A DNA stretch of 64,000 nt from Candidatus Levyibacteriota bacterium (GTDB lineage: Bacteria; Patescibacteriota; Microgenomatia; Levybacterales; UBA12049): NCBI GenBank assembly GCA_016182235.1, contig JACOXT010000003.1:529199-593198 (forward strand), read 5' to 3'. Numbering within the stretch: the stretch's first letter is position 1; each line of letters opens with the position of its first letter. Both the position numbers and the translations under genes were made by a program. The notes beneath the pieces are model-generated. The model had not been told where the DNA came from and made no database searches. It saw only the letters and a list, made by a program, of their open reading frames with translations. Positions 1 to 64,000 of the stretch are shown here, piece by piece.

Positions 1-2
1 TT

Positions 3-314
3 CACGAAAGATGGAAAATCAAAGGCAAGGTTGGCCGCTTAAACAATGCTCTGCTACATTATCCCCACAAAACGTTAAGAGAATTTCTTCAAGAGATAAA
101 TTTTTATTCAACTCTTAGAGCTATTGAATTACATGATAGAGGAGATAAGGTAAGTTTTTCTTCTATAGTTCTTTTTCCATGTGGAAAATTCCTATTAAAT
201 TACTTCTTGAGAAGAGGGCTTCTTGATGGAGTACCCGGTCTAATCTTTGCAATAACGATGTCGCTTCATTCGTTCCTCGTAAGAGGAAAACTATGGATTT
301 TAATCAATAAATAA
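3..314 (+). CDS. glycosyltransferase family 2, C-terminal fragment (5' end outside window)
   Basis: Frame 3 is open from the window edge to TAA at 312-314. The tail ...LLHYPHKTLREFLQEINFYSTLRAIELHDRG...GLLDGVPGLIFAITMSLHSFLVRGKLW resembles the conserved C-terminal tail of GT2 envelope glycosyltransferases. The stop overlaps the next ATG (TAATG). Confidence 0.55.
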   Translation, partial: HERWKIKGKVGRLNNALLHYPHKTLREFLQEINFYSTLRAIELHDRGDKVSFSSIVLFPCGKFLLNYFLRRGLLDGVPGLIFAITMSLHSFLVRGKLWILINK

Positions 315-1852
315 TGAGTAAGTGGCTTATTATTCTTCTTATCTTCTCGTTCTCGCTTTCTTTAAGGCTTTGGACTATTAATCAGATGGGTAGGACTTGG
401 GATGAGTCGCAGTATATTGAACAAGGTTATAAAATGATCGAGCTTATAAAAAATGGAGATTTTAATAACAGTTTTTTCTATACTACTTATGACCATCCTC
501 CACTTGTAAAATACCTTTATGGTACTACGGCACATTTGGATGTAGAAAAGCGTTTGGCGAATGGAAATGCTATTTTTAAATACGATCTGACTTATTCAAG
601 ACTACTCTCGGCAGTTCTATTTAGTTTGGGTGTTGTGATAACTATCCTTATAGGATGGAAAATATCCTCAAAACTCGTAGGTTTCTTTTCAGGAGTAATT
701 CTTGCAATGCTGCCTTTTTCATTAGGACTTTCTCAGCTTGTGACAACAGAGAGCTTAAAAATATTCATTTATCCTCTGACTATTCTTGCCTATATCTTAC
801 TTGTCGAAAGGTTTTCTTGGAGGAGAGTTCTAGTTTCAGGAATATTAACGGGAATAGCTTTGCAATCTAAGCAGTCAAATTTCCTTCTCATACTAATGCT
901 TTGCGTTGCGTTTTTATTTCAATACAAGCAATTGAAAACAAAAGAAAAAATTATTTTCTTACAAACACGGATTAAAGCAATACTTTCTATTTTTTTGATA
1001 AGCATTATGGTTTTTGTACTGATTTGGCCGCAGCTTATATTTCATTTTAAAGATGTGTATATGATTCATGAAAAACTATGGAATGTTCAATTTTCATCCA
1101 AAATTTGGCAAATTACTCTTTCCCCGCCGGAAGTATTCTTTGGAAAACTAATGTTGACGCCTATTTTTTACTACGCGGTATATTTTTTTATTACAATTCC
1201 CGTAATTATTTTGTTTTTGTTTTTTGTGGGAGCAAAACAAATAATAAAAAAAAGAAACGTAAATCTAATTTTAGTTTTTATATGGTTTTTACTGCCGTTT
1301 TGTCTTTCCATTTATTCCTGGAGACAGCATGGATTACGATATATTATCGAAATTTATCCGCCGCTTTCTTTAATTTCAGCAGTCGGGTTTAATCTGTTGC
1401 TGACAAAATTTAAAATAAAAGAAAGATTAAAACCATTCTATTTTTTACCGATAGCTTTTTATCTATTTGTTTTGCTTTTGCAAATAAAACCTTATTATCT
1501 TGATTATTTTAATGAATTGGTAGGAGGGGTAAATAATGTCTATGGATACAAATCGTTCCAGATAGGATGGTGGGGACAGGGAATAAGAGAAGCCGCATTT
1601 TATGTTGGCTCTCGTGCGCCAAAAAACTCAACTCTCGGACTTGCGGTATCTCCTCTTCTTTCCGTACCTCCCTTGCCTAATTTGAAATCTGAAAAATATG
1701 ATCATCGAAAAATATATGATTATGTAATTGTTAATTATTACAATGTACTACGTGAAGGATTTGACGATTCTTTTATAAGAGAAAAATACAAACCGATATA
1801 TTTCGTAAAAGCAAACGAAGCCATTCTGGTAACGGTTTACAAGTTAAAATAA
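314..1852 (+). CDS. GT-C fold membrane glycosyltransferase (family 39 / ArnT-PMT-like)
   Basis: 512 aa polytopic membrane protein. An acidic loop motif GRTWDESQYIEQG follows TM1, as in PMT_2/ArnT-type enzymes. Lies in a glycosylation cluster. Confidence 0.55.
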   Translation: MSKWLIILLIFSFSLSLRLWTINQMGRTWDESQYIEQGYKMIELIKNGDFNNSFFYTTYDHPPLVKYLYGTTAHLDVEKRLANGNAIFKYDLTYSRLLSAVLFSLGVVITILIGWKISSKLVGFFSGVILAMLPFSLGLSQLVTTESLKIFIYPLTILAYILLVERFSWRRVLVSGILTGIALQSKQSNFLLILMLCVAFLFQYKQLKTKEKIIFLQTRIKAILSIFLISIMVFVLIWPQLIFHFKDVYMIHEKLWNVQFSSKIWQITLSPPEVFFGKLMLTPIFYYAVYFFITIPVIILFLFFVGAKQIIKKRNVNLILVFIWFLLPFCLSIYSWRQHGLRYIIEIYPPLSLISAVGFNLLLTKFKIKERLKPFYFLPIAFYLFVLLLQIKPYYLDYFNELVGGVNNVYGYKSFQIGWWGQGIREAAFYVGSRAPKNSTLGLAVSPLLSVPPLPNLKSEKYDHRKIYDYVIVNYYNVLREGFDDSFIREKYKPIYFVKANEAILVTVYKLK

Positions 1853-1853
1853 T

Positions 1854-3701
1854 ATGTTTTTTGATCAATATATTACAGTTTTTAGTAATATTTTTAAAAA
1901 TTTTTCAAATCTCAGATCCGATTTTGTAGAATTTAATCTTAATATAAGCATTTTTTATTTTTTAAGCAGTCTTTTTTTCGCAATATTTCTAATGGTCGTT
2001 TATTATCTAGTTGGACGAAAGATAAAATTAATATTTTTTAGAAATAATGAACACCCAACCCTTAATTTATTTATAAGTATTGCCTTAGGATACATTTTTG
2101 TAAACTCAGGATTAGCGATTTTAGGTAATTTTTCCTTGTTTTATCCATTAATTATATGGTTATATATTGGCGTAATCCTAGTTTTTGCGTTTTATCCGTT
2201 TTATGATTTAGAAAATGTTAGGGAATCCATATTCCGTTTTTCTCATTTAATAAAAATTCTTGCCAATAAGAAAATGTGGATTTTTCTTGGCACATTCTTA
2301 TTTGTTGCCATTGCTTTTCTTCGTCTAATTCCTCCGGAAATTGGAGAAGACGCAATTGGTTACCACACAAGTAATCCGCACCTATTTTTAAAAAATCATA
2401 CCATGATGCTAACGCCAACATCTTCGTCTGTCGCTCTACTTACTCCTCAGCTCGGAGAGATGTCTTATGTGCTGTCTGAATTCATCGGAATTATAGACTC
2501 AGCGCGATATATTCATTTTGCTTTTTATTTTCTTGTTGTTTTCCTTCTGATGCTTATGTATCCGTATGCGGCGATTTTTTTTGTAACTGCGCCCGTTGTT
2601 ATCCAAGTATCGTCAAAGGCAAATGTTGACTTTCAATGGATTTTCTGCTGGTTACTTTTGATATTTCTCATCACGCGAAATAGATTGAGGAGAACAAAAA
2701 ATGTAATTTTAATGGGAATACTATTCGGGGGAGTTTTGGCGTCGAAGATTTGGACGATTGCATTTTTTCCTCTATTTGTTTTATATCTGCTTATTTCTTA
2801 TAGAAAACTTTCTTCTCTTCATAAGCTTAGTATTATAATTACATTTTCGCTAAGCGCTCTTTTAGTCGACTCTGTTTGGCTTTTGCGATCCTATATCGTA
2901 ATCGGAAATCCAGTGTTCCCCGCATTTTCAACTATTGAGACTCTGGAGGGTATAAGCGGGGAATTAAGCATGAATAACATTATTGGTTTTAATAGCTTGA
3001 TGTTTCACATCAAAAATATCAGCGTTTTCAGTCCTTTGTTTTTTTTAGCAATTTTAGCTTTTATTTTCACTCGAAAAGAGTCACTAAAATTCTTAAGTAA
3101 GCGTAACTTGTCATTATTGTTCGGTCTTCTGATATTAGAATATCTTTTTATAAGGTATCATTTCGGAAGATATTTGTTAGGTTTATATTCTCTTGCAATA
3201 TTATTTTTTTCAGAAAGCGTAAAATTGGCAATTAGTAAGTTTAATTTATATAAGATTATTTTTATTTCTATTTTTATTGTTATGTTTGCTTATTATTCTA
3301 TAAATACACTGCTTATACTTCCTTATGGATTTGGTTGGGCAGATAAGAATAAGTACCTTACCAGAATATTATCGCGTGATAATTCCAGTTATTATAATTT
3401 TGACAAAAGATTTGATAAGTGGATTTCAAAAAAGGATAAAGTCGCCACATATGAAACCTTTGGGTTTTACTACGCAAATTTTGATTATATAGATATAAAT
3501 TATATCTTCGATAAAGATAATAGATCGTTTGAGCAACTGAGGCGGCGTGGTATAACAAAAATATTTATAAAAGGAGGTAAAATGGAATGGTTCTGTGAAA
3601 AATTACGGGTCACAGACTGTCACGACTCTAATTATCAATTGCTTGCGCAATATTCACCTGATCCAAAATACTTATACTTAGTGAAAAATATTAAAAAATA
3701 A
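1854..3701 (+). CDS. polytopic membrane protein, GT-C-like; paralog of 5748..7322
   Basis: 615 aa with many TM helices. Shares the loop motif EDAIGYHTSNPHLFLKNH with FDSLWYHLTLPKLYLENH of ORF 5748..7322. Confidence 0.5.
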   Translation: MFFDQYITVFSNIFKNFSNLRSDFVEFNLNISIFYFLSSLFFAIFLMVVYYLVGRKIKLIFFRNNEHPTLNLFISIALGYIFVNSGLAILGNFSLFYPLIIWLYIGVILVFAFYPFYDLENVRESIFRFSHLIKILANKKMWIFLGTFLFVAIAFLRLIPPEIGEDAIGYHTSNPHLFLKNHTMMLTPTSSSVALLTPQLGEMSYVLSEFIGIIDSARYIHFAFYFLVVFLLMLMYPYAAIFFVTAPVVIQVSSKANVDFQWIFCWLLLIFLITRNRLRRTKNVILMGILFGGVLASKIWTIAFFPLFVLYLLISYRKLSSLHKLSIIITFSLSALLVDSVWLLRSYIVIGNPVFPAFSTIETLEGISGELSMNNIIGFNSLMFHIKNISVFSPLFFLAILAFIFTRKESLKFLSKRNLSLLFGLLILEYLFIRYHFGRYLLGLYSLAILFFSESVKLAISKFNLYKIIFISIFIVMFAYYSINTLLILPYGFGWADKNKYLTRILSRDNSSYYNFDKRFDKWISKKDKVATYETFGFYYANFDYIDINYIFDKDNRSFEQLRRRGITKIFIKGGKMEWFCEKLRVTDCHDSNYQLLAQYSPDPKYLYLVKNIKK

Positions 3702-3729
3702 TATAGAATATGTAGTTATTATCTAGAAA

Positions 3730-4959
3730 ATGACAAAATTAAAGCCAATAAAATTATGCCGATCATGTTCCTCTAAAAATCTTACCAATATATTATCTTT
3801 AGGCAATCAATATTTATCCGACTTTGTTGTTTCAAATAAAAGTTTAGAAAAATATCCTTTGGTTTTAGTTTTATGTATAAATTGCAACCTTTTACAGCTG
3901 AAGCATACTACTCCTCAATCTTTTCTATATACAGAAAGGTATGGATACAAATCTGGCATCAATAAGACAATGCAGAGAGAATTGAAAGAAATTGCAGAAC
4001 AATCTCAAGAGAATTTGAGAGATAATACTATCCAGAAAATTGTAGCTGTTGATATTGGAGCAAACGACGGAACATTACTAAGTAATTACAAAAAAAACGC
4101 GTTTAGAATAGGAGTTGAACCTATTAAGAAATTTGCAAAGGATTGCAGAAAACATGCGGATATTGTTATAAATGATTTTTTTAACTTTCAATCGTATTTC
4201 AAAAAACTAAAAGGTAAAAAAGCGAATATAATTACCGCCATTTCCTGCTTTTATGATATTGATGACCCGAATAAATTTATATCTGATGTTAAAAAAATTC
4301 TCCAGGAGAACGGAATATTTGTCATACAACAAAATTATTTGGTTTCGATGCTAAAGTATAATGCATATGATAATGTAGTTCACGAGCATTTAGAATATTA
4401 TTCTCTTTTATCGTTGGAGAATTTACTTAAGAAGCATAATCTAGAGGTGTTTGATGTTAAGCTTAGTAAAGTAAATGGGGGGAGTTTTAGAACATTTATT
4501 TCCAACAAAAATAAAAAGACTATAAAAAAAAGTGTCTTTAAGTTACGTAAGTATGAGAAAAAATTAAAGTTAAATGAAAAGAAAATTTATAATGATTTTT
4601 CAGAAAGAGTTAGGGAAACGCGAGATGCATTACGTGGTCTTCTCTCAAGACTTAAAAAGAATGGGAAAAGTATTTTTATCTACGGGGCTTCTACTCGTGG
4701 AAATACACTTCTTCAGTTCTGCGACTTAAACCACCAATTAATCAAGGCGGCTGTGGAAAGAAATTCGGAAAAATGGGGTAAAAAAATTGCATCAGTTGGA
4801 ATTCCAATCATATCTGAAGAACAGGCAAGAGCAGAAAAGCCAGATTATATGTTAGTTTTACCGTGGTTTTTTAAAGAAGAATTTTTACGAAGAGAGAAAG
4901 ATTATCTAAGCTCCGGAGGGCACTTTATTTTTCCATTACCAAAGATCGAGATAATCTGA
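3730..4959 (+). CDS. SAM-dependent C-methyltransferase (zinc-ribbon N-terminus, class I MTase core, sugar C-methyltransferase-type C-terminal domain)
   Basis: N-terminal CRSC...CINC cysteine pairs, SAM motif VAVDIGANDGT, and a 409 aa architecture typical of NDP-sugar C-methyltransferases. Confidence 0.65.
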   Translation: MTKLKPIKLCRSCSSKNLTNILSLGNQYLSDFVVSNKSLEKYPLVLVLCINCNLLQLKHTTPQSFLYTERYGYKSGINKTMQRELKEIAEQSQENLRDNTIQKIVAVDIGANDGTLLSNYKKNAFRIGVEPIKKFAKDCRKHADIVINDFFNFQSYFKKLKGKKANIITAISCFYDIDDPNKFISDVKKILQENGIFVIQQNYLVSMLKYNAYDNVVHEHLEYYSLLSLENLLKKHNLEVFDVKLSKVNGGSFRTFISNKNKKTIKKSVFKLRKYEKKLKLNEKKIYNDFSERVRETRDALRGLLSRLKKNGKSIFIYGASTRGNTLLQFCDLNHQLIKAAVERNSEKWGKKIASVGIPIISEEQARAEKPDYMLVLPWFFKEEFLRREKDYLSSGGHFIFPLPKIEII

Positions 4960-5668
4960 GCCTTAAAACGGCAAAAAATGCTTCTTTTATTTCTTTCCAG
5001 TTAAGATTAGATTTATTTAAATCAACAGGGACAAAATCAATAGGAATCTCACCAAACCTAAAACCTTTTTTATAAATTTGATTTGCTATTTCAGTAAGAA
5101 CAATAAAACCTTTTGATCGAATTTTGTTAAAGTCAATAGCCTTAATTACTCGTCTCCTGTAACACCTAAAGCCATTGGTATTATCTGATAATGGAACACC
5201 TAAAATAAATTTTATCCATAAATTAGCAAGTTTACTTGCTATTCTTCTTTTAAGTTTCCATCTAAGTATCTGAGACTTTAATAAATATCTAGACGTTACT
5301 ACTGCGTCGAACTCTTTTGCTTTTTCAAGGAGTCTTGGTAAATCAGTTGGGCTATGGGCAAGATCTGCATCCATTTCAATAAAGAATTCTGAGTTTTTAT
5401 TTTTAAGTCCTTCTTTAAATCCCTCAATTACCGCTGATCCTCTTCCTCCTTTATTTCCTCTAGTAATAAGCTTTACCTTGCTTTCTTTTAAGAAATACTT
5501 CTTAACGATGCTTGCTGTCCCATCTGGCGAATTATCATCAACAACTATTATTTTTGCAATTCGTGCATTCCGTAACACTCCATAAATAACCTTCTTTAGT
5601 GTGGATTTAGAATTGTAGGATGGAATTACTACGCAAACATCACCACCCTTTTTATTTAACATAAACAC
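4925..5668 (-). CDS. polyprenol-phosphate hexosyltransferase (GT2, Dpm1-like)
   Basis: VVIPSYN...VVDDNSPDGT...EMDADLAH motifs (GT-A fold with DxD). Its 3' end overlaps the convergent methyltransferase gene by 35 nt. Confidence 0.75.
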   Translation of the reverse strand: MFMLNKKGGDVCVVIPSYNSKSTLKKVIYGVLRNARIAKIIVVDDNSPDGTASIVKKYFLKESKVKLITRGNKGGRGSAVIEGFKEGLKNKNSEFFIEMDADLAHSPTDLPRLLEKAKEFDAVVTSRYLLKSQILRWKLKRRIASKLANLWIKFILGVPLSDNTNGFRCYRRRVIKAIDFNKIRSKGFIVLTEIANQIYKKGFRFGEIPIDFVPVDLNKSNLNWKEIKEAFFAVLRLRLSRSLVMEK

Positions 5669-5747
5669 GCAAAAATATTATATACTTCGAGTATACTTTA
5701 TTGTCAGGGAGTGCGCTACTATCACGTATTGGCTTAATTGGCAAGCT

Positions 5748-7322
5748 ATGTTTACTATTGCTATTTTAATAGGGATCTATTCTTATATTATTTTTGCCCT
5801 TGGGTTGACAGGCTTGATTTACAGGCAAAATATTCTCATTGTTACTTTTATTCTTCTTTTTTCTGCTTTATATTTTTATAAATCAACTCCACGAGTATTA
5901 TTTAGGAGATTCTTGAATGTAATTTCAGAAAAAGATCGGCTGTTTTTAACTTTTTTGGGATTGATTATAATTCAAATATTAGTTAATTTTGTAGGGGTTT
6001 TGGGGCCTGAATTAAGTTTTGACTCATTGTGGTATCATCTCACTTTACCTAAATTGTATTTAGAAAATCATTCAATTTATTATATTCCAGGTGGATTGCT
6101 ATATTACTCTACAATGCCCAAACTTACAGAAATGTTGTATTTGGGCGCATTTGCTTTTGGAAGTGAAATATTTGCAAAATTCATTCATTTTTCTTTCGGA
6201 ATTTTGACATTAATAGCTTTGTACAAGCTCTCGCGAAAGTTTTTCATTTCCAAATTCGCACTATTAGCTTGCGTTATTTTTTACTCAAATCTCGTCGTGG
6301 GTTGGATGTCTATTGCAGCATATGTTGATTTAGCGCGAACTTTTTTTGAAATTATGGCATTATGGGGAATTATAAATTGGTGGGAGGAGGGAGAAAAAAA
6401 ATGGTTGATTGAGTCAGGGGTTATGCTTGGTTTGGCAATTTCCACAAAACTTTTAGCTATAGAGTCTCTTATTATTTTTTCCATTTTAATTTTATTTTAT
6501 TTTTTAAAGCATAAGAGAAAACTGATTGATTTACTTATTAGCTTAATTATTTTCTGGTCCATCTGTTTATTAATTCCTCTTCCATGGTTTGTTTTTTCAT
6601 TTATTCATACTGGAAATCCCATATATCCGTTCTTGAGCAGCATTTATCCTGTGACGTTTAATTTAGAGTTAATAAACCCTTTAACCCTTTCGGATCCAAT
6701 CTTTCCTCTATACATAGTATTAATACCTATCGGTTTATTACTTTTAGGCAAGCAAAAATTAAGATTTAAAATAATATCTTTTTATGCGATCTTGGCGATT
6801 TTTACATGGCAATTAACACCAAATACTGGCGGAGGCAGGTTTATTTTGTCATATTTGCCTGCGTTTTCTATTTTATCCGCATTTGTAATTCAGTATGCCT
6901 GGAAATTAAAAATTAAGATTGTGATTGTTGGACTTGTTGTCTTTTTTTTATTATTTTCAATCATTTATCGTTTGGGAGCAAATTTAAAATATATCCCAGT
7001 AATAATAGGTACTGAGTCGAAACAAGAATTTCTTTCAGAGAATTTAAATTTTAAATTTGGAGATTTTTATGATACGGATGGTTTTTTTAAGAAAAATATT
7101 AAATCTACAGACAAAGTATTGCTGTATGGATTTCATAATCTTTACTATGTGAATTTTCCTTTTATTGATTCGACGTTTGCGAAAAAAGGAGACAGATTTA
7201 ATTATATTGCAGTACAAAATTCAAATATTCCAAAAAGATTTAAAAACTGGAGTTTGATCTATTACAATTCCAGAACTGGTGTTAAAGTGTACTCTTTGGG
7301 AGGCTTAAAATGGACATACTAA
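5748..7322 (+). CDS. polytopic membrane protein, GT-C-like; paralog of 1854..3701
   Basis: 524 aa with many TM helices and the shared WYH..P.LYLENH loop motif. Confidence 0.5.
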   Translation: MFTIAILIGIYSYIIFALGLTGLIYRQNILIVTFILLFSALYFYKSTPRVLFRRFLNVISEKDRLFLTFLGLIIIQILVNFVGVLGPELSFDSLWYHLTLPKLYLENHSIYYIPGGLLYYSTMPKLTEMLYLGAFAFGSEIFAKFIHFSFGILTLIALYKLSRKFFISKFALLACVIFYSNLVVGWMSIAAYVDLARTFFEIMALWGIINWWEEGEKKWLIESGVMLGLAISTKLLAIESLIIFSILILFYFLKHKRKLIDLLISLIIFWSICLLIPLPWFVFSFIHTGNPIYPFLSSIYPVTFNLELINPLTLSDPIFPLYIVLIPIGLLLLGKQKLRFKIISFYAILAIFTWQLTPNTGGGRFILSYLPAFSILSAFVIQYAWKLKIKIVIVGLVVFFLLFSIIYRLGANLKYIPVIIGTESKQEFLSENLNFKFGDFYDTDGFFKKNIKSTDKVLLYGFHNLYYVNFPFIDSTFAKKGDRFNYIAVQNSNIPKRFKNWSLIYYNSRTGVKVYSLGGLKWTY

Positions 7323-8554
7323 AAATTATATTTGCTTTTATCATTGCATTGAGTTGGATATTTAGTCAGGTAATTCGAGTCCAGTTGGGCAATGGTCTGT
7401 CTTTAAACATTCTTGATATTCTGGTAGGATGTGTTGTAGCGACTAGAATTGCCTCACTTATCGCAAAAAAAAAGTTAAACTTATATTTTAAAGATAATAT
7501 TGGAAAAGGGATACTTCTTTTTAGCGGTGTAGCGATATTATCTCTTGTCTGGAATTCTCCTTCGTTAACATTTCAGCAATTTATAATTTCTGGTCTATAC
7601 ATAATTAGATGGAGTTCTTATGCCTTTTTATTTATTCTTATGAGAGAATTTAATCATATAGACAAAAAGCAAATAAAACAGCTAATGTTTGTTACCGGCA
7701 TATTTTTTCTGGTAATAGGATATATGCAGTTTATGTATTACGGTGATTTACAAAACCTATTTTATTTAGGATGGGACGAACATATGTATCGCCTTTTTTC
7801 GGTGCTTCTTGATCCTAATTTTTCTGGCATATTTATTATCCTATTTCTCTTATTTATCGTTGGGAAGAGATTAGAGATGCCAGTATATCCTCTAACAAAA
7901 GAAAAGTTACTTTTATCAGTACTTATTGCATGTACTGCTGGCGCATTAATATTAACTTTCTCTCGAGGTGCTTTCATTTCGTTAGTCTTCGCATTTACTG
8001 TATTCTTTTTCTTAATAGGTAAAAAACGATGGATATTTATAATAATTGGAATCATGCTTCTTATTGGTATTGTTTTATCCCAAAGGTTTTATATAGAGAG
8101 CATCAATCCATTCCGTACATTTTCATCATACGCTCGGTTAATGTCTATGAGAGAAGCGGGTGAGATGTTTTTCCATCAGCCGGTGTTAGGCGTTGGATTT
8201 AATACATATCGTTATGCCCAACTTCGATATGGCTTCAGAGATCAAGTAAATATTGAAACAAGTCATGCCGACGCCGGAACAGATAATAGTTTCCTTTTTG
8301 TTCTTGCGACAACTGGAATTATTGGTTTTGCCGTATATGTAGCTTTAATTATTACTATTCTAAGTGATATTTATAAAAAGTTTAGGGAGGAGAGACAGAT
8401 ATATGATGCATTAGTTTTATCATCAGTAACGGGGTTATGCATTGCGAGCCTATTTACAAATGCGCTATTTTTCCCACCTCTTATGCTCTGGATGTGGATT
8501 ATTTTAGGTACTATAGATTATAAGAAAAGAGATTTTTCAGTTCGTTCAGGATGA
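7310..8554 (+). CDS. O-antigen ligase / Wzy_C family membrane protein
   Basis: 414 aa, about 10 TM helices. Has TFSRGAFISL and SHADAGTDNSFLFVLATTGIIG segments typical of the O-antigen ligase-like family. Overlaps the upstream gene by 13 nt. Confidence 0.6.
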   Translation: MDILKIIFAFIIALSWIFSQVIRVQLGNGLSLNILDILVGCVVATRIASLIAKKKLNLYFKDNIGKGILLFSGVAILSLVWNSPSLTFQQFIISGLYIIRWSSYAFLFILMREFNHIDKKQIKQLMFVTGIFFLVIGYMQFMYYGDLQNLFYLGWDEHMYRLFSVLLDPNFSGIFIILFLLFIVGKRLEMPVYPLTKEKLLLSVLIACTAGALILTFSRGAFISLVFAFTVFFFLIGKKRWIFIIIGIMLLIGIVLSQRFYIESINPFRTFSSYARLMSMREAGEMFFHQPVLGVGFNTYRYAQLRYGFRDQVNIETSHADAGTDNSFLFVLATTGIIGFAVYVALIITILSDIYKKFREERQIYDALVLSSVTGLCIASLFTNALFFPPLMLWMWIILGTIDYKKRDFSVRSG

Positions 8555-8568
8555 CATTTGTTTATAGA

Positions 8569-9324
8569 TTAAGGATTGTATATCACTCTTAGTTCTTTCT
8601 CTGTTTTATTGCCGGCTTCATCAATAGCTACAATTTTAATGTTATTTTCTCCATTTTGAAGAGATAGCCTATATGAAAAATTACCATTCCCGTCAGTTAT
8701 AGCCCAAAAACCGTTTACTGTTACTTTTATATTTGGGTCTGTTGTTCCCTGGATATCTATAATGTTTTGGTCTTTTGAAAATGATTGTCCATCGAGAGGA
8801 GAGACAAGGTTCAAATAGGGAGATTTATTTTTCATGGTTACTAGTATGGATTTAGAAAAATCGCTCTTTTTATCGTTTATAATAGCTTTTGCTTTTATAA
8901 TGTTTTCTCCCTCAGAAATGATTTCTCTAAAAGAGAAAGTTCCATCTTCTTTAACTTGTGTTTTGTCTACAAGGTCACTATTGACGTAAAGCTCTATAAT
9001 TTGCATTGGGGCAGCAAAACCCGAAAGGATTATCTCAGCGCTACTCGTTGCTGAGGGAATAGGATTCAAAACAGGAACCGGAACAAAGGCCGTTATGTTA
9101 TTCTTAGCTTCCTCTTGACTGCCTCTAGAACCCGATAGGAAAAGACTAAAATTAATTAGCAATGGAATTCCAAACTTAATTAGAATAAGAAGCACCACAA
9201 TAATCCCAAAAATGCTAAGAAATAAATTTTTCTTTGACTGTTGTTCAAGTTTTCTTGACAATCGAGATCTATTCATAGATGAATCTTGTATAATTGGTTG
9301 ATTTTGTATTTCCTCTTCGACCAT
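8569..9324 (-). CDS. membrane-anchored extracytoplasmic protein with beta-sandwich (Ig-like) repeats
   Basis: 251 aa with a charged N-terminus, one TM (LFLSIFGIIVVLLILIKFGIPLLI), then two similar beta-rich segments (...GENIIKAKAI... / ...GENNIKIVAIDEAGN...). The ATG at 9324 sits 1 nt after the tRNA-like gene. Confidence 0.45.
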   Translation of the reverse strand: MVEEEIQNQPIIQDSSMNRSRLSRKLEQQSKKNLFLSIFGIIVVLLILIKFGIPLLINFSLFLSGSRGSQEEAKNNITAFVPVPVLNPIPSATSSAEIILSGFAAPMQIIELYVNSDLVDKTQVKEDGTFSFREIISEGENIIKAKAIINDKKSDFSKSILVTMKNKSPYLNLVSPLDGQSFSKDQNIIDIQGTTDPNIKVTVNGFWAITDGNGNFSYRLSLQNGENNIKIVAIDEAGNKTEKELRVIYNP

Positions 9325-9325
9325 G

Positions 9326-9544
9326 AGCCAACGGTGGGAATCGAACCCACGACCTAGTGTTTACCCGCCTGCCTAAGCTGAGCCCTCCCGGAGAATCGAA
9401 CTCCGATCAACGGTTTACGATACCGCTGCTCTGCCACTGAGCTAGGAAGGCTATATTCTGCGGGCAGGCGAAACACTTGCTCACCCACGCTTGTCAAGCA
9501 AGCGAACTCGGCCTTCGGCCTCCGTTCCACTGAGCTACGTTGGC
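9326..9544 (-). tRNA. tRNA-like gene (Thr-type acceptor, inferred anticodon GGU) interrupted by a 39-nt D-loop insertion and a 105-nt anticodon-loop insertion
   Basis: Minus strand reads GCCAACG-TA-GCTC-[49 nt]-GAGC-A-AGTGT-TT-[105 nt]-GGT-AA-ACACT-AGGTC-GTGGG-TTCGATT-CCCAC-CGTTGGC-T. All four canonical stems are perfectly Watson-Crick and correctly spaced. Confidence 0.5.
9381..9451 (-). tRNA. tRNA-Thr (anticodon CGU), nested inside the interrupted tRNA-like gene
   Basis: GCCTTCC-TA-GCTC-AGTGGCA-GAGC-A-GCGGT-ATCGTAA-ACCGT-TGAT-CGGAG-TTCGATT-CTCCG-GGAGGGC-T. Full cloverleaf folded by hand, with one G-U pair in the acceptor. CCA is not encoded. Confidence 0.85.
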
Positions 9545-9555
9545 ATTCAGAGAAT

Positions 9556-9584
9556 ATTGTATGAAATTTGGATCTAAAGAGCAA
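9556..9584 (-). promoter_or_regulatory. candidate sigma70-type promoter for the tRNA locus
   Basis: Minus strand has TTGCTC (9584..9579), a 17-nt spacer, then TACAAT (9561..9556). The -10 ends 11 nt upstream of tRNA position 1. The promoter lies over the pyrE stop codon. Confidence 0.35.
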
Positions 9585-10200
9585 GGTTTTGAAGATACTT
9601 TTTGCCATGCCCAACAATTGTGTTTATAGGCATATTTTTCTTGCAAAAAGGACAATCTTTCTTCTCAAAAGATTGTGCTTCAAAAACACCAAGGTAAGAA
9701 AGGGGAGCGTCAACTGTTTTTGAAGTTACTTTTTTAGGATCACGATTTATCATAACACACACTTCCATTACCTTTCCATCAGCTTTTCTTATGCTTTCCA
9801 CAACCTTTCTTACAGAGCCTCCGGTAGTAGTAAGGTCCTCCAAAACCAAAACGTTCTTACCCTTAACCAATTGCTCATATCCGCGTCTAAATACCTGATT
9901 ATTGTTTTCGTCTTTTTCAGTAAAGATGCCGAGTATTTCTCTCTTTTTAAATTTTGAGAGATGATATCCAGTCCATTGTGAAAGAATAATTCCGCCTATC
10001 GAAGGCCCAACCACAACATCAATATCTTTGTTTTTAAATTTTTCTGCGAAAAGTTTACAAATCTTAGATGTTTCAAATGTATGAGGATAAAGCATATCTT
10101 TCCGAATATATACACTGCCATGTCTTTCTGAGGTATAGACAAAATGATCGTTAGTTATAATAGCTCCAATATTCTTTAATATTCTTACAACATTTGTCAT
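9574..10200 (-). CDS. pyrE: orotate phosphoribosyltransferase-like (type I PRTase)
   Basis: PRPP-binding motif VLVLEDLTTTGGS. Adjacent to and overlapping pyrF (ATGA-type coupling). The C-terminal CPFC motif is atypical. Confidence 0.7.
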   Translation of the reverse strand: MTNVVRILKNIGAIITNDHFVYTSERHGSVYIRKDMLYPHTFETSKICKLFAEKFKNKDIDVVVGPSIGGIILSQWTGYHLSKFKKREILGIFTEKDENNNQVFRRGYEQLVKGKNVLVLEDLTTTGGSVRKVVESIRKADGKVMEVCVMINRDPKKVTSKTVDAPLSYLGVFEAQSFEKKDCPFCKKNMPINTIVGHGKKYLQNLAL

Positions 10201-11042
10201 CTGAATCTATTGATTATATTCTTGAGCTCTGAAGCCTTTTTTCTCGGATAAGGGTCATAGATAATACTTCTCCCTACATTAAACATAATACCACTTTTAT
10301 CTTTATTAACTCCTACTTTTGCAGCTTTTTCGGCCTCACCTTTTTGTGCACCAATTCCTGGAACTAAAAAGTACATATTCGGAGCAATTTTACGAATTTT
10401 TTTTAAATCATTCGGCCAGGTTGCACCAATAACCATAAGACAATTTTTGTATTTTTTGTCCCATTCAACCACGTTTCTGGCAATATTCAAGTAGAGCGGT
10501 TCTACAATCTCCCTAGGTGTCCTATTTAAACCACTTCCCAGGTGTATGCCTGGTGACACATAGGAATCCTGAAAATCTTTTGCGCCAGGATTGGATGTTT
10601 TACAAAGAATAATGACGCCTTTGTCTTTATATTCAAGAAATGGTTCGATTGAGTCGAATCCGAGATAAGGATTAACCGTTATCGCGTCAACATTCCAATA
10701 TCCAAATGCAGATTTAGCGTACATTTTTGAAGCATTTCCTATATCTGCGCGTTTGGCGTCAAGAATAATTGGGATTTCTGGATGGTAATATTTTATGTAT
10801 TCAACTGTTTTTTTGAGTTGACTTAAACCCTTCAATCCGTAAGCCTCGTAGAATGCGATATTAGGTTTATACGCACATACCAAATCATGTGTTTTTTTTA
10901 TTATTTCTATGTTAAATTCAAAGATCGAATCCTTCTTTTTCAATAAAAAATTTGGAATCTTTTCTAAATCTGGATCAAGCCCAATGCACAAAAGAGAGTT
11001 ATTCTTTTTTATAATAATTTCAAGCTTTTGTTTGAAGTTCAT
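10197..11042 (-). CDS. pyrF: orotidine 5'-phosphate decarboxylase, type 2
   Basis: LCIGLDPDL and ILDAKRADIGN motifs; 281 aa, the long (type 2) form. Confidence 0.85.
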   Translation of the reverse strand: MNFKQKLEIIIKKNNSLLCIGLDPDLEKIPNFLLKKKDSIFEFNIEIIKKTHDLVCAYKPNIAFYEAYGLKGLSQLKKTVEYIKYYHPEIPIILDAKRADIGNASKMYAKSAFGYWNVDAITVNPYLGFDSIEPFLEYKDKGVIILCKTSNPGAKDFQDSYVSPGIHLGSGLNRTPREIVEPLYLNIARNVVEWDKKYKNCLMVIGATWPNDLKKIRKIAPNMYFLVPGIGAQKGEAEKAAKVGVNKDKSGIMFNVGRSIIYDPYPRKKASELKNIINRFR

Positions 11043-11047
11043 GTGTT

Positions 11048-11623
11048 TTATATCCGCCTTAAATTCAACTCTTTTATTATTTGGCCAACTAAACCCGGAG
11101 GAGAGTCATCTAATATTATTTTTGCTTTGGATTTTTTTTGAATTTTTTTACTAAGCCCTTCAAGCTCGTCGGCAACTCCACCTGTGCCTGTTAAAACTCC
11201 TATGACTTTCCCCATATCATAAAGATTTGTAAATTCGTTCATAGTTCCCCAGCGTCCGGATATGATTATTCCACAATCACAATTCGCAGTTGATATCACA
11301 TTTCGATATTTTTTGCAAACTTGTTCATCTTCTGAGAATTCAAATTCTTTGGGGATGTAAACTAATTTTTTATATATGGAAAGGTCGTCTTTTGGCGTAA
11401 ACTTCCTTTGTCCCTGTAAATCTAATTTTGGTGAATATCCCCACACAGGATTGCCGTTTTTTGAACCATATCTTGCTGTTAAATAGGGAAGTCCCGAACA
11501 TGCGCCAGTAATTAACGTAACCTTATGGTTGCTTAGTGCTCGTCCCAGTTCAATTGCTTTTTTTTCAGAATTAGCCTCGATTTCAACCGCAGATGAACCA
11601 AAAATTCCAATTTTATAATTCAT
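11048..11623 (-). CDS. LOG/SLOG-family Rossmann-fold protein (TIGR00725-like)
   Basis: KIGIFGSS...AIELGRALSNHKVTLITGACSGLPY pattern. Start placed at ATG 11623 (MNYKIGIF), which overlaps the pyrD stop by 11 nt. The ORF track extends to 11665. Confidence 0.45.
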   Translation of the reverse strand: MNYKIGIFGSSAVEIEANSEKKAIELGRALSNHKVTLITGACSGLPYLTARYGSKNGNPVWGYSPKLDLQGQRKFTPKDDLSIYKKLVYIPKEFEFSEDEQVCKKYRNVISTANCDCGIIISGRWGTMNEFTNLYDMGKVIGVLTGTGGVADELEGLSKKIQKKSKAKIILDDSPPGLVGQIIKELNLRRI

Positions 11624-12683
11624 GTTTCCAAATTTGATAAGCAAGATAAGGATTCCACATTGCACCGGTTGCTGATTGAACTAAATCTGCGCCAGCTTTT
11701 CGATATTCAAAATAATCATATGGCGTCATAACTCCGCCAACTCCTATAATTTCGAAAGTGTATTTTTTTACTTTCCGGATTTTATTTAATTTTTTAACCA
11801 TTCTGAGGCCAGCCCACTTAATTGCGCTACCACACACCCCGCTTTTCAGACGATTTGGGCCAGGGAGCGCTTGCTTGCCATCTCGGTCAACAACTTCGAC
11901 CTGAAGTGTATTAATAGAAGAAATTGCGTTAGCATACTTCTGGGTAATTTCTGCTATTTTTTCTATATCTTTGGAATTTTTATAATATCCTACCTTTAAA
12001 ATTAAAGGAGTATTTCCAATAGCTTTTCTCAATAGTCTACAAATTTTTTCGGTAGCATCAAGGTTGTAACAGACTAATCCTTCGTTCCCAATATTCGGAC
12101 ATGAAAGATTCGCTTCAAGAGCTTTGACATGTGTTTGGCTTGCTAGTCTTCCAGCTTTCACAAAGTCCTCTATAAATTCTTGTTGAGTTTGATTCTTTCT
12201 GACTGTACCCATGAAACTTAACACCAAAAGTTGCCCTTTTCTTTCATAAGTTTTGGCCTTCTTAACATCTTGTTGCCAATCCTTTGGTCTTTTCGAAGGA
12301 ACACCAAACGAATTTGTAATACTTACCGAGCCTGAAAGAGGAGACGTTGCTACTGCCGTCAAGCGGGGAGTTTCTCGAGGGTGGAGTTCTTTAGGAGTTT
12401 TTACATAAAGTACATTCGGAAAAGGATGGCAGGGAAATATGTCTCCTCTTACGGTTTTGTAAACTGATACGGAAAATCCAAAGTCAAACGCACTCTTAAT
12501 AAATTTACTATTTAATAATGGACCGGCGGGGATTCCGAAAGGAAGGTTAATAGGCAGCCCTAAGAAACTATATTTTGGCTTGGTCTTTTTGAAAATTGGC
12601 CGTTTTAGTTTTTTAAGCCCCAAAGGTCCGAGGCTGTAATTTTCTTCGTATGATTTAAATATATCATAAAAAGGAGCGTTCAT
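11613..12683 (-). CDS. pyrD: dihydroorotate dehydrogenase, class 1-like
   Basis: NLSCPN active-site loop with Cys, GVGGV near the C-terminus, TIM-barrel length. Confidence 0.8.
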   Translation of the reverse strand: MNAPFYDIFKSYEENYSLGPLGLKKLKRPIFKKTKPKYSFLGLPINLPFGIPAGPLLNSKFIKSAFDFGFSVSVYKTVRGDIFPCHPFPNVLYVKTPKELHPRETPRLTAVATSPLSGSVSITNSFGVPSKRPKDWQQDVKKAKTYERKGQLLVLSFMGTVRKNQTQQEFIEDFVKAGRLASQTHVKALEANLSCPNIGNEGLVCYNLDATEKICRLLRKAIGNTPLILKVGYYKNSKDIEKIAEITQKYANAISSINTLQVEVVDRDGKQALPGPNRLKSGVCGSAIKWAGLRMVKKLNKIRKVKKYTFEIIGVGGVMTPYDYFEYRKAGADLVQSATGAMWNPYLAYQIWKHEL

Positions 12684-13090
12684 GATCTTCTTCTTCGTTT
12701 TCCTGCGACCTTAAGCTCAATAATTGCCTTGAGAAGCTCTCCCTGGGCAATCTTAAAGTCTTTCTCGGATGTTTTTTCCTGCATTATCTTTTCGGCTCTT
12801 TTTTTTGCTTCTTCGACCTTAGCTATTTCTATATCCTGTGTTTTTATTGCGTAATCAGCGAGAATGCTCACTCTGTTTTTACTTACTTCCATAAATCCTC
12901 CTGTTACGGCAAGGGAATGAATATTTGAACCCTTCTTAACAATTAACTCGCCAGGGAAGACTTGTGTGAGTAAATTTATATGGTTCGGCAAGATAGTGAT
13001 CTCCCCATTAACAGTTGGGACGACGATTTCGTCAACTTCATCCTTAAAAACGGTTGTTAATGGCGTGAGTATTTCAAAAGTAAGATTCAT
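12680..13090 (-). CDS. atpC: F1 ATP synthase subunit epsilon
   Basis: 136 aa with N-terminal beta-sandwich segment VVPTVNGEITILPNHINLLT and a C-terminal helical hairpin. Last gene of the atp operon. Confidence 0.85.
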   Translation of the reverse strand: MNLTFEILTPLTTVFKDEVDEIVVPTVNGEITILPNHINLLTQVFPGELIVKKGSNIHSLAVTGGFMEVSKNRVSILADYAIKTQDIEIAKVEEAKKRAEKIMQEKTSEKDFKIAQGELLKAIIELKVAGKRRRRS

Positions 13091-13092
13091 GA

Positions 13093-15340
<2,248 letters not shown>

Positions 15341-15341
15341 A

Positions 15342-16856
15342 TTAGAACCCTTTCTTAAATTCAAGTATTATTTTTTTTATCTTGTCCAGTAGTTCAACTT
15401 TAGGCTTCTCTCCGCTTGAAAACTCTTCAATAATTTTTGGATTATTTCTGGGAATGAAATTGTGGAGTTCGGTTTCGAATCTTTCAAAAGATTCAAGCGG
15501 AATATCATCCATAAGACCATTTGTAACAGCAAAAATGCTCAAAAACTCGAGACTCTCCGATAGTGGGTGGAACTGAGGTTGTTTAAGAATCTCAATTAAT
15601 CTTTTTCCCCGATCTAACTGTTTTTGTGTCGCAGGGTCCAGCTCGCTGCCAAATTGGGAAAAAGCAGCCAAAGAATTATACTGTGCTAGATCAAGGCGTA
15701 ATTTTCCTGAAATAGATTTAATCGCAGGAGTCTGGGCGGCTCCACCTACCCTTGATACAGATTGGCCTACATTTATAGCTGGTCTAATCCCTGCGTTAAA
15801 AAGATCAGCTTGAAGATAAATTTGACCATCGGTAATTGATATTACATTGGTTGGAATATATGCTGATATATCATTTGCTTGCGTTTCTATTATTGGAAGT
15901 GCTGTTATAGACCCTCCTCCATTTTCCTTATTCAATTTGACTGCTCTTTCGAGGAGACGGCTGTGAAGATAGAAAATGTCTCCAGGATATGCTTCTCTTC
16001 CGGCTGGGCGTCTCAGAACTAAAGAGATTTGTCTATAACTCCACGCGTGTTTGGTAAGATCGTCATATACCACTAAAACGTCCTTCCCTTTTTCCAAAAA
16101 ATATTCTGCAATTGCTGCTCCTGCGTATGGCGCGAGGTATTGCAAAGACGCAGGTTCGGAAGAACTCGCAGCAACAACAATAGAATAACTCAAGGCGCCC
16201 GAAGAGCTAAGTCTGTCAATAATTTGAGTTATTGTGCTTCGTTTTTGACCTATCGCTACATAAATACATATGACTTGCTTTTCGCTTTTAGTTTTTAATT
16301 TTTGATTAATTATAGTATCAATAGCGATTGCTGTTTTCCCTGTCTGCCTATCGCCTATAATAAGTTCCCTTTGTCCACGCCCAATAGGAATCATTGAATC
16401 GATTGCTTTGATTCCAGTTTTAAGCGGCTTATTAACCGGTTCTCTTTTAATAACTCCTGGAGCTATTTTCTCAAGAGGCATTGTCTTATCTTTTTTGATT
16501 TTTTGTTTTCCATCCAGTGCCTCTCCAAGAGGACTAATGACTCTACCAAGCAGGCTATCTGAAACATCTATTCCAAGCGTGAGACCTGTTGTTTTTACAA
16601 TATCTCCCTCTTTTATTTTCTGCCCTACATCTAAAAGAGTTATAGAAACACTGTCTTCATCTAGATTTAAAACAACGCCAGTACTCCCATCATTGAAAAA
16701 TACTTTTTCTCCCATTGTGGCCTTTGATAAGCCACTGGCAATTACCACTCCATCCGCGTATTTAATGACCTTGCCGATATTTTGAGTTTTGAGATCCGTT
16801 CCAAATGTGGCCAGTTTCTTCTCAAGATTTTGAACAATTTTATCCGCATCAATCAT
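15342..16856 (-). CDS. atpA: F1 ATP synthase subunit alpha
   Basis: Walker A GDRQTGKT; 504 aa; position in the operon. Confidence 0.95.
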   Translation of the reverse strand: MIDADKIVQNLEKKLATFGTDLKTQNIGKVIKYADGVVIASGLSKATMGEKVFFNDGSTGVVLNLDEDSVSITLLDVGQKIKEGDIVKTTGLTLGIDVSDSLLGRVISPLGEALDGKQKIKKDKTMPLEKIAPGVIKREPVNKPLKTGIKAIDSMIPIGRGQRELIIGDRQTGKTAIAIDTIINQKLKTKSEKQVICIYVAIGQKRSTITQIIDRLSSSGALSYSIVVAASSSEPASLQYLAPYAGAAIAEYFLEKGKDVLVVYDDLTKHAWSYRQISLVLRRPAGREAYPGDIFYLHSRLLERAVKLNKENGGGSITALPIIETQANDISAYIPTNVISITDGQIYLQADLFNAGIRPAINVGQSVSRVGGAAQTPAIKSISGKLRLDLAQYNSLAAFSQFGSELDPATQKQLDRGKRLIEILKQPQFHPLSESLEFLSIFAVTNGLMDDIPLESFERFETELHNFIPRNNPKIIEEFSSGEKPKVELLDKIKKIILEFKKGF

Positions 16857-17196
16857 AGTCTTTTTCTATATTTTCAATAATTTTATTAAGTGTATCTTTT
16901 AAAGAGTATCTATATACGGTATCATTGTCTACTATTTGAACACCAAGAAGAAGTGATGAATCTTTTTTTACTATAATTCTCTTATTTGGGAAAATTTTTG
17001 AAAACGATCTTTGGTCAATATAGCCGGGAGATGAGACTATTATTTTTTTGGTGTTGTCTAAACTTTTAAGTGCCGTAATATATTTTTTTAAATCGCTTCT
17101 ATTGAAAAGTGACGAGATGAGATTAACTTTTCTTTCATTTAAATAAACCCCGTTGTAACTTTCTAAAGCAAGATGAGTTATCTTTTTCTTATTCAT
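16849..17196 (-). CDS. atpH: ATP synthase subunit delta, short form (C-terminal domain only)
   Basis: Sits between atpF and atpA. The C-terminal segment KKDSSLLLGVQIVDNDTVYRYSLKDTLNKI matches the delta/OSCP C-terminus. Only 115 aa. Confidence 0.55.
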   Translation of the reverse strand: MNKKKITHLALESYNGVYLNERKVNLISSLFNRSDLKKYITALKSLDNTKKIIVSSPGYIDQRSFSKIFPNKRIIVKKDSSLLLGVQIVDNDTVYRYSLKDTLNKIIENIEKDYD

Positions 17197-17203
17197 AGAT
17201 TTC

Positions 17204-17734
17204 TCAGTTTGTTTTCTTTACTATTTTTAATGCCTTTGTTAAAACTTCTTTTTGCTCCTTTTCGGAAAAAAACTCAGAAAGGGCCTTCTCTAAAAGAGAC
17301 GTTGCTATTTTACTAACGTAGACTGAAAGTCTCCTTTCTGTCTCGTGAGATTCTCTCGCTATCTGGTCTTGGGCATCACTTATCATTTTTTCTGTTTGTT
17401 TCTTACTATCTTCCCGAATCTGTCTTGAAACTTCCAGCGCTTCATTTTTCGCTGACTCAATAATTTTTTTTGCTTGTTCTTGGGCTCCCCTTAAAATCCT
17501 TTTTTCATCCTCGATTACTTTCTCAAGCCTTATGCTAGCGGCTTCTGCCTGCGCTAACCCCTCCTTTATGGTATTCTCTCTTTTTTTCAGAAGCTCCAGA
17601 ATTGGTTTATATAGAAATTTTTTAAGTACAAAAAGAATTACTAAAAAATTTACTACCTGGGTACCCAAAAGAAATGGATCTAATCCAAAGTTATTTATAA
17701 TATCCATAAAATCAGTTAAAAATTCAAAGTGCAA
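17204..17734 (-). CDS. atpF: Fo ATP synthase subunit b
   Basis: One N-terminal TM (VVNFLVILFVL) followed by a long charged helix. The start could instead be the internal Met (MDIINNF). Confidence 0.75.
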   Translation of the reverse strand: MHFEFLTDFMDIINNFGLDPFLLGTQVVNFLVILFVLKKFLYKPILELLKKRENTIKEGLAQAEAASIRLEKVIEDEKRILRGAQEQAKKIIESAKNEALEVSRQIREDSKKQTEKMISDAQDQIARESHETERRLSVYVSKIATSLLEKALSEFFSEKEQKEVLTKALKIVKKTN

Positions 17735-17778
17735 AGTTCAAAATTTGAGACTTTAAACTGTAACTTTTAACTCTTAAT

Positions 17779-17985
17779 TTATCCCGTAAATGCGAGTATC
17801 AAAGAGTAAATCGCAATTGCTTCAGCAAACGCCATAGCAAGTAGCATCGCTGGAAGAATTCTTCCTGATGCTTCGGGATTTCTGCCCAATGCCTCCATTG
17901 CTTTTGCTCCAATAAGACCAACCGCGAGCGCCGGCAGCATCCCTCCTAACGCGACGATCAAACCTCCTGTAACACTAATGTCCAT
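17779..17985 (-). CDS. atpE: Fo ATP synthase subunit c
   Basis: 68 aa two-helix hairpin with a GRNPE loop and the TM2 carboxylate in AFAEAIAIYSL. Confidence 0.9.
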   Translation of the reverse strand: MDISVTGGLIVALGGMLPALAVGLIGAKAMEALGRNPEASGRILPAMLLAMAFAEAIAIYSLILAFTG

Positions 17986-18066
17986 TGTTTTATTTCACCC
18001 CCTTTATATTTAACTGAGAAACTCAAAATATTCTACTATTTAGTGAGTTATCTTACAACTATTAAC

Positions 18067-18795
18067 TCATCTTTTCTCAGCGTGATGAGGAATTGTCAAG
18101 ATTGCCATAAATACCATTGTTAACATCGAGAACACAAGGGCTTGAACCAAGCCAACGATAATCTCTAAAAGTAAAAAAGGAAGCGGAACTAAGAAAGCAA
18201 AGATCGAAGAAACTGTTATTAACACAACCTCTCCGGCGAATATATTCCCAAACAGACGAAATGATAGGGAAATAATTTTAGTTATCTCCGAGATAATCTC
18301 TAAAATTCCAACAAAAAGATTTATCGGATTTAAAGAAAAATAGCGACTAAGATAGTCTTTTATTCCTATTGTATTAATACTCATTATATGGGTTGCGACA
18401 ACTGACACCAGAGAAAGACCTAAAGTTGTATTTAGGTCACTTGTCGTTCCCCTAAAAAAAGGTATGAGCTTATCATGTTCCCAAAAGCCGATTGTCCCAA
18501 TGCCGGGAATAAGCCCGCTCCAGTTGGCAAATAATATAAATAAGAAAAAACTCATAAAATACGGAAAGATTTTTATAGCTCGGTTTTCAGCCACAGAAAC
18601 AAGTAGGGTATAAAACGTTTCGATTACAGACTCTGTAATATTTTGCAGTTTCCCTTTTGGAACTAATTGTAAGTTCCTTGATATGTAAAAAGCTCCGCCT
18701 ATTAGCGTAGCGTCAACAAATAATGTGTTTAAAAGAGTGTTCGTTATTGGAAATTGACCAATCTTAAAAATAAGTTCGGGCGCGAATGAAACCAT
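18067..18795 (-). CDS. atpB: Fo ATP synthase subunit a
   Basis: 242 aa polytopic protein with the conserved Arg in LSFRLFGNIFAGE. Confidence 0.9.
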   Translation of the reverse strand: MVSFAPELIFKIGQFPITNTLLNTLFVDATLIGGAFYISRNLQLVPKGKLQNITESVIETFYTLLVSVAENRAIKIFPYFMSFFLFILFANWSGLIPGIGTIGFWEHDKLIPFFRGTTSDLNTTLGLSLVSVVATHIMSINTIGIKDYLSRYFSLNPINLFVGILEIISEITKIISLSFRLFGNIFAGEVVLITVSSIFAFLVPLPFLLLEIIVGLVQALVFSMLTMVFMAILTIPHHAEKR

Positions 18796-18804
18796 TACGA
18801 TTTA

Positions 18805-18833
18805 ATTGTAATAAGACTCCAGATATAAGTCAA
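18805..18833 (-). promoter_or_regulatory. candidate promoter of the atp operon (near-leaderless atpB)
   Basis: Minus strand has TTGACT (18833..18828), a 17-nt spacer, then TACAAT (18810..18805). The -10 ends 9 nt before the atpB ATG and there is no SD. A CTGACAAAA direct repeat occurs twice just upstream. Confidence 0.4.
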
Positions 18834-18866
18834 GAAGAATTTTGTCAGACTTTTGTCAGGAAAAAT

Positions 18867-21800
18867 TTAATGTTTACTAACAGACGAGATTTTTTCCGCA
18901 ATTATGGTTGGTTTATCGTTTTTGGTATCAACATGCCCTTCAATTACAACCACAGAATCCTTAGTTAGAAGACTTTTATGCTGAGAAAATATCCTTGGGA
19001 ATACGACACACTCTATCGTTACCCCTTTTTCGTTCCCGATTAATAAAAAAGCCATCTCGTGATTATTCTTTTTTGTAAAAATTCTCCTTGTGGCTTCGAT
19101 AATACCCCCAACTTTAACTCTTGTGCCTTCTTTTTCCTCAACAAGGAGCTCAATTTCATGGGAAATAACCGATTTGAGAAACATAAGGTTATTGAGTTGA
19201 GGATGAGAAGTAAGATATAATCCAAGAAACTCTTTCTCAAAAGCCAATTTTTCATTTGTTGAAAAATCCTCAACAGCATTTTGGATCGTTTTAACAGAAA
19301 CCGATATTTCATCTGATCCAAAGAGACTTGTCTGTCCAGCTTCATTTTGTTTCTTTTGCTTATGGAGTTTTGCGACAATTTCAGGGAAAGATATTAGTAG
19401 GCTTGCCCTATTGCCAAAAGAATCCATGGCTCCTGCCTTGATGAGACTTTCAAACGTTTTTTTATTTACAGGCCCTAAATCAACTTTCGAGCAAAAATCT
19501 TCAAGATTCTTAAAATCCCCTTTTTCTCGACCGTCAAGAATGCTTTTTATTGCCGCTGTACCGACATTTTTAATAGCCGAGAGTCCAAATCTAATACTGT
19601 TTTTTTTCTCTATCATAAAATCGCTTTGAGACTTATTGATATCCGGTGGAAGAACTGTTACATTTAATCTCTTGCATTCCGAGACTGCCTGAGCTATCTT
19701 CTCATTTTTAACCGGTCCAGTTGTTCCGCGAGATTCGGCTGTTAGAAGTGCTGTCATAAACTCAACGGGATAATGAGCCTTAAGATAAGCAGTTCTAAAA
19801 GCAATTGTCGCGTATCCTGCGGCGTGAGCCTTATTGAACCCGTATCCGGCAAATGGCTCGAACAACACCCAAAAAGCCTCAGCTTTTTTCTCTATCATGC
19901 CATTTGCAATACAACCTTTAATAAATTGGTCGTGCTGTTTTTTCATTTCCGATGGGATTTTTTTACCAATTGCTTTTCTTAACTTATCTGCTTCAAGCCA
20001 GGAGTAGCCAGCGACTTTGATCGCGGTCAGTAAAACGTCATCCTGAAACGTTATTACTCCGTAAGATTCTTTCAGTATTTCCTTGAGACGGGGGTCAGGA
20101 TATCTTATTAAAGCAGGGTTATGCTTTCTTCTTATAAATTCTGGGATATTAGCCATAGGTCCTGGTCTGTACAAAGCAACCATAGCCTGCAAATCAAAAA
20201 TGCTGGTCGGCTTTAAATCTTTTATATATCTTCTCATTCCTGACGATTCCAGCTGAAATATTCCGGTTGTTTCTCCGGATGACAAAAGCATATAGGCTTT
20301 CTTATCGCCATAAGGAATGTCCGACAGATTTATTGATTTTTCCTGATTTTCCTTAATAAACCTAAGTGCTTCCTGAATAATAGTAAGATTTCGAAGTCCA
20401 AGAAAATCGATTTTAAGAAGTCCTACGCCGTCTTCTCCAACCGTGTACATGTCATATTGAGTTATTACCTTTTCGCCGTTTGTTTCTTTTTGAAGTGGAG
20501 TATATTCTGTCAGGGGTTTATCGGCGATAACAACTCCAGCGGCATGCATCGATGCATGCCGCGCAACTCCTTCAAGTTTTTTAGATAAATCAAGAAGTTT
20601 TCTAGTTTCATCTTCTGTCTGATACGCGATTCTAAGCTCTGGGCTTTGCTCTAGTGCTCTGTCTATCGTCATCGCATGACCCTGCCAGCCCATAGGAATC
20701 ATTTTGGCTATTCTATCTGGAACAGCATACGGCATCCCAAGAGCGCGGCCTGTATCCCTAACAGATCCTCTTGCTTCCATCGTTCCAAACGTGATAATCT
20801 GCGCAACCTTGTCGCGACCATACTTTTCTGTTACATACTCTATTACTTCATCTCGCCTATTGTCTGCAAAATCCAAGTCAATGTCCGGAGGGGAAGGTCG
20901 CATGGGGTTAAGAAATCTTTCAAAGGGCAGATTAAAAAATAGAGGATCAACGTCAGAAATTTCAAGCGCATAAGAAACAATTGATCCCGCATTTGATCCA
21001 CGCCCCGGGCCAACAGTAATTCCGCGGGATTTTGCCCACCCAACAAAATCCGCGACAATCAAAATATACTTTTCATATCCTTTTTTTAGGATTACAGACA
21101 GCTCATATTCTGCACGTTTTTTCATGTCATTTGTTACCTGGCTGTATCTTTTCTTAAGTCCTTCTTCAACTTTCTCTCTTATATAAACTTCCGATGACTT
21201 ATTGCCTGGGACATTAAAAATAGGCATGATCCACTTCCCAAGAGTTATATCCACATCGCACATGTCTGCAATTTTTACTGTGTTTTGTATTGCTTCTTCG
21301 TTTTGTATAAAAAGTCCTTTCATTTCGTCGGGGCTTTTAATATAAAAGTCTGGTGATGAAATCATCGACAGTTTTCTGTCCTTCGTATTCAACGTGGTTT
21401 GAGTTTGGATACAAAGAAGAATTTCCTGAGCTTGAGCATCGCTAGCATTAATATAGTGGTTATCATTTGTTGCCACAAGAGGCACTCCTAATCTTTGGGA
21501 AAGCTCAATGAGTTTTTCGTTTAATTCATCTTGATCTTTTACATTTGTATGCTTCTGAAGCTCAAAATAAAAATTGCCTTCCCCAAAAATTTGCACCAGG
21601 TTCTGTGCTCTTTTCTTTGCTGTTTCAATCTGATTTTGAAGTAGTGGTTCTGATACATAACCATTTACACATGACGTTAAACAAATTAACCCTTCATGGT
21701 ATTCTTTTAAAAGTTCCATATCTGTTCTTGGGCGATAGTAGTAGCCCTCAAGATTTGCTATTGAAATTATTTTCATGAGGTTTTTATATCCAATGTTATT

Positions 21801-22022
21801 TTTTGCAAGAAGTATAAGGTGATTGGAATCGGTATCTAATCCCGCCTCCTTATCATGCCTTGAACGTCTGCTTACATATATTTCGCAACCAATAATGGGC
21901 TTTATTTCCTCTTCTAAGCATTTTTTATAAAATTTTATTACACCATACATATTTCCATGATCTGTAATTGCCAAAGCCTTCATTCCCAATACTTTGACAC
22001 GATCTACCATGGGATCAATCAA
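18867..22022 (-). CDS. dnaE: DNA polymerase III alpha subunit (N-terminally short PHP domain)
   Basis: Has ITDHGNMYG (PHP motif II), the polymerase core, FNKAHAAGYA and a C-terminal OB region. TTG start at 22022, 15 nt after the in-frame gatB stop. Confidence 0.9.
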   Translation of the reverse strand: MIDPMVDRVKVLGMKALAITDHGNMYGVIKFYKKCLEEEIKPIIGCEIYVSRRSRHDKEAGLDTDSNHLILLAKNNIGYKNLMKIISIANLEGYYYRPRTDMELLKEYHEGLICLTSCVNGYVSEPLLQNQIETAKKRAQNLVQIFGEGNFYFELQKHTNVKDQDELNEKLIELSQRLGVPLVATNDNHYINASDAQAQEILLCIQTQTTLNTKDRKLSMISSPDFYIKSPDEMKGLFIQNEEAIQNTVKIADMCDVDITLGKWIMPIFNVPGNKSSEVYIREKVEEGLKKRYSQVTNDMKKRAEYELSVILKKGYEKYILIVADFVGWAKSRGITVGPGRGSNAGSIVSYALEISDVDPLFFNLPFERFLNPMRPSPPDIDLDFADNRRDEVIEYVTEKYGRDKVAQIITFGTMEARGSVRDTGRALGMPYAVPDRIAKMIPMGWQGHAMTIDRALEQSPELRIAYQTEDETRKLLDLSKKLEGVARHASMHAAGVVIADKPLTEYTPLQKETNGEKVITQYDMYTVGEDGVGLLKIDFLGLRNLTIIQEALRFIKENQEKSINLSDIPYGDKKAYMLLSSGETTGIFQLESSGMRRYIKDLKPTSIFDLQAMVALYRPGPMANIPEFIRRKHNPALIRYPDPRLKEILKESYGVITFQDDVLLTAIKVAGYSWLEADKLRKAIGKKIPSEMKKQHDQFIKGCIANGMIEKKAEAFWVLFEPFAGYGFNKAHAAGYATIAFRTAYLKAHYPVEFMTALLTAESRGTTGPVKNEKIAQAVSECKRLNVTVLPPDINKSQSDFMIEKKNSIRFGLSAIKNVGTAAIKSILDGREKGDFKNLEDFCSKVDLGPVNKKTFESLIKAGAMDSFGNRASLLISFPEIVAKLHKQKKQNEAGQTSLFGSDEISVSVKTIQNAVEDFSTNEKLAFEKEFLGLYLTSHPQLNNLMFLKSVISHEIELLVEEKEGTRVKVGGIIEATRRIFTKKNNHEMAFLLIGNEKGVTIECVVFPRIFSQHKSLLTKDSVVVIEGHVDTKNDKPTIIAEKISSVSKH

Positions 22023-22037
22023 GTATAAAGGGGTATT

Positions 22038-23399
22038 TTATTTTTTTAAACTTTCTTCTATAGCATTTCTTATTTGGTTAGAGTCCGCTTTTTGGAAGTG
22101 CATTCTTACCTTTCCTATCAAAAATCCAATAACTTGGACTTTTCCGCTCCTGTAATCTTCCACAGCTTTTTGATTCTCTGATAATACTTGGTTTATAACC
22201 TCACTCAGTTTGTTTTCATCAAGCTGTGTTTTTTTATCATTTTCAGTAATTAATTTTATTAACTCAGAAGGCGTTATCTTATTAATGTTTATCTTTCTAT
22301 TTATAATATAATTAGCAATTTTTTTACTTAATACTTGATCATTTAAAGTTGATGCTTTGTGTGAAACACGGATAGTCTCCTCAAAATAATCTGAGGTAGA
22401 TTTTTCTCTCGTCAATATCTCTGAATCGTAAGCAGTTAAACCAAAGTCTTTTTGAAATCTTTCTGACTTTTGCTCTGGCATTTCTCCTATTTGAGATTTG
22501 AGATTTGAGATTTGAGATGTCGTCCAACGGATAGGCGGAATGTCTGGCTCTGGGAAATATCTATAATCATGCGCTTCTTCTTTTGATCTTTGGGAAACTG
22601 TAGTCTGTTTTTTCTCGTCCCAACCTCTTGTTTCTTGAATTGGGATTTTTCCAGACTCCAAAACCTTTTTCTGTCTATTTATTTCATAATCAATTGCTTT
22701 TTCTGCAAATCTAAACGAATTAATATTTTTAACTTCAACCTTATAATTTGGTAGTATTTGTTTATTGGTAGTATTTGTAATATTACGTTTCTGTAAAGAA
22801 ACGTTGGGTTCCAACCTCATCTGGCCTTTCTCCATATCAGCATCTGAGACACCAAGAAATCTCACAATTTGCTGAAGCTTTTTAAGGTAGTCAACGACCT
22901 CAACTCCCGATTCGAAATCAGGGTCGGTAACAACTTCAACAAGTGGAACTCCGGAGCGATTGAAATCAATAAGGCTTATTCTTTCTCCATCAACTATTTC
23001 GTGTAGTAATTTTCCTGTATCCTCTTCCATATGTACTCTTCTAATTCTTATCTTTTTTGAATTTTGAATATTAATCCAGCCCTTGATACAAAAAGGTTCT
23101 TCATATTGCGAAATTTGGTATCCTTTTGGTAGATCTGGATAAAAGTAATTCTTTCTATCAAATTTTGAAAATAGGGGAATCTTACAATTCAGAGCAAGGC
23201 CAATTAAAATACACCATTCAATGGCTTTTTTATTTGGTAATGGCAACGCGCCAGGAAGACCTAAACAAACAGGACAGGTGTAGCTGTTTGGTTTTTGACC
23301 AAAATAATCAGCACTACACCCACAAAACATTTTTGATTTCGTCTTTAGCTCAACATGCACCTCTAATCCTATAACTGGAGAATGTTTATTAGTATTCAT
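22038..23399 (-). CDS. gatB: Asp/Glu-tRNA amidotransferase subunit B
   Basis: VIGLEVHVELKTKSKMFCGC...CPVCLGLPGALP N-terminus, plus the tail domain. Confidence 0.9.
   Translation of the reverse strand: MNTNKHSPVIGLEVHVELKTKSKMFCGCSADYFGQKPNSYTCPVCLGLPGALPLPNKKAIEWCILIGLALNCKIPLFSKFDRKNYFYPDLPKGYQISQYEEPFCIKGWINIQNSKKIRIRRVHMEEDTGKLLHEIVDGERISLIDFNRSGVPLVEVVTDPDFESGVEVVDYLKKLQQIVRFLGVSDADMEKGQMRLEPNVSLQKRNITNTTNKQILPNYKVEVKNINSFRFAEKAIDYEINRQKKVLESGKIPIQETRGWDEKKQTTVSQRSKEEAHDYRYFPEPDIPPIRWTTSQISNLKSQIGEMPEQKSERFQKDFGLTAYDSEILTREKSTSDYFEETIRVSHKASTLNDQVLSKKIANYIINRKININKITPSELIKLITENDKKTQLDENKLSEVINQVLSENQKAVEDYRSGKVQVIGFLIGKVRMHFQKADSNQIRNAIEESLKK
22490..22517. repeat. perfect heptanucleotide tandem repeat (TTTGAGA)x4 inside gatB
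   Basis: Read directly. The period-7 identity extends over 22489..22518. It encodes SQISNLKSQI. Confidence 0.95.
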
Positions 23400-23461
23400 G
23401 CTATTTAATCATAGTTACTATAATTATATGTATTATTATAGTAAACTTATAGTTCAAACAT

Positions 23462-24247
23462 TTATTTTCTCATTGCCTCAGTATCTTGAGCTAATGCTTT
23501 AACTTCTTCGTATTTTAATCTTTTCGGCCAGTAAAGATCACCAGATAAGCCGTAAACGGGAATATATAGGTGAGGTTTATCCTTATTTACCTCAAGCATT
23601 TTTGTAACAACTATGTCTACAGTTTCCTGAACTGTTGTGGCATTAAAATCAATATAATTAAGGAAATCATGACGAAACTTATCAACTGCTCTGTCAATAA
23701 AAACAATGCCCCTAAATGATTTCATGGGCACTCTAAAGATAGACCTAGGCATATTTAATATTCCAACATACTTCTGTTTGTATCTGTAATATTTATCATC
23801 TATAAGTAATGTAAAAATATTTTCTCTTGGAATTTGAATAGCACGATTGTTATGTGTTGCGGCAAGTGTTCCGATACTAAACATAAGTTCCAAATCTTGT
23901 TCTCTCAAGCCCAATGAGACACTACTCTCGTTGCGGGGGTCAGACCAGTTCCTGCTAAGAGTCAAGCCGACTCTTTTTGCAAACTTTTCAGCTACAATCC
24001 CATAGCGAAAAATGGATTCTAGTCTGTCAACTTCTGGATTTGCAACTCTTCTGTTATCCCAAACGTAATTTGGATAGCTTGTCCACCTTCCATTCCTACC
24101 ATCATCGATAAAAAGGGGCCCAAAACGAACAAAGCTGTGTTTTTGAAATATAGGCTGGCGGATGTCCGCGATCTTTCCTAAAGCTGATTGCTCAGCTTGC
24201 TCTAGCAGGTTAATCCTTTGCTCTGATCGATGTTCCTGAATAATCAT
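23462..24247 (-). CDS. hypothetical protein (261 aa) inserted between gatA and gatB
   Basis: Long ORF, same strand, and its start overlaps the gatA stop by 4 nt (ATGA). No recognisable motif, TM helix or signal peptide. Confidence 0.7.
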   Translation of the reverse strand: MIIQEHRSEQRINLLEQAEQSALGKIADIRQPIFQKHSFVRFGPLFIDDGRNGRWTSYPNYVWDNRRVANPEVDRLESIFRYGIVAEKFAKRVGLTLSRNWSDPRNESSVSLGLREQDLELMFSIGTLAATHNNRAIQIPRENIFTLLIDDKYYRYKQKYVGILNMPRSIFRVPMKSFRGIVFIDRAVDKFRHDFLNYIDFNATTVQETVDIVVTKMLEVNKDKPHLYIPVYGLSGDLYWPKRLKYEEVKALAQDTEAMRK

Positions 24248-25603
24248 AAGTTAGGTTTTCTTGAGTACCATTTTACTTCTTGTTCGTATGCATGGCCAAT
24301 TTGAAATAATAGATTTTCTGAAAACTGCGGACCTAGTATTTGCATCCCAATTGGTAGTCCATTGTCAAAACCAATAGGAACTGATAATCCTGGTATTCCT
24401 GCAAGATTTGCTGTAACAGTAAAGATGTCGGATAAATACATTTTGAGGGGATCATTAATTTTTTCGCCAAGTTTCCAGGGCGGAGTAGGGGAGACTGGCG
24501 TAACAATTGCATCAACCTTCTCAAACGCCTTATAAAAATCGCGTTTTATCAACGTACGAACCTGCATTGCTTTCTTGTAATAAGCGTCGTAATACCCGCT
24601 AGAAAGAGTGAATGTTCCAAGCATTATTCTTCTTTTTGCTTCATCTCCGAAATTCTCTCTTCCCGAACCATATCTAATTCCATCATATCTTGCTAGATTT
24701 GAAGATACTTCCGAGGGCTGAATTATATAATAACAAGCATTCCCATATTCTGTATGAGGTAAAGGAACTTCATCTACAATCGCGCCCAACTTCTCAAATA
24801 CTTTTAAACTTTCCTCAAATCTGGTTTTAACATTTTCGTCTAGTCCTTTTTCAATATATTCTTTTGGAACACCGATTTTAATATTTCTAACATTATTGTT
24901 TAGATTTTTAGTATAGTTTTGAACCTCAGCTCTAGGGGTTGACGCATCAAAATCGTCTTTTCCTGCAGTAACATTCAGAAGCAATGCCGAATCTTCGACT
25001 GTTTTTGTGAAATGACCGATTGAGTCAAGAGAAGATGCCATTGCGATTATTCCGTAGCGGCTGACTCTTCCGTAAGTAGGTTTAAGACCAACAATATTAC
25101 AAAAACTCGCAGGTAGCCTAATAGAACCTCCTGTATCTGTTCCGGTTGATGCAATACACATATCTGCCGCCAGAGCCACAGCTGAGCCACTACTTGATCC
25201 ACCGGGATCCGTGTCCCCACGCATCAAGATTTGTTTTGCCAATGATTACAGCTCCAGCATCTTTTAATTTCTTTACAACCGTTGCGTCATACTGAGGTAT
25301 ATAATCAGCTAGGACTTTTGATCCTGCTGTTGTTTTTATTCCTTTTGTAGAAAATAAGTCTTTTAAAGCAATCGGAATTCCAAGAAGAGGTTTAGCTTCC
25401 AAGGTCTCGCCTTGTAAAGCTAATGCATCAGCTTTCTTTGCTTCATACAATGCAAAATCTTCACAAATGGCAATAAATGCGTTGAGAAGCGGATTATGTT
25501 TTTTAATTTGGTCTAAACACGCTTTAGTCAACTCAACCGATGAAAATTCTTTGCTTTTTAATCCCTCTATTGCTTCTTTAATAGTAAGCTCATTTAATTT
25601 CAT
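24244..25603 (-). pseudogene. gatA: Glu-tRNA(Gln) amidotransferase subunit A, split by a frameshift (ORFs 25190..25603 and 24244..25242)
   Basis: The N-terminal ORF ends ...GKTNLDAWGHGSRWIK*. The C-terminal ORF carries DPGGSSSGSAVA...GTDTGGSIRLPASFCNIVGLKPTYGRVSRYG in another frame. The two overlap by 53 nt. Confidence 0.65.
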
Positions 25604-25611
25604 TTCTTAAA

Positions 25612-25893
25612 TCATTCTTCTAGAATTGCTTTCACTTTGAAAAATCCATTGTGCTTTGATTTTGCGTTTGACAAAGCATTTTCTTGGGAAAAACATGAAG
25701 ATGTTTTATCTTCCCGAGTAACATTTTCTAGGCCTGTGATTTGAGAAGTTGGCTCTATTTTTGAAGTATCAACCTCTTTGAGCTTGTCAACATAGCCTAA
25801 AATCGAGGAAAGCTGTTTTTCAAACTTTACTCTTTCTCCATCAGTAAGCGCAAGATTGGCAAGTTTTGCGATATGGACAACATTAATCCTCAT
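25612..25893 (-). CDS. gatC: Asp/Glu-tRNA amidotransferase subunit C
   Basis: 93 aa, immediately upstream of gatA, with the typical IAKLANLALTDGE start region. Confidence 0.8.
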   Translation of the reverse strand: MRINVVHIAKLANLALTDGERVKFEKQLSSILGYVDKLKEVDTSKIEPTSQITGLENVTREDKTSSCFSQENALSNAKSKHNGFFKVKAILEE

Positions 25894-25906
25894 CTTTATA
25901 TTGTAA

Positions 25907-26671
25907 TTATATCGAAATTCCTAATCGCTTCGCAATTGCTTTGTGCGCCGCCCATTCTAAAGAATCGTCAAGAGGGGAGAGGGGAACAGATTTTTTATAC
26001 TTTTCTTTTAAAGATAAACTAATCAAGTAATCTGCGAAATGGGGGTTTTTTGGTAGAATTGGGCCATGAAGATAGCTTCCAAAGCTGTTTTTATATATTG
26101 CGCCTTCTGTTTTGTCTTCGCCATTATTTCCAAACCCTTTAATTACTTTTCCTAATAGTCTAATATTTTTTCCAAGATATGTTCTTCCTCCATGGTTTTC
26201 AAACCCAACCAAAGTATTTTGTCTTAATTCATGATTCATGATTCCTGATTCAATAACAATATTTCCAATAAGTCTTTTTGAATTTTCACCAGGATTTTCT
26301 GTATATAAATCCAATATGCCTAGTCCTTCAATTATAGTTCCATCTGCCTCTTTATAATATTTGCCCAATAATTGATACGCTCCGCAGATATAAAGCCCCG
26401 GAACATTATCTTCAATCATTTCTTTTAATATTTCTCTCTTCTTGCGAAGGTCTTCCGAAACAATTTTTTGTTGTAGATCTTGCGCTCCTCCCATAAACAG
26501 AAAATCACAAGATCTTAAATCGTCAATCTTTAATCCCAAATCAAGTTTCAAAATTTCAATATTAATCCCACGCCATTCGCACCGTTTTTGAATGCAAATA
26601 ATATTTCCCCGATCTCCATATGTAGACATTAATTCAGGAAATAACCATCCTATTGTTAATTTATAATTCAT
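25907..26671 (-). CDS. gatD: lipid II isoglutaminyl synthase, glutaminase subunit (CobQ-type GATase)
   Basis: LYICGAYQLLG (nucleophile Cys) and GSYLHGP (His). Overlaps murT by 4 nt. Confidence 0.75.
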   Translation of the reverse strand: MNYKLTIGWLFPELMSTYGDRGNIICIQKRCEWRGINIEILKLDLGLKIDDLRSCDFLFMGGAQDLQQKIVSEDLRKKREILKEMIEDNVPGLYICGAYQLLGKYYKEADGTIIEGLGILDLYTENPGENSKRLIGNIVIESGIMNHELRQNTLVGFENHGGRTYLGKNIRLLGKVIKGFGNNGEDKTEGAIYKNSFGSYLHGPILPKNPHFADYLISLSLKEKYKKSVPLSPLDDSLEWAAHKAIAKRLGISI

Positions 26672-28020
26672 AGTATTTTTTTACCGGTCAATATTTTTCT
26701 GACCTCGAGCATTGCCGAATATGTTGGAAGGATATAAAGCGTTTCTGATTTAAGAGTTTTATTTAAACCAAATAGAATTGAGTTCTTAAGATCTTCTTGA
26801 ATTATGAGTTGTGAATCATGAATTATGGGTTTTCCGCAATATTTTAATCTAAGACCTAGATCAAGAGCTCGATCTCCAGAAATAATAATATATTTAAATT
26901 GATAAACAAAATCTTCGAAATCCACATCCCAAATCCATGAAGTGTCTGTTCCATCCGGAATTCGATCGTTAAGGACAAAAAGCAGGTTCTGCGCTTTTAA
27001 GTCACTAATAGTCCTTAGCGATTCGTTGAAACTCGTTGGGTTTTTAGACAGAAATATTTGAATGTTTTTATTTTTAACTCGCAAAATTTCTTGTCTTCCA
27101 AAAGCAGGTTTGAATTCATGCAAAGCAGAATTTATTCTTTTTTGTTGTATTCCAAGCCTTTTAGCTAAAAGCACAGCGGCAAGCGTATTGTAACGGTTGT
27201 AAATTCCCGATAGGGGATAATAAGAATATTCTGAAATATCCAGCTTTGGTCGTTTTAAACCACAATTATTGCATTTCCAATCCCCAAGATGAGAGAAGTA
27301 AATTGAATCATAGTGAAGTTTCGAACTACAGTTTGGACAGTATGTAGAATCGGAAGCGTGCTGACTAGATGAGGTAATTAATTTTTTATTATCTAGTCCA
27401 AAGAAGAAGGTATTATCTTTCCACCTTTTAGCTATCCACCTTAAAGGTGGAATAGATGCGCCACCTTGGGATAAGCCAAGAAACGCAATTTGAGGATCGT
27501 CCGCGTTTAAAATTAATCTAGTTTTTTTTGTTAATTTTTCAAGTGACCTTCTCCATTTTTCCGCAACCATGTTTACTTCTCCGTATCTATCTAACTGATC
27601 TCTGAATAGATTAAGAAGAATTAGGTAATCTGGTGATATTTCATTTAATACCAGCGGCAATGTAGCTTCATCGACCTCGAAAATTGCATAATTGTAATGG
27701 ATTGTTGAAAGTATGTTGCTATGTAGTAATAGACTTGATGCGATTCCGTTGGTAAGATTTGCCCCTGCTTCATTCTGAAAGACTTTTTCTCCATTTTTTT
27801 CAAGAATTGTCTGAATAAGCTTGCCTGTAGTTGTTTTACCATTTGTCCCCGCTATAAGGATAATTTTAAGATTTGGGTTTTGGTTAACAATATCCTTAAT
27901 AAAGTTTTTATTAAGATTAAGAGCTAGGTGCCCCGGCCACGTTGAGCCTTGACCTAAATTTAATAATCGAGAGGAGTACACCAGTAGCTTACCAAGATAA
28001 ATTATAAAGATATTGCCCAC
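26668..28020 (-). CDS. murT: lipid II isoglutaminyl synthase, Mur-ligase-like subunit
   Basis: P-loop GTNGKTTT, internal four-Cys ribbon CPNC...CNNC, and the MurT-type C-terminal domain. GTG start. Confidence 0.8.
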   Translation of the reverse strand: MGNIFIIYLGKLLVYSSRLLNLGQGSTWPGHLALNLNKNFIKDIVNQNPNLKIILIAGTNGKTTTGKLIQTILEKNGEKVFQNEAGANLTNGIASSLLLHSNILSTIHYNYAIFEVDEATLPLVLNEISPDYLILLNLFRDQLDRYGEVNMVAEKWRRSLEKLTKKTRLILNADDPQIAFLGLSQGGASIPPLRWIAKRWKDNTFFFGLDNKKLITSSSQHASDSTYCPNCSSKLHYDSIYFSHLGDWKCNNCGLKRPKLDISEYSYYPLSGIYNRYNTLAAVLLAKRLGIQQKRINSALHEFKPAFGRQEILRVKNKNIQIFLSKNPTSFNESLRTISDLKAQNLLFVLNDRIPDGTDTSWIWDVDFEDFVYQFKYIIISGDRALDLGLRLKYCGKPIIHDSQLIIQEDLKNSILFGLNKTLKSETLYILPTYSAMLEVRKILTGKKIL

Positions 28021-28051
28021 GTGGATATTATACTCTAAATACTGGACTTAT

Positions 28052-28519
28052 TTATAACACGAAAGGAGGATAAGTCTTTATAAGTTCTCCTGACTCTATC
28101 AAGACAAGCATTCTGTCAATCTTTTCATAATCCTCAGGATTAAGTTCTAAAAGACTTACTCCTTGTTTAGGATCATCTTCTTGTTTTAGGGCAACTCCAT
28201 CTCTATTGAAAAAATATGTTACAACACTAACAGAATTTTCATCTTTAACTTGAAGAGCTGAGCTACGGGTTTTCTGAAGCTGGTTTGGGACTCTCATTGT
28301 CATATCTGGAGAACGAAATTTACTTGGTGCGATATTGTGCACAGAAAGTTTAATTGAATTATCTGGATTTGTATAGCTCTTAATGGAACTATAAAAATCA
28401 TCACCAATGTTAAGTGGAGCCAAATTAGAAAGTCTAAAATTAATTGATTTATTTATTAATGTATTACTTAATGGCTCTTGTTCGTTTTCTGGATGTTGAC
28501 CTGTTTCAACCAAAGTCAT
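28052..28519 (-). CDS. hypothetical protein (155 aa)
   Basis: ORF on the same strand as its neighbours; no recognisable motif. Confidence 0.55.
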   Translation of the reverse strand: MTLVETGQHPENEQEPLSNTLINKSINFRLSNLAPLNIGDDFYSSIKSYTNPDNSIKLSVHNIAPSKFRSPDMTMRVPNQLQKTRSSALQVKDENSVSVVTYFFNRDGVALKQEDDPKQGVSLLELNPEDYEKIDRMLVLIESGELIKTYPPFVL

Positions 28520-28563
28520 ATGATCGCGATAATAACACCGTTGGACACGAAAGTCAAATAAAA

Positions 28564-29460
28564 TTACATTGACCTAAGAATCTTTATTCGCTCCTCAATC
28601 GGAGGATGAGTGTTAAAAAGACTTGCGAACCAATTACCAGATATTTTATCTTTGAATGGATTTGAGATATATAAATGCGCAGTTGCGTTGTTTGCGACCT
28701 CAAGTGGCTCTTTGTCCTTGCCAATTTTTTCAAGCGCACTAGCCAGTCCTTCCGGATAGCGAGTTATCAAAACTCCTGATGCATCTGCCAAAAACTCTCT
28801 TTTTCTAGAAACTGCAAGCCGAATTAGTGTTGCGATAAGAGGGGAGAGTATAGCTAGAATTATTCCAATAATCAAAAATATTCCCTGTGCGCTATTTCTT
28901 CCTCCCCTGTCTCTTCTCCCTCCATACCAAAGACTTCGCATAAAAAAATCAGCAAGAAGCGCAACCAGTCCTACCAAAATCACGACTATCGACATTAGTC
29001 TGATATCGTAATTACGAACATGTGATAGTTCGTGGGCAATTACGCCTTCCAGCTCTGTCTTGCTTAGTTTTTCCAATATCCCAGTAGTGACACATACAAC
29101 TGCGTGTTTTGGGTCCCGTCCTGTCGCGAAAGCATTGGGTGCCGAATCCTCTATAATATAAACTCTTGGCATAGGTAAACCTTCCGCAATACATAGATTT
29201 TCAACAGTTCTAAAAAGAAGAGGATTGTCATTTTTAGAAATTTGCTTTGCTTTGGACATTCCCAAAATCATTTTATCGGAGTAGTAGTAGCTTCCAAAGC
29301 TTATAATTCCTGAAATTACCAAAGCAATACCGGCGTAAGAAAGCCCATAGCCCGTTGCTTTTCCATATACAAAAATAATTGTGGTAATAAAAGCGACAAA
29401 AAGGACAACTATTAGCCAGGTTTTTGTTTTGTTGGAGGAAATTTGAGAATAGATAGTCAT
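28564..29460 (-). CDS. htpX: M48 family zinc protease HtpX
   Basis: HELSHVRNYD zinc motif, four TM segments, C-terminal HPPIEERI. Confidence 0.9.
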   Translation of the reverse strand: MTIYSQISSNKTKTWLIVVLFVAFITTIIFVYGKATGYGLSYAGIALVISGIISFGSYYYSDKMILGMSKAKQISKNDNPLLFRTVENLCIAEGLPMPRVYIIEDSAPNAFATGRDPKHAVVCVTTGILEKLSKTELEGVIAHELSHVRNYDIRLMSIVVILVGLVALLADFFMRSLWYGGRRDRGGRNSAQGIFLIIGIILAILSPLIATLIRLAVSRKREFLADASGVLITRYPEGLASALEKIGKDKEPLEVANNATAHLYISNPFKDKISGNWFASLFNTHPPIEERIKILRSM

Positions 29461-29505
29461 AGTTGAAGCGTAAAGTGAAAAACTAAAAGCGAAAAATAAG
29501 TATGC

Positions 29506-30060
29506 TTAAAATGCCACCTTAACGGCCTTCCTCTCCATCTCACCTGCTTCAAAGAATTCCTCTTCTCCAAACCCGAACATCCTTCCGATATTTCCGCTTG
29601 GAAAATTTGCAAGCGTGGTATTGTAACTTCTTACATTCGAATTATAGAATTGTCTTGCGTAAGCTATCTTAGCTTCGATATCGGATAACTCTTGCTGAAG
29701 CTCGAGAAAATTTTTACTCGCTTTAAGATCTGGATAGTTCTCAGAAACAGCAAAAAGACTTTTTAGTGCCTGAGACAGTATATTGTCGGATTCTGCCTTT
29801 TCATGAGCCGTTTGCGCGTGCATTAAAGATGCTCTTGCTTTTGTTACATTCTCAAGTAATTCTTTTTCGTGTTTTGCGTATCCTTTGACAGTTTCAACAA
29901 GATTCGGAACTAAATCAACTCTTCGTTTTAGCTGAACATCTATTCCGCTAAATGATTCTCTAATCCTAACCTTTCCTGTCGCAAGACTGTTATATATAGA
30001 CAAAAAATATAACGTGACAAGCACGATTGCCCCAATAATTACCCAAATTGTTATATCCAT
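29506..30060 (-). CDS. lemA: LemA family protein
   Basis: N-terminal TM followed by the YNSLATGKVRIRESFSGIDVQLKRR...YNTTLANFP pattern. Confidence 0.85.
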   Translation of the reverse strand: MDITIWVIIGAIVLVTLYFLSIYNSLATGKVRIRESFSGIDVQLKRRVDLVPNLVETVKGYAKHEKELLENVTKARASLMHAQTAHEKAESDNILSQALKSLFAVSENYPDLKASKNFLELQQELSDIEAKIAYARQFYNSNVRSYNTTLANFPSGNIGRMFGFGEEEFFEAGEMERKAVKVAF

Positions 30061-30071
30061 TATTTCTCACC

Positions 30072-30097
30072 CCCTCCGGGCTAGAAGCCCTCCGGGC
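30072..30097. repeat. GC-rich 10-nt direct repeat CCCTCCGGGC x2 (period 16) in the polX-lemA spacer
   Basis: Read directly at 30072..30081 and 30088..30097. On the coding (minus) strand it reads GCCCGGAGGG twice, and the proximal copy supplies the lemA SD (GGAGG). Confidence 0.9.
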
Positions 30098-30105
30098 CAA
30101 TGGCT

Positions 30106-31875
30106 TCAACTTTTAAGCCATTTTATAAAATCATTATATCCTAACGTGTTAAGAATGTCATCTTTTTTCGCCCAACCTCTCCGAGCCATTGCAACTCCAT
30201 ATTTCATAAGGCCCATTTGCCATAAAGCATGACTGTCTGTATCAATAATTAGTTTTACTCCCTTTTCAACTGCCGCCCTTATTAAACTGTCTGGTAAATC
30301 AAGTCTTGTCGGCCATGCGTTAATTTCTAGCACCTTATTGTTCTTTTTACAAAAATCGAAAATTTTCTCGAAATCCAGATCATAGCCCGTTCGGTCATTA
30401 AGTAATCTTCCAGTTGGATGAGCTAAGATTCTTGCTTTAGGATGAGAGAGTCCTTTGATGACACGTTCTGTCATGGTTTTCTTATTCATTGAAAATGCAC
30501 TATGAATTGAAACGATAACGCAGTCCGATAAATCCAGACACTTACCATCAATTGCCAATTTACCATTGGATAATATATCTACTTCGAGCATTTTAAGTAT
30601 TCGAATATCTTTATTCTCCGAATTTAATTGTTCAATAATGACGTTTCTCCTTGATATTAGGTCGTATATTTCCTTTTGATTGTGCTTTGAAACGCTCGGA
30701 TTGTGTTCGGAAAAACCAATATATTCGTATTTTAGCTCTCTAGCTTTTTTAACCATTTCTTCTATTGAATTTTTTCCCAAATCATGACTTGGTTCTATTG
30801 GAAAATTTGAGTGTACATGTAAATCTCCTTTTATATCAGAGAGTTCAATTATCTTCGGAAGTTTGTGAGCCATAGATAATTCTATTTCTCCTGTATCTTC
30901 CCGCATCTCAGGAGGAATCCAATCCAAACCCAGCGCGTTATAAAATTTCTCCTCTTTATCAAATTGCTTTATTTTTGATTTTTTGTCTTTTAAATCCTTG
31001 ATGCCGCGTTCAGAAAGCGACAGTTTCTTTTTTAGAGCATATTCCCTAAGATGAACATTATGATTCTTGCTGCCTGTAAAGTGCTGCAGAAGTGATCCAA
31101 AGCCCATTTTTGGCTGTACCATAAGGTCTACTTGTTTTCCTCCCGATGTTAGAATAGAGGCTGTGGAAGGGCCTTCTTCAATTATCCTTTCTTTGTATGG
31201 ATAGGAAATAAAGTGTTTAATTGCTTCTTTAGGGTTATCTGAGGCTACGGCAATATCAATATCGCCGACCGTTGGCTTCATCCGCCTCAAACTCCCTAAG
31301 GGTGTGGCTTCTGAGATGGATTTAGACTTGAGGAGATAGGAGACGAGTTTACCCGCAAGTTCTGCAGCAAATGGCAAAACCATTCTTTTTGCTTTACCCT
31401 TACCTTCTTTATACTCCATGAGAGCTCGCTGTATATCTTCTTGGGACTTTTCTCCAAAAGTAGGAAGCTTTGCGATTTTTCCAGCTTTGGCGACTGTCAA
31501 AAGATCTTCGATGGCTGTTTCTTCGCTATTAAGTGAAAATTCTACCGCAAGTTTATATGCTTTTTTCGGTCCTATGGTTGGAATATCGATGAGCGCAAAA
31601 ACTCCTTTAGGTATTCCTTTCAGCACCCAATCAAAGTGTTTGACATGTCCTTTTTTGAATAATTCTTCCAAACGCAACCTTATAGTTGGTCCAATACCGG
31701 GAACAGATTCCAGTTTTTTCTCTTTATATAAATCTTTTAATTCCGAGGTAAGACCTTCCACGGCTTCTGAGGCTTTTTGATAAGCAATCATCTGAAAATA
31801 ATATTTTTTTTCGTTTTTGATAGAATATGCCGCGGCAACATCTTTAAAAAGTTTGGATATTTGCTGATTGCTCAC
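30106..31875 (-). CDS. polX: family X DNA polymerase with C-terminal PHP domain
   Basis: HhH region, nucleotidyltransferase motif GSLRRMKPTVGDIDIAV, PHP motif GDLHVHSNF. GTG start. Confidence 0.85.
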   Translation of the reverse strand: MSNQQISKLFKDVAAAYSIKNEKKYYFQMIAYQKASEAVEGLTSELKDLYKEKKLESVPGIGPTIRLRLEELFKKGHVKHFDWVLKGIPKGVFALIDIPTIGPKKAYKLAVEFSLNSEETAIEDLLTVAKAGKIAKLPTFGEKSQEDIQRALMEYKEGKGKAKRMVLPFAAELAGKLVSYLLKSKSISEATPLGSLRRMKPTVGDIDIAVASDNPKEAIKHFISYPYKERIIEEGPSTASILTSGGKQVDLMVQPKMGFGSLLQHFTGSKNHNVHLREYALKKKLSLSERGIKDLKDKKSKIKQFDKEEKFYNALGLDWIPPEMREDTGEIELSMAHKLPKIIELSDIKGDLHVHSNFPIEPSHDLGKNSIEEMVKKARELKYEYIGFSEHNPSVSKHNQKEIYDLISRRNVIIEQLNSENKDIRILKMLEVDILSNGKLAIDGKCLDLSDCVIVSIHSAFSMNKKTMTERVIKGLSHPKARILAHPTGRLLNDRTGYDLDFEKIFDFCKKNNKVLEINAWPTRLDLPDSLIRAAVEKGVKLIIDTDSHALWQMGLMKYGVAMARRGWAKKDDILNTLGYNDFIKWLKS

Positions 31876-31895
31876 TCTAAAATACTATCAAAACA

Positions 31896-31924
31896 TTGAC
31901 TGCAATTCAATTATTTGTTAGTAT
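31896..31924 (+). promoter_or_regulatory. candidate promoter for tRNA-Asp
   Basis: TTGACT (31896..31901), a 17-nt spacer, then TAGTAT (31919..31924), 10 nt upstream of the tRNA 5' end. Confidence 0.4.
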
Positions 31925-31934
31925 ACCTTGGAGT

Positions 31935-32008
31935 GGGACCGTAGCTCAATTGGCTAGAGCGCTTCCCTGTCACGGAAGAGGTCACGGGTTCGAGTCCCGC
32001 CGGTCCCG
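31935..32008 (+). tRNA. tRNA-Asp (anticodon GUC)
   Basis: GGGACCG-TA-GCTC-AATTGGCTA-GAGC-G-CTTCC-CTGTCAC-GGAAG-AGGTC-ACGGG-TTCGAGT-CCCGC-CGGTCCC-G. One A-C mismatch at the base of the T stem. CCA is not encoded. Confidence 0.85.
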
Positions 32009-32033
32009 CAAAAAATTGAAAAAATATTTATCT

Positions 32034-32074
32034 TCTGCCTGATTCATCTGCCTTGTGAAATTTATCCTCTGCCT
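32034..32074 (+). repeat. three direct copies of TCTGCCT upstream of the LysM gene
   Basis: Copies at 32034..32040, 32047..32053 and 32068..32074, ending 6 nt before the AAAGGAG SD. Confidence 0.9.
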
Positions 32075-32091
32075 AGAAAGGAGAAATATAT

Positions 32092-32703
32092 ATGCCAACA
32101 AGAAAAGTTCAAAGTAAAAAAATTCAAAACCAAGGATTAGTTTCCAGACTGTTAAGTCAATTTAGACTTGGAGAGTCTTACACGAATCTTATACTTGGGG
32201 CCATAGTTGTTATCGCGATTGGAATTGCCGTTGTAATATTTGTTAAAGACAACAAACAGGAAACAAGTTCTACGACAACCGAACCAACTAACGAAAACCA
32301 GGAAGAAGCGATGGTATCTTCAACATATACTGTAAAAGTAGGAGATAGTCTATGGAGCATTTCGGAAAAAACATATAATACGGGATACAATTGGCCGGAG
32401 ATCGCAAAAGAAAATGATCTTGAAAATCCAGGATTAATTCATGCAGGAAATAAGTTAAAGCTTCCAAGTATTAAGGAAGACTTGGCGGTAAAATCAGATT
32501 CTGGGAATGTGATGTCTGAAAAATCAGTGAACGGTGCAATTACTGGGGATAAGTATACGATAAAAAAAGGCGATAATCTTTGGGATATTGCAGTAAGAGC
32601 ATACGGAGACGGATTTCGCTATGTTGAGATAGCAAAGGCAAATAATCTAGCTAATCCAAGTCTTATACATTCAGATAACGCATTAATTATTCCGAGAAAA
32701 TAA
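32092..32703 (+). CDS. membrane-anchored protein with two LysM peptidoglycan-binding domains
   Basis: One TM, then YTVKVGDSLWSISEKTY...LIHAGNKLKLP and YTIKKGDNLWDIAVRAY...LIHSDNALIIP. Strong SD AAAGGAG. Confidence 0.85.
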   Translation: MPTRKVQSKKIQNQGLVSRLLSQFRLGESYTNLILGAIVVIAIGIAVVIFVKDNKQETSSTTTEPTNENQEEAMVSSTYTVKVGDSLWSISEKTYNTGYNWPEIAKENDLENPGLIHAGNKLKLPSIKEDLAVKSDSGNVMSEKSVNGAITGDKYTIKKGDNLWDIAVRAYGDGFRYVEIAKANNLANPSLIHSDNALIIPRK

Positions 32704-32752
32704 AATATCTGAGATTTTTTGTGATAGAATAATCCCGAGAGAGTGATATCTC

Positions 32753-32826
32753 GCGGGATTAGTACACTGGCAGTATGCTACCTTCCCAAGGTAGAGAAGC
32801 GAGTTCGATTCTCGTATCCCGCTCCA
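32753..32826 (+). tRNA. tRNA-Gly (anticodon CCC), CCA encoded
   Basis: GCGGGAT-TA-GTAC-ACTGGCA-GTAT-G-CTACC-TTCCCAA-GGTAG-AGAA-GCGAG-TTCGATT-CTCGT-ATCCCGC-T-CCA. Confidence 0.85.
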
Positions 32827-32831
32827 GAATA

Positions 32832-33737
32832 TTAGCTGGCTATAAATGGCATGGGATGGTTGGTTTTCTTGGGAAGGATTTTTTCTACGAGTTCTGTATA
32901 TTTTTTGGGGTTTGATACATTCAACAAATAAATCTTCTCCTTAAGCGCAGGATCGTATAGCTCTATTGTTCCGTAATTAAAAAGCTTGCCAAAAAAAGAT
33001 TGCTCAAATGAAATGGCTTCCACAAAATTACATTCATATTTTTCTTTTTTCTTGCTAAAAATAATTCCGCTATGTCTTACAACTCCCTCTTTCGAAACCT
33101 CTGTGTACTCAAAGTGCCATCTCGCAACAATAAAAAAAATAATTACAATATTAAATACAAGAAGCATGACAAGCGCAACCAAATACAAAGAGAATGCACC
33201 GGTAATCCCAATATAGCTGCCTAAAAGCGAGATCAATCCAACAATAAGTGCAAATGAGACCACAAAGATGATCTCGGAGACAATTATCCTTATGGCTATC
33301 AATGCTGTACTTTCTCTCAATGTAATTTTATTTAACTCGGGATTTATTGCTTTTGACGAAACCTCTAACTCTTTAGCCGCTTTAAGCCGCGTATCTATTC
33401 TCGCAATTAGTTCTTCAGGGGCAAATGGTTTAGTCATGTAGTCGTCCGCTCCTATTTGCAAACCACGCACAACATCGGAAGAAAGAGATTTCCCAGTTAA
33501 CGCAATCACAGCTATTTCCGGATGAGTCTCTTTAATCTTGACGCATACTGTTTCCCCTGAGACTTTTGGTATCACAAAATCAAGAACAACCAGGTCCGGA
33601 TGACCTTGCTCTACAATACTCAAGGCTTCAGCACCGTCCGATGCCTCAAGCACCTTAAAGTTGTTATCAACCAGGATTTTTCTTAAAGAGACTCTAATAT
33701 CATCATTGTCCTCGACGATAAGGATACATTTCTTCAT
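32832..33737 (-). CDS. response regulator: REC domain fused to two TM helices and a bacterial PH-like (YdbS/YdbT-type) C-terminal domain
   Basis: REC motifs EDND, LVVLDFVIP, IALTG, YMTKPF. The C-terminus has two long hydrophobic helices, then WHFEYTEVSKEGVVRHSGIIFSKK...GTIELYD. Start placed at ATG 33737 (MKKCILIVEDN). Confidence 0.7.
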   Translation of the reverse strand: MKKCILIVEDNDDIRVSLRKILVDNNFKVLEASDGAEALSIVEQGHPDLVVLDFVIPKVSGETVCVKIKETHPEIAVIALTGKSLSSDVVRGLQIGADDYMTKPFAPEELIARIDTRLKAAKELEVSSKAINPELNKITLRESTALIAIRIIVSEIIFVVSFALIVGLISLLGSYIGITGAFSLYLVALVMLLVFNIVIIFFIVARWHFEYTEVSKEGVVRHSGIIFSKKKEKYECNFVEAISFEQSFFGKLFNYGTIELYDPALKEKIYLLNVSNPKKYTELVEKILPKKTNHPMPFIAS

Positions 33738-33869
33738 AACATTCAAATTATATAACTTAAACAATATTAATTCATACTTTTAAGTTACATGTTGGCATAT
33801 TGAACTATTATTTTCAATATCCTATACTGGAGGAGTAAGCTCGAGTCGTGAATATAATTTTGATTCTGT

Positions 33870-35102
33870 ATGGAAAAAAATTTTTCAGAGCAGGACAAAT
33901 TGTATAGCCGTCTGTATAGCTATTCGAAAAAGTATATCCCATATAAATGGTTGGGTAAGCTCGGTTTAGACAACATAAATCAACAACAGATTACGCATTT
34001 ACTTACTTCTTACGGACTCCCGGTAGTTCTAAGTACTATAGCCCTCCTCACAACGTACATATTTAAGTTTTATCCCGATAAAATACCTTTTTATATGCTC
34101 TATTCTATCTTCGTTGCGTTAAGCAGTTGGTATGGGGGATTAGGAGGAGGTGTTTTAACAACGGGAATTATTGCATCAGGAGTTGTTTTTTTCTTATCCA
34201 GCAATATTCAATATGAATTAACTGGTTCTCTGTTAATCGGACTTTTGAGTTTTATTGTAAGCGCTGTTACGGTAAGTTTTCTGATTGGTACCGCCAGACG
34301 AACAAATGAGATAAAAAAATTTAAAGAGCAGGAGAAAGCCTATTCGCAAACCTTCACTCAATTATTTGGCGAGCATATCAAAGCCCGAAAAGAGATTAAG
34401 GCAAGGGATGAATTTCTTTCTATAGTATCCCACGAACTAAAAACACCTCTGACCTCAATGCTTTTGAAGCTTCATGGCATGCTCAATAGCGTTTACAATG
34501 TCTCTCTTGCGAATTTTTCCGTTCGGGAGCTAATGCAGGTATTGGAAAATGCTGAAAAGCAAATAAAGTGGCTGACGGCAATGATCAACGATCTTATTAA
34601 CGTATCTTTGATTACAACCGGACGAATGAATTTAAAGATAGAAGACGTTGACCTCGTTGGAACAACAAATCGAGTTTTACAAAACTTTTCAGAACTCTTA
34701 AAACGCGAGAAATACAAAATCAGAATTGAGGCTAAATCCCCAGTTGTTGGACGGTGGGACGAAGTTCGTATTGAACAGGCGATCACAAACCTTGTCTCAA
34801 ACGCGATTAAGTACGGTCGGGGTGAGCCTATTGATATTAAAATTTTAAAAACCGGAGATTCTGCTAGATTTATTATTCAGGATCGGGGAATCGGCATTCA
34901 TCCCAATGAACAAAAGGTTATTTTTGATCTTTTTAAACGCGCGGAAGAACAAAATGGCAACCACAAGGGACTTGGGGTAGGTCTGTACATCACCTCTCAG
35001 ATTGTAAAAGTCCATGGGGGCAGTATAAGAGTATCAAGCGCGCCAATGAAAGGATCCTTATTTACCATAGATTTACCGCTTAATCAGAGCGTGAAAGAGT
35101 AA
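33870..35102 (+). CDS. sensor histidine kinase (membrane N-terminus, HisKA, HATPase_c)
   Basis: H box SIVSHELKTPL, N box LVSNAIKYG, G1 DRGIGI, G2 GLGVGL. Confidence 0.85.
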   Translation: MEKNFSEQDKLYSRLYSYSKKYIPYKWLGKLGLDNINQQQITHLLTSYGLPVVLSTIALLTTYIFKFYPDKIPFYMLYSIFVALSSWYGGLGGGVLTTGIIASGVVFFLSSNIQYELTGSLLIGLLSFIVSAVTVSFLIGTARRTNEIKKFKEQEKAYSQTFTQLFGEHIKARKEIKARDEFLSIVSHELKTPLTSMLLKLHGMLNSVYNVSLANFSVRELMQVLENAEKQIKWLTAMINDLINVSLITTGRMNLKIEDVDLVGTTNRVLQNFSELLKREKYKIRIEAKSPVVGRWDEVRIEQAITNLVSNAIKYGRGEPIDIKILKTGDSARFIIQDRGIGIHPNEQKVIFDLFKRAEEQNGNHKGLGVGLYITSQIVKVHGGSIRVSSAPMKGSLFTIDLPLNQSVKE

Positions 35103-35374
35103 AAGTATTTTTTCTCTACTCTTCCATTTCTAATCTTAATTCCATCTTTTTCCAAAAGTTTTTTCTTCGATTTTAATCCTCCATCACCGCTATAGCCGCA
35201 AAGTCTGCCATCGGACGCTACTACTTTATAACAAGGATAGTTATAGGGATCAGGATTGCCTGCCATAATTCTCCCAATCGCTCTTGGAGAAGTATGACAA
35301 ACTCTCGCCAGTTCTTTATAAGTCACAACTTTCCCCTTCGGAATTTTCTTAAGCATTAAAACCGCTTTGTGCAT
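35084..35374 (-). CDS. MGMT/Ogt-family DNA-binding domain protein
   Basis: IPKGKVVTYKELA...SPRAIGRIMAGNP...PCYKVV (PCHRV-like with the Cys retained). Its 3' end overlaps the kinase gene by 19 nt. Confidence 0.7.
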   Translation of the reverse strand: MHKAVLMLKKIPKGKVVTYKELARVCHTSPRAIGRIMAGNPDPYNYPCYKVVASDGRLCGYSGDGGLKSKKKLLEKDGIKIRNGRVEKKYFYSFTL

Positions 35375-35455
35375 AAGATTATTCTATCAGACTTCACAAT
35401 ACGAAGTGTCCATTTTCTCAGTTGACGTTGACAACCTATTTTGATAATATAAATC

Positions 35456-37105
35456 GTGCACACTAAATATATTTTTGTTTCGGGGGGAGTAATATCCGGA
35501 ATCGGCAAAGGTACTTCCGCAGCCTCTATTGCTCTTCTTCTTAAGTCCTCAGGTCTTCGAGTCGCTCCAATCAAATTCGAAGGATATTTAAATATTGACG
35601 CCGGAACAATTAATCCTATAGAGCATGGAGACCCGTTCCTTTGCGAAGACGGCACGGAAGGAGATATGGATCTTGGCTCCTACGAAAAGTTCTTGGATGA
35701 AGACATGGGAAAAGACAATTTTGTCACGATGGGACAAGTTTATCAACATATAATAGAAAAAGAGCGAAGATTTGAATATAACGGAGAAGACGTAGAAGCG
35801 GTTCATATAAGTAACGAGATCATAGGAAGAATTAAAAACGTCGCGAAGAAAAAACAGGCTGATGTAGTTGTTATAGAATTGGGAGGAACGGCAGGGGAGT
35901 ACTGGAATGTATTTTTCTACGAGGCTTCAAGAATTCTTTCTCTAAAAAATCCCGGAGATGTAATTCATGTGCACGTAAGCTACCTTCCTACCCCTCACCA
36001 TCTGGGAGAACCAAAAACAAAGCCGACTCAACTTTCTGTCAGAACATTAAATTCTTTGGGAATTCAGCCTGATTTTATTATAGCGAGATCGGAAAAGTAT
36101 TTCGACCAAAGAAGAAGAGAGAGATTCGCGCTTTTCTGCAATATGCGCTCCGATGATATTATATCCGCTCCGGATGTCTCTATTATCTATGAGATTCCTC
36201 TTTTACTTCACGAGCAGGAACTGGACAAAAAAATACTCAAAAAACTCGATCTGAAAATCTCAAGTCCCAAACTAGATGATTGGAAAAAGTTTCTTGAAAA
36301 AGTAAAAAATAAAAAACAAAAAAACGTAGAAATTGCAATAGTTGGAAAATATTTTGGGACAGGCGATTACCAGATTAGAGATTCTTATGCCGCGCTTTTT
36401 GACGCTATAGATCACGCGGCCTGGCAGCTAAATGCTAATATAAAAACTCGCTGGATAAGCGCTCAAAATCTCGAGACAAAAGATCCGAAAATGGTAATTG
36501 GAAATCCAGATGGAATTATTGTACCAATTGGTTGGGGAGAAAGGGGCGCTGAAGGAATGATCAAAGCCGCCTCTTTTGCCCGGGAAAATAAAATCCCATA
36601 TCTTGGTCTTTGTTACGGAATGCAGCTTGCGACAATCGCTTACGCTCGGGATATTTTGGGATGGAAGGATGCGAATACAACAGAGAATGATCCGAAAACC
36701 AAACACCCGATTATTACCCTTATGCCAAAACAGAAAAAATTTATGAAAAAGAGAGCCTATGGAGGAACAATGAGACTAGGAACATGGAATGCTATTGTTA
36801 AGAACAACACGGTTGCCTATAAGCTATACGATAAATACAACGGATTCCTTGATAAGAATAAAAATCTTACAAGCGAGAGACATAGACATAGATACGAATT
36901 CAATAATAAATATACAAAAGAGTTTGAAGATAAAGGATTTGTATTTAGCGCAAGATCGGTTGAGGAAAATTTAGTTGAAATTATTGAACTTCCAAAATCT
37001 CTCCACCCATTTTATCTCGGGACTCAGGGCCATCCCGAATACAAAAGCAGGCCTCTGAAACCACATCCGATATTCTTAGGCTTTATCCAAGCCTGTATGT
37101 TATAA
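35456..37105 (+). CDS. pyrG: CTP synthase
   Basis: KYIFVSGGVISGIGKG, GATase LGLCYGMQL, GTQGHPE. GTG start with no SD. Confidence 0.95.
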   Translation: MHTKYIFVSGGVISGIGKGTSAASIALLLKSSGLRVAPIKFEGYLNIDAGTINPIEHGDPFLCEDGTEGDMDLGSYEKFLDEDMGKDNFVTMGQVYQHIIEKERRFEYNGEDVEAVHISNEIIGRIKNVAKKKQADVVVIELGGTAGEYWNVFFYEASRILSLKNPGDVIHVHVSYLPTPHHLGEPKTKPTQLSVRTLNSLGIQPDFIIARSEKYFDQRRRERFALFCNMRSDDIISAPDVSIIYEIPLLLHEQELDKKILKKLDLKISSPKLDDWKKFLEKVKNKKQKNVEIAIVGKYFGTGDYQIRDSYAALFDAIDHAAWQLNANIKTRWISAQNLETKDPKMVIGNPDGIIVPIGWGERGAEGMIKAASFARENKIPYLGLCYGMQLATIAYARDILGWKDANTTENDPKTKHPIITLMPKQKKFMKKRAYGGTMRLGTWNAIVKNNTVAYKLYDKYNGFLDKNKNLTSERHRHRYEFNNKYTKEFEDKGFVFSARSVEENLVEIIELPKSLHPFYLGTQGHPEYKSRPLKPHPIFLGFIQACML

Positions 37106-37112
37106 TACCAAT

Positions 37113-37403
37113 ATGATAGTTAAAATTAACTTCGTTCCCGGAGATACTATTCGAGTCTCTGAAAGAGTGAAAGAGGGAAATAAACACAGGATTCAAGTTT
37201 TCGAAGGCGTTGTTTTAGGCCTTAGGGGCAGGGGAGAAAACAAGAGCTTTAGCGTTATGAAAAGAGTCGGAGATGTTGGAGTTGAAAAAATTTATCCACT
37301 TATGTCTCCTAATGTTGAAAAGGTTGTGGTCAAAGAACATTCGAAAACAAAAGTGAGAAGAGCAAAACTCTTTTACAAACGTTTGCCCCGCAAGAATCCT
37401 TAA
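37113..37403 (+). CDS. rplS: 50S ribosomal protein L19
   Basis: FVPGDTIRVSERVKEGNKHRIQVFEGVVLGLRGRG pattern; 96 aa. Confidence 0.9.
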   Translation: MIVKINFVPGDTIRVSERVKEGNKHRIQVFEGVVLGLRGRGENKSFSVMKRVGDVGVEKIYPLMSPNVEKVVVKEHSKTKVRRAKLFYKRLPRKNP

Positions 37404-37784
37404 GTGAAAATAGCAAACCCGATCGCCAAATTTGGTGAAGATAAGGCCTGCGAATACCTCAAAAAACTAGGTTATAAAATTGTTGAAAGAAACTTCAGGA
37501 AAGGATATGGGGAAATCGATATTATCGCAATCGAAGAGACTGAAAAGGATGGGAAAATTTTAGTTTTTATCGAAGTAAAAACAAGAACATCTGATAGTTA
37601 TGGCACGCCGCTTGAAGCAATTACTTATTGGAAATTGAAAGAAATTGTTAAGACTGCACAGTTTTACAAAATGATCCATCCTAAGCTCCCTGAAAGTCTC
37701 AGAATTGACGCGGTGTCTGTTACCTTGTTAAATGGTAGTGAGGTTGAAAAAATCGAATTAACAAAAAACATCAGCGGATTTTAA
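37404..37784 (+). CDS. YraN family endonuclease (UPF0102)
   Basis: GEDKACEYLKKLGYKIVERNFR...GEIDIIA...FIEVKTR motif series. GTG start directly after the rplS stop. Confidence 0.8.
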   Translation: MKIANPIAKFGEDKACEYLKKLGYKIVERNFRKGYGEIDIIAIEETEKDGKILVFIEVKTRTSDSYGTPLEAITYWKLKEIVKTAQFYKMIHPKLPESLRIDAVSVTLLNGSEVEKIELTKNISGF

Positions 37785-39793
37785 TAAGTGGTTAGTTTGA
37801 GGCGTTTTATTTGGTCCCGAATCATTGCGGCTTTTTCAAAACTTAGATTTTGCGCGGCTTCTTTCATTTCAAGTCTAAGTCTTTTTATCAGTATCTCTTT
37901 CTCATCAGGCAGTATTACCTCTTTTTTGGAAAGATTGAGGAGAAAATCCAAATTATCTTTATTTTTAGAATCTTGCGATAAATCTTCGTCAATCAATTTT
38001 GCCCTTATTCTTTTTTGAATTCCTATCGGAGTCTTATTAAATTTTTTATTGTAAGCAATCTGGATATTTCTCCGTCTTTCTACTTCAGAAATTGCGCTAC
38101 TCATTGATTTTGTAACTGTGTCCGCGTACATAATAACAGAAGAGTCAATGTGGCGTGCCGCTCTTCCCATTGTTTGGATAAGCGAAGTTCTGCTTCTTAA
38201 GAAACCTTCTTTGTCAGCATCAAGTATTGCGATCAGAGAAACTTCTGGTAAATCCAACCCCTCACGAAGTAAATTTATTCCAACAACTACGTCGTATTCT
38301 CCTTCCCGCAATTTATCTAAAATATCCTGCCTTTCAAGAGTTTGAATATCCGAATGAAGGTACGCGACTTTTATATTGTTATCCTCAAGATAAGATGCCA
38401 GTTCTTCAGCCATTCTTTTCGTAAGCGTTGTTATTAAGACTCTTTGTTTTTTTGAAACTCTTTTTTTTATTTCAGAAATTAAATCTACGATTTGTCCAGA
38501 CGTTGGTTTAATAGTAATTTTAGGGTCTACAAGATTGGTTGGGCGGATAAGCTGTTCAACAACAGCGTCATTTTCCTTCGAGAGCGATAGCTCATATTCA
38601 TCAGGGGTAGCGCTAACATAAATTATCTGATTTAATCTTTGCATCAACTCCAGAAATTTTAATGGCCTATTGTCAAGAGCGGACGGCAAACGAAAACCAT
38701 AGTCAATTAAAGTTTGTTTTCGCGACCGGTCGCCATTGTACATTCCTCTTAATTGCGGGAGAGAGATATGGGATTCATCAATAATGCACAAAAAGTCTTT
38801 ACTTGAGGCGTGATGGAAGTAGTCAAGGAGTGTGTAAGGAGGTTCCCCTGGAGATCGTCCGTCAAAGTATCTCGAATAGTTTTCTATTCCGTTTACATAA
38901 CCTATTTCTTTTATCATCTCAAGATCAAAATTTGTCCGCTGTGTAAGTCTTTGCGCCTCCAAAATTTTGCCGGAACCCCTAAGCATCCCGACTCTTTCTT
39001 CTAAATCATGCCGGATTCTTGGGAATACATCTACGTAAGAATTTGGATCTGTCATATAATGTTTGGCAGGATAGATAACAGTGTTTTTTAGAATATTAAT
39101 TGTATCTCCGGTTAAGGGGCTAAATTCTGAAATAGATTGTATTTTGTCATTTTTAAGCTCTATTCTTAGCCCGGTGTCTTTGTAGGCCGGGAAAAGATCT
39201 ATTGATTCTCCTCGTGTCCTAAAACTTCCCCTTTCAAACGCGTACTCATTTCGCTCATACTGCAGATCCGTCAAACGCATAAGAATTGCCTTAATTGTCA
39301 CTTTCATCCCGCTTGCCAGCTCCAAAACAAACTTTCCATACTCAACAGGGGAGCCTAAATTATAGATACATGAAACTGAAGCCACAACAATAACGTCTTT
39401 ACGCGTCAGAAGATTCGTAGTTGCTGACAGTCTCAATTTATCTATTTCTTCATTTATCTCTGCCTCTTTTTCAATATAAGTGTCAGATTGCGGAACATAT
39501 GCTTCCGGTTGGTAATAATCATAATATGAAACAAAATATGAAATCGCGTTATTTGGAAAGAAATCCCGAAACTCCTGATAGAGTTGTGCCGCGAGGGTTT
39601 TGTTGTGAGAAATAACAAGAGTTGGTTTTTGAATACTCGCGATAACATTTGCCATGGTAAATGTTTTGCCGCTTCCCGTGACTCCAAGAAGCACTTGATG
39701 ACGCATGTCTTTTTGCAAATTATTAACTAATTTCTCAATAGCTTCAGGCTGGTCCCCTGTTGGCTTGAAATCTGATACAAGCTGAAACTTCAT
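37781..39793 (-). CDS. uvrB: excinuclease ABC subunit B
   Basis: GVTGSGKT, helicase motifs, and the C-terminal UVR motif FEKAAMIRDQIKRL. Confidence 0.95.
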   Translation of the reverse strand: MKFQLVSDFKPTGDQPEAIEKLVNNLQKDMRHQVLLGVTGSGKTFTMANVIASIQKPTLVISHNKTLAAQLYQEFRDFFPNNAISYFVSYYDYYQPEAYVPQSDTYIEKEAEINEEIDKLRLSATTNLLTRKDVIVVASVSCIYNLGSPVEYGKFVLELASGMKVTIKAILMRLTDLQYERNEYAFERGSFRTRGESIDLFPAYKDTGLRIELKNDKIQSISEFSPLTGDTINILKNTVIYPAKHYMTDPNSYVDVFPRIRHDLEERVGMLRGSGKILEAQRLTQRTNFDLEMIKEIGYVNGIENYSRYFDGRSPGEPPYTLLDYFHHASSKDFLCIIDESHISLPQLRGMYNGDRSRKQTLIDYGFRLPSALDNRPLKFLELMQRLNQIIYVSATPDEYELSLSKENDAVVEQLIRPTNLVDPKITIKPTSGQIVDLISEIKKRVSKKQRVLITTLTKRMAEELASYLEDNNIKVAYLHSDIQTLERQDILDKLREGEYDVVVGINLLREGLDLPEVSLIAILDADKEGFLRSRTSLIQTMGRAARHIDSSVIMYADTVTKSMSSAISEVERRRNIQIAYNKKFNKTPIGIQKRIRAKLIDEDLSQDSKNKDNLDFLLNLSKKEVILPDEKEILIKRLRLEMKEAAQNLSFEKAAMIRDQIKRLKLTTY

Positions 39794-39859
39794 AGACTTT
39801 ACATTTTATCATATCTATAAGATGGGATAAATTGACATACTTTGTGCTGATTTGTCATC

Positions 39860-39889
39860 TTGACAAAATACTCGAACATTTCGTATAAA
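39860..39889 (+). promoter_or_regulatory. candidate lexA promoter with a possible operator in the spacer
   Basis: TTGACA (39860..39865), an 18-nt spacer, then TATAAA (39884..39889), which ends 7 nt before the lexA ATG. The spacer contains the CGAA-CAT-TTCG palindrome (39873..39883), which includes a CGAAC half-site. Confidence 0.4.
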
Positions 39890-39896
39890 ATATATT

Positions 39897-40523
39897 ATGC
39901 CAGGAGTATTATACAAAAAGGAACGGGATCTATTAGAATATCTTGCACAGTTTCAAAGGCAATATGGATATTCTCCAAAACTGCACGAGATCGCGCAGGC
40001 AACGGGACACAGAAGCAATTCTACAGTACACGCAATAATTAAATCACTTGTTGAGAAAGGATATATTCAAAAAGTCGACGGTAATACAAGGGTTCTCAAG
40101 ATAATTGATCAGAAAATTTCTAATACTCTTTTGGGAAGTCATCCGGCTATTGATTTACCTTTGATGGGATATATCGCGGCGGGTAAACCCCTGGAACCCC
40201 ATACCGATCCGAATGCTTCTTTTCAGATCTCAGCATCAATGATTTCGGGCAAAAAAACAGCTTATGTTTTACAGGTAAAGGGTAATTCAATGATAGAGGA
40301 TGGAATTTTGGATGGGGATTTTGTCGTCATAGAAAAAGCGGACGCCGCCTCAAACGGAGATATAGTCGTAGCGCTTGTTGATAACAATCTCGCGACTCTT
40401 AAAAGATTTTATAATGAAAACGGTAGAGTTGCTCTGAAACCCGCCAATTCAGAAATGGCGCCTATTTACCCCAATACCCTAACAATTCAAGGCAAAGCAG
40501 TTGGACTGGTCAGGAGATTCTAA
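39897..40523 (+). CDS. lexA: LexA repressor (S24 peptidase)
   Basis: wHTH N-terminus, cleavage site AAG (YIAAGKPLEP), Ser in VKGNSM, Lys in LKRF. Confidence 0.85.
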   Translation: MPGVLYKKERDLLEYLAQFQRQYGYSPKLHEIAQATGHRSNSTVHAIIKSLVEKGYIQKVDGNTRVLKIIDQKISNTLLGSHPAIDLPLMGYIAAGKPLEPHTDPNASFQISASMISGKKTAYVLQVKGNSMIEDGILDGDFVVIEKADAASNGDIVVALVDNNLATLKRFYNENGRVALKPANSEMAPIYPNTLTIQGKAVGLVRRF

Positions 40524-41240
40524 TTGGGAACACTATACATTGTAGCAACTCCAATAGGGAATTTAAAAGACATAACTCTCAGAGCGCTTGAAGTTCTCGA
40601 TAAAACAGAAATAATTGCTTGCGAAGATACAAGACGCACAGGTCTTCTTCTCTCATCCATTCGTCATTCTGGTAAGCCGATGGCGCATCCAGAATCCGAG
40701 AATAATAAACCGACACTCCTTTCCTACTTCGAACAAAACGAGCTTAAAAGAATTCCTCAGATTTTAAATGCTTTACATAACGGGATTGATGTTGCTCTTG
40801 TTTCTGACGCCGGAACTCCGACTATCTCAGATCCCGGATTTAAGTTAGTTAGGGAGTGTGTTAAAGAGGGGATAAAAGTTGAATCAATTCCGGGACCATC
40901 GTCAACAATAACAGCGCTTGTTGTTTCCGGATTGCCGACTGACAAGTTTTTGTTTTTGGGATTTCTTCCCCAGAAACCGGGACATAGAAAAAAATTGTTA
41001 AGGAACGTTTTGGACTCGCAGAAATTTGTCAAATCAACAGTTATTCTTTTTGAATCTCCCCACAAACTAATTACAACACTTTCTGAAATAAAAGAGATTT
41101 TTGGAGATATAGATATTGTCATTGCCCGCGAATTAACAAAAATCCACGAAGAAATTCGCCGCGAAAAAATATCAAAGTCAATTGGGCATTTCCAAAAAAC
41201 CAATCCTAAAGGAGAATTCGTAATCTTATTCCACTTATAG
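40524..41240 (+). CDS. rsmI: 16S rRNA (cytidine1402-2'-O)-methyltransferase
   Basis: GTLYIVATPIGNLKDITLRALEVL...ACEDTR and SDAGTPTISDPG motifs. TTG start abutting the lexA stop. Confidence 0.85.
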   Translation: MGTLYIVATPIGNLKDITLRALEVLDKTEIIACEDTRRTGLLLSSIRHSGKPMAHPESENNKPTLLSYFEQNELKRIPQILNALHNGIDVALVSDAGTPTISDPGFKLVRECVKEGIKVESIPGPSSTITALVVSGLPTDKFLFLGFLPQKPGHRKKLLRNVLDSQKFVKSTVILFESPHKLITTLSEIKEIFGDIDIVIARELTKIHEEIRREKISKSIGHFQKTNPKGEFVILFHL

Positions 41241-41284
41241 CTAACCATAGTGTAATTTTACACAAGATATAATATAATCCACCT

Positions 41285-42313
41285 ATGGTAAATAACCTAT
41301 CAAAAGATGAGGAAAAAATCCTTAATTCTATAAAAGTTGCTTCTGAAAACGATCCAACCAAACCCGAATTTCCGCCAGATAATCCCAAGTTCCCTGCTAC
41401 ACCAACTTATAAAATAAAAGTTCCTGGGTTCTCAAACGTTTGGCTTAAAGATGAAAGTATAAACAAGTACAGCGGTACTCACAAAGATAGATTAGCTTGG
41501 GAAGTAGTAGTTTTATATCGAAATTTTTTAATTGCCAAAAAAAGAGAGCAGTTAAAGGGTAGCCTTCCAATATTTTCGATAATTTCTTCAGGATCAGCCG
41601 CAATTGCTATTGGTCGTATGCTTAGAAATTATCATCTTCCAAAGCTTAATGTATTGGTTGATACTAACTTAGATCCAAAAACATATGAGGCAATTAAAAC
41701 ATCTCATTGTCGAGTATTTAAAACAGATTTGAGAATAAAGCCATTTTCTACAAAAGAAATTCTATCTTTAACAGATAATGAAGAGGGATTTGATCTAACA
41801 TCTAATCAAGGTGTGGGCCTGGAAACAGGCAATTTTGATTGGATGAGTTATGAGATTCTCAACATATCTCCTGACTATTGTTTTATTCCTTTTGGCACTG
41901 GTACTTTATTTGAGAAAGTCTTAGAAATAAATAAGCTTGAGGTAGCATACTCAAAACACGATCCGAGATTTACTGGAAACATTAATAAACTAGCTAATTG
42001 CAATTTCATGGGCGCAACAACAAAGTACCCGAGTTCCAAAGCTGATAAGTTATTTGCTTACCATTTACCTTTTTCTAAGATCGATGAGGAAATGATAAGG
42101 TTTTATATAACTTCAGGGTTTTGCGGTACACAAACCGGAATTTACCTAATAAAAGAAGCTTTCCTTGAAAGGGCAATAGGAGTAGTAAAATCTCAGGAAA
42201 TTCTATTTGAACCTTCTGGCATCGCAGGCCTTGCTTTGATGCTGCAAATGAGAGATAAACTACCAAAAAATAAAAAGATGCTAATAATCAACACGGGAAA
42301 AACCAAACTATAA
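41285..42313 (+). CDS. fold-type II PLP-dependent enzyme (Trp-synthase-beta/threonine-synthase superfamily), specificity unknown
   Basis: VWLKDESINKYSGTHKDR (PLP-lysine motif), SSGSAAIAIG, PFGTGTLF, EPSGIAGLA. Confidence 0.6.
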   Translation: MVNNLSKDEEKILNSIKVASENDPTKPEFPPDNPKFPATPTYKIKVPGFSNVWLKDESINKYSGTHKDRLAWEVVVLYRNFLIAKKREQLKGSLPIFSIISSGSAAIAIGRMLRNYHLPKLNVLVDTNLDPKTYEAIKTSHCRVFKTDLRIKPFSTKEILSLTDNEEGFDLTSNQGVGLETGNFDWMSYEILNISPDYCFIPFGTGTLFEKVLEINKLEVAYSKHDPRFTGNINKLANCNFMGATTKYPSSKADKLFAYHLPFSKIDEEMIRFYITSGFCGTQTGIYLIKEAFLERAIGVVKSQEILFEPSGIAGLALMLQMRDKLPKNKKMLIINTGKTKL

Positions 42314-42376
42314 TTTCTTATTTCACCAGATGAGGCTCTCTTGTACTACTTAAAATATTAGTTTAGAATCTTATAT

Positions 42377-44215
42377 ATGAGCGAGATTCAAGAGTTAGTT
42401 ACACCAGTTCAACCTCAACCCGAACACATAGTTAACCAAAAAGATGTTTTCAGAACAAAAGTGAAAAACATATTTGTAAATGCAAATGACAGAGGCGGAA
42501 GACCCGAAAGCACTCCTTCAGAGCTAGAAGAAGTTGATAGCTTTTTAAAATCTGAAGATCGTTTTACAGATAAATGGTGGGAAAAAATGTATATATGGAT
42601 GGATCAACATGACTTCCACCGCCAAAAAGATTTAGTAATGCAAGCAACTTCTGAATCTTTAGGCTCCTTGCCAGAGAACGCGACACTCCCTAGTCAACTA
42701 AAATACTGGATAAATAAAATTAACGGCTGGCCGCAGAATGAAGCAATAAGGAAACAAATATTGGACACCTTAAGAAATTCCTCAATACCTCTATCTTTGA
42801 GAAGTCAGCTTGGCAAATACCTAGCGGAAAGCGATGTTACTCCATACAGTGTAGATTCAATTATAGAAGATTATAGAATATTAGGAGAGGATGTAGGTGA
42901 GGAAGTAAGAGCTCAGATATTTCCTATAATGTTAATAGGCGGTGCATATGAAAAGTTTGAGGAATACAAAGAAGACTTCATTAATCTTTATGAGCATAAG
43001 GCTGAATCTCCGAATTTAGCACCCGATAAGAAACAATCTTTACTGGGAAAAATTGGCTCTCGTTTCAGACGCCCGCAAAGACTCAGCCGTGAACAAGAAC
43101 TTCACAAAAGAAATCTTGCGGAGAGAAGAATTGAGACCATTAGAAATCTTGTCTTAGAGCTATTCCCTCCTTTATCAGAAGATCCGGATCAGTTCGGTAA
43201 ATGGAAACGACTACATCCTTATGAAGGTGTAGGGCATGGCGGAAAGTATTCAGATGAACCTGTAAGCGTGTGTATGTCAACACTGCCTGTTGAAACTTTA
43301 GAAAAGTATTTGGATGATCTAAAACTCTTGAAGGCATTGCCGGAATTCGAAAATCTATCAACAAATGTTGCTAGTCGGAGAGGGAAGGGGGTTGAAGCTC
43401 CCTTTGTTGCTTTAGGACACGCTACTACAGGATTTTATGATAGCGATGATTTTATCTCAGTTGACTCTGTTTTGCGTTATTTAAACAGCTTAAAGAGAAC
43501 TGAAGTCTTAGATGAGCGCATAGTTGATGAAGTTTTATCTGGAATGGGAGCATTCACGATTTATGACGATATAAATGCTATAGTTCGCAGAAACTTTAGA
43601 GCGTTAATCGAGGAGACTCAACTGCCCAATGAATACATGATAACTACTAATGATTATTCTATGTTAAGAATTCGCGATGAAGACGCATTTAAAGACCGGT
43701 TAGAAACAGCAAAATCAATAACGCTTGCACATAAGAACTATAATAATTGTTTTTTACTAGTTTACGATCTAGTTGACAAAGGCATTATCAGCGGAGAGAG
43801 AGCCCTAGAGTTACCAAATAAAGCAAGCAATATTTTTTCAAGAGAACCTTTAATGAATTACGTATTTGATCTAGCTTTTTTAAAATTTCCAGAATTATTT
43901 CTAAAAACAGACGATGGGATAGAATTTCTTACCCATTATTCTACCAACGGTATATTTTCCCTGGATAAGTCCCTTGATTCAAGAATAGGTTCGTTAACTG
44001 AGAATCTTCAACGAGAAGGAATATTTAAGTTTTCAAATTTTATCAAAGATGTTATTCCCCGTGAGATAGAGCGTGTTGATAAATTGTTGCTGGAAAACTC
44101 TTCAATAGAGATAACTCAAGAAAATTGGCAGCCCTTTTTATTTGCGTATATTAGTAGACATACAGAACCATGGGGATTTCCCAATCTTTCGCCTAGATCC
44201 GCAGAAAGAATCTAA
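42377..44215 (+). CDS. hypothetical protein (612 aa), no recognisable domain
   Basis: Long uninterrupted ORF on the same strand as its flanking genes; no TM helix or signal peptide. Confidence 0.75.
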   Translation: MSEIQELVTPVQPQPEHIVNQKDVFRTKVKNIFVNANDRGGRPESTPSELEEVDSFLKSEDRFTDKWWEKMYIWMDQHDFHRQKDLVMQATSESLGSLPENATLPSQLKYWINKINGWPQNEAIRKQILDTLRNSSIPLSLRSQLGKYLAESDVTPYSVDSIIEDYRILGEDVGEEVRAQIFPIMLIGGAYEKFEEYKEDFINLYEHKAESPNLAPDKKQSLLGKIGSRFRRPQRLSREQELHKRNLAERRIETIRNLVLELFPPLSEDPDQFGKWKRLHPYEGVGHGGKYSDEPVSVCMSTLPVETLEKYLDDLKLLKALPEFENLSTNVASRRGKGVEAPFVALGHATTGFYDSDDFISVDSVLRYLNSLKRTEVLDERIVDEVLSGMGAFTIYDDINAIVRRNFRALIEETQLPNEYMITTNDYSMLRIRDEDAFKDRLETAKSITLAHKNYNNCFLLVYDLVDKGIISGERALELPNKASNIFSREPLMNYVFDLAFLKFPELFLKTDDGIEFLTHYSTNGIFSLDKSLDSRIGSLTENLQREGIFKFSNFIKDVIPREIERVDKLLLENSSIEITQENWQPFLFAYISRHTEPWGFPNLSPRSAERI

Positions 44216-44235
44216 AAAGAGAAGATCCAACTGAT

Positions 44236-46389
44236 TTGTCTTTTTCTCTAAATATGATTACAAAATTCATCGATTTTTGCGGTGGAGCAGGACCACTCAG
44301 TCAAATACGATCTCTCGGCTCTTTTATTAACGATGTCGACAATGCTTACTCAAAGAGTACGACGGTTGAAAGAACTGAGGTAGAAATCTTTAATGGATTG
44401 GTAAAGATAGAAGAAAAATTTGCAAAAGAGAGATGGTCCAACGAAGATAAGGCTGATTTTTATAATATTTCCCGTGATATATTAGGTGCTGCACCTAGCA
44501 TTTTCTCAGATTGTCTGGGTCTTTTTGAAAGATTAAACCCATCACAAATGAAGTTATTTGCCAAAGAAATATATCCTCTATACAGAACCAAACTCGTATT
44601 AATAGAGAAAATAGATGATAAAGGCAAAAAAGTATATAATAGGCAACAATTGCTTCAATTAAGAACTGCCATCCGAGGTTTTGTAAGTTTATTGAATGAG
44701 GGAGAAAAACCTTTAGAAACTCAGAAGCAAAATCTACTTGTAGATATACAAAACCTTATTAAAGATCGCTTTGGAATCATAAAAATTCCTGAAAACTTTA
44801 CCCCAGAACATACGCGTTCAATCATCAATATATCTACTTATCTAGCAAATCTTCATGGAAGAACTCCCGAAAAAGAAACAATAATAGGATTCTATTTGTC
44901 TTTAATGATAAATGATAAATGGGACAGCTTTAGGAGTGGTGAAGAAATTAATCCTGATGAATATTTAACTCATGAAAAAAGCAGTGAAATTAAGTCATTC
45001 CTAAATAACAGACAAAGATTAAATCCTCTGAATGTTGATAATTTAGGCATTCACCAGGAACAATTATCTGAACTAATTAAATTGTTGCAAAAAGAGCAAC
45101 AAAATATTGTTATAGGCAACATTGAAACAATTGATATCAAGCTAACAAATATTATTCTAAATTTACATGGTTTGGAAGATCCAGATTTGCACCCCGATCT
45201 CTTGGACAAACAAAGACTGAAGCTATTATTGAATTGGGGCAACAGGAAAATAGGATCAACAGTTGCAAAAATGTATCAGAAGTCTCTAAATCCTGAAAGA
45301 TCAATTCAGTTTTCTGGGGAAGAGACAATTATTCAACAAGACATAACTAGTATTATTCAAGAAAGTGGACTCATTCTTAATCACCAAGTATTAAAAGAAC
45401 ACTTTCAAGATGGAATCAAACCTTTAGCAACAGTTGTTAATCTACTTGGATTTGTTGGGGAAACACAGGCAGAACCCGAAATAGAGCAACTAAGAAATTT
45501 ATTGGAACCTTCAGATAAAGTTATTGAGATATTTAGAAGGTTAGGAGAAGACTTCAAGCCTACTTCGGGCGCAATTGCACTATCTCAAGACTTAACATAT
45601 CTTGATAATCTAATTGTAAAAAGGGAAGACGAGCTTACGCTGGAAGAAAGGACATTACTTACAGATTATACCACTCAAATAAGAAAACAGGTAATAAAAC
45701 TTGAAAGTATATATGGTCAAATTAAAAATAAATTTGCTGGTCTGAAACAAGGATTAAATACTCCCAAGAGTCCTCTTCTTCAAGACAAACTGCATGAGAT
45801 AGATAGGATTATTAATACTCAAACTACACAGCAAGTAATTACAAGTATTATGACAAATAATTTGAATACAATTATAGAAAATATCCGCGAATGTTTATCT
45901 TGCACTAAGGAAGGAAGTAATAATGATACTAATTTAACTTTTGGAGATACGAATAAATTTTACTTATATAGTCAAACCGAGACGCAGGAAAAAGGAAGTA
46001 TTTCAGACCAGGTAGTGTTTGTTGAGCCAACTACTAGAAAAGACGGTTCTCAGAGTATTTCATTTGTTCTTGACAGAGTTTACGGTACCAATACGCCTAC
46101 TATTCTGGAAAACCAGGTGGATACAATCCTAAAGAAATGCACAACAATTAGAGAAAGATTTCCTAAAATAAAACTAACAATTTTTGTTTCTGACGCAGCA
46201 ACCAAAACAGGCGGAATTTCAACTGATATGTTTTTGGAAAGACTGAGAGCAAAAAAAATTACAGCTGAGAGGGAAATAATAGAAGTGAACGTAGTCGAGT
46301 CGTCCACTGGAGACCATTACATTGAATTCGGTGGAGATGCTAGAAAATCTGGGAAAAGAGATGTAGATGGAATCCTCATTTCTGCCTGA
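44236..46389 (+). CDS. hypothetical protein (717 aa), no recognisable domain
   Basis: Long uninterrupted ORF with a TTG start 20 nt after the upstream stop; the start codon is uncertain. No TM helix or signal peptide. Confidence 0.75.
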   Translation: MSFSLNMITKFIDFCGGAGPLSQIRSLGSFINDVDNAYSKSTTVERTEVEIFNGLVKIEEKFAKERWSNEDKADFYNISRDILGAAPSIFSDCLGLFERLNPSQMKLFAKEIYPLYRTKLVLIEKIDDKGKKVYNRQQLLQLRTAIRGFVSLLNEGEKPLETQKQNLLVDIQNLIKDRFGIIKIPENFTPEHTRSIINISTYLANLHGRTPEKETIIGFYLSLMINDKWDSFRSGEEINPDEYLTHEKSSEIKSFLNNRQRLNPLNVDNLGIHQEQLSELIKLLQKEQQNIVIGNIETIDIKLTNIILNLHGLEDPDLHPDLLDKQRLKLLLNWGNRKIGSTVAKMYQKSLNPERSIQFSGEETIIQQDITSIIQESGLILNHQVLKEHFQDGIKPLATVVNLLGFVGETQAEPEIEQLRNLLEPSDKVIEIFRRLGEDFKPTSGAIALSQDLTYLDNLIVKREDELTLEERTLLTDYTTQIRKQVIKLESIYGQIKNKFAGLKQGLNTPKSPLLQDKLHEIDRIINTQTTQQVITSIMTNNLNTIIENIRECLSCTKEGSNNDTNLTFGDTNKFYLYSQTETQEKGSISDQVVFVEPTTRKDGSQSISFVLDRVYGTNTPTILENQVDTILKKCTTIRERFPKIKLTIFVSDAATKTGGISTDMFLERLRAKKITAEREIIEVNVVESSTGDHYIEFGGDARKSGKRDVDGILISA

Positions 46390-46391
46390 AT

Positions 46392-47018
46392 TTATATACG
46401 CCCTAGAGAAGTCTTGAGCGTCTTTTTTGAAACAATCTCTCCGGTTGCATCAATCTCATAAATATAAATCTCGCCTGTTGCGATTTCGAGTTTTTCGACA
46501 TCTTTATCTGAGATATTTTCAAGATATTTTACAAGAGCCCGAAGTGAATTTCCGTGAGCAACAACCAATACATTTTTCCCTGCTTTAAGTTTTGGTAAAA
46601 TTTTATTTTGATAGTAGGGAACAACGCGATTATAAACGTCTTTTAGAGACTCGCCATTTTTTATTGGCATGTTCCACCCTCTTCGAATTTTTTGAAATTC
46701 TGACTTTCCTACTTCTTTTTGAATCTCCCATTTATTCTTGCCGGTCAAATAACCATAGTCTCTTTCATTTAACGCTTCATCTTCAATTGAGGAAAGCGTA
46801 TTAAGATTTAAAACTTTTCTAATTTCATCCAAAGTTTCCTTTGCTCTTTTAAGAACTGAAGTAAATGCCAAGTCTATTTTTATGTTTTCTAAAGATTTTC
46901 CTGCAAGCCTAGCTTCCTGCCGACCTTTTTCGCTAAGACTAATATCTGTTAATCCAGTCCAAACACCTTTTGCATTCCACAGAGACTCGCCATGTCTAAC
47001 CAAAATTAAATTAGCCAT
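46392..47018 (-). CDS. gpmA: 2,3-bisphosphoglycerate-dependent phosphoglycerate mutase (histidine phosphatase family)
   Basis: LILVRHGESLWN and VVAHGNSLRAL motifs. Confidence 0.85.
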   Translation of the reverse strand: MANLILVRHGESLWNAKGVWTGLTDISLSEKGRQEARLAGKSLENIKIDLAFTSVLKRAKETLDEIRKVLNLNTLSSIEDEALNERDYGYLTGKNKWEIQKEVGKSEFQKIRRGWNMPIKNGESLKDVYNRVVPYYQNKILPKLKAGKNVLVVAHGNSLRALVKYLENISDKDVEKLEIATGEIYIYEIDATGEIVSKKTLKTSLGRI

Positions 47019-47020
47019 AA

Positions 47021-48274
47021 TTATAATACCTTCAGTTGGCTTTCAATCTGCAAAAGCCTATTATATTTAGATACGTTTTCTCCTCTAGAAAGCGTCCCTA
47101 GTTTAACATAATCCGAAGAAACCGCAACCGCGAAATCCGATATGAAATCGTCATTTGTCTCGTTATTTCTATGAGAAACTACTATTTTTAGCCCTATTAC
47201 TTTTGCAGCCTCAGCAATCGCGAGCGATTCGATAACCGTACCAACTTGGCTTGGCTTTATGACAATTCCCGAAATTGCCTTTTTTTCCAAAGCCAAATTT
47301 AATTTATTAAGGTTTGTTGCTGTTAAATCTCCGCCTATAATCGCAATATTTTGGGAAAATTTTGCTGTCAAATTTTCCCAAGCAGTCCAATCATCGTAAG
47401 AGAAAGGGTCTTCAAGATATAGTATATTAATGTCTTTGATCATATCTTCATAGAAACCTAAAAGCTCCTTCGCGGACAAAGGTGAGGAAAAATCTTTTAT
47501 TTTATATTTACCATCCCTCGCGAAATTAGTGGCTCTGCTGTTAAGTCCAAAAAATATGTCAAATCCAGGTCTATATATATTTTCGACTGCTTTTTTCAGA
47601 ACGAGAAACGCTTCTTTGTTAGACGGCATTCCCGAAGTATTTATGTCATCGTATTCCGCCTCGAAAGAGCCATTGGAGCTTAGCAATTGCTTTAGAGATT
47701 TACGAATTAGCATACACATTTGTAACGAATCTGAGAATGACTTCGAGGATGGGGGAATTACGATAAACTCATCAAAATCAGAAGCTCCGGTAATTGAATC
47801 AACACTACTATTTATTGCGTTAAATAAAGGGATTGGAATTGCGGGCTTTGGATTTCTCTTATGCAAGAGCTGCCTAAGATAGATGTAAAGCGGAAGATTA
47901 GACGTTTGCGAAGCGGCTTTTGCAACAGCCATTGAAACGGAAAATATCGCATTTGCTCCAAGAGAAGACTTGTTTGGCGTACCGTCCAGCTCAATCATTT
48001 TTCCGTCTATTTCGTGTTGTTTTAGCGCATCTTTGCCTATCAGATGAGGGGCAATTGGACTTAGGACGTTCCCGACAGCTTTAAGTACTCCATTCCCGCC
48101 AAATCTTTTCTCATCATTATCTTTTAATTCCAATGCATTTAAAACGCTATCTTTTCCACCAGGATATGAGGCAATTCCTACCTTTCCGTTGTCCAAAATA
48201 ACCGTTGCTTCAACTGTTGGCAAACCATTTGCACTTAAGACCTCTCTTGCCATTATCTTTTTTATTCTGGACAT
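47021..48274 (-). CDS. eno: enolase
   Basis: N-terminal IMAREVLSANGLPTVEATV and C-terminal VVSHRNNETND (SHRSGETED-like). Confidence 0.8.
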   Translation of the reverse strand: MSRIKKIMAREVLSANGLPTVEATVILDNGKVGIASYPGGKDSVLNALELKDNDEKRFGGNGVLKAVGNVLSPIAPHLIGKDALKQHEIDGKMIELDGTPNKSSLGANAIFSVSMAVAKAASQTSNLPLYIYLRQLLHKRNPKPAIPIPLFNAINSSVDSITGASDFDEFIVIPPSSKSFSDSLQMCMLIRKSLKQLLSSNGSFEAEYDDINTSGMPSNKEAFLVLKKAVENIYRPGFDIFFGLNSRATNFARDGKYKIKDFSSPLSAKELLGFYEDMIKDINILYLEDPFSYDDWTAWENLTAKFSQNIAIIGGDLTATNLNKLNLALEKKAISGIVIKPSQVGTVIESLAIAEAAKVIGLKIVVSHRNNETNDDFISDFAVAVSSDYVKLGTLSRGENVSKYNRLLQIESQLKVL

Positions 48275-48278
48275 CTGA

Positions 48279-49472
48279 TTAATTTAATCCTCCTTTGTAC
48301 ACCTCTCCCTTTGCCCCATCCAAAGTAACAACACTGCCAGTGTGAAGTGCTGAAGTTGCATGTATTACGCCTTGGATCATGGGTTTGCCAACAATTTTTC
48401 CGTAAATCATTTTGTCATGATCTGTAAAGGAGGCCGTCTCAGTTATAAATCCTTTTGCTTTTCTTATTATGTGGAATAAGCTTGTTTCGATTTTTGGGAC
48501 AACAAGTATCTCGCTTGGGTTTACATTATGTATTATTCTATAATTTTTAAAAATTCTCACAGGACCCGTTGTAATCCCGGGAAAAGTACTAACGCCTTTT
48601 AATAACATACGCTGTCTGGACTTTTGGTGATTGAGTTTAGGATGATGTAAAAAACCTGGCGTTGAAGGAAATGATTGCGATTCTGATATAGAATTAGCCA
48701 TTTGTTTTGTACTCAATATGTAAATTATATCGCGATCTATTGAAAATTTTATTTCTTGAGGAAAGTAAAAATGCTTTTGAAGCAATATTCCAATATGCGA
48801 AAGAGTCCGAGCTTGAATATCGGAAAGCTGATGTGATTTTTTAACATGAGTTTGATGGCTTTTAAATAAGATACGAAGATCTTTTTTTGATAGCACGTAG
48901 CGGGAATGTTCATGTCCGTCTTCTTCTATGACGATTTTTGTTTTGTCGCTCGTTAATGGATCTTCTGTAAACATTGTTCCGCTTTTTCTAGAATTTACTT
49001 TTTTCTGGACTGCAACAGCGATATCAAGTCTGGAAAGATTATTAATTTCATCTGAGCCAATTTCTAAAAGTGTAATTTTTTTAAATTGGGCAGCCCAAAT
49101 TTCTTTTATTGCGACTATTAAATTGGCATCCCCTTTGACTTCGTAATGTATATTTTTAAAACTAAATGGGGACGAAGGAGTAGCGATCACGGCATTTTCT
49201 TTAAATCTATTCCCTAATCTAGAGTAGTAATCATGTACTTGGCTTGCCATATCTTCAGGCATGGAAGCGTGCATGACCTGTTTTTCCGTTGAAGAAATTG
49301 AATATAGCTTATTTGCAATCAGGAATTCCCTAAAACAGTTAGTTGTGACCACAAATCCTTCAGGAACAGGAACCCTGATGCGAGACAGTTCGCCTAACTG
49401 TGCGGCGTACTGACCGGCGTGATCTACGTCTCTTTTGTCAACTTTTGAGATATCAAGAACGTAATTCCCCAT
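48279..49472 (-). CDS. PEP-utilizing-enzyme-like protein: PPDK_N-type nucleotide-binding region plus swivelling domain, no PEP/pyruvate TIM barrel
   Basis: The N-terminus AGQYAAQLGELSRIRVPVPEGFVVT resembles the PpsA/PPDK N-terminus. The C-terminus ...GFITETASFTDHDKMIYGKIVGKPMIQGV...GAKGEVY resembles the mobile His domain. Only 397 aa. Confidence 0.5.
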   Translation of the reverse strand: MGNYVLDISKVDKRDVDHAGQYAAQLGELSRIRVPVPEGFVVTTNCFREFLIANKLYSISSTEKQVMHASMPEDMASQVHDYYSRLGNRFKENAVIATPSSPFSFKNIHYEVKGDANLIVAIKEIWAAQFKKITLLEIGSDEINNLSRLDIAVAVQKKVNSRKSGTMFTEDPLTSDKTKIVIEEDGHEHSRYVLSKKDLRILFKSHQTHVKKSHQLSDIQARTLSHIGILLQKHFYFPQEIKFSIDRDIIYILSTKQMANSISESQSFPSTPGFLHHPKLNHQKSRQRMLLKGVSTFPGITTGPVRIFKNYRIIHNVNPSEILVVPKIETSLFHIIRKAKGFITETASFTDHDKMIYGKIVGKPMIQGVIHATSALHTGSVVTLDGAKGEVYKGGLN

Positions 49473-49515
49473 ACGGTATTATTATGAAGATATCTGAAAA
49501 AATTATCAAGAAGAG

Positions 49516-50871
49516 CTAAAAATTCTGAATTGCGGTCAGGAGTTCGCTTTTTTTCTCTTCCATAAGCGATTGCGTTCGGGCCTCCAAATTAAGTCTAAGA
49601 AGGTTTTCCGTATTGGATTTCCTCAAGTTAAACCGCCAATCTTTATACTCGATTGATAATCCGTCAATAAATTCTTTTTTCCCGTCCGAATACTTTTTTT
49701 CAATAGCTTCTAAAATCTCATCTTTTTTTTCTGTTTCAAAATTTATCTCCCCGGATATAAAGTATTTTGAAGTATAAGGATAGGTTAGGGCTGAAAGAGT
49801 AGTATTGTACTTAGAAAGCATTTCTATAATTAAAAAGAGAGGTATTATTCCATTGTCTCTATAATAATTCTCTTTAAAATAGAAATGACTGGACATTTCT
49901 CCTCCAAATATAGCACCCTCTTTTTTCATCCTATCGGCAATTATTGTCATACCGGGCTTAGAGATAATGGGAATTCCGCCGCTATTTTTTATCTCTTCGG
50001 TTGTTGCCCAAATTAATCTCGGGTCAATTATAATTCTGCCTCCCTTATGTTTTAGAAGAATTTCCTTCGCCAAAACTGCCGTAATAAAATAACCCTCTAT
50101 AAAATTGCCTTTCTCATCGGCAAAAAAACATCTGTCTCCATCCGCGTCCCAAGATACGCCAAAATCCGCATGGGACTCCAGTATCAAATCTAAAAATTCC
50201 TTTCTGTTTTCGGAAAGCAGAGGATTAGGCGGTCCTTTTGGAAATGTCCCGTCCGGCTTATCGTTAAGAGGTACAAGCTCAATAGGCAAATTATACATTT
50301 CTATTGCTTTTTTCAAGATCAAAACGTCTACTCCGAAGTTGCCGTTGGCGACTACTTTTTTGTGAGAAAATGAAGTCACGTCTACGAAAGAAATGGCTTT
50401 TTTTATAAAGCCTTCCATCACATCTTTTTTTTCGATAGTTCCAGGTCTTTGAGGTTTAATAACACTTGAATTTTTTATCGCTAAATCCCTGATATCAAAA
50501 AGTCCGGTTTGAGACGAGATGGGCTCCGCATTGCTTTTACAAAAATTCATCCCGTTCCATTCCCTTGGATTATGAGAAGCGGATATTGTTATCCCTCCGT
50601 CCACGCCTAAACTCCCAACCGCGTAATAAAACATATCTGTTGACACAATTCCAATATCAATAACATCAACGCCGGAATTTACAAACACGAGCTTGCATGC
50701 GTTAAACAAACTTTCTCCCGACTCTCTTACATCCCTCCCCAATACCACTTTTTTCGGTTTAAAAATCTTTATGAAAGCCTGGGTGATTTTACCAGCCACC
50801 TCTTCATTAAATTCAGTCGGATATATTCCCCGCACATCGTAGGACTTAAATATCGAAGCCTTTATGTTCAT
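49516..50871 (-). CDS. phosphomannomutase/phosphoglucomutase
   Basis: Phosphoserine loop SASHNPREWNG and Mg loop WDADGDRC. Confidence 0.85.
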   Translation of the reverse strand: MNIKASIFKSYDVRGIYPTEFNEEVAGKITQAFIKIFKPKKVVLGRDVRESGESLFNACKLVFVNSGVDVIDIGIVSTDMFYYAVGSLGVDGGITISASHNPREWNGMNFCKSNAEPISSQTGLFDIRDLAIKNSSVIKPQRPGTIEKKDVMEGFIKKAISFVDVTSFSHKKVVANGNFGVDVLILKKAIEMYNLPIELVPLNDKPDGTFPKGPPNPLLSENRKEFLDLILESHADFGVSWDADGDRCFFADEKGNFIEGYFITAVLAKEILLKHKGGRIIIDPRLIWATTEEIKNSGGIPIISKPGMTIIADRMKKEGAIFGGEMSSHFYFKENYYRDNGIIPLFLIIEMLSKYNTTLSALTYPYTSKYFISGEINFETEKKDEILEAIEKKYSDGKKEFIDGLSIEYKDWRFNLRKSNTENLLRLNLEARTQSLMEEKKSELLTAIQNF

Positions 50872-50880
50872 TTTTTTATG

Positions 50881-51582
50881 TTATATTTCAAACAAAAGAA
50901 AGTCAATGGCCTGAGGAAGCGTCAGGTTCAATTTGCCTGTTTTAAATCCTAATTCTATTTTGTATAGGAAATTATATATTCGCCTTAATTGGTCCACAGA
51001 GAATAATCTTGCCTGTCTGACAAGCTTCTCTTTCTGCCATGGGAAAAGCCGCATCAGCTCATCTATTGTTTTTTTTGTAGAATTATCCGATAGCGCAAGA
51101 AGCAGTCTAATTTGTCTTTGTATCATGAAAAAGATCAGCTCTTGATTAATCCCCGCGTCCAATGTCTTGTGGAATAAGATTATGAGATTTTTGAAGTTAT
51201 TTGGGCGAATGCTATCCAGAAACATAAAAATACTTTGCGGCAGTTTAAATTTTTTTAGGATTGCCTCTTTAAATACAAAAACATCTCTTTTTTGAATCTC
51301 TTTTCCTTCCCACAAGATAATGTTGGATGACCCATGATTCTTAGTTATGAAGTTTATAATTTCTTTTGTTTCGCTATTTGCTTTTTTAGTTTTTGTTAAA
51401 AAATCTTCTATAAATATTGACTTTGTGTCGCTAAAAAGACCCGATCCGAAGATAGCCTGCGCAAGATCCGTTATCGTCATCTTTGACGCGTCAAAAGTTA
51501 TTGAATCTTTTTGTTCCTGTTTTTTTTCTTGAAAAAATCTTCGCGAAGAAACAATATCATCGCCGTGAATTATAGTAATCAT
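50881..51582 (-). CDS. holA: DNA polymerase III delta subunit-like (short)
   Basis: N-terminus MITIIHGDD...LFSDTKSIFIEDF and helical C-terminus fit the HolA pattern. 233 aa is short for HolA. Confidence 0.45.
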   Translation of the reverse strand: MITIIHGDDIVSSRRFFQEKKQEQKDSITFDASKMTITDLAQAIFGSGLFSDTKSIFIEDFLTKTKKANSETKEIINFITKNHGSSNIILWEGKEIQKRDVFVFKEAILKKFKLPQSIFMFLDSIRPNNFKNLIILFHKTLDAGINQELIFFMIQRQIRLLLALSDNSTKKTIDELMRLFPWQKEKLVRQARLFSVDQLRRIYNFLYKIELGFKTGKLNLTLPQAIDFLLFEI

Positions 51583-51587
51583 ACTGG

Positions 51588-51986
51588 TTAAGCAGCCGAT
51601 TTATAATCTCTAAATAGTTTGTTTACCTGTGAAGCTAAATGGCGGCCTCGTGAACGATGGGGAACAAGCGCTCCTGAGAAATTTTTAGGTATATGAAGAA
51701 GCTCGTGGATAAGCACGCGTTTTTTTTCATCTGGACTTAATTTATCATAATATTTTGACAAAACTTCAATAACATACGCAGGCTTAATCCTCAGAGCGTT
51801 CTGAAAAATCTTTGGCATCGACCAAATACGAGCGTAGGATCTTGATTTTGAACCATGGGTTTTGTAACAGAAAATTCTTGAAGGATCAATGTGGTCAAAA
51901 CTCAAAACCTCAATTATTTTTTCTATGTCGCTTTTAATTTCACTGGCCGTTTCCCATTCTAATTTTTGATTTTTGAGTTTTGACAT
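51588..51986 (-). CDS. predicted HExxH zinc metallopeptidase (small, SprT/WLM-like)
   Basis: LIHELLHIPKNFSGALVPH motif; 132 aa. Confidence 0.5.
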   Translation of the reverse strand: MSKLKNQKLEWETASEIKSDIEKIIEVLSFDHIDPSRIFCYKTHGSKSRSYARIWSMPKIFQNALRIKPAYVIEVLSKYYDKLSPDEKKRVLIHELLHIPKNFSGALVPHRSRGRHLASQVNKLFRDYKSAA

Positions 51987-51995
51987 TTGAGTTTA

Positions 51996-52517
51996 TTACG
52001 TATGCTTATCAGCAACATAAGATGCACCGTATGCCTCTGGCTTTGTTTTGGCGACAAATCCATTGCCGTTTACCATCCCCACGACTTCTTTTATCATATC
52101 TCTTGTGTCACCATGCTCTCCGACATCTATATGTATTTCAAGACGATAGTTTGGGGATTTACCGTTTAGCGTTTTTTTAAGCTTGGGAACAAAGACAGTG
52201 GCAAAGTTAAGAGATTCCAGGGTTTCTGAATATATTTTTTCTCGAAGCGAATGAATATTTGGCACTTCTTTTCTTTTCCAAAAATATTTTCCCCCAAAAC
52301 CCTTTCTATGAACGATAACAGCAGTTACAAGTCCTATTGTTTTAGTTCCATTTATTGAACCGTTCTTCTCGTGAGAATCTGTTCCTATGACAAGGCTATA
52401 TTGCACGTTCGGCTCCTCCTCCAGGAACAATTTTATCAGCTTAATAGAATCGTCTATTTTTAATTGTCCATGCGTGACGCTGTTAAATATATCATCGATC
52501 TGGCCTTCAAAATTCAT
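51996..52517 (-). CDS. YkuK/DUF458-like RNase H-fold protein
   Basis: YSLVIGTDSHEK...TAVIVHRKGFGGKYFW pattern recalled from the DUF458 family. Low certainty. Confidence 0.4.
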   Translation of the reverse strand: MNFEGQIDDIFNSVTHGQLKIDDSIKLIKLFLEEEPNVQYSLVIGTDSHEKNGSINGTKTIGLVTAVIVHRKGFGGKYFWKRKEVPNIHSLREKIYSETLESLNFATVFVPKLKKTLNGKSPNYRLEIHIDVGEHGDTRDMIKEVVGMVNGNGFVAKTKPEAYGASYVADKHT

Positions 52518-52531
52518 AAACTCATCCCATA

Positions 52532-53707
52532 TTATAGCACATTTAGGCTCCTAAAAAACCATTTTAGAAAATCTGTCGCAATTTTTGCCTTGTCAATTGA
52601 GGCAACAATACTTTCGTCGTATTGATTCTCATTTTTAAAAGTTTTAACTCGTAGATCCTGCCTCCTAGAAGACGTATTCATGTTTTTTTCCTCAACCTCA
52701 AGAAGAGGCTCTCCTTTCATTTTTGGCATGCTTTCTATTGTAAGATAAGTTTTACTATAGCTTCCGTCTTCCTGAATTAAGCTGAATTGCGCGTAAGGTT
52801 CGGACGCTCTGAGAATAAAAGGCGTTACGGCCGCAATATTGTTATCGGACCAAACTGTCTCAAACGCATATCGCATATAAGATGAGATTTTCTCGTCGGA
52901 TAAATTATCTCTTGACCAACCGGTTTCTGTAATAAATACAGGTAAGTTTTTACGTCCTAATCTTTCTGCGACATCTCTCTCGTACCTGAAACTGCTGACG
53001 CTTTTATTCGTCAATACCCACGGAGGCTGGGAAAAAGCCGGATTTGGATAAGAATGACTGGCCATTCCGTCTATTCTCCCAAATATTCCCGGCAATTCTT
53101 CATCCATTCCATGCATAAAATCATACTGATTTATTGACATTTGGGAGACATTTATTGATCCATTGTCCAAACCAGCCGGGATGATAAAAAAATCTTCATC
53201 CAAAGATTTAAACGCATCAACCGCAAAACCCAGGATTTGCGCGTATTCCTGAGGATTAGTATTTCCCTGCCACTCATCGCTTCTGTTGACTTCGTTGTAT
53301 ATAACTACATATTTATTTTTAGTCGGCCATTCCAAGGAGTTTAGGAAATTGGCAAAATCCAAAATATCTTCATAACGGGGTTTTTGCCATACTTTAGTAT
53401 CAAAATAATAATTCGACTCCGCCAAACGTACAATTGGAATTATATGGTTTGTTCTTGCGTCATCCATGAACTTCTGCCATTTTCTCAAGTTGCGGTCTCC
53501 TGCCTGAATGGGTATCGTTACATACCCCCAATCGCCTCCATTTGAATTCACAAGCTTTGAAGCCTGCTCAAGCTCTGATGGAAAGAGTATATGAATTCCG
53601 AATTTGTTGTTTGGAACAGAAAGCGGATCTACGATTGCAAAAGCATTTGCCACACTCATCGCAAATATAAAGGTTGACATTAAAAAAATAAGCATTGTTT
53701 TGTTCAT
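52532..53707 (-). CDS. secreted clan GH-A (TIM-barrel) glycoside hydrolase
   Basis: Signal peptide MNKTMLIFLMSTFIFAMSVANA; acid/base VIYNEVN and nucleophile FITETGWS motifs. Confidence 0.6.
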   Translation of the reverse strand: MNKTMLIFLMSTFIFAMSVANAFAIVDPLSVPNNKFGIHILFPSELEQASKLVNSNGGDWGYVTIPIQAGDRNLRKWQKFMDDARTNHIIPIVRLAESNYYFDTKVWQKPRYEDILDFANFLNSLEWPTKNKYVVIYNEVNRSDEWQGNTNPQEYAQILGFAVDAFKSLDEDFFIIPAGLDNGSINVSQMSINQYDFMHGMDEELPGIFGRIDGMASHSYPNPAFSQPPWVLTNKSVSSFRYERDVAERLGRKNLPVFITETGWSRDNLSDEKISSYMRYAFETVWSDNNIAAVTPFILRASEPYAQFSLIQEDGSYSKTYLTIESMPKMKGEPLLEVEEKNMNTSSRRQDLRVKTFKNENQYDESIVASIDKAKIATDFLKWFFRSLNVL

Positions 53708-53757
53708 TTGAAAATTTGTATTTTAATATTATTTGTAATTTTGAATTTCAAGTTTTA

Positions 53758-54588
53758 CTACTCTAATTTTATTGAGTTAACAATAAAATCCGCCATAAAC
53801 CTATGTCCTTCCTCCGAAGGGTGAATGCCATCGTCTTTATTGACTAAATAAGGGTCGCCAAACGCCCCATCAGTTCTAGACTCATGGTAAGCATTTATCA
53901 AGGGGATGTTTTCTGAAGTAGATAAATTAATTACGTTATCTAATTGTTCTATAATATTTAAAGCGTGCTGATAGGCCGCATCAGGCGCCATATTCACTCC
54001 ATTTTTGCCTTCTCCAAAACCGGTTTTAAGAGGCGCTATCTCTGCCAAAAGATAAACATGAGAGGAAACAATCTTAGCTTTGGCAACGAGTTGATGAAGC
54101 AAAGTATAATGCTTATTTCTATCATGAGTCGAAAATGGATTATAAGCAAAAGATCCAAGGATTAAAACGTCAGGAGAAAGAACAGGGAGCGGAGGAAAGT
54201 TTCTCTCCCTGTTGACAAATGAGCTTTCAAAACGCGAAAGACCCTGCTCTATATTTTGCCCGCCTATTCCGTAATTATAAAAACTAAACCTGGTTTTCGG
54301 ATATTTGGCTGAAAGTGAAATCTCAAGATGCTCGAGTTCTTCTCCCATAGTATCTACCATAGAGTCTCCAAAAATTGCAATTGAATATGTACTTTTTTTC
54401 AAGACAACCGAAGGGGTGGGTGTTAAGGTAGGGAAGGGTGATGGAGTAGGAATTGATGTTGGAATAAAAGTAGGAGAGACTGCAATTGTGGCAGACAGCA
54501 AGGCTTTTGAGTCGTCTTTTAGGTATAATACCAGCAAAACAATTGAGGTCAAGATTAATAACATAAAAATTAAAAAATATTTGATCAT
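53758..54588 (-). CDS. SGNH/GDSL hydrolase with N-terminal TM and a Pro/Thr/Ser linker
   Basis: Block I IAIFGDSMVD, block V DGIHPS, and linker PTFIPTSIPTPSPFPTLTPTPS. Confidence 0.75.
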   Translation of the reverse strand: MIKYFLIFMLLILTSIVLLVLYLKDDSKALLSATIAVSPTFIPTSIPTPSPFPTLTPTPSVVLKKSTYSIAIFGDSMVDTMGEELEHLEISLSAKYPKTRFSFYNYGIGGQNIEQGLSRFESSFVNRERNFPPLPVLSPDVLILGSFAYNPFSTHDRNKHYTLLHQLVAKAKIVSSHVYLLAEIAPLKTGFGEGKNGVNMAPDAAYQHALNIIEQLDNVINLSTSENIPLINAYHESRTDGAFGDPYLVNKDDGIHPSEEGHRFMADFIVNSIKLE

Positions 54589-54639
54589 TTTAATTCTGAT
54601 ATTATATCATTATGGATCATCTTACTATCCGCTTCTAAC

Positions 54640-55785
54640 ATGATTAAAAAAATAATTTTTCTGTTTTTAGCTTGGAGGCTTTTTCTACTTTTTCCACTTA
54701 TACTAGCCAGCAATCTCTTAACTAACCGTCAAGGCTATGAGTATACCCTCCTTACTTATTTTTTAGGTCCCGAGAATAAATTATTGTCGCATTTCTTACT
54801 TAATCCATTTGGTAATTTTGACGCGGTCTATTATCTTATTATTGCGGCAAGAGGATATACTGTCGAAGGCGGATTTTTCCCTCTTTTTCCGCTTTCTATT
54901 TTTTTCACGTCAGCGATATTTGGCAAGGTTTTGGAGCTTGATATAACGCAGTATTTTGCAAGTTTGGGTCTTGTCGCAATTTATTTTTTTATAAGCTTAA
55001 TCTTGATGTATAAGTTAATTAGGATGGATTACAAGGAAAGTATAGTGTTATGGAGTATTATTTTTATGTTAGTTTTCCCAACATCTTTTTTCTTCGCGGC
55101 AATTTATTCAGAAAGCCTATTTTTGCTTCTTTCATTAGGGGCTTTTTACTTCGCAAGAAAAAAGAATTGGTTTTTGGCAGGACTATTCGGCGGACTTTTA
55201 ACCGCAACTCGAATAGTCGGAATTGCCATATTACCCGCTTTAATTTATGAATTTATTAAATATGAGAAGCAAAAATCGAAAATTAAAACACTATCTTTAT
55301 TCCTTATCCCAATGGGTCTTATATCTTATATGATTTTTAATTTTTTTAAGTGGGGGAATATGTTCTATTTTATTTCTGCGCAAGGGAATTTCCAAAACAA
55401 TAGATCAGTTGACGCTATTATTTTCTTTCCTCAAACAATATTTAGGTATCTTAAGATTTTCCAAACTATAAGCCTGACTCAATATGAATGGTGGGTGGCT
55501 TTCATTGAATTTTCAGCTTTTATTTTCGGAAGTTTTATGATTTATATCGCGTGGAAAAAGAAAGTTAGATTGTCATACTTAATATTCACGATTACAGCCT
55601 TTCTAATTCCAATCTCAACCGGAACCTTCAGCGGGCTACCAAGGTATATTCTTCCTCTTTTCCCAATATTTATTGCGCTTGCTCTTTTAAAAAACAAAAC
55701 TCCCAAATTTATCTACTGCATTGTTTCTTTCATGCTCCTCATGATATTTTTCGCGCTTTTTTCTAAAGGATATTTCATCGCGTAA
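54640..55785 (+). CDS. polytopic membrane protein, possible GT-C mannosyltransferase (PIG-V-like)
   Basis: 381 aa with about 10 TM helices. Family assignment is by overall resemblance only. Confidence 0.4.
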   Translation: MIKKIIFLFLAWRLFLLFPLILASNLLTNRQGYEYTLLTYFLGPENKLLSHFLLNPFGNFDAVYYLIIAARGYTVEGGFFPLFPLSIFFTSAIFGKVLELDITQYFASLGLVAIYFFISLILMYKLIRMDYKESIVLWSIIFMLVFPTSFFFAAIYSESLFLLLSLGAFYFARKKNWFLAGLFGGLLTATRIVGIAILPALIYEFIKYEKQKSKIKTLSLFLIPMGLISYMIFNFFKWGNMFYFISAQGNFQNNRSVDAIIFFPQTIFRYLKIFQTISLTQYEWWVAFIEFSAFIFGSFMIYIAWKKKVRLSYLIFTITAFLIPISTGTFSGLPRYILPLFPIFIALALLKNKTPKFIYCIVSFMLLMIFFALFSKGYFIA

Positions 55786-56776
55786 ACCCTCTTCTCAGCT
55801 CGTCCAATAGCCCCCCAAAACCATCTTGTCTTATTACGCCAACCGCGTAATTAGCTTTACTATTCATTGTCTCCAAAAGACTTATTTTTCTGCACGCAAA
55901 CTCAAGCGATGCCAAGTCATCGTTTGAAAGGGACACAACCAGTGTAGTTCGGGGATACATTATTGAGCTCGTGTTATTGATATGCGCGATTCCCAAAGCG
56001 TGTCCCATCTCATGCGCGAGCGTATGAACAAGTTCGTCTCTGGAAACATAAAAGTAAATAATTATTTTCTGGCCGTTTTCATCCGAAATATATGTTCCTT
56101 CTTCCGGCCTATATTTCAATTGCTCATTATATTCATTAACCGTCTTATTCAAATCTTGTATCCTGGAATTGTATTCCTTTGTAGACTGGTTAAGCGAAGA
56201 TGCCATCTGATTTAACTCATTTGCTTCTTGCTGTAAAGATAATTGAAGATCTCCCAGCTCTTTGTATTTTGCGGGATTAGCTCCGCCATGAGAATTCCAA
56301 TAGTCTATTTCTTGATTTAATGCTATTATTTTTTTATTAAAATCCGAGACTCTTCTTTCGTATTCTTCAATCTCTGGCTTGATCGTACTTTTCCTTTGCG
56401 AGAGTTCCCTGTCAATATCGCTAATTTGACTGGTTAACATTTGCCTTTCATCATAGATAAGATTTATAGACATTTTCCCTTGCGGGTCATAGGCAAATAA
56501 GCTTTTTTCGTAAGCGGTATTCCAAATACTGCCCGCCTCTTGAATGTTTTCTAGGAATTCTTCTTGCGTCAGATTAAATCTTGTATCAACAGTGTCTATC
56601 CTGTAGGAAAGGGGAGTATCGCAAGGGGACTGATATAAAATATTCTCTAATTTTTCCGCCAAAACCAATCTATTCTGAAAGGAAAAGAAGGTAATTAATA
56701 CTACAAGTGAGATTACCAAAACCCAAAGTATCTTTCTCATCAATATAAAACTATCACGAAAATACTCAAGAATCAA
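55775..56776 (-). CDS. membrane-anchored metzincin (M10/matrixin-like) zinc protease with a coiled-coil insert
   Basis: HEMGHALGIAH zinc motif followed by the SIMYP Met-turn. N-terminal TM (the start may be the internal MRKILWV). Confidence 0.75.
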   Translation of the reverse strand: MILEYFRDSFILMRKILWVLVISLVVLITFFSFQNRLVLAEKLENILYQSPCDTPLSYRIDTVDTRFNLTQEEFLENIQEAGSIWNTAYEKSLFAYDPQGKMSINLIYDERQMLTSQISDIDRELSQRKSTIKPEIEEYERRVSDFNKKIIALNQEIDYWNSHGGANPAKYKELGDLQLSLQQEANELNQMASSLNQSTKEYNSRIQDLNKTVNEYNEQLKYRPEEGTYISDENGQKIIIYFYVSRDELVHTLAHEMGHALGIAHINNTSSIMYPRTTLVVSLSNDDLASLEFACRKISLLETMNSKANYAVGVIRQDGFGGLLDELRRGFTR

Positions 56777-56824
56777 TGTTTAAAACGCAGATCGAGGCCC
56801 TGTCTGAAAAGCGATGATAAGAGA

Positions 56825-57253
56825 TTATTTATTCACTAATTTTTGCAACAGCTCTTTTGGAGAAAGTATTCTAAGAGGTAAAAACTTTTGTCGAATATCT
56901 TCGCGAAGTAAGTGTTTCTTATCAAGAGTAACAAGATATGCGCTCTTAGTCTGAACAGCCCCAGCAATTAGGTGAGCATCATCCAAGTCAACTTGTCCCT
57001 GAAGTGAAGATATTTCCTCAATTCCAATTGCTTCCCTTATGATCAGACCACTTTGAGCAACGAATTGTACTATCTCATTTCTTGATTTATTTAGTTTTTT
57101 GTACTTTTCCTCCTCCAAGATTTCATCGATAACAGTTTGTGAGGTTAGTCCTACTATTCTTTCTTGCTTTACATATTCAAATAAAAGTGAAGATCCGCCA
57201 GATGGCGACAAGAGAGCGGCAATAATTATCGAAGCATCAAAAAATACTCTCAT
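56825..57253 (-). CDS. vapC: PIN-domain toxin (VapC-like)
   Basis: 142 aa with N-terminal FFDASIIIA (acidic residue 1) and further conserved D/E. Overlaps the upstream antitoxin gene by 4 nt. Confidence 0.7.
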   Translation of the reverse strand: MRVFFDASIIIAALLSPSGGSSLLFEYVKQERIVGLTSQTVIDEILEEEKYKKLNKSRNEIVQFVAQSGLIIREAIGIEEISSLQGQVDLDDAHLIAGAVQTKSAYLVTLDKKHLLREDIRQKFLPLRILSPKELLQKLVNK

Positions 57254-57531
57254 GAAGAGATAGAAGCCAGATCTCTTCGCACCTTCCGTACAAGAAGTCT
57301 TGGTAATTTGTCTTCCTTTAGCAACTCTTTTATTTCACTCTTGCTATATACCCTATAAGGAGCAGAATTATTCCGTTGGGTCTCAATAACAACACTATTT
57401 CCCTCTTTTTTGGCTTTAACAATATCTCCCTCTCTAATCTTCAACTCATCCCTCCATTTTTTGGGCAGCGTTACCATTCCTTTACCTAGTATCTTTAGCC
57501 ATTCTTGATTTATAACTGCTTGTTGACTCAT
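57250..57531 (-). CDS. AbrB/SpoVT-fold antitoxin
   Basis: KGMVTLPKKWRDELKIREGDIV looped-hinge-helix motif. SD AAGGAG 6 nt upstream of the ATG. Confidence 0.7.
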   Translation of the reverse strand: MSQQAVINQEWLKILGKGMVTLPKKWRDELKIREGDIVKAKKEGNSVVIETQRNNSAPYRVYSKSEIKELLKEDKLPRLLVRKVRRDLASISS

Positions 57532-57692
57532 AAAAAACTCCTTGTTTAACTTTCTAACTTTTTACATTGTAAACTAAATTATTATACTTGTCAATGGTAA
57601 AAGAATTAAAAATCCGTTTGTGGATTTGAATTCATTAATTGAACAAAGATTGAAGGAGGTATATCCACCCTTCGAGTATAAATCGTAACGGT

Positions 57693-58295
57693 TTGCCTTC
57701 GAAACCCGAATTTGATAAGCTGGTGGCGATAATGACTAGCCCTGAACGCAGAACCTTTATAAACGTTGAGCCTTCAGAGGAGGTTAAGCGCTTTCTTACT
57801 GAAAACCCCAATGCGCGTTGGGATCAGTGTCTGGGATATGTATTGGATCATTGGCCACAAGTACGAGATGGCAAAATCGATTACTTAGTTGAGGGAGGGA
57901 CGGCATTAAGATTACTTTTCCCACAAAGACAAGACCCGGCAGATGTAGATATTCTTACTCGATCTCAGCAAATGAATAAACACTTTAGAAATTCCCGTAA
58001 GTTTGATGTAAAACACATTACCGATTGGTATGCGTCCCGTTTACATCCATATAATTCAAATGCTTTTGATCAGGAAGGTGGAAACTTCCTATTTGATATG
58101 AATCAGTCAGTCGAATTTGGAAATAGAAAAGTTCTCGTCTTAAACTCTCTTGGTTTGGCTGTCTCTAAAACACTTCGCTATTTGCATCGAGATCTTAGAA
58201 AAAAAGATTTACGAGATCTAACATTGTTAAACCAAGATTCAACTCAGATTCGTCAAATTATAAAAAAAATAAAAACAATATATCCTCAGCCATAA
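57693..58295 (+). CDS. nucleotidyltransferase-fold protein (AbiEii/MNT-like), start uncertain
   Basis: VEGGTALRLLF...ADVDILT resembles the GGTAL...DxD motif of AbiEii-type NTases. The frame is open from 57654. A strong SD-like GAAGGAGG at 57652..57659 has no canonical start after it. Confidence 0.35.
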   Translation: MPSKPEFDKLVAIMTSPERRTFINVEPSEEVKRFLTENPNARWDQCLGYVLDHWPQVRDGKIDYLVEGGTALRLLFPQRQDPADVDILTRSQQMNKHFRNSRKFDVKHITDWYASRLHPYNSNAFDQEGGNFLFDMNQSVEFGNRKVLVLNSLGLAVSKTLRYLHRDLRKKDLRDLTLLNQDSTQIRQIIKKIKTIYPQP

Positions 58296-58371
58296 ACATA
58301 TTTTTATCCCCGTTACCTTCCAGGAGGAACAGCCTCGCCACCTGAACATTCTCATCATAGCTCCTGTGAGC

Positions 58372-58400
58372 TTGTCAATGAGGTATTGGATTGTTATAAT
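58372..58400 (+). promoter_or_regulatory. candidate promoter for tRNA-Lys
   Basis: TTGTCA (58372..58377), a 17-nt spacer, then TATAAT (58395..58400), 8 nt before the tRNA 5' end. Confidence 0.5.
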
Positions 58401-58408
58401 TAATGAGT

Positions 58409-58483
58409 GGGTCGGTAGCTCAGTGGTAGAGCAGGAGCCTTTTAAGCTCTTGGTCCTGGGTTCGAATCCCAGCCGGCTCACCA
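58409..58483 (+). tRNA. tRNA-Lys (anticodon UUU), CCA encoded
   Basis: GGGTCGG-TA-GCTC-AGTGGTA-GAGC-A-GGAGC-CTTTTAA-GCTCT-TGGTC-CTGGG-TTCGAAT-CCCAG-CCGGCTC-A-CCA. Confidence 0.9.
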
Positions 58484-58684
58484 GATAGTTGTAAACCGAC
58501 TGGGGATTGGATTGATATAGAGAGCTAAATGGAACTTGATGGTAATTATTGAAATAGGCAGTGATTTTAAGAATATTAAAATATTAAAAGAAACGAAGGA
58601 AGTAAAACGACTTAAATTGTTTTTTGAGAAATTGGGAATAAGAGGGGTAGAATGGAAAAATGATTAGAAGAAATCTCCTTTAAT

Positions 58685-59076
58685 TTATATATTTAAGAGA
58701 AAAATACTAAGATTTAATATTGAAGCAAAACTAACCCATGCTAAATAAGGCAGTAATATAAACGATGCTTTCTTGTCAATTTTGTAAAACTTAATCATTA
58801 CCATAACTATTAAAATCCACAAAACAATTATATTGACTAAAGACAAGGGAATATTATTCATACCAAAAAAAACAATTGACCAGGTGGCGTTAAATACAAG
58901 ATGAACAGCAAAGAGTTTTAAGGCATCTCTTACTTCTTTTTTCTTTGTTCCTTTAGTCCATATCGATTATACCAATCTTCAATTGAAGAAAGGGTAAATA
59001 CAGTCCCTATCAGGCCGGCGCCTTGGCAAATGGCAATTGAAAGAATTAGTTTTAAAATATTCTTAGGCAGTTTCAC
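58685..59076 (-). pseudogene. TspO/MBR family gene remnant (internal deletion plus frameshift)
   Basis: The GTG-started fragment VKLPKNILKLILSIAICQGAGLIGTVFTLSSIEDWYNRYGLKEQRKKK* is TspO N-terminus-like. In another frame, ...ALKLFAVHLVFNATWSIVFFG...ASFILLPYLAWVSFASILNLSIFLLNI* is the TspO C-terminus. The middle of the protein is missing. Confidence 0.6.
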
Positions 59077-59283
59077 TCTTTAAATATCATTTCAAATTTA
59101 AATACATTTGTAAATACCAAATAAAGTCTAAATTGTAACTAAAAATGATAAAGACACCTTAGATAATTTATTCGTAAAACCATAGAAAGTCTGGATTTTC
59201 GACCTCTTTTATTTCAGGGTCCCAAAGTCTCCATTTTCCATCAATATTTTTAACATCCCAGTAACCCTCAAAATATTTATAGA

Positions 59284-60222
59284 CTATTTCATCATCAACC
59301 ATATCTTTACAATTTTAATAACTGTTGTATCGAGTAACGATTGATACCCCTGCTTCCAGTAATCAAACCCGTGCCCCTTCTTAAAATTGTCTGAAAGTAT
59401 TTCAAATGCTTTTTCTAACTTCCTTACTTTTAAATAGTTATAGAAAGTGGCCACTGCAAAGTCCGCACTTGTCGTGTCATCAAATGTAATTTTCTTAATA
59501 TCTTTTAGTGAATCATCAGCTGTAGACATTTCCAGCCATTTTTGTTTGATAGAGTCCGCAGAAATTCCTAAGCCTAAGCCGGAAAGTCCGGCTGTATTTA
59601 TTGCCACTACTTCTCCGCAAATATTTATCATTGGCCCACCCGATACTCCGGGCGTAAGCGTTGTGTCTGTTTGCAAATATTCCACACCTACATCTTTTGA
59701 TCTTCTTCTGCCAGACAGCGAACCTTTGTTGACAGAAGCCTCGCCAACAAGAGTTCCACCCAAAGGGAAACCTATCGCTAAAAGTTCTTCTGCGGGGTTT
59801 AGTTCTTTCGGATCACCCCAAGAAATAACAGGTAGGTTTTTATTGATTTTAATAATGGCAAGATCAGCGTTTTTATCTGCCATGAGTATTTCTGCTGTCT
59901 GAAATGTATTATCCGGTAGAATAACTTTAGGGCTTGGTTCAAACTCAATAACATGGAAGTTTGTAAGAACAACTCCGCCATCTTTAATTGCAAAACCAGA
60001 ACCTTCGCCCTCTCCGCCTACAATCCGGACAACAGATTGTCGCACTTTCTCGATAGAATCCTTTTCATTACAACCGATTTTTTCAGGACCACCAAGTTTT
60101 GCCTCAATTCTTTCTAGTCGCTTGCTAAGAGTGTCAATTTTAGAACCCGAATAAATCACACCAATAAGCAAGCCAACTAATATAAGGAATCGGGCAAGTG
60201 CGTATACATCAATTCGTTTCAT
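59284..60222 (-). CDS. membrane-anchored trypsin-like (S1) serine protease; the 3' end probably continues in another frame to 59168
   Basis: GSGFAI...LTNFHVI (His), DLAIIKI (Asp), TPGVSGGPMIN (Ser). A 44-codon ORF at 59168..59302 (MVDDEIVYKYFEGYWDVKNIDGKWRLW...) continues the C-terminal domain. Confidence 0.75.
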   Translation of the reverse strand: MKRIDVYALARFLILVGLLIGVIYSGSKIDTLSKRLERIEAKLGGPEKIGCNEKDSIEKVRQSVVRIVGGEGEGSGFAIKDGGVVLTNFHVIEFEPSPKVILPDNTFQTAEILMADKNADLAIIKINKNLPVISWGDPKELNPAEELLAIGFPLGGTLVGEASVNKGSLSGRRRSKDVGVEYLQTDTTLTPGVSGGPMINICGEVVAINTAGLSGLGLGISADSIKQKWLEMSTADDSLKDIKKITFDDTTSADFAVATFYNYLKVRKLEKAFEILSDNFKKGHGFDYWKQGYQSLLDTTVIKIVKIWLMMK

Positions 60223-60240
60223 TTTTTATCAATTTTATTT

Positions 60241-60912
60241 TCATTCATTCAAAGATGTATCTTTTTTATACTTACAATAAATACACAATTCTGAAGAATC
60301 GGGGAGTTTTCCATCAAGAATCTTTTTTGCTTCCAATATCTTATCCTCAACCCAGCTGTCGTCACCATCATAAGGTTGTACTTTAATGTCAAAACTTAAA
60401 TTTCCTTTTGCAAATCCGTTATCTTTATTGACCCGACAATAAACAAAATAACCCCTGTTTTGCACCTTAAAACCATTCTTGCGGAGTATCCACTGGTATA
60501 TTTCCATCTGGCGCTTGTAGCTGTCATACAGTTCGCCCTCTTTGGCTCCGGAGGCCTTATAATCAACTACAATTAAGTTTCCTTTTGAGTCAACCCATAT
60601 ATCGTCAACAGCTCCAAAAATCAAAAAATCAGTTGCAGGGTGGTGATATTGAATCCCAGTAAAGGTGTTTCTCCATTTATCTATGTCCTCGTGCATATAG
60701 GGGATTGCATCAATACCTTCCCGTTCAATAAGATAGTGAGCCGTGCCGTTTTTGCGGTGTTCATCAAATTCTTTTTTGAGAAGAAAATCAACGGCATTAT
60801 TTATCGTATAAGGAGCGCCGAATGGGCGAGCAATACCCTTTCCGGCGTAAAACCAGAAACAACGGGGACAGTCAAATAATAATTCTATTTTTGATCGCGA
60901 TAATTTAATCAT
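60241..60912 (-). CDS. PD-(D/E)XK nuclease (Cas4/RecB-like, Cys-flanked)
   Basis: N-terminal CPRCFW, core GAVDDIWVD...LIVVDYK...QMEIYQWIL, C-terminal CIYCKY. Confidence 0.7.
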   Translation of the reverse strand: MIKLSRSKIELLFDCPRCFWFYAGKGIARPFGAPYTINNAVDFLLKKEFDEHRKNGTAHYLIEREGIDAIPYMHEDIDKWRNTFTGIQYHHPATDFLIFGAVDDIWVDSKGNLIVVDYKASGAKEGELYDSYKRQMEIYQWILRKNGFKVQNRGYFVYCRVNKDNGFAKGNLSFDIKVQPYDGDDSWVEDKILEAKKILDGKLPDSSELCIYCKYKKDTSLNE

Positions 60913-60934
60913 TTTAATATTACTGTACTACTTT

Positions 60935-63900
60935 TTAATTATTTTTAACTGGCAACAAATCCTTATACTGTGGATGTCCTTTTGCGACTAGTCGATGTAT
61001 AAATTCTTGTGCTTTAATTATTGCAACATCATTCTTGCTGTTCAGAACTAATCTGATAACATTACTTAATTCATCTCCCCACGTCGGCACACCCCAACCC
61101 TTTTTATCATTTTCTACCATGAGCTCGGTGCTTGTGATTACTTCAAGAGGAAGCTTGGGTGCAAGTGATTGATACCTTTCAAGTATTAAATGATCTCCCT
61201 CAATATCGCATCCTAATTTTAATGCCTCGCTCAGCATGTCCAGTGACCATTTATCATCAAACTTCTCTGAATATACCCACCAACTAAAATCTTTGAATTC
61301 TTGTATATCTATATGTGGAGTCTTACTAGCTTTAACGACAGCAAGTCTATTCTTAGCCAACGCGACAAATTTAGCTCTTACATCATCGGACATTTCAAGT
61401 TCTTTTGCTGACCTTCCAATAAAATCGATTACTTCTGCTCTCAACTCCAAAGGGGCACATTTATAAAAGTCCTTCAGAATACCTTTGTCTAATGGAAGTT
61501 TTCCTCGACAATAGAATAAAATAAGGTGCTGAGCTAAGTTCTGTTCTGGATTGTGTAGGTGGTGCTTACCATCAGTATGTTTCCCAATTTCGTTCACAGC
61601 TCTTTGGTATTGTGGTAATAGCATAAGAATAAGGTCGTTGTAGGCAGTATTGAATGTTATAAACGTTTCCCAAGCAGCATCAAAATACTTTTGTTCTTCA
61701 GGAAAAATCTTTTGTATGTTTGCTTTTACCCATTCCATGTCGAGCCAGCACAGATTACCCAATCTTTCACCATACAGGGCTCTTATACCCACAGATGGGT
61801 CTTTTGTGGTATCTAGGTGGTCATTCAAGGCTTTCATTACTTCTGGGGCATTTTTAGCAAGATTCCAGTCTTTTCTTTCGTCCTCTGGTATTGAGTTTTT
61901 CAGCCAAATTCCATACCTAATTACTGCTTGGATTGCGTCACCGCGGGTCGAATTTATTGCTACTGTTAATGGATCGTGATCTGACTCTAGCTGTTTTACT
62001 TCTTCTTTAGGAGTGGGGTGGGGATCGTGAGTAAGTGTTTCGATTATTTTCCATACTTTCTCTCTCAACTTTAATGGTATTTTCCCATCCTCCGTATCCA
62101 CTCCTTCTATAATCAATTCCGCTATCGAATTTCTGCTCCAATTCCAATCTGGGTCATCAGCATAAAATCCAGATGGTTTTCTGCCTTTTACCTCAATTGG
62201 CTTCGTCAAAATAGCTAAACATAAATCTAGTAATGGTTCCCAGTCAAATAGTTTTTTCTGTCTCAGAGCGTCTCTATGTCCACTGAAAACAGAACGAACA
62301 AATGTCGGGTCTAGATCTTTGAAAGATGCAAGACTTCCTGACCATTTAGCAGGGTCGTTAGTTATCTGAGATGCAAGAACCCTACTTGTACCTTCTCGTG
62401 ATGTTTCGAGCGGATCGCCATCTGATGACGGTTTCCATTTTTTAAGGAATTCAACAACCTCATCAGGTTTCATTTTATTGAATTGTTCATCAGAGATACT
62501 GCTTTTATATCCCCAACTTGAACCGCCTGACCAAGATCGAAATGAAGGGAATTCAGGCTCCCCAATAGCAGTCACTAGCTCCTCATAATATTTCTTCCAT
62601 GCCGGATCGATTTCTTTAAAAGGCAGTAAATGGTACATCTGCCAATTCTTTCTATACTTTGCAACCTCGCTCTCAGATGGTTCTACTCCTCTTTCTTTAC
62701 ATCTTGCCTTGTAAGCTTCCATGTCTACATCAACACCTTTTTCAATCCATGACCACAGCACTTTTCTTTGTTCTGCCGATAACAGAGATGCACATGTTTC
62801 TGCTAGTAAAAAGAATTCGTGTGTAAGTCTTTGTTTTTCCCCAAACTCTCCTTTATTCATAAGTAGGTGGGTTATTGTCTTTTCATTTCCAGTAGGAAAC
62901 AACCGCAGAAGATGTAGCTCAATTCGTTTGAAAGTTAGTAAGTTCCTTGACTCTAATTCGGTAAGTAAAGTTTCTATTTGATCAGGATGCTTGGTAAGAA
63001 ATCTCTCACAGGCATCACGTATCCCTGTAACCAATACATCTTTAATACCAAACTTATGGTTTTGTGAATGATCCTCAATGGCTGGTCTCCATATTTCGGA
63101 ATAATCGTCATTTGAATCGCTTTCTCTATTAGTATTAGAGTGTTTTATATAGTTCTCGTATTGATCCAGGAGAATTTTGATAGCGTCCAGTCCTGCGACA
63201 TCGACAAAATCGGGAAAATCTTTCTCAAGTATTTCTTCATAGTCGTAATCCCTAATAATGGGGATTGGATCATGGGGGATTTTATGACCACCATATTCAG
63301 GGGCGGGACGCGGATCAGGTTGGATAGCGAGCACTCTGTTAGCGAGTGTCACGGCTTCGCTAATTTTCCCATTTCCCGCGAAATACTTAATAAGCTTCCC
63401 ATATTTCTCAGGGCTCAAAAAGTAGTCAATTTCTTCTATATTTTCAACTATCTGAACAGACATCTCCGCGGGTAGGAGTAACGCTATTTCCAACAAGTCA
63501 CTTCGTACTCGTGTGTTTTCTGTCTCCACATCAAGGCAAATCTCCAACACCTCTCTCTGTTTTTCAGGAATTGCAGCCATCTTTTTCAAGTAAATCCCTT
63601 GTGACCAAAACGGGTAACTCATGCCGCCATCGGGATGTTCCATGGGTGGCGGAGGCGTCTTGAAAAATCCTTCTTTTTTTAATGGAGTTAGCCAGTCGGT
63701 ATTATCGAGTTTTTCAAAGAAATAATTGTATGTTACGGGGCTACTTGGTATTTTTCCTTTTAAAGTAGCAATATCTTTTTTCCCTATCGTAGTTTTTGCC
63801 AGTAACTCATCAAGTAATCCAATGAACCCTAAATAATTCGCTTCCATCCTGTTAAGTAACACGTCCAGTAATGCCTGCATCCCAACCCATAATTCATCAA

Positions 63901-64000
63901 ACGTTGATCCTGACTCCCGTGGTCTGTCCAACGAGTTGCGGTGAGCAAGGTGATGGAGTGCAATTTCTTCCTGTTTATTAGCAATCCTTATCCAAAGTTT
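60935..64000 (-). CDS. large protein of unknown function (over 1020 aa; N-terminus outside window)
   Basis: The frame stays open past the track's TTG at 63931 to the window edge (...KLWIRIANKQEEIALHHLAHRNS-LDRPRESG...). The composition is W/P/D/E-rich and looks helical-repeat-like. No Walker A or other catalytic motif is seen in the visible part. Confidence 0.8.
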   Translation of the reverse strand, partial: KLWIRIANKQEEIALHHLAHRNSLDRPRESGSTFDELWVGMQALLDVLLNRMEANYLGFIGLLDELLAKTTIGKKDIATLKGKIPSSPVTYNYFFEKLDNTDWLTPLKKEGFFKTPPPPMEHPDGGMSYPFWSQGIYLKKMAAIPEKQREVLEICLDVETENTRVRSDLLEIALLLPAEMSVQIVENIEEIDYFLSPEKYGKLIKYFAGNGKISEAVTLANRVLAIQPDPRPAPEYGGHKIPHDPIPIIRDYDYEEILEKDFPDFVDVAGLDAIKILLDQYENYIKHSNTNRESDSNDDYSEIWRPAIEDHSQNHKFGIKDVLVTGIRDACERFLTKHPDQIETLLTELESRNLLTFKRIELHLLRLFPTGNEKTITHLLMNKGEFGEKQRLTHEFFLLAETCASLLSAEQRKVLWSWIEKGVDVDMEAYKARCKERGVEPSESEVAKYRKNWQMYHLLPFKEIDPAWKKYYEELVTAIGEPEFPSFRSWSGGSSWGYKSSISDEQFNKMKPDEVVEFLKKWKPSSDGDPLETSREGTSRVLASQITNDPAKWSGSLASFKDLDPTFVRSVFSGHRDALRQKKLFDWEPLLDLCLAILTKPIEVKGRKPSGFYADDPDWNWSRNSIAELIIEGVDTEDGKIPLKLREKVWKIIETLTHDPHPTPKEEVKQLESDHDPLTVAINSTRGDAIQAVIRYGIWLKNSIPEDERKDWNLAKNAPEVMKALNDHLDTTKDPSVGIRALYGERLGNLCWLDMEWVKANIQKIFPEEQKYFDAAWETFITFNTAYNDLILMLLPQYQRAVNEIGKHTDGKHHLHNPEQNLAQHLILFYCRGKLPLDKGILKDFYKCAPLELRAEVIDFIGRSAKELEMSDDVRAKFVALAKNRLAVVKASKTPHIDIQEFKDFSWWVYSEKFDDKWSLDMLSEALKLGCDIEGDHLILERYQSLAPKLPLEVITSTELMVENDKKGWGVPTWGDELSNVIRLVLNSKNDVAIIKAQEFIHRLVAKGHPQYKDLLPVKNN

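Follow-up and report, generated by a model that had tools for sequence, protein, structure and literature searches.

A threonine tRNA gene nested within a split threonine tRNA gene points to a palindrome-ended, tRNA-carrying cassette family in Patescibacteria

The window analysed here is a 64-kb stretch of a contig of 600,876 bp, and all coordinates are counted within it. On its minus strand, next to a pyrE-like gene, 219 nt hold a complete tRNA-Thr(CGU) enclosed by the two halves of a second tRNA gene, which is interrupted in both its D-loop and its anticodon loop (Table 1). All the helices that the original prediction had assigned to the outer gene at 9544..9326 are present, namely the acceptor (7/7), the D stem (4/4), the anticodon stem (5/5) and a T arm (5/5) with a UUCGAUU loop, and the pairs in these outer stems are Watson-Crick throughout (21/21). 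The inner tRNA-Thr(CGU) was called where it had been placed, at 9451..9381, by both ARAGORN and Rfam. ARAGORN also called a tRNA-Thr once both insertions had been removed in silico from the outer gene, whose 3' half gave a weak local T-arm match in Rfam. The minimum-free-energy structure of the 219 nt is indeed the nested double cloverleaf (-95.2 kcal/mol, z = -3.8), and none of 200 shuffles folded equally well. Ahead of the outer 5' end, at a distance of 11 nt, is a promoter-like site that overlaps the stop codon of the pyrE-like gene (9576..9574). It scores below threshold in a consensus promoter scan; the closest relative (L026) has it, with position and sequence conserved, before its own syntenic tRNA locus, and it may be the promoter of the resident tRNA gene.

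Table 1. Features of the nested tRNA locus in the window
Feature	Position	Strand	Description
Promoter-like site, putatively of the resident tRNA gene	9556..9584	-	TTGCTC 9584..9579, 17-nt spacer, TACAAT 9561..9556; read from sequence
Outer shell, 5' part 1	9527..9544	-	Acceptor GCCAACG, U8 A9, D-stem GCTC, D-loop AGTGG
D-loop insertion	9483..9526	-	44 nt, hairpin-rich; stands where the intact orthologue has 'TA' (positions 20-21)
Outer shell, 5' part 2	9469..9482	-	D-stem GAGC, A26, anticodon-stem AGTGT, U32 U33, C34 G35
Inserted cassette	9364..9468	-	105 bp, between G35 and T36 of the resident gene
Cassette left arm	9452..9468	-	CCTGCCCGCAGAATATA; begins with the 10-nt family terminus (CCYG)2CC, whose position 10 is A here
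Cargo, intact tRNA-Thr(CGU)	9381..9451	-	ARAGORN; Rfam RF00005, 59.5 bits
Cassette right arm	9364..9380	-	CAGCTTAGGCAGGCGGG; ends with the 10-nt family terminus GG(CRGG)2
Outer shell, 3' half	9326..9363	-	U36 A37 A38, anticodon-stem ACACT, variable loop AGGTC, T arm GTGGG-TTCGATT-CCCAC, acceptor CGTTGGC, discriminator T

The sequence of the window alone permits several registers for the insertion in the anticodon loop. The register was settled between positions 35 and 36 because of an intact orthologue in L026 and 57 related elements among the matches listed. L026, whose PyrE is 77% identical and whose flanking genes are the same, carries at this locus an intact tRNA-Thr(CGU) (RF00005, 74.1 bits). 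With the insertion taken out at 35/36, the outer gene is 95.9% identical to this gene: the 3' halves agree at 38/38 positions, the second 5' part is identical to the same positions, and positions 1-18 differ only at position 9. Comparison of the filled site with the empty one reveals neither a target duplication nor a loss of target bases. The original prediction had the correct length of 105 nt, but it placed the insertion at 9470..9366, between 33 and 34, instead of 9468..9364, and its outer anticodon GGU was consequently read 2 nt off. ARAGORN does accept the GGU register in silico; it is rejected because the intact orthologue reads TTCGTAA and because family members in Ile and Arg genes, which permit no shift, have the junction at 35/36. 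With the insertion between 35 and 36, the outer anticodon is CG|U, that is, CGU.

The second interruption of the outer gene replaces U20-A21 of the orthologue with 44 nt, and the conserved A21 is therefore lost. This D-loop sequence is present once in the window. L026 has a homologous insertion of 62 nt in the D-loop of another 5' tRNA half, which survives as a remnant with neither arms nor a 3' shell. Apart from this D-loop change and one substitution, no decay is visible yet in the outer halves, which we call the shell. The outer gene is thus orthologous to an intact tRNA at the same locus in relatives and has two lesions, the splitting of its anticodon between G35 and U36 by 105 bp and the replacement of U20-A21. 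These lesions would be expected to abolish its function.

The cassette (9468..9364) runs from CCTGCCCGCA to GGCAGGCGGG; it has no ORF, there are no direct repeats at its junctions and no co-conversion of the flanks, and its cargo has no promoter of its own. The cargo shares 70% identity with the resident type of tRNA-Thr(CGU), from which it differs by many compensated changes in the stems, and 93% with the tRNA carried by an element in L152; in type, the arms agree with those of the L152 and L077 elements. The 64-kb window has no further occurrence of the termini, and the element is therefore single copy there. Relatives with the same synteny (L001, L003, L029, L210, L211 and others) have no such element at the locus. 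A synteny search for conserved outer halves returned mostly plain tRNA genes and a single nested case, L011, whose cargo is inserted in the D stem and which has an empty element at 35/36. Contigs with PyrE homologues that end within the tRNA region added only plain genes and one D-loop insertion.

A metagenome scan gave at least 120 stretches, which contain at least 57 distinct elements with cargo, the same termini and the same position in the tRNA; the search pattern required an anticodon ending in U followed by AA, so that the preference for 35/36 is partly built in. The family termini are (CCYG)2CC...GG(CRGG)2, and besides cargo elements there are empty forms of 20-60 bp. Among the matches listed, the cargo has the same anticodon as the interrupted gene in 56/57 elements, the exception being a parse shift of 1 nt, and the types concerned are Ile (GAU, UAU), Thr (UGU, CGU, GGU, AGU), Arg (UCU) and Met (CAU). 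Cargo tRNAs of at least eight anticodons lie between these same 10-nt termini, and empty 20-bp copies interrupt initiator-type tRNA-Met genes too. The deepest nest among the matches listed has three levels (locus L114). An intact tRNA with an anticodon ending in U lies on the same strand within 900 nt in 82 of the 83 informative matches listed. Relative to the cargo, the termini have one orientation in 35 of the matches listed and the other in 19, and the terminal 10-mers covary as two alternative 6-bp helices, the pairs L3:R4 and L7:R8 each being Watson-Crick in 54/56 of the matches listed. The 5' junction is preceded by A, G or C across the family, and by G35 in the window. A search for a phage vector with the cargo pattern gave one viral match, an ordinary tRNA-Ser. 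Searches of the literature for tRNAs nested in one another, for the terminal motifs and the palindrome, and for GIY-YIG together with tRNA in candidate-phyla-radiation (CPR) bacteria found no description, and this family of tRNA-carrying cassettes is apparently undescribed.

The shells of these elements differ in integrity from the tRNAs they enclose. The acceptor is defective or missing in 10/57 shells among the matches listed, whereas every acceptor pair (378/378) is intact across 54 inner tRNAs; anticodon-stem mismatches number 22/280 in shells versus 6/260 in inner tRNAs, again among the matches listed. Other shells in the family carry mismatches, truncations or extra hairpin insertions, and the inner tRNAs are free of such decay. 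In L051, L055 and L077 most or all of the 5' shell is gone and an AT-rich, promoter-like stretch lies just upstream; L083 and L117 have likewise kept the inner tRNA without most or all of the 5' shell, and L058, L076, L091 and L127 have extra element copies or deletions between copies. Taken together, the homologous cases are best read as shells under relaxed constraint. Nevertheless, 23/57 shells among the matches listed are perfectly intact cloverleaves, and a further 11/57, that of the window included, have perfect stems and one extra insertion in the 5' half; so many intact shells require either recent insertion or some constraint. There are 98 two-sided Watson-Crick differences between shell and cargo in the matches listed, which indicates that the two often belong to different functional lineages.

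We favour the reading that a mobile, palindrome-ended cassette has disrupted and replaced a cognate tRNA gene. The outer gene would then be the original tRNA-Thr(CGU) of this genome at the pyrE-adjacent locus, now a pseudogene shell; we give this reading, taken as a whole, a probability of about 0.72. It agrees with one of the options of the original prediction, a recently disrupted pseudogene, and adds that the disrupting DNA belongs to a widespread family of palindrome-ended cassettes. According to this reading, a 105-bp non-coding cassette, two short arms flanking a complete foreign tRNA-Thr(CGU), would have entered exactly between anticodon positions 35 and 36, and its cargo would make good the anticodon lost by the splitting of CG|U. 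The cargo is presumably the functional tRNA-Thr(CGU) gene at the locus. As it has no promoter of its own, the resident promoter probably drives transcription of the whole unit; the 5' leader and 3' trailer of this transcript would consist of the shell halves and arms, and only the inner tRNA would be freed, by RNase P together with a nuclease that processes the 3' end. The family appears to have spread through Patescibacteria, targeting tRNA genes with an anticodon that ends in U and is followed by AA, the context required by our pattern. Because these genomes usually have one gene per anticodon, only insertions with a replacing cargo would survive, and this selection would explain the match between cargo and target anticodons. 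Two- and three-layer nests would arise because the cargo is itself a target. Dead shells may then decay and collect other hairpin insertions, such as the 44-nt one in the D-loop here. Of these points, the comparisons show the exactness of the insertion, what shell and cargo are, the existence of the family, the matching anticodons and the decay of shells; movement as DNA, transcription with processing, selection as the source of the match and the type of enzyme are inferred.

The bare 20-bp palindrome, CCTGCCTGCCGGCAGGCAGG, also occurs outside tRNAs and in viral contigs of 38-70% GC. This core was found in 45 viral-contig stretches versus 5-6 for control palindromes, an excess of about 8-fold over controls of the same composition. 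Across 59 sites there is no consistent target-site duplication, and no target consensus beyond a purine at -1 and a pyrimidine at +1. The occurrence of the palindrome outside tRNAs and of the termini in both orientations fits a DNA element rather than an RNA signal, and the terminal inverted repeats are common to many copies in many genomes, as in MITE- or REP-like elements. GIY-YIG ORFs are enriched about 4-fold within 600 nt of the termini, with such genes within or beside the inserted DNA at the related loci L036, L108, L120 and L102, and small nucleases of this type are candidates for the inserting enzyme. In the window itself, an HMM search of six-frame ORFs gave no GIY-YIG match, and no transposase or nuclease was identified in the 64 kb.

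The most serious rival, though an unlikely one, is that the outer halves are a selected precursor scaffold that holds leader and trailer together and aids stability or processing by RNase P and RNase Z. The fold of the nested cloverleaf (z = -3.8, and z = -4.9 for L011) and the many intact shells suit this idea, and one possible history since the divergence from L026 needs three to four transitions, each of which turned a G.U of the outer acceptor or D stem into a Watson-Crick pair. However, changes on one side of a pair relative to the inner copy mostly break it in the shells (19 mismatches against 4 G.U, with 6 Watson-Crick, among the matches listed). The inner tRNA persists in the five loci named above without most or all of the 5' shell, the L026 remnant has no arms and no 3' shell at all, and related plain tRNA genes need no such scaffold. 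A split or nicked scaffold, another option of the original prediction, has no support: the related shells lose their 5' halves and gain mismatches and insertions, and the inner tRNA stays intact.

It is more doubtful still that the insertions are a new kind of protein-dependent bacterial RNA intron, in which an endonuclease recognises the GC-rich terminal helix and the halves are ligated by a splicing pathway of the CPR. Both insertions would be removed, and one transcript would yield two tRNA-Thr(CGU) molecules here and two or three tRNAs in other nests. The conserved termini do pair beside both junctions and covary, the insertions are located in loops, the 23 shells that become perfect tRNAs once the element is removed would be expected, and CPR rRNA genes tolerate many short uncharacterised insertions at stem-loop tips (PMC11270868). 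On the other hand, shells decay and inner tRNAs do not, and efficient splicing would make needless the intact tRNA found beside almost all informative matches. The helix has a blunt base, and the junctions are located there rather than in two 3-nt bulges 4 bp apart; where a group I intron would be preceded by U, the family has A, G or C. A ribozyme core is absent: of the 105 nt of the insert 71 are tRNA, and no Rfam intron family matched. The same termini are found flipped and in non-tRNA DNA, viral contigs included, and the shell in the window has lost A21. The intron-containing tRNA-Thr(GGU) that had been suggested for this locus is further contradicted by its splice register, the outer gene being the orthologue of an intact tRNA-Thr(CGU).

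Even less probable is that the nest was made in place by local duplication or rearrangement, for instance by hairpin-driven template switching, and inherited vertically with no mobile element. The outer and inner copies are nearly identical at L039 and L111, as this would predict. In the window, however, the two copies are only about 70% identical and differ by compensated stem changes, and cargo and arms match those of L152, where the shell is unrelated; close relatives have such elements only patchily, and the same termini surround cargo of many anticodons. Finally, an assembly artefact or a chance resemblance is hardly credible: the source is a metagenome-assembled genome, but two independent Logan assemblies (SRR12113420, SRR12113430) match it base for base over the part that they cover, from the outer 5' half with its D-loop insertion through the left arm into the inner tRNA, of which they include the first half, and the locus is therefore not a MAG chimera; the outer stems are fully paired, and a second nested case was reached through synteny alone (L011), with dozens more by pattern.

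If the cassette reading is correct, the element is a very small selfish one, consisting of palindromic ends of about 30 bp and a tRNA gene, which becomes indispensable by destroying the sole host gene for an anticodon and supplying its own. Bacteria with the most reduced genomes would have, in such elements, a new route by which core genes of translation are replaced horizontally. Fragments of tRNA genes in CPR annotations, and tRNAs that are 'missing' or mis-called there, would find an explanation as well, and the shell layers would be a datable fossil record of successive invasions. The findings draw attention to the over-representation of the 20-bp palindrome across very different genomes, phage contigs included. 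Should the outer genes instead be spliced or act as scaffolds, they would reveal a new RNA-processing activity in bacteria, and an intron would imply protein-dependent splicing of tRNA, perhaps also of rRNA, in the CPR, which is not known in Bacteria.

In group I introns, the last base of the 5' exon is U and the last base of the intron is G. The insert in the window also ends in G, but its pre-junction base is G35 and not U. It resembles group I tRNA introns in lying in the anticodon loop at 35/36, in the same phylum, and in being missed, as they are, by standard tRNA finders. It differs in having no ribozyme, with most of its length being tRNA; searches of the locus at the gathering threshold, and of 9280..9600 at E<=1, gave no match to group I (RF00028), group II or any other Rfam intron family. 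Moreover, interrupted genes of the cassette family decay, and an intact tRNA with an anticodon ending in U is nearby in 82/83 of the informative matches listed. Group I introns at 35/36 have been described in tRNA-Asn and tRNA-Asp of Patescibacteria (PMC13011429). The 'divergent group I introns' of Patescibacteria tRNA-Thr(GGU) in the same study are of normal group I length and, judged by their description, are probably unrelated.

Archaeal bulge-helix-bulge introns and split or permuted tRNAs (PMC4090602, PMC3978253) resemble the locus in that an insertion closed by a helix interrupts a tRNA gene; the split-tRNA leaders of Nanoarchaeum likewise have GC-rich complementary sequences next to the break, and archaeal tRNA introns are also inserted at non-canonical positions such as the D arm. 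The resemblance to a bulge-helix-bulge noted earlier does not hold at the junctions (35|L1 and R10|36), which are both at the base of one helix; the predicted fold has only one 3-nt bulge, whereas the archaeal motif needs two with a 4-bp helix. Nor are the halves split as in Nanoarchaeum, being contiguous on one strand behind a single promoter-like site. Unlike the archaeal systems, the host is bacterial, the termini are conserved in sequence and not in structure only, the insertion holds a complete tRNA with the matching anticodon, and constraint on the shells is relaxed.

The insertions in CPR rRNA genes, as described, include many short ones that have no ORF and are not introns, as well as others that encode GIY-YIG proteins, and the rRNAs still function (PMC11270868). 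They are found in the same phylum, at the tops and bases of stem-loops, and are likewise associated with GIY-YIG ORFs, and their compatibility with function gives RNA-level removal some precedent. Unlike the cassettes, they lie in genes that must stay functional and carry no replacement gene.

Among DNA elements, REP sequences, MITEs and Rickettsia palindromic elements are similarly short, non-coding, GC-rich palindromes of many sites and genomes, presumably mobilised in trans, and can sit inside genes, RNA genes included. In contrast to these repeats, the cassette has a functional gene at the centre of its palindrome, is single copy in the window, shows no target duplication there and has an identical 20-bp core in hosts of 38-70% GC. 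Islands and prophages that integrate at tRNA genes, classically in the anticodon or T loop, are mobile DNA that also brings replacement sequence. The cassettes are only about 100-180 bp, have no integrase or other gene and no direct att repeats, and bring a whole tRNA rather than a 3' segment, nested in the old gene rather than displacing one end of it. Lastly, in the tRNA cluster of phage T4, the cassette of the GIY-YIG nuclease SegB (PMC2330249) recalls several of our related loci, where a GIY-YIG gene lies between an interrupted and an intact tRNA. The element in the window has no endonuclease gene in or near it and caused no co-conversion of its flanks, but the logic implied by homing-endonuclease cassettes is the same, the selfish replacement of a resident tRNA region.

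The nested tRNA structure originally predicted at 9544..9326 on the minus strand is real: an interrupted outer gene (the shell) encloses a complete tRNA-Thr(CGU) (the cargo), as claimed. Both ARAGORN and Rfam called the inner tRNA alone and missed the outer one. The prediction had proposed rescoring the spliced outer sequence and folding the whole locus. With both insertions deleted in silico, ARAGORN reported a tRNA-Thr, and the 219-nt locus folded as two nested cloverleaves (-95.2 kcal/mol, z = -3.8, no shuffle being equally stable). Moreover, two Logan assemblies, made independently from other runs, match the window exactly over the outer 5' half with its D-loop insertion, over the left arm and into the inner tRNA, of which half is covered. 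Downstream, the ATG of a gene for a 251-aa protein lies just 2 nt past the 3' end of the shell, so that any ribosome-binding site would fall within the shell's acceptor 3' strand; the gap is equally tight in L026, the closest syntenic relative. The coordinates of these and related features are listed in the table.

Coordinates of the nested locus and of related features in other fetched loci
Feature	Location	Strand	Description
Outer 5' half	within 9544..9326	minus	acceptor 5' strand GCCAACG, U8-A9, D-stem GCTC, long D-loop
Outer segment after D-loop	within 9544..9326	minus	GAGC-A-AGTGT-TT, then helix-closed insertion
Outer 3' side	within 9544..9326	minus	AA-ACACT-AGGTC-GTGGG-TTCGATT-CCCAC-CGTTGGC-T
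Inner tRNA-Thr(CGU)	9451..9381	minus	ARAGORN and Rfam, 59.5 bits
Next gene	8569-9324	minus	251-aa protein, Glucodextran_B/Ig-like domain
5' tRNA-half remnant	L026:4699-4802	plus	upstream of intact tRNA-Thr(CGU)
Three-layer nest	L114:1082-1414	plus	tRNA-Ile(GAU)
Second D-loop hairpin	L213:3140-3180	plus	also in L132, L139
Small GIY-YIG ORF	L036:1305-1589	minus	PF01541
Small GIY-YIG ORF	L108:462-737	minus	PF01541
Small GIY-YIG ORF	L120:1023-1262	plus	PF01541
Small GIY-YIG ORF	L102:370-732	plus	PF01541
Small GIY-YIG ORF	L080:739-1200	minus	PF01541
20-bp palindrome	L184:2284-2303		viral contig
20-bp palindrome	L157:8616-8635		viral contig
20-bp palindrome	L194:515-534		viral contig

The junction sequence (TT-CG-CCTGCC...GGCAGG-CG-GG-TAA) allows several 'splice' registers. 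At the matching locus, L026 (PyrE 77% identical to that of the window) has an intact tRNA-Thr(CGU), GCCAACGTGGCTCAGTGGTAGAGCAAGTGTTTCGTAAACACTAGGTCGTGGGTTCGATTCCCACCGTTGGCTC, scoring 74.1 bits with RF00005. The outer gene is 95.9% identical to it (38/38 in the 3' half), and this match arises only with the insertion removed at G35|T36. The register is thus fixed there, and the outer gene is the resident tRNA-Thr(CGU), not the tRNA-Thr(GGU) first proposed. The size predicted for the anticodon-loop insertion was right, exactly 105 bp, but its boundaries (9470..9366) were 2 bases off, L026 placing them at 9468..9364; the target is neither duplicated nor lost. In the outer D loop, 44 nt replace the 'TA' of the L026 orthologue, so that the shell lacks A21. 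Among the interpretations initially offered, an intron-bearing tRNA-Thr(GGU) is ruled out by this match and register, whereas a disrupted pseudogene holds.

The resident anticodon is therefore precisely interrupted by a 105-bp element, whose foreign cargo bears an equal anticodon. This cargo is only 70% identical to the resident tRNA type but shares 93% identity with the UGU-anticodon cargo of an element in L152; the two elements have arms of one type (CCTGCCCGCAG..., ...AGCTTAGGCAGGCGGG), and L077 is a third member. The element was not seen at this locus in L001, L003, L029, L210 and L211 (PyrE 73-75% identical). From these comparisons, the simplest account would be that a foreign cassette recently entered the resident gene.

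A synteny search using the pyrE-like gene recovered chiefly plain tRNA-Thr(CGU) genes, and one further nested case, from another Patescibacterium (L011): here the D stem holds a tRNA-bearing insertion, and at 35/36 there is an 'empty' one of 41 nt with matching ends. Metagenome contigs were scanned once for the right terminus with TAA behind it and, at the distance expected in a tRNA, a T loop; this gave at least 120 stretches, which parsed into at least 57 distinct elements. Their termini are 5'-CCTGCCCGCC...GGCAGGCGGG-3' or, flipped, 5'-CCCGCCTGCC...GGCGGGCAGG-3'. Each encloses an intact inner tRNA, oriented like the outer one, and lies between positions 35 and 36 of the outer tRNA, a restriction that, like that to U-ending anticodons, is partly built in because the pattern demanded TAA after the terminus; the window and L011 elements, also at 35/36, were found independently of the scan. 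Reading the outer anticodon as the two bases preceding the element plus T, we found it equal to the inner one in 56/57 elements among the matches listed, the exception being a 1-nt parse shift. The anticodons among these matches were Ile GAU and UAU, Thr UGU, CGU, GGU and AGU, Arg UCU and Met CAU, and the host contigs had 34-55% GC; the two contigs checked were both from Patescibacteria, one near Ca. Uhrbacteria. Initiator-type tRNA-Met genes are also broken by empty 20-bp copies. Elements sharing ends, site and cargo-target match also nest recursively: in L114, an intact tRNA-Ile(GAU) sits in two successive interrupted tRNA-Ile(GAU), every interrupted layer being split at 35/36 by an element of this family, the inner one with diverged termini (CCCGCCCGTC...GGGCACGG). 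The window element belongs to a widespread and apparently undescribed family of palindromic cassettes that carry tRNAs in CPR bacteria.

The left end of the element consists of two CCYG units plus CC, and the right end of GG plus two CRGG units. Among the matches listed, cargo elements have without exception one T,C and one C,T end, so that L3:R4 and L7:R8 (bases of the left and right terminal 10-mers) are Watson-Crick in 54/56 each, the full 10-bp register showing one U.G and one C.A every time. Relative to the cargo, the end types take one orientation in 35 of these elements and the other in 19; two elements alike in interior arms and cargo, L033 and L038, differ only in their flipped termini. 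The interior arms are complementary too (e.g. CCGAAATTTT/AAAATTTCGG in the Ile family), and the smallest cargo element among the matches listed (L136) extends scarcely beyond two 10-mers around the tRNA. Empty forms measure 20-60 bp. Those of 20 bp, with the sequence CCTGCCTGCCGGCAGGCAGG, are perfectly palindromic, and this palindrome is found in 45 stretches of IMG/VR viral contigs (L156-L200, 38-70% GC, several multi-copy), compared with 6 and 5 for two control palindromes of the same composition. In these contigs it sits, among other places, in the variable loop of phage tRNA-fMet genes and in a tRNA D loop. It generates no target duplication, and the flanks share a purine at -1, a pyrimidine at +1 and nothing further. 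Element termini were not found elsewhere in the 64-kb window.

Pair statistics from the matches listed separate cargo from shell. Inner tRNAs keep 378/378 acceptor pairs, 99.6% of T-stem and 97.8% of anticodon-stem pairs. Among the shells, 23 are perfect, 11 have perfect stems with an extra 5'-half insertion, 13 are mismatched in the anticodon or T stem, and in 10 the acceptor 5' strand is defective or absent; anticodon-stem mismatches number 22/280 in shells versus 6/260 in inner tRNAs. Constraint on the shell is thus relaxed. One-sided shell-versus-cargo changes gave 19 mismatches, 4 G.U and 6 Watson-Crick pairs, as expected under neutral decay, and 98 two-sided Watson-Crick differences show shell and cargo to be, in many cases, separate functional lineages. 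In L051, L055 and L077, most or all of the 5' shell is gone, which leaves an AT-rich, promoter-like stretch directly upstream. In L127 (minus), a deletion lies between two element copies: the left end is at the D-arm site, the right end at the anticodon site and the intervening shell segment is missing, as if two copies had recombined. One shell in L058 (minus, ~190 nt upstream of the match) holds three copies: a tandem pair in the D arm, of which one bears cargo, and an empty third at 35/36. An intact tRNA with a U-ending anticodon lies within 900 nt on the same strand in 82/83 informative hits among the matches listed, and no interrupted gene standing alone was found among these loci.

Directly upstream of its intact tRNA-Thr(CGU), L026 carries a 5' tRNA-half remnant (GCTGATG-TA-GCTT-AGTGG-[62 nt]-A-AAGC-G-GTGGT) of a type intact in L001 and L003, from which palindromic termini and a 3' remnant are both absent. 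Its 62-nt D-loop insertion is homologous to the 44-nt one of the window, so that related insertions occupy two separate dead layers and earlier turnover of the locus is probable. D-loop hairpin insertions are frequent in shells. They include a second family with conserved ends, CAG|CTTGCCC(C)GCC...GGCGGG(G)TGAAG|TAGAAC, hosted both by shells of tRNA-Ile genes and, in a Levybacteria relative, by a tRNA-Thr gene. This suggests hairpin elements with a preference for D loops, so that independent, site-preferring insertions are favoured. Alternatively, the window insertion would have been inherited from an L026-type remnant through 3-4 transitions, each of them restoring a Watson-Crick pair. At this locus and in relatives, assemblies of short reads often stop inside a tRNA (L153 and L154, at contig ends; L210, L211, L213), two exactly at the inner anticodon loop, consistent with a cargo 3' half common to other genomes of the same samples.

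We favour, with a probability of roughly 0.72, the reading that these cassettes disrupt and replace cognate tRNA genes. If the window insertion does descend from the L026-type remnant, the outer helices would be under selection, which keeps alive the proposal that the outer halves form a precursor scaffold; this proposal also fits the stable nested fold, but loci work without shells, and we consider it unlikely. A true RNA intron is still less probable: it would fit the many intact shells and termini that covary in the manner of RNA helices, but shells decay, an intact copy is constantly present, the junction geometry is unsuited, a ribozyme is absent and the ends behave like DNA. In-place duplication is very improbable given the foreign cargo and the family with shared ends, and the exact partial copies in the Logan assemblies make an assembly artefact a negligible concern.

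Regarding mechanism, our confidence in any particular mode of mobilization is low. The element would move as DNA, since its ends are conserved in sequence, occur in both orientations and share a core found also outside tRNA genes. Selection may impose the cargo-target match, because one gene per anticodon leaves only complementing insertions viable. Transcription of the whole unit would begin at the promoter-like site of the resident gene (TTGCTC-17-TACAAT, conserved in L026), the inner tRNA alone maturing. Insertion is perhaps at hairpin tips, the sites used being anticodon, D and variable loops and the palindrome centre. Speculatively, a structure-specific nuclease such as small GIY-YIG proteins could insert the element. 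ORFs of ~80-95 residues comprising only this domain lie between the interrupted tRNA and an intact copy of it in four loci (L036, L108, L120, L102) and directly downstream of the nested locus in L080; in L120, the anticodon arm and an empty element are duplicated and flank the ORF-tRNA pair on both sides. In 1.03 Mb of fetched loci, 11/17 GIY-YIG ORFs are at most 600 nt away from a terminus; the zones so defined cover 16% of bases. The window has none.

A full-text literature search (nested tRNAs, terminal motifs, palindrome) found no description of such elements or of the 20-bp palindrome, which leaves their absence from the literature unproven. Near kinds include archaeal BHB introns, split tRNAs, islands that restore the tRNA gene in which they integrate, and REP or MITE-like palindromes. 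Group I introns at 35/36 occur in Patescibacteria tRNAs (PMC13011429), and Table 1 of the same paper reports three complete Patescibacteria genomes whose tRNA-Thr(GGU) genes have 'divergent group I introns' missed by standard models; free-standing GIY-YIG homing cassettes are exemplified by T4 SegB (PMC2330249), and CPR rRNA genes have short non-intron insertions at stem-loop tips (PMC11270868). With each of these six systems the element has one or two features in common, but it lacks defining features of each. It combines known themes, namely tRNA-targeting mobile DNA with replacement and palindromic mini-elements.

Follow-up and report, generated by a model that had tools for sequence, protein, structure and literature searches.

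A two-hairpin insertion in the D loop of an interrupted tRNA-Thr(CGU) gene from Candidatus Levybacteria

Introduction

In Thermoproteales archaea and in the red alga Cyanidioschyzon merolae, tRNA genes contain bulge-helix-bulge (BHB) introns at positions other than the canonical one, among them the D arm. To our knowledge, bacteria have no tRNA splicing endonuclease. Small GC-rich mobile hairpins are found in AT-rich genomes and are represented by the GC clusters of yeast mitochondria, the double-hairpin elements of Allomyces and the palindromic elements of Rickettsia. Elements that integrate into tRNA genes bring along a substitute for the gene portion that they displace.

The tRNA genes of Patescibacteria have group I introns, including at position 35/36, and the single D-loop case in the same study is a group II intron (PMC13011429). 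Short intervening sequences without ORFs are suspected in the rRNA genes of CPR bacteria (PMC11270868), and tRNA-targeting integrative elements have been mapped (PMC7192596). In the literature that we searched, we found no tRNA gene nested within another tRNA gene and no short tRNA inserts other than group I introns in bacteria, including the CPR. Here we describe a tRNA-Thr(CGU) gene that is interrupted in both the D loop and the anticodon loop, and the latter interruption contains a complete second tRNA-Thr(CGU). The gene is located in a 64-kb stretch of DNA, which is designated as the window.

Results

Architecture of the outer gene

The features of the locus and of its relatives are collected in Table 1. 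At positions 9326-9544, tRNA finders detect the inner gene only. When 42 nt of the D loop and the 105 nt of the anticodon-loop cassette are taken out in silico, the outer gene yields a 72-nt tRNA, which ARAGORN identifies as tRNA-Thr(cgt). All of its 21 stem pairs are Watson-Crick pairs, and it forms a canonical cloverleaf with U8, A14, G18 G19, U33, G53 and the T-loop UUCGAUU. RNAfold predicts a nested MFE fold for the 231-nt locus (-95.5 kcal/mol, z = -3.4).

Table 1. Coordinates of features at the nested tRNA-Thr(CGU) locus of the window and at related interrupted loci (positions of the L loci refer to their own contigs)
Feature	Positions	Strand	Description	Basis
Outer gene ("shell")	9326..9544	-	Resident tRNA-Thr(CGU) gene, 219 nt, interrupted twice	Direct reading, nested fold, ARAGORN, synteny
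Outer gene, acceptor 5' strand	9544-9538	-	GCCAACG, then U8 A9	
Outer gene, D stem 5' strand	9535-9532	-	GCUC	Direct reading
Expanded D loop	9483..9531	-	49 nt between GCUC (9535-9532) and GAGC (9482-9479)	Direct reading, RNAfold
Segment between D stem and hairpin 1	9531-9527	-	AGUGG	Direct reading
GUGG direct repeat, upstream copy	9527..9530	-	Second copy at 9488-9485	Direct reading
Hairpin 1	9505..9526	-	AACGGAGGCCGAAGGCCGAGUU; stems AAC/GUU and GGCC/GGCC, GGA/GA internal loop, GAA loop	RNAfold
tRNA-like segment in the D-loop insertion	9500..9517	-	CGAAGGCCGAGUUCGCUU / CGAAGGCCGAGTTCGCTT	Local alignment to the L087 cargo tRNA-Thr(CGU)
Hairpin 2	9488..9504	-	CGCUUGCUUGACAAGCG; 6-bp stem CGCUUG/CAAGCG, 5-nt loop CUUGA	RNAfold
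Segment between hairpin 2 and D stem	9487-9483	-	UGGGU	Direct reading
Outer gene, D stem 3' strand	9482-9479	-	GAGC, then A, anticodon stem AGUGU, UUCG	
Anticodon-loop cassette	9364..9468	-	105 nt between G35 (9469) and U36 (9363)	Direct reading, homologous arms in L048, L087, L090, L213
Cassette 5' arm	9468-9452	-	CCUGCCCGCAGAAUAUA, beginning CCUGCCCGC	
Inner intact tRNA-Thr(CGU)	9381..9451	-	Replacement gene	ARAGORN; Rfam RF00005, 59.5 bits
Cassette 3' arm	9380-9364	-	CAGCUUAGGCAGGCGGG, ending GGCAGGCGGG	
Outer gene, 3' of the 105-nt insert		-	UAA, ACACU, AGGUC, T arm GUGGG UUCGAUU CCCAC, CGUUGGC, discriminator U	
Promoter-like motif	9556..9584	-	TTGCUC (9584-9579), 17-nt spacer, TACAAU (9561-9556)	Direct reading
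Example of an uninterrupted orthologue			GCCGATG TG GCTC AGTGGTA GAGC A AGTGT TTCGTAA ACACT AGGTC GTGAG TTCGATT CTCAC CATCGGC T	
L087	2166-2348		Cassette with inner tRNA at 35/36, normal D arm	Three independent assemblies
L090 (Ga0155812_114)	4559-4323	-	Cassette with inner tRNA at 35/36 and downstream orphan 3' half	
L048 (JBBTTO010000002.1)	3168-3391		Doubly interrupted tRNA-Thr gene	
L048, first cassette	3190-3300		tRNA-bearing cassette in the D stem (23/24)	
L048, second cassette	3313-3353		Empty 41-nt cassette at anticodon 35/36	
L213 (Logan SRR22387855)	1870-1910		Empty cassette-family hairpin of about 25 nt, CTTGCCCCGCC T ATTTCAGGCGGGG, in the D loop after G15	

The phosphoribosyltransferase encoded next to the locus is 100% identical to a protein of a Candidatus Levybacteria MAG. 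We compared the locus with its orthologues in related CPR species, about 100 loci in all. An uninterrupted tRNA-Thr(CGU), whose D loop is 7 nt long (AGUGGUA or AGUGGCA), is located at the equivalent locus in about 14 related species, and the shared gene order runs from pyrE (or atpC) through tRNA-Thr(CGU) to a Glucodextran_B/Big-domain membrane protein. Some of these uninterrupted orthologues have a mismatch. The loci of the closest pyrE relatives (P0002, P0005, P0006, P0008, P0009, P0020 and P0062) contain either an uninterrupted tRNA or a site without a tRNA. The outer shell and the uninterrupted tRNA at the syntenic position in L008 are 90% identical, and the shell has the anticodon stem, variable loop and T loop in common with the uninterrupted orthologues. 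Judged by sequence and gene order, the outer tRNA-like element is the orthologous resident tRNA-Thr(CGU) gene of Candidatus Levybacteria (CPR). Because it is a resident orthologue, the insertion can be measured against the approximately 14 uninterrupted genes, which uphold the earlier view that the D loop of a genuine tRNA-type gene has received an insertion. As removal of the 42 nt and the 105 nt restores a fully paired 72-nt tRNA with this degree of identity to L008, the D-loop insertion as such is beyond chance.

Structure of the D-loop insertion

A preliminary description of this locus placed 49 nt between the D-stem strands GCUC and GAGC, and all of its coordinates are correct when read on the minus strand. 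It counted 39 nt of these as inserted, but the 7-nt D loops of the orthologues set the insertion at 42 nt. The motif GUGG is directly repeated at the two junctions (9530-9527 and 9488-9485), so that the register is ambiguous, as had been recognized, and the 42 nt may correspond to 9526-9485, 9530-9489 or 9524-9483. The last of these registers would leave the D loop AGUGGAA and is the only one in which the outer tRNA has the canonical A21. The repeat at the junctions could be a target-site duplication or a microhomology.

The two hairpins are returned by RNAfold both in the whole 231-nt locus and in the isolated 49 nt, where the two-hairpin fold accounts for 80% of the ensemble. For their composition, the 49 nt have an ordinary folding energy (z = -0.98; 27 of 200 shuffles were equally stable). 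When folded alone, hairpin 2 has a z value of -3.0, with one of 200 shuffles as stable, and hairpin 1 has a z value of -1.4. Hairpin 2 had been reported with a 5-bp stem and a 7-nt loop and not to be an anticodon arm; the hairpin exists and is no anticodon arm, but its stem has 6 bp and its loop 5 nt. The two ends of the insertion do not pair with each other in RNAfold. The insertion has a G+C content of 62%, compared with about 36% for the genome. The D-loop sequence is identical in an independent Logan assembly (L211, run SRR12113420); therefore, the insertion is not an assembly artefact.

The well-defined fold would be in line with a functional RNA module, that is, a protein-binding or processing signal which is held on a tRNA-like scaffold and aids maturation of the inner tRNA. 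The shell stays intact, and the insertion lies after G18 G19, in the variable D-loop portion whose additional bases protrude at the tRNA elbow; both features would suit such a module. However, the hairpins are missing from three other complete nested loci, which manage without them, and their stability does not exceed the expectation from composition. They also have no Rfam match and no homologue, and hence no covariation. We regard a function of this type as very unlikely.

The anticodon cassette and related interrupted loci

The cassette of the window has GC-rich, inverted arms and is seamlessly placed at anticodon position 35/36. In four other species, the tRNA-Thr(CGU) gene is split by homologous cassettes, which are placed at 15/16, 23/24 and 35/36. 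The arms of the cassettes in the window, L048, L087, L090 and L213 are significantly similar to one another. The termini of the family, 5' CCYGYCYGCC ... GGCRGGCRGG 3', pair mutually. Outside the tRNA gene, the arm motif was not found in the window, L001-L080, L081, L084, L087 or L090. The arms of 10-12 nt occur in two exactly reverse-complementary forms, CCTGCCCGCC...GGCAGGCGGG and CCCGCCTGCC...GCGGGCAGG (L087 2166-2348 compared with window 9364-9468). In both forms the cargo tRNA is co-oriented with the outer gene, and the forms differ by four coordinated changes across the two arms.

The shells are close to native orthologues, with an identity of 99% between L087 and L004 and of 82-86% for L090 and L048, next to the 90% of the window shell. 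Of the four inner tRNAs, three reach no more than 77-82% identity to any sampled sequence, and the inner tRNA of the window has 75-77% identity to any sampled orthologue. The inner tRNA of L090 is 88% identical to the window shell. The combination of near-native shells and mostly distant inner tRNAs fits foreign cargo that invaded a resident gene.

After in-silico removal of the inserts, all four complete shells form perfect cloverleaves (21 of 21 Watson-Crick pairs each). A second insertion is found in two of the four complete nested genes, those of the window and L048, and a replacement tRNA is present in both. None of the approximately 14 complete uninterrupted orthologues carries an insert; the L213 contig is incomplete and ends inside its D-loop insert, before any possible nested tRNA. 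In the preliminary description, the second insertion was taken to argue against a single accidental disruption. This argument does not stand because the second hits sit in genes that already hold a replacement tRNA, which is the pattern expected of tolerated, unspliced hits in a dispensable shell.

The orphan 3' half of L090 begins exactly at U36, and the matching 5' half is absent. This locus is composed of three layers, namely a tRNA-Thr in a tRNA-Thr, a 25-nt spacer that repeats the final 8 nt of the outer tRNA, and the orphan 3' half, whose acceptor strand CGTTGGC is that of the window shell. In the MFE fold of L048, the 5' arm of the first cassette pairs with the 3' arm of the second cassette over 13 bp. 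Logan contigs of three samples break within the tRNA locus, in the inner anticodon loop (L211), the D-loop hairpin (L213) and the anticodon loop (L214), and the breaks could be caused by repeats or strain heterogeneity at the insertion sites. Viral contigs were scanned twice with cassette patterns; one scan was empty, and the other gave 120 matches by chance in GC-rich phage DNA, and no T loop adjoined any of them. A spurious 87-aa ORF that spans the locus gave no matches when it was used to seek other nested loci.

The promoter-like motif ends 11 nt upstream of the 5' end of the outer gene and is also present in the uninterrupted L075 and L215, whereas no comparable motif was found in front of the inner tRNA. 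Because TTGCTC-17-TACAAT falls below the threshold of the consensus promoter scan, we only infer a promoter and co-transcription of the two genes. Within this region, the motif ATTTCATACAAT (ATTTCATAGAAT in L042; window 9556-9570, minus strand) is kept upstream of tRNA-Thr(CGU) in L042, L064, L075 and L215. It is likely an extended -10 promoter element, which is placed before the outer and not the inner gene.

Intron and mobile element signatures

Inspection of the folds revealed no BHB motif, with two 3-nt bulges and a 4-bp helix, at either insertion. The flanks of the D-loop insertion are the direct repeat GUGG and not a complementary pair. The window fold places the 5' junction of the anticodon cassette 2 bp into an unbroken 8-bp helix. 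Between the window and L087, the arm helix shifts in register with respect to the junctions. The group I intron model (RF00028) gave no match at E <= 10 in 9200-9700, and none was found in L048, L087, L090 or L213. The catalytic core of a group I intron typically comprises at least 200 nt, and the inserts here have 42 and 105 nt. Domain V/VI of group II introns (RF00029) had no Rfam match either, and these introns measure several hundred nt or more, compared with 42 nt for the D-loop insertion. Searches of 9200-9700 against Rfam (gathering threshold and E <= 10) returned the inner tRNA only, with no group I, group II, tmRNA or Y-RNA match, and the related nested loci likewise matched no group I, group II or other family apart from tRNA. 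An RNase III-type intervening sequence was rejected, since the insertion folds into two tandem local hairpins (3+4 bp and 6 bp) and has no extended end-to-end duplex of about two helical turns.

The intron-like reading of the D-loop insertion given in the preliminary description is not borne out by these results, nor by the unpaired ends of the insertion and the absence of any homologue for covariation. The broader alternative is that both interruptions are intervening sequences at the RNA level, which an undescribed, protein-dependent pathway of the CPR would excise while rejoining the exons. Splicing would then join ...GCUCAGUGG(AA) to (GU)GAGCAAGUGUUUCG and ...UUCG to UAAACACU, and each transcript would give two tRNA-Thr(CGU) molecules, of which the inner one would be intron-encoded. 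Seamless removal leaves perfect tRNAs in all four complete nested genes, and their shells are free of point decay. Related inserts at 15/16, 23/24 and 35/36 of one gene resemble the multi-intron tRNAs of Thermoproteales, most of these sites are loops exposed in the folded tRNA, and the confinement of the arm motif to the tRNA gene in the loci scanned would also agree with splicing. These points are opposed by the missing BHB, by a cassette junction that lies within a continuous helix, by the variable register of the arm helix, and by inserts that are too short for, and have no signal of, group I or group II introns. Furthermore, the ends of the D-loop insertion stay unpaired, the outer tRNA would exactly duplicate the inner one, empty inserts were not seen alone in complete, otherwise intact genes, and the bacterial endonuclease for such a reaction is not known to us. 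Splicing of both interruptions thus appears unlikely.

Pfam searches with 20 ORFs of the window identified housekeeping genes only and no transposase, integrase or RNA-splicing enzyme. An Amidase (gatA-like) ORF at 24244-25242 (minus strand) matches only profile positions 125-444 of 445, and a 261-aa ORF without a Pfam match (23462-24247) is located between this ORF and gatB. In the region 23462-25242 (minus strand), gatA may have been split or rearranged. A perfect 24-nt palindrome, GCGGCATGCATCGATGCATGCCGC, is located within the DNA polymerase III alpha ORF (20539-20562).

Origin of the D-loop insertion

Homologous D-loop inserts, which the preliminary description had proposed to look for in relatives, were not found in the loci compared. 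A blastn-short search with the insertion against the approximately 100 related loci gave nothing above chance matches of 10-15 nt, and the 64-kb window contains no second copy with up to three mismatches allowed. Among the loci compared, the insertion is unique to this genome. It shows no significant similarity to the cassette arms in either orientation and was rejected as a member of the CCYG-armed cassettes, whose arms match one another and not the insertion. A long-gap alignment gave no support for its 3' end as a decayed cassette arm. GC-rich perfect hairpins in the window gave three matches (two distinct hairpins), compared with 1.1 expected, and none is akin to the insertion.

We also considered the insertion as a copy of a small mobile double-hairpin (MITE-like) element with a GTGG target-site duplication, in the manner of the GC clusters and double hairpins known from AT-rich organelle genomes. 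A 4-nt direct repeat surrounds a 38-nt core that contains two tandem hairpins, the G+C content of the insertion stands out from that of the genome, and in relatives this gene is a hotspot of insertion for small GC-rich hairpins. A mobile element, however, should be repeated, and this one is present as a single copy in the 64-kb window and gave no match in the approximately 100 related loci. Direct reading revealed no terminal inverted repeat, the window has no family of GC-rich hairpins, and the cassette arms are dissimilar. Taken together, the mobile double hairpin seems a rather improbable origin.

The segment 9517-9500 resembles the L087 cargo tRNA from the last part of its anticodon stem through the variable loop into the first part of the T arm, with matches at 17 of 20 positions and one 2-nt gap. 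Equally high scores were obtained in 10 of 2000 and 10 of 1000 shuffles (family-wise p about 0.005-0.01). By direct reading, the inner part of the anticodon arm of the same cargo tRNA has the sequence of the hairpin-2 stem, CGCUU/AAGCG. These similarities hint that the insertion was derived from a tRNA fragment, and we treat this as a lead and not as proof. They could also be expected if the insertion were the eroded remnant of an earlier tRNA-bearing D-arm cassette, shrunk by internal deletions; the D stem of L048 indeed holds a cassette with a whole tRNA. However, neither cassette arm has left a remnant that could be aligned, the similarity is short, and heavy erosion of the insert is hard to reconcile with the flawless shell beside it. 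An eroded cassette is thus an improbable source, and we rank it a little below the mobile double hairpin.

Discussion

We tentatively prefer, with a confidence somewhat short of even, to explain the D-loop insertion as a lineage-specific second insertion that is not spliced and lies in a shell gene whose function has been replaced. The 105-nt cassette with a foreign, complete tRNA-Thr(CGU) would first have turned the resident gene into a transcribed shell. The resident promoter would then transcribe the shell, the D-loop insertion and the inner tRNA as a single precursor. From general tRNA biology, RNase P and 3' processing would free the inner tRNA, which would supply decoding, and the pieces of the shell, including the D-loop hairpins, would be leader and trailer by-products. 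Because the shell would be freed from decoding, a second insertion in its D loop would be tolerated. The insertion probably represents filler or a small fragment able to form hairpins, possibly from a tRNA gene; its capture probably left the 4-nt GUGG repeat, and it would be neither spliced nor functional of its own.

Several features of the sequences are consistent with a replaced shell. The outer gene is syntenic with uninterrupted orthologues, and the inner tRNA is intact and more divergent than the shell. Second insertions appear only beside a replacement tRNA (window and L048), and the approximately 14 uninterrupted orthologues are free of inserts. The D-loop insertion has no homologue in the window or the related loci, is unrelated to the cassette arms and has a fold that is not exceptional, and a part of it resembles the variable loop and T arm of a tRNA. 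L090, where the 5' half is gone and only an orphan 3' half is left beside the nested gene, would represent a later stage of the same process, and the promoter-like motif shared with orthologues is placed upstream of the outer gene only.

Three observations argue against a replaced shell. All four shells are flawless, while a mismatch is present in some uninterrupted orthologues, and neutral relics should show some decay unless the insertions are recent. One register restores AGUGGAA, and the D-loop insertion may thus be as seamless as the cassettes. In L213, a hairpin is inserted in the D loop, and the contig ends before any nested replacement tRNA. Because of the flawless shells, the seamless cassettes and the L213 case, we keep a small share of confidence, no larger than that given to splicing above, for an undescribed kind of intervening sequence at the RNA level or of element that can be excised precisely. 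The more specific proposal, in which the D-loop insertion and the CCYG-armed inserts are intervening sequences of one new protein-dependent system for tRNA splicing or precise excision in the CPR, with a functional outer gene and a tRNA in its intron, is about as doubtful as the mobile double hairpin.

The D-loop insertion alone is probably a passenger, and its value is in marking a repeatedly invaded gene. Tiny GC-rich cassettes appear to invade one tRNA-Thr(CGU) gene of the CPR repeatedly and at exact positions, and some of them bring a complete replacement tRNA, which results in a tRNA within a tRNA. This nested system with several independent interruptions is apparently undescribed, as the literature that we searched contains no description of it. 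If the shells are dead, the cassette would be a compact selfish element that breaks a gene and supplies the substitute; if they are spliced, the CPR would have a bacterial route of tRNA splicing other than group I. In either case, the annotation of tRNA genes and the completeness estimates of CPR genomes would be affected.

Comparison with known systems

The multi-intron tRNAs of Thermoproteales and C. merolae are similar to this locus in that one gene has several short inserts, in the D arm and the anticodon region, with seamless removal. In those tRNAs and in the cassettes described here, inserts at different sites are interrelated, suggesting transposition. In contrast to those systems, the host here is bacterial, no junction has a bulge-helix-bulge, one insert is a whole tRNA, and the D-loop insertion shares nothing with the other inserts. 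The group I introns of Patescibacteria (PMC13011429) have the phylum and the 35/36 position in common with the cassette. They differ in size, with hundreds of nt compared with 42 and 105 nt, and in their ribozyme core, which is absent here, and the D loop is no known group I site.

The intervening sequences of bacterial 23S rRNA that are excised by RNase III are likewise short, ORF-less, sporadic hairpin inserts in the loops of a structural RNA. They form one long stem from their two ends and are cut out without religation, whereas the D-loop insertion forms two local hairpins, and a tRNA cut in the D and anticodon loops would not decode. The GC-rich mobile hairpins of yeast mitochondria, Allomyces and Rickettsia resemble the insertion in their length of tens of bases, their GC-rich (double) hairpin, their location in an RNA gene of an AT-rich genome and their short direct repeat, but they form multi-copy families, whereas the D-loop insertion is found once in the window and the approximately 100 loci. 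Compared with the integrative elements that target tRNA genes, the invader here has about 105 nt and no integrase, and it brings a whole tRNA that is nested in the target without hybrid att sites. It resembles these elements in that the invader restores the function it disrupted and displaced tRNA halves remain, as seen in the orphan 3' half of L090.
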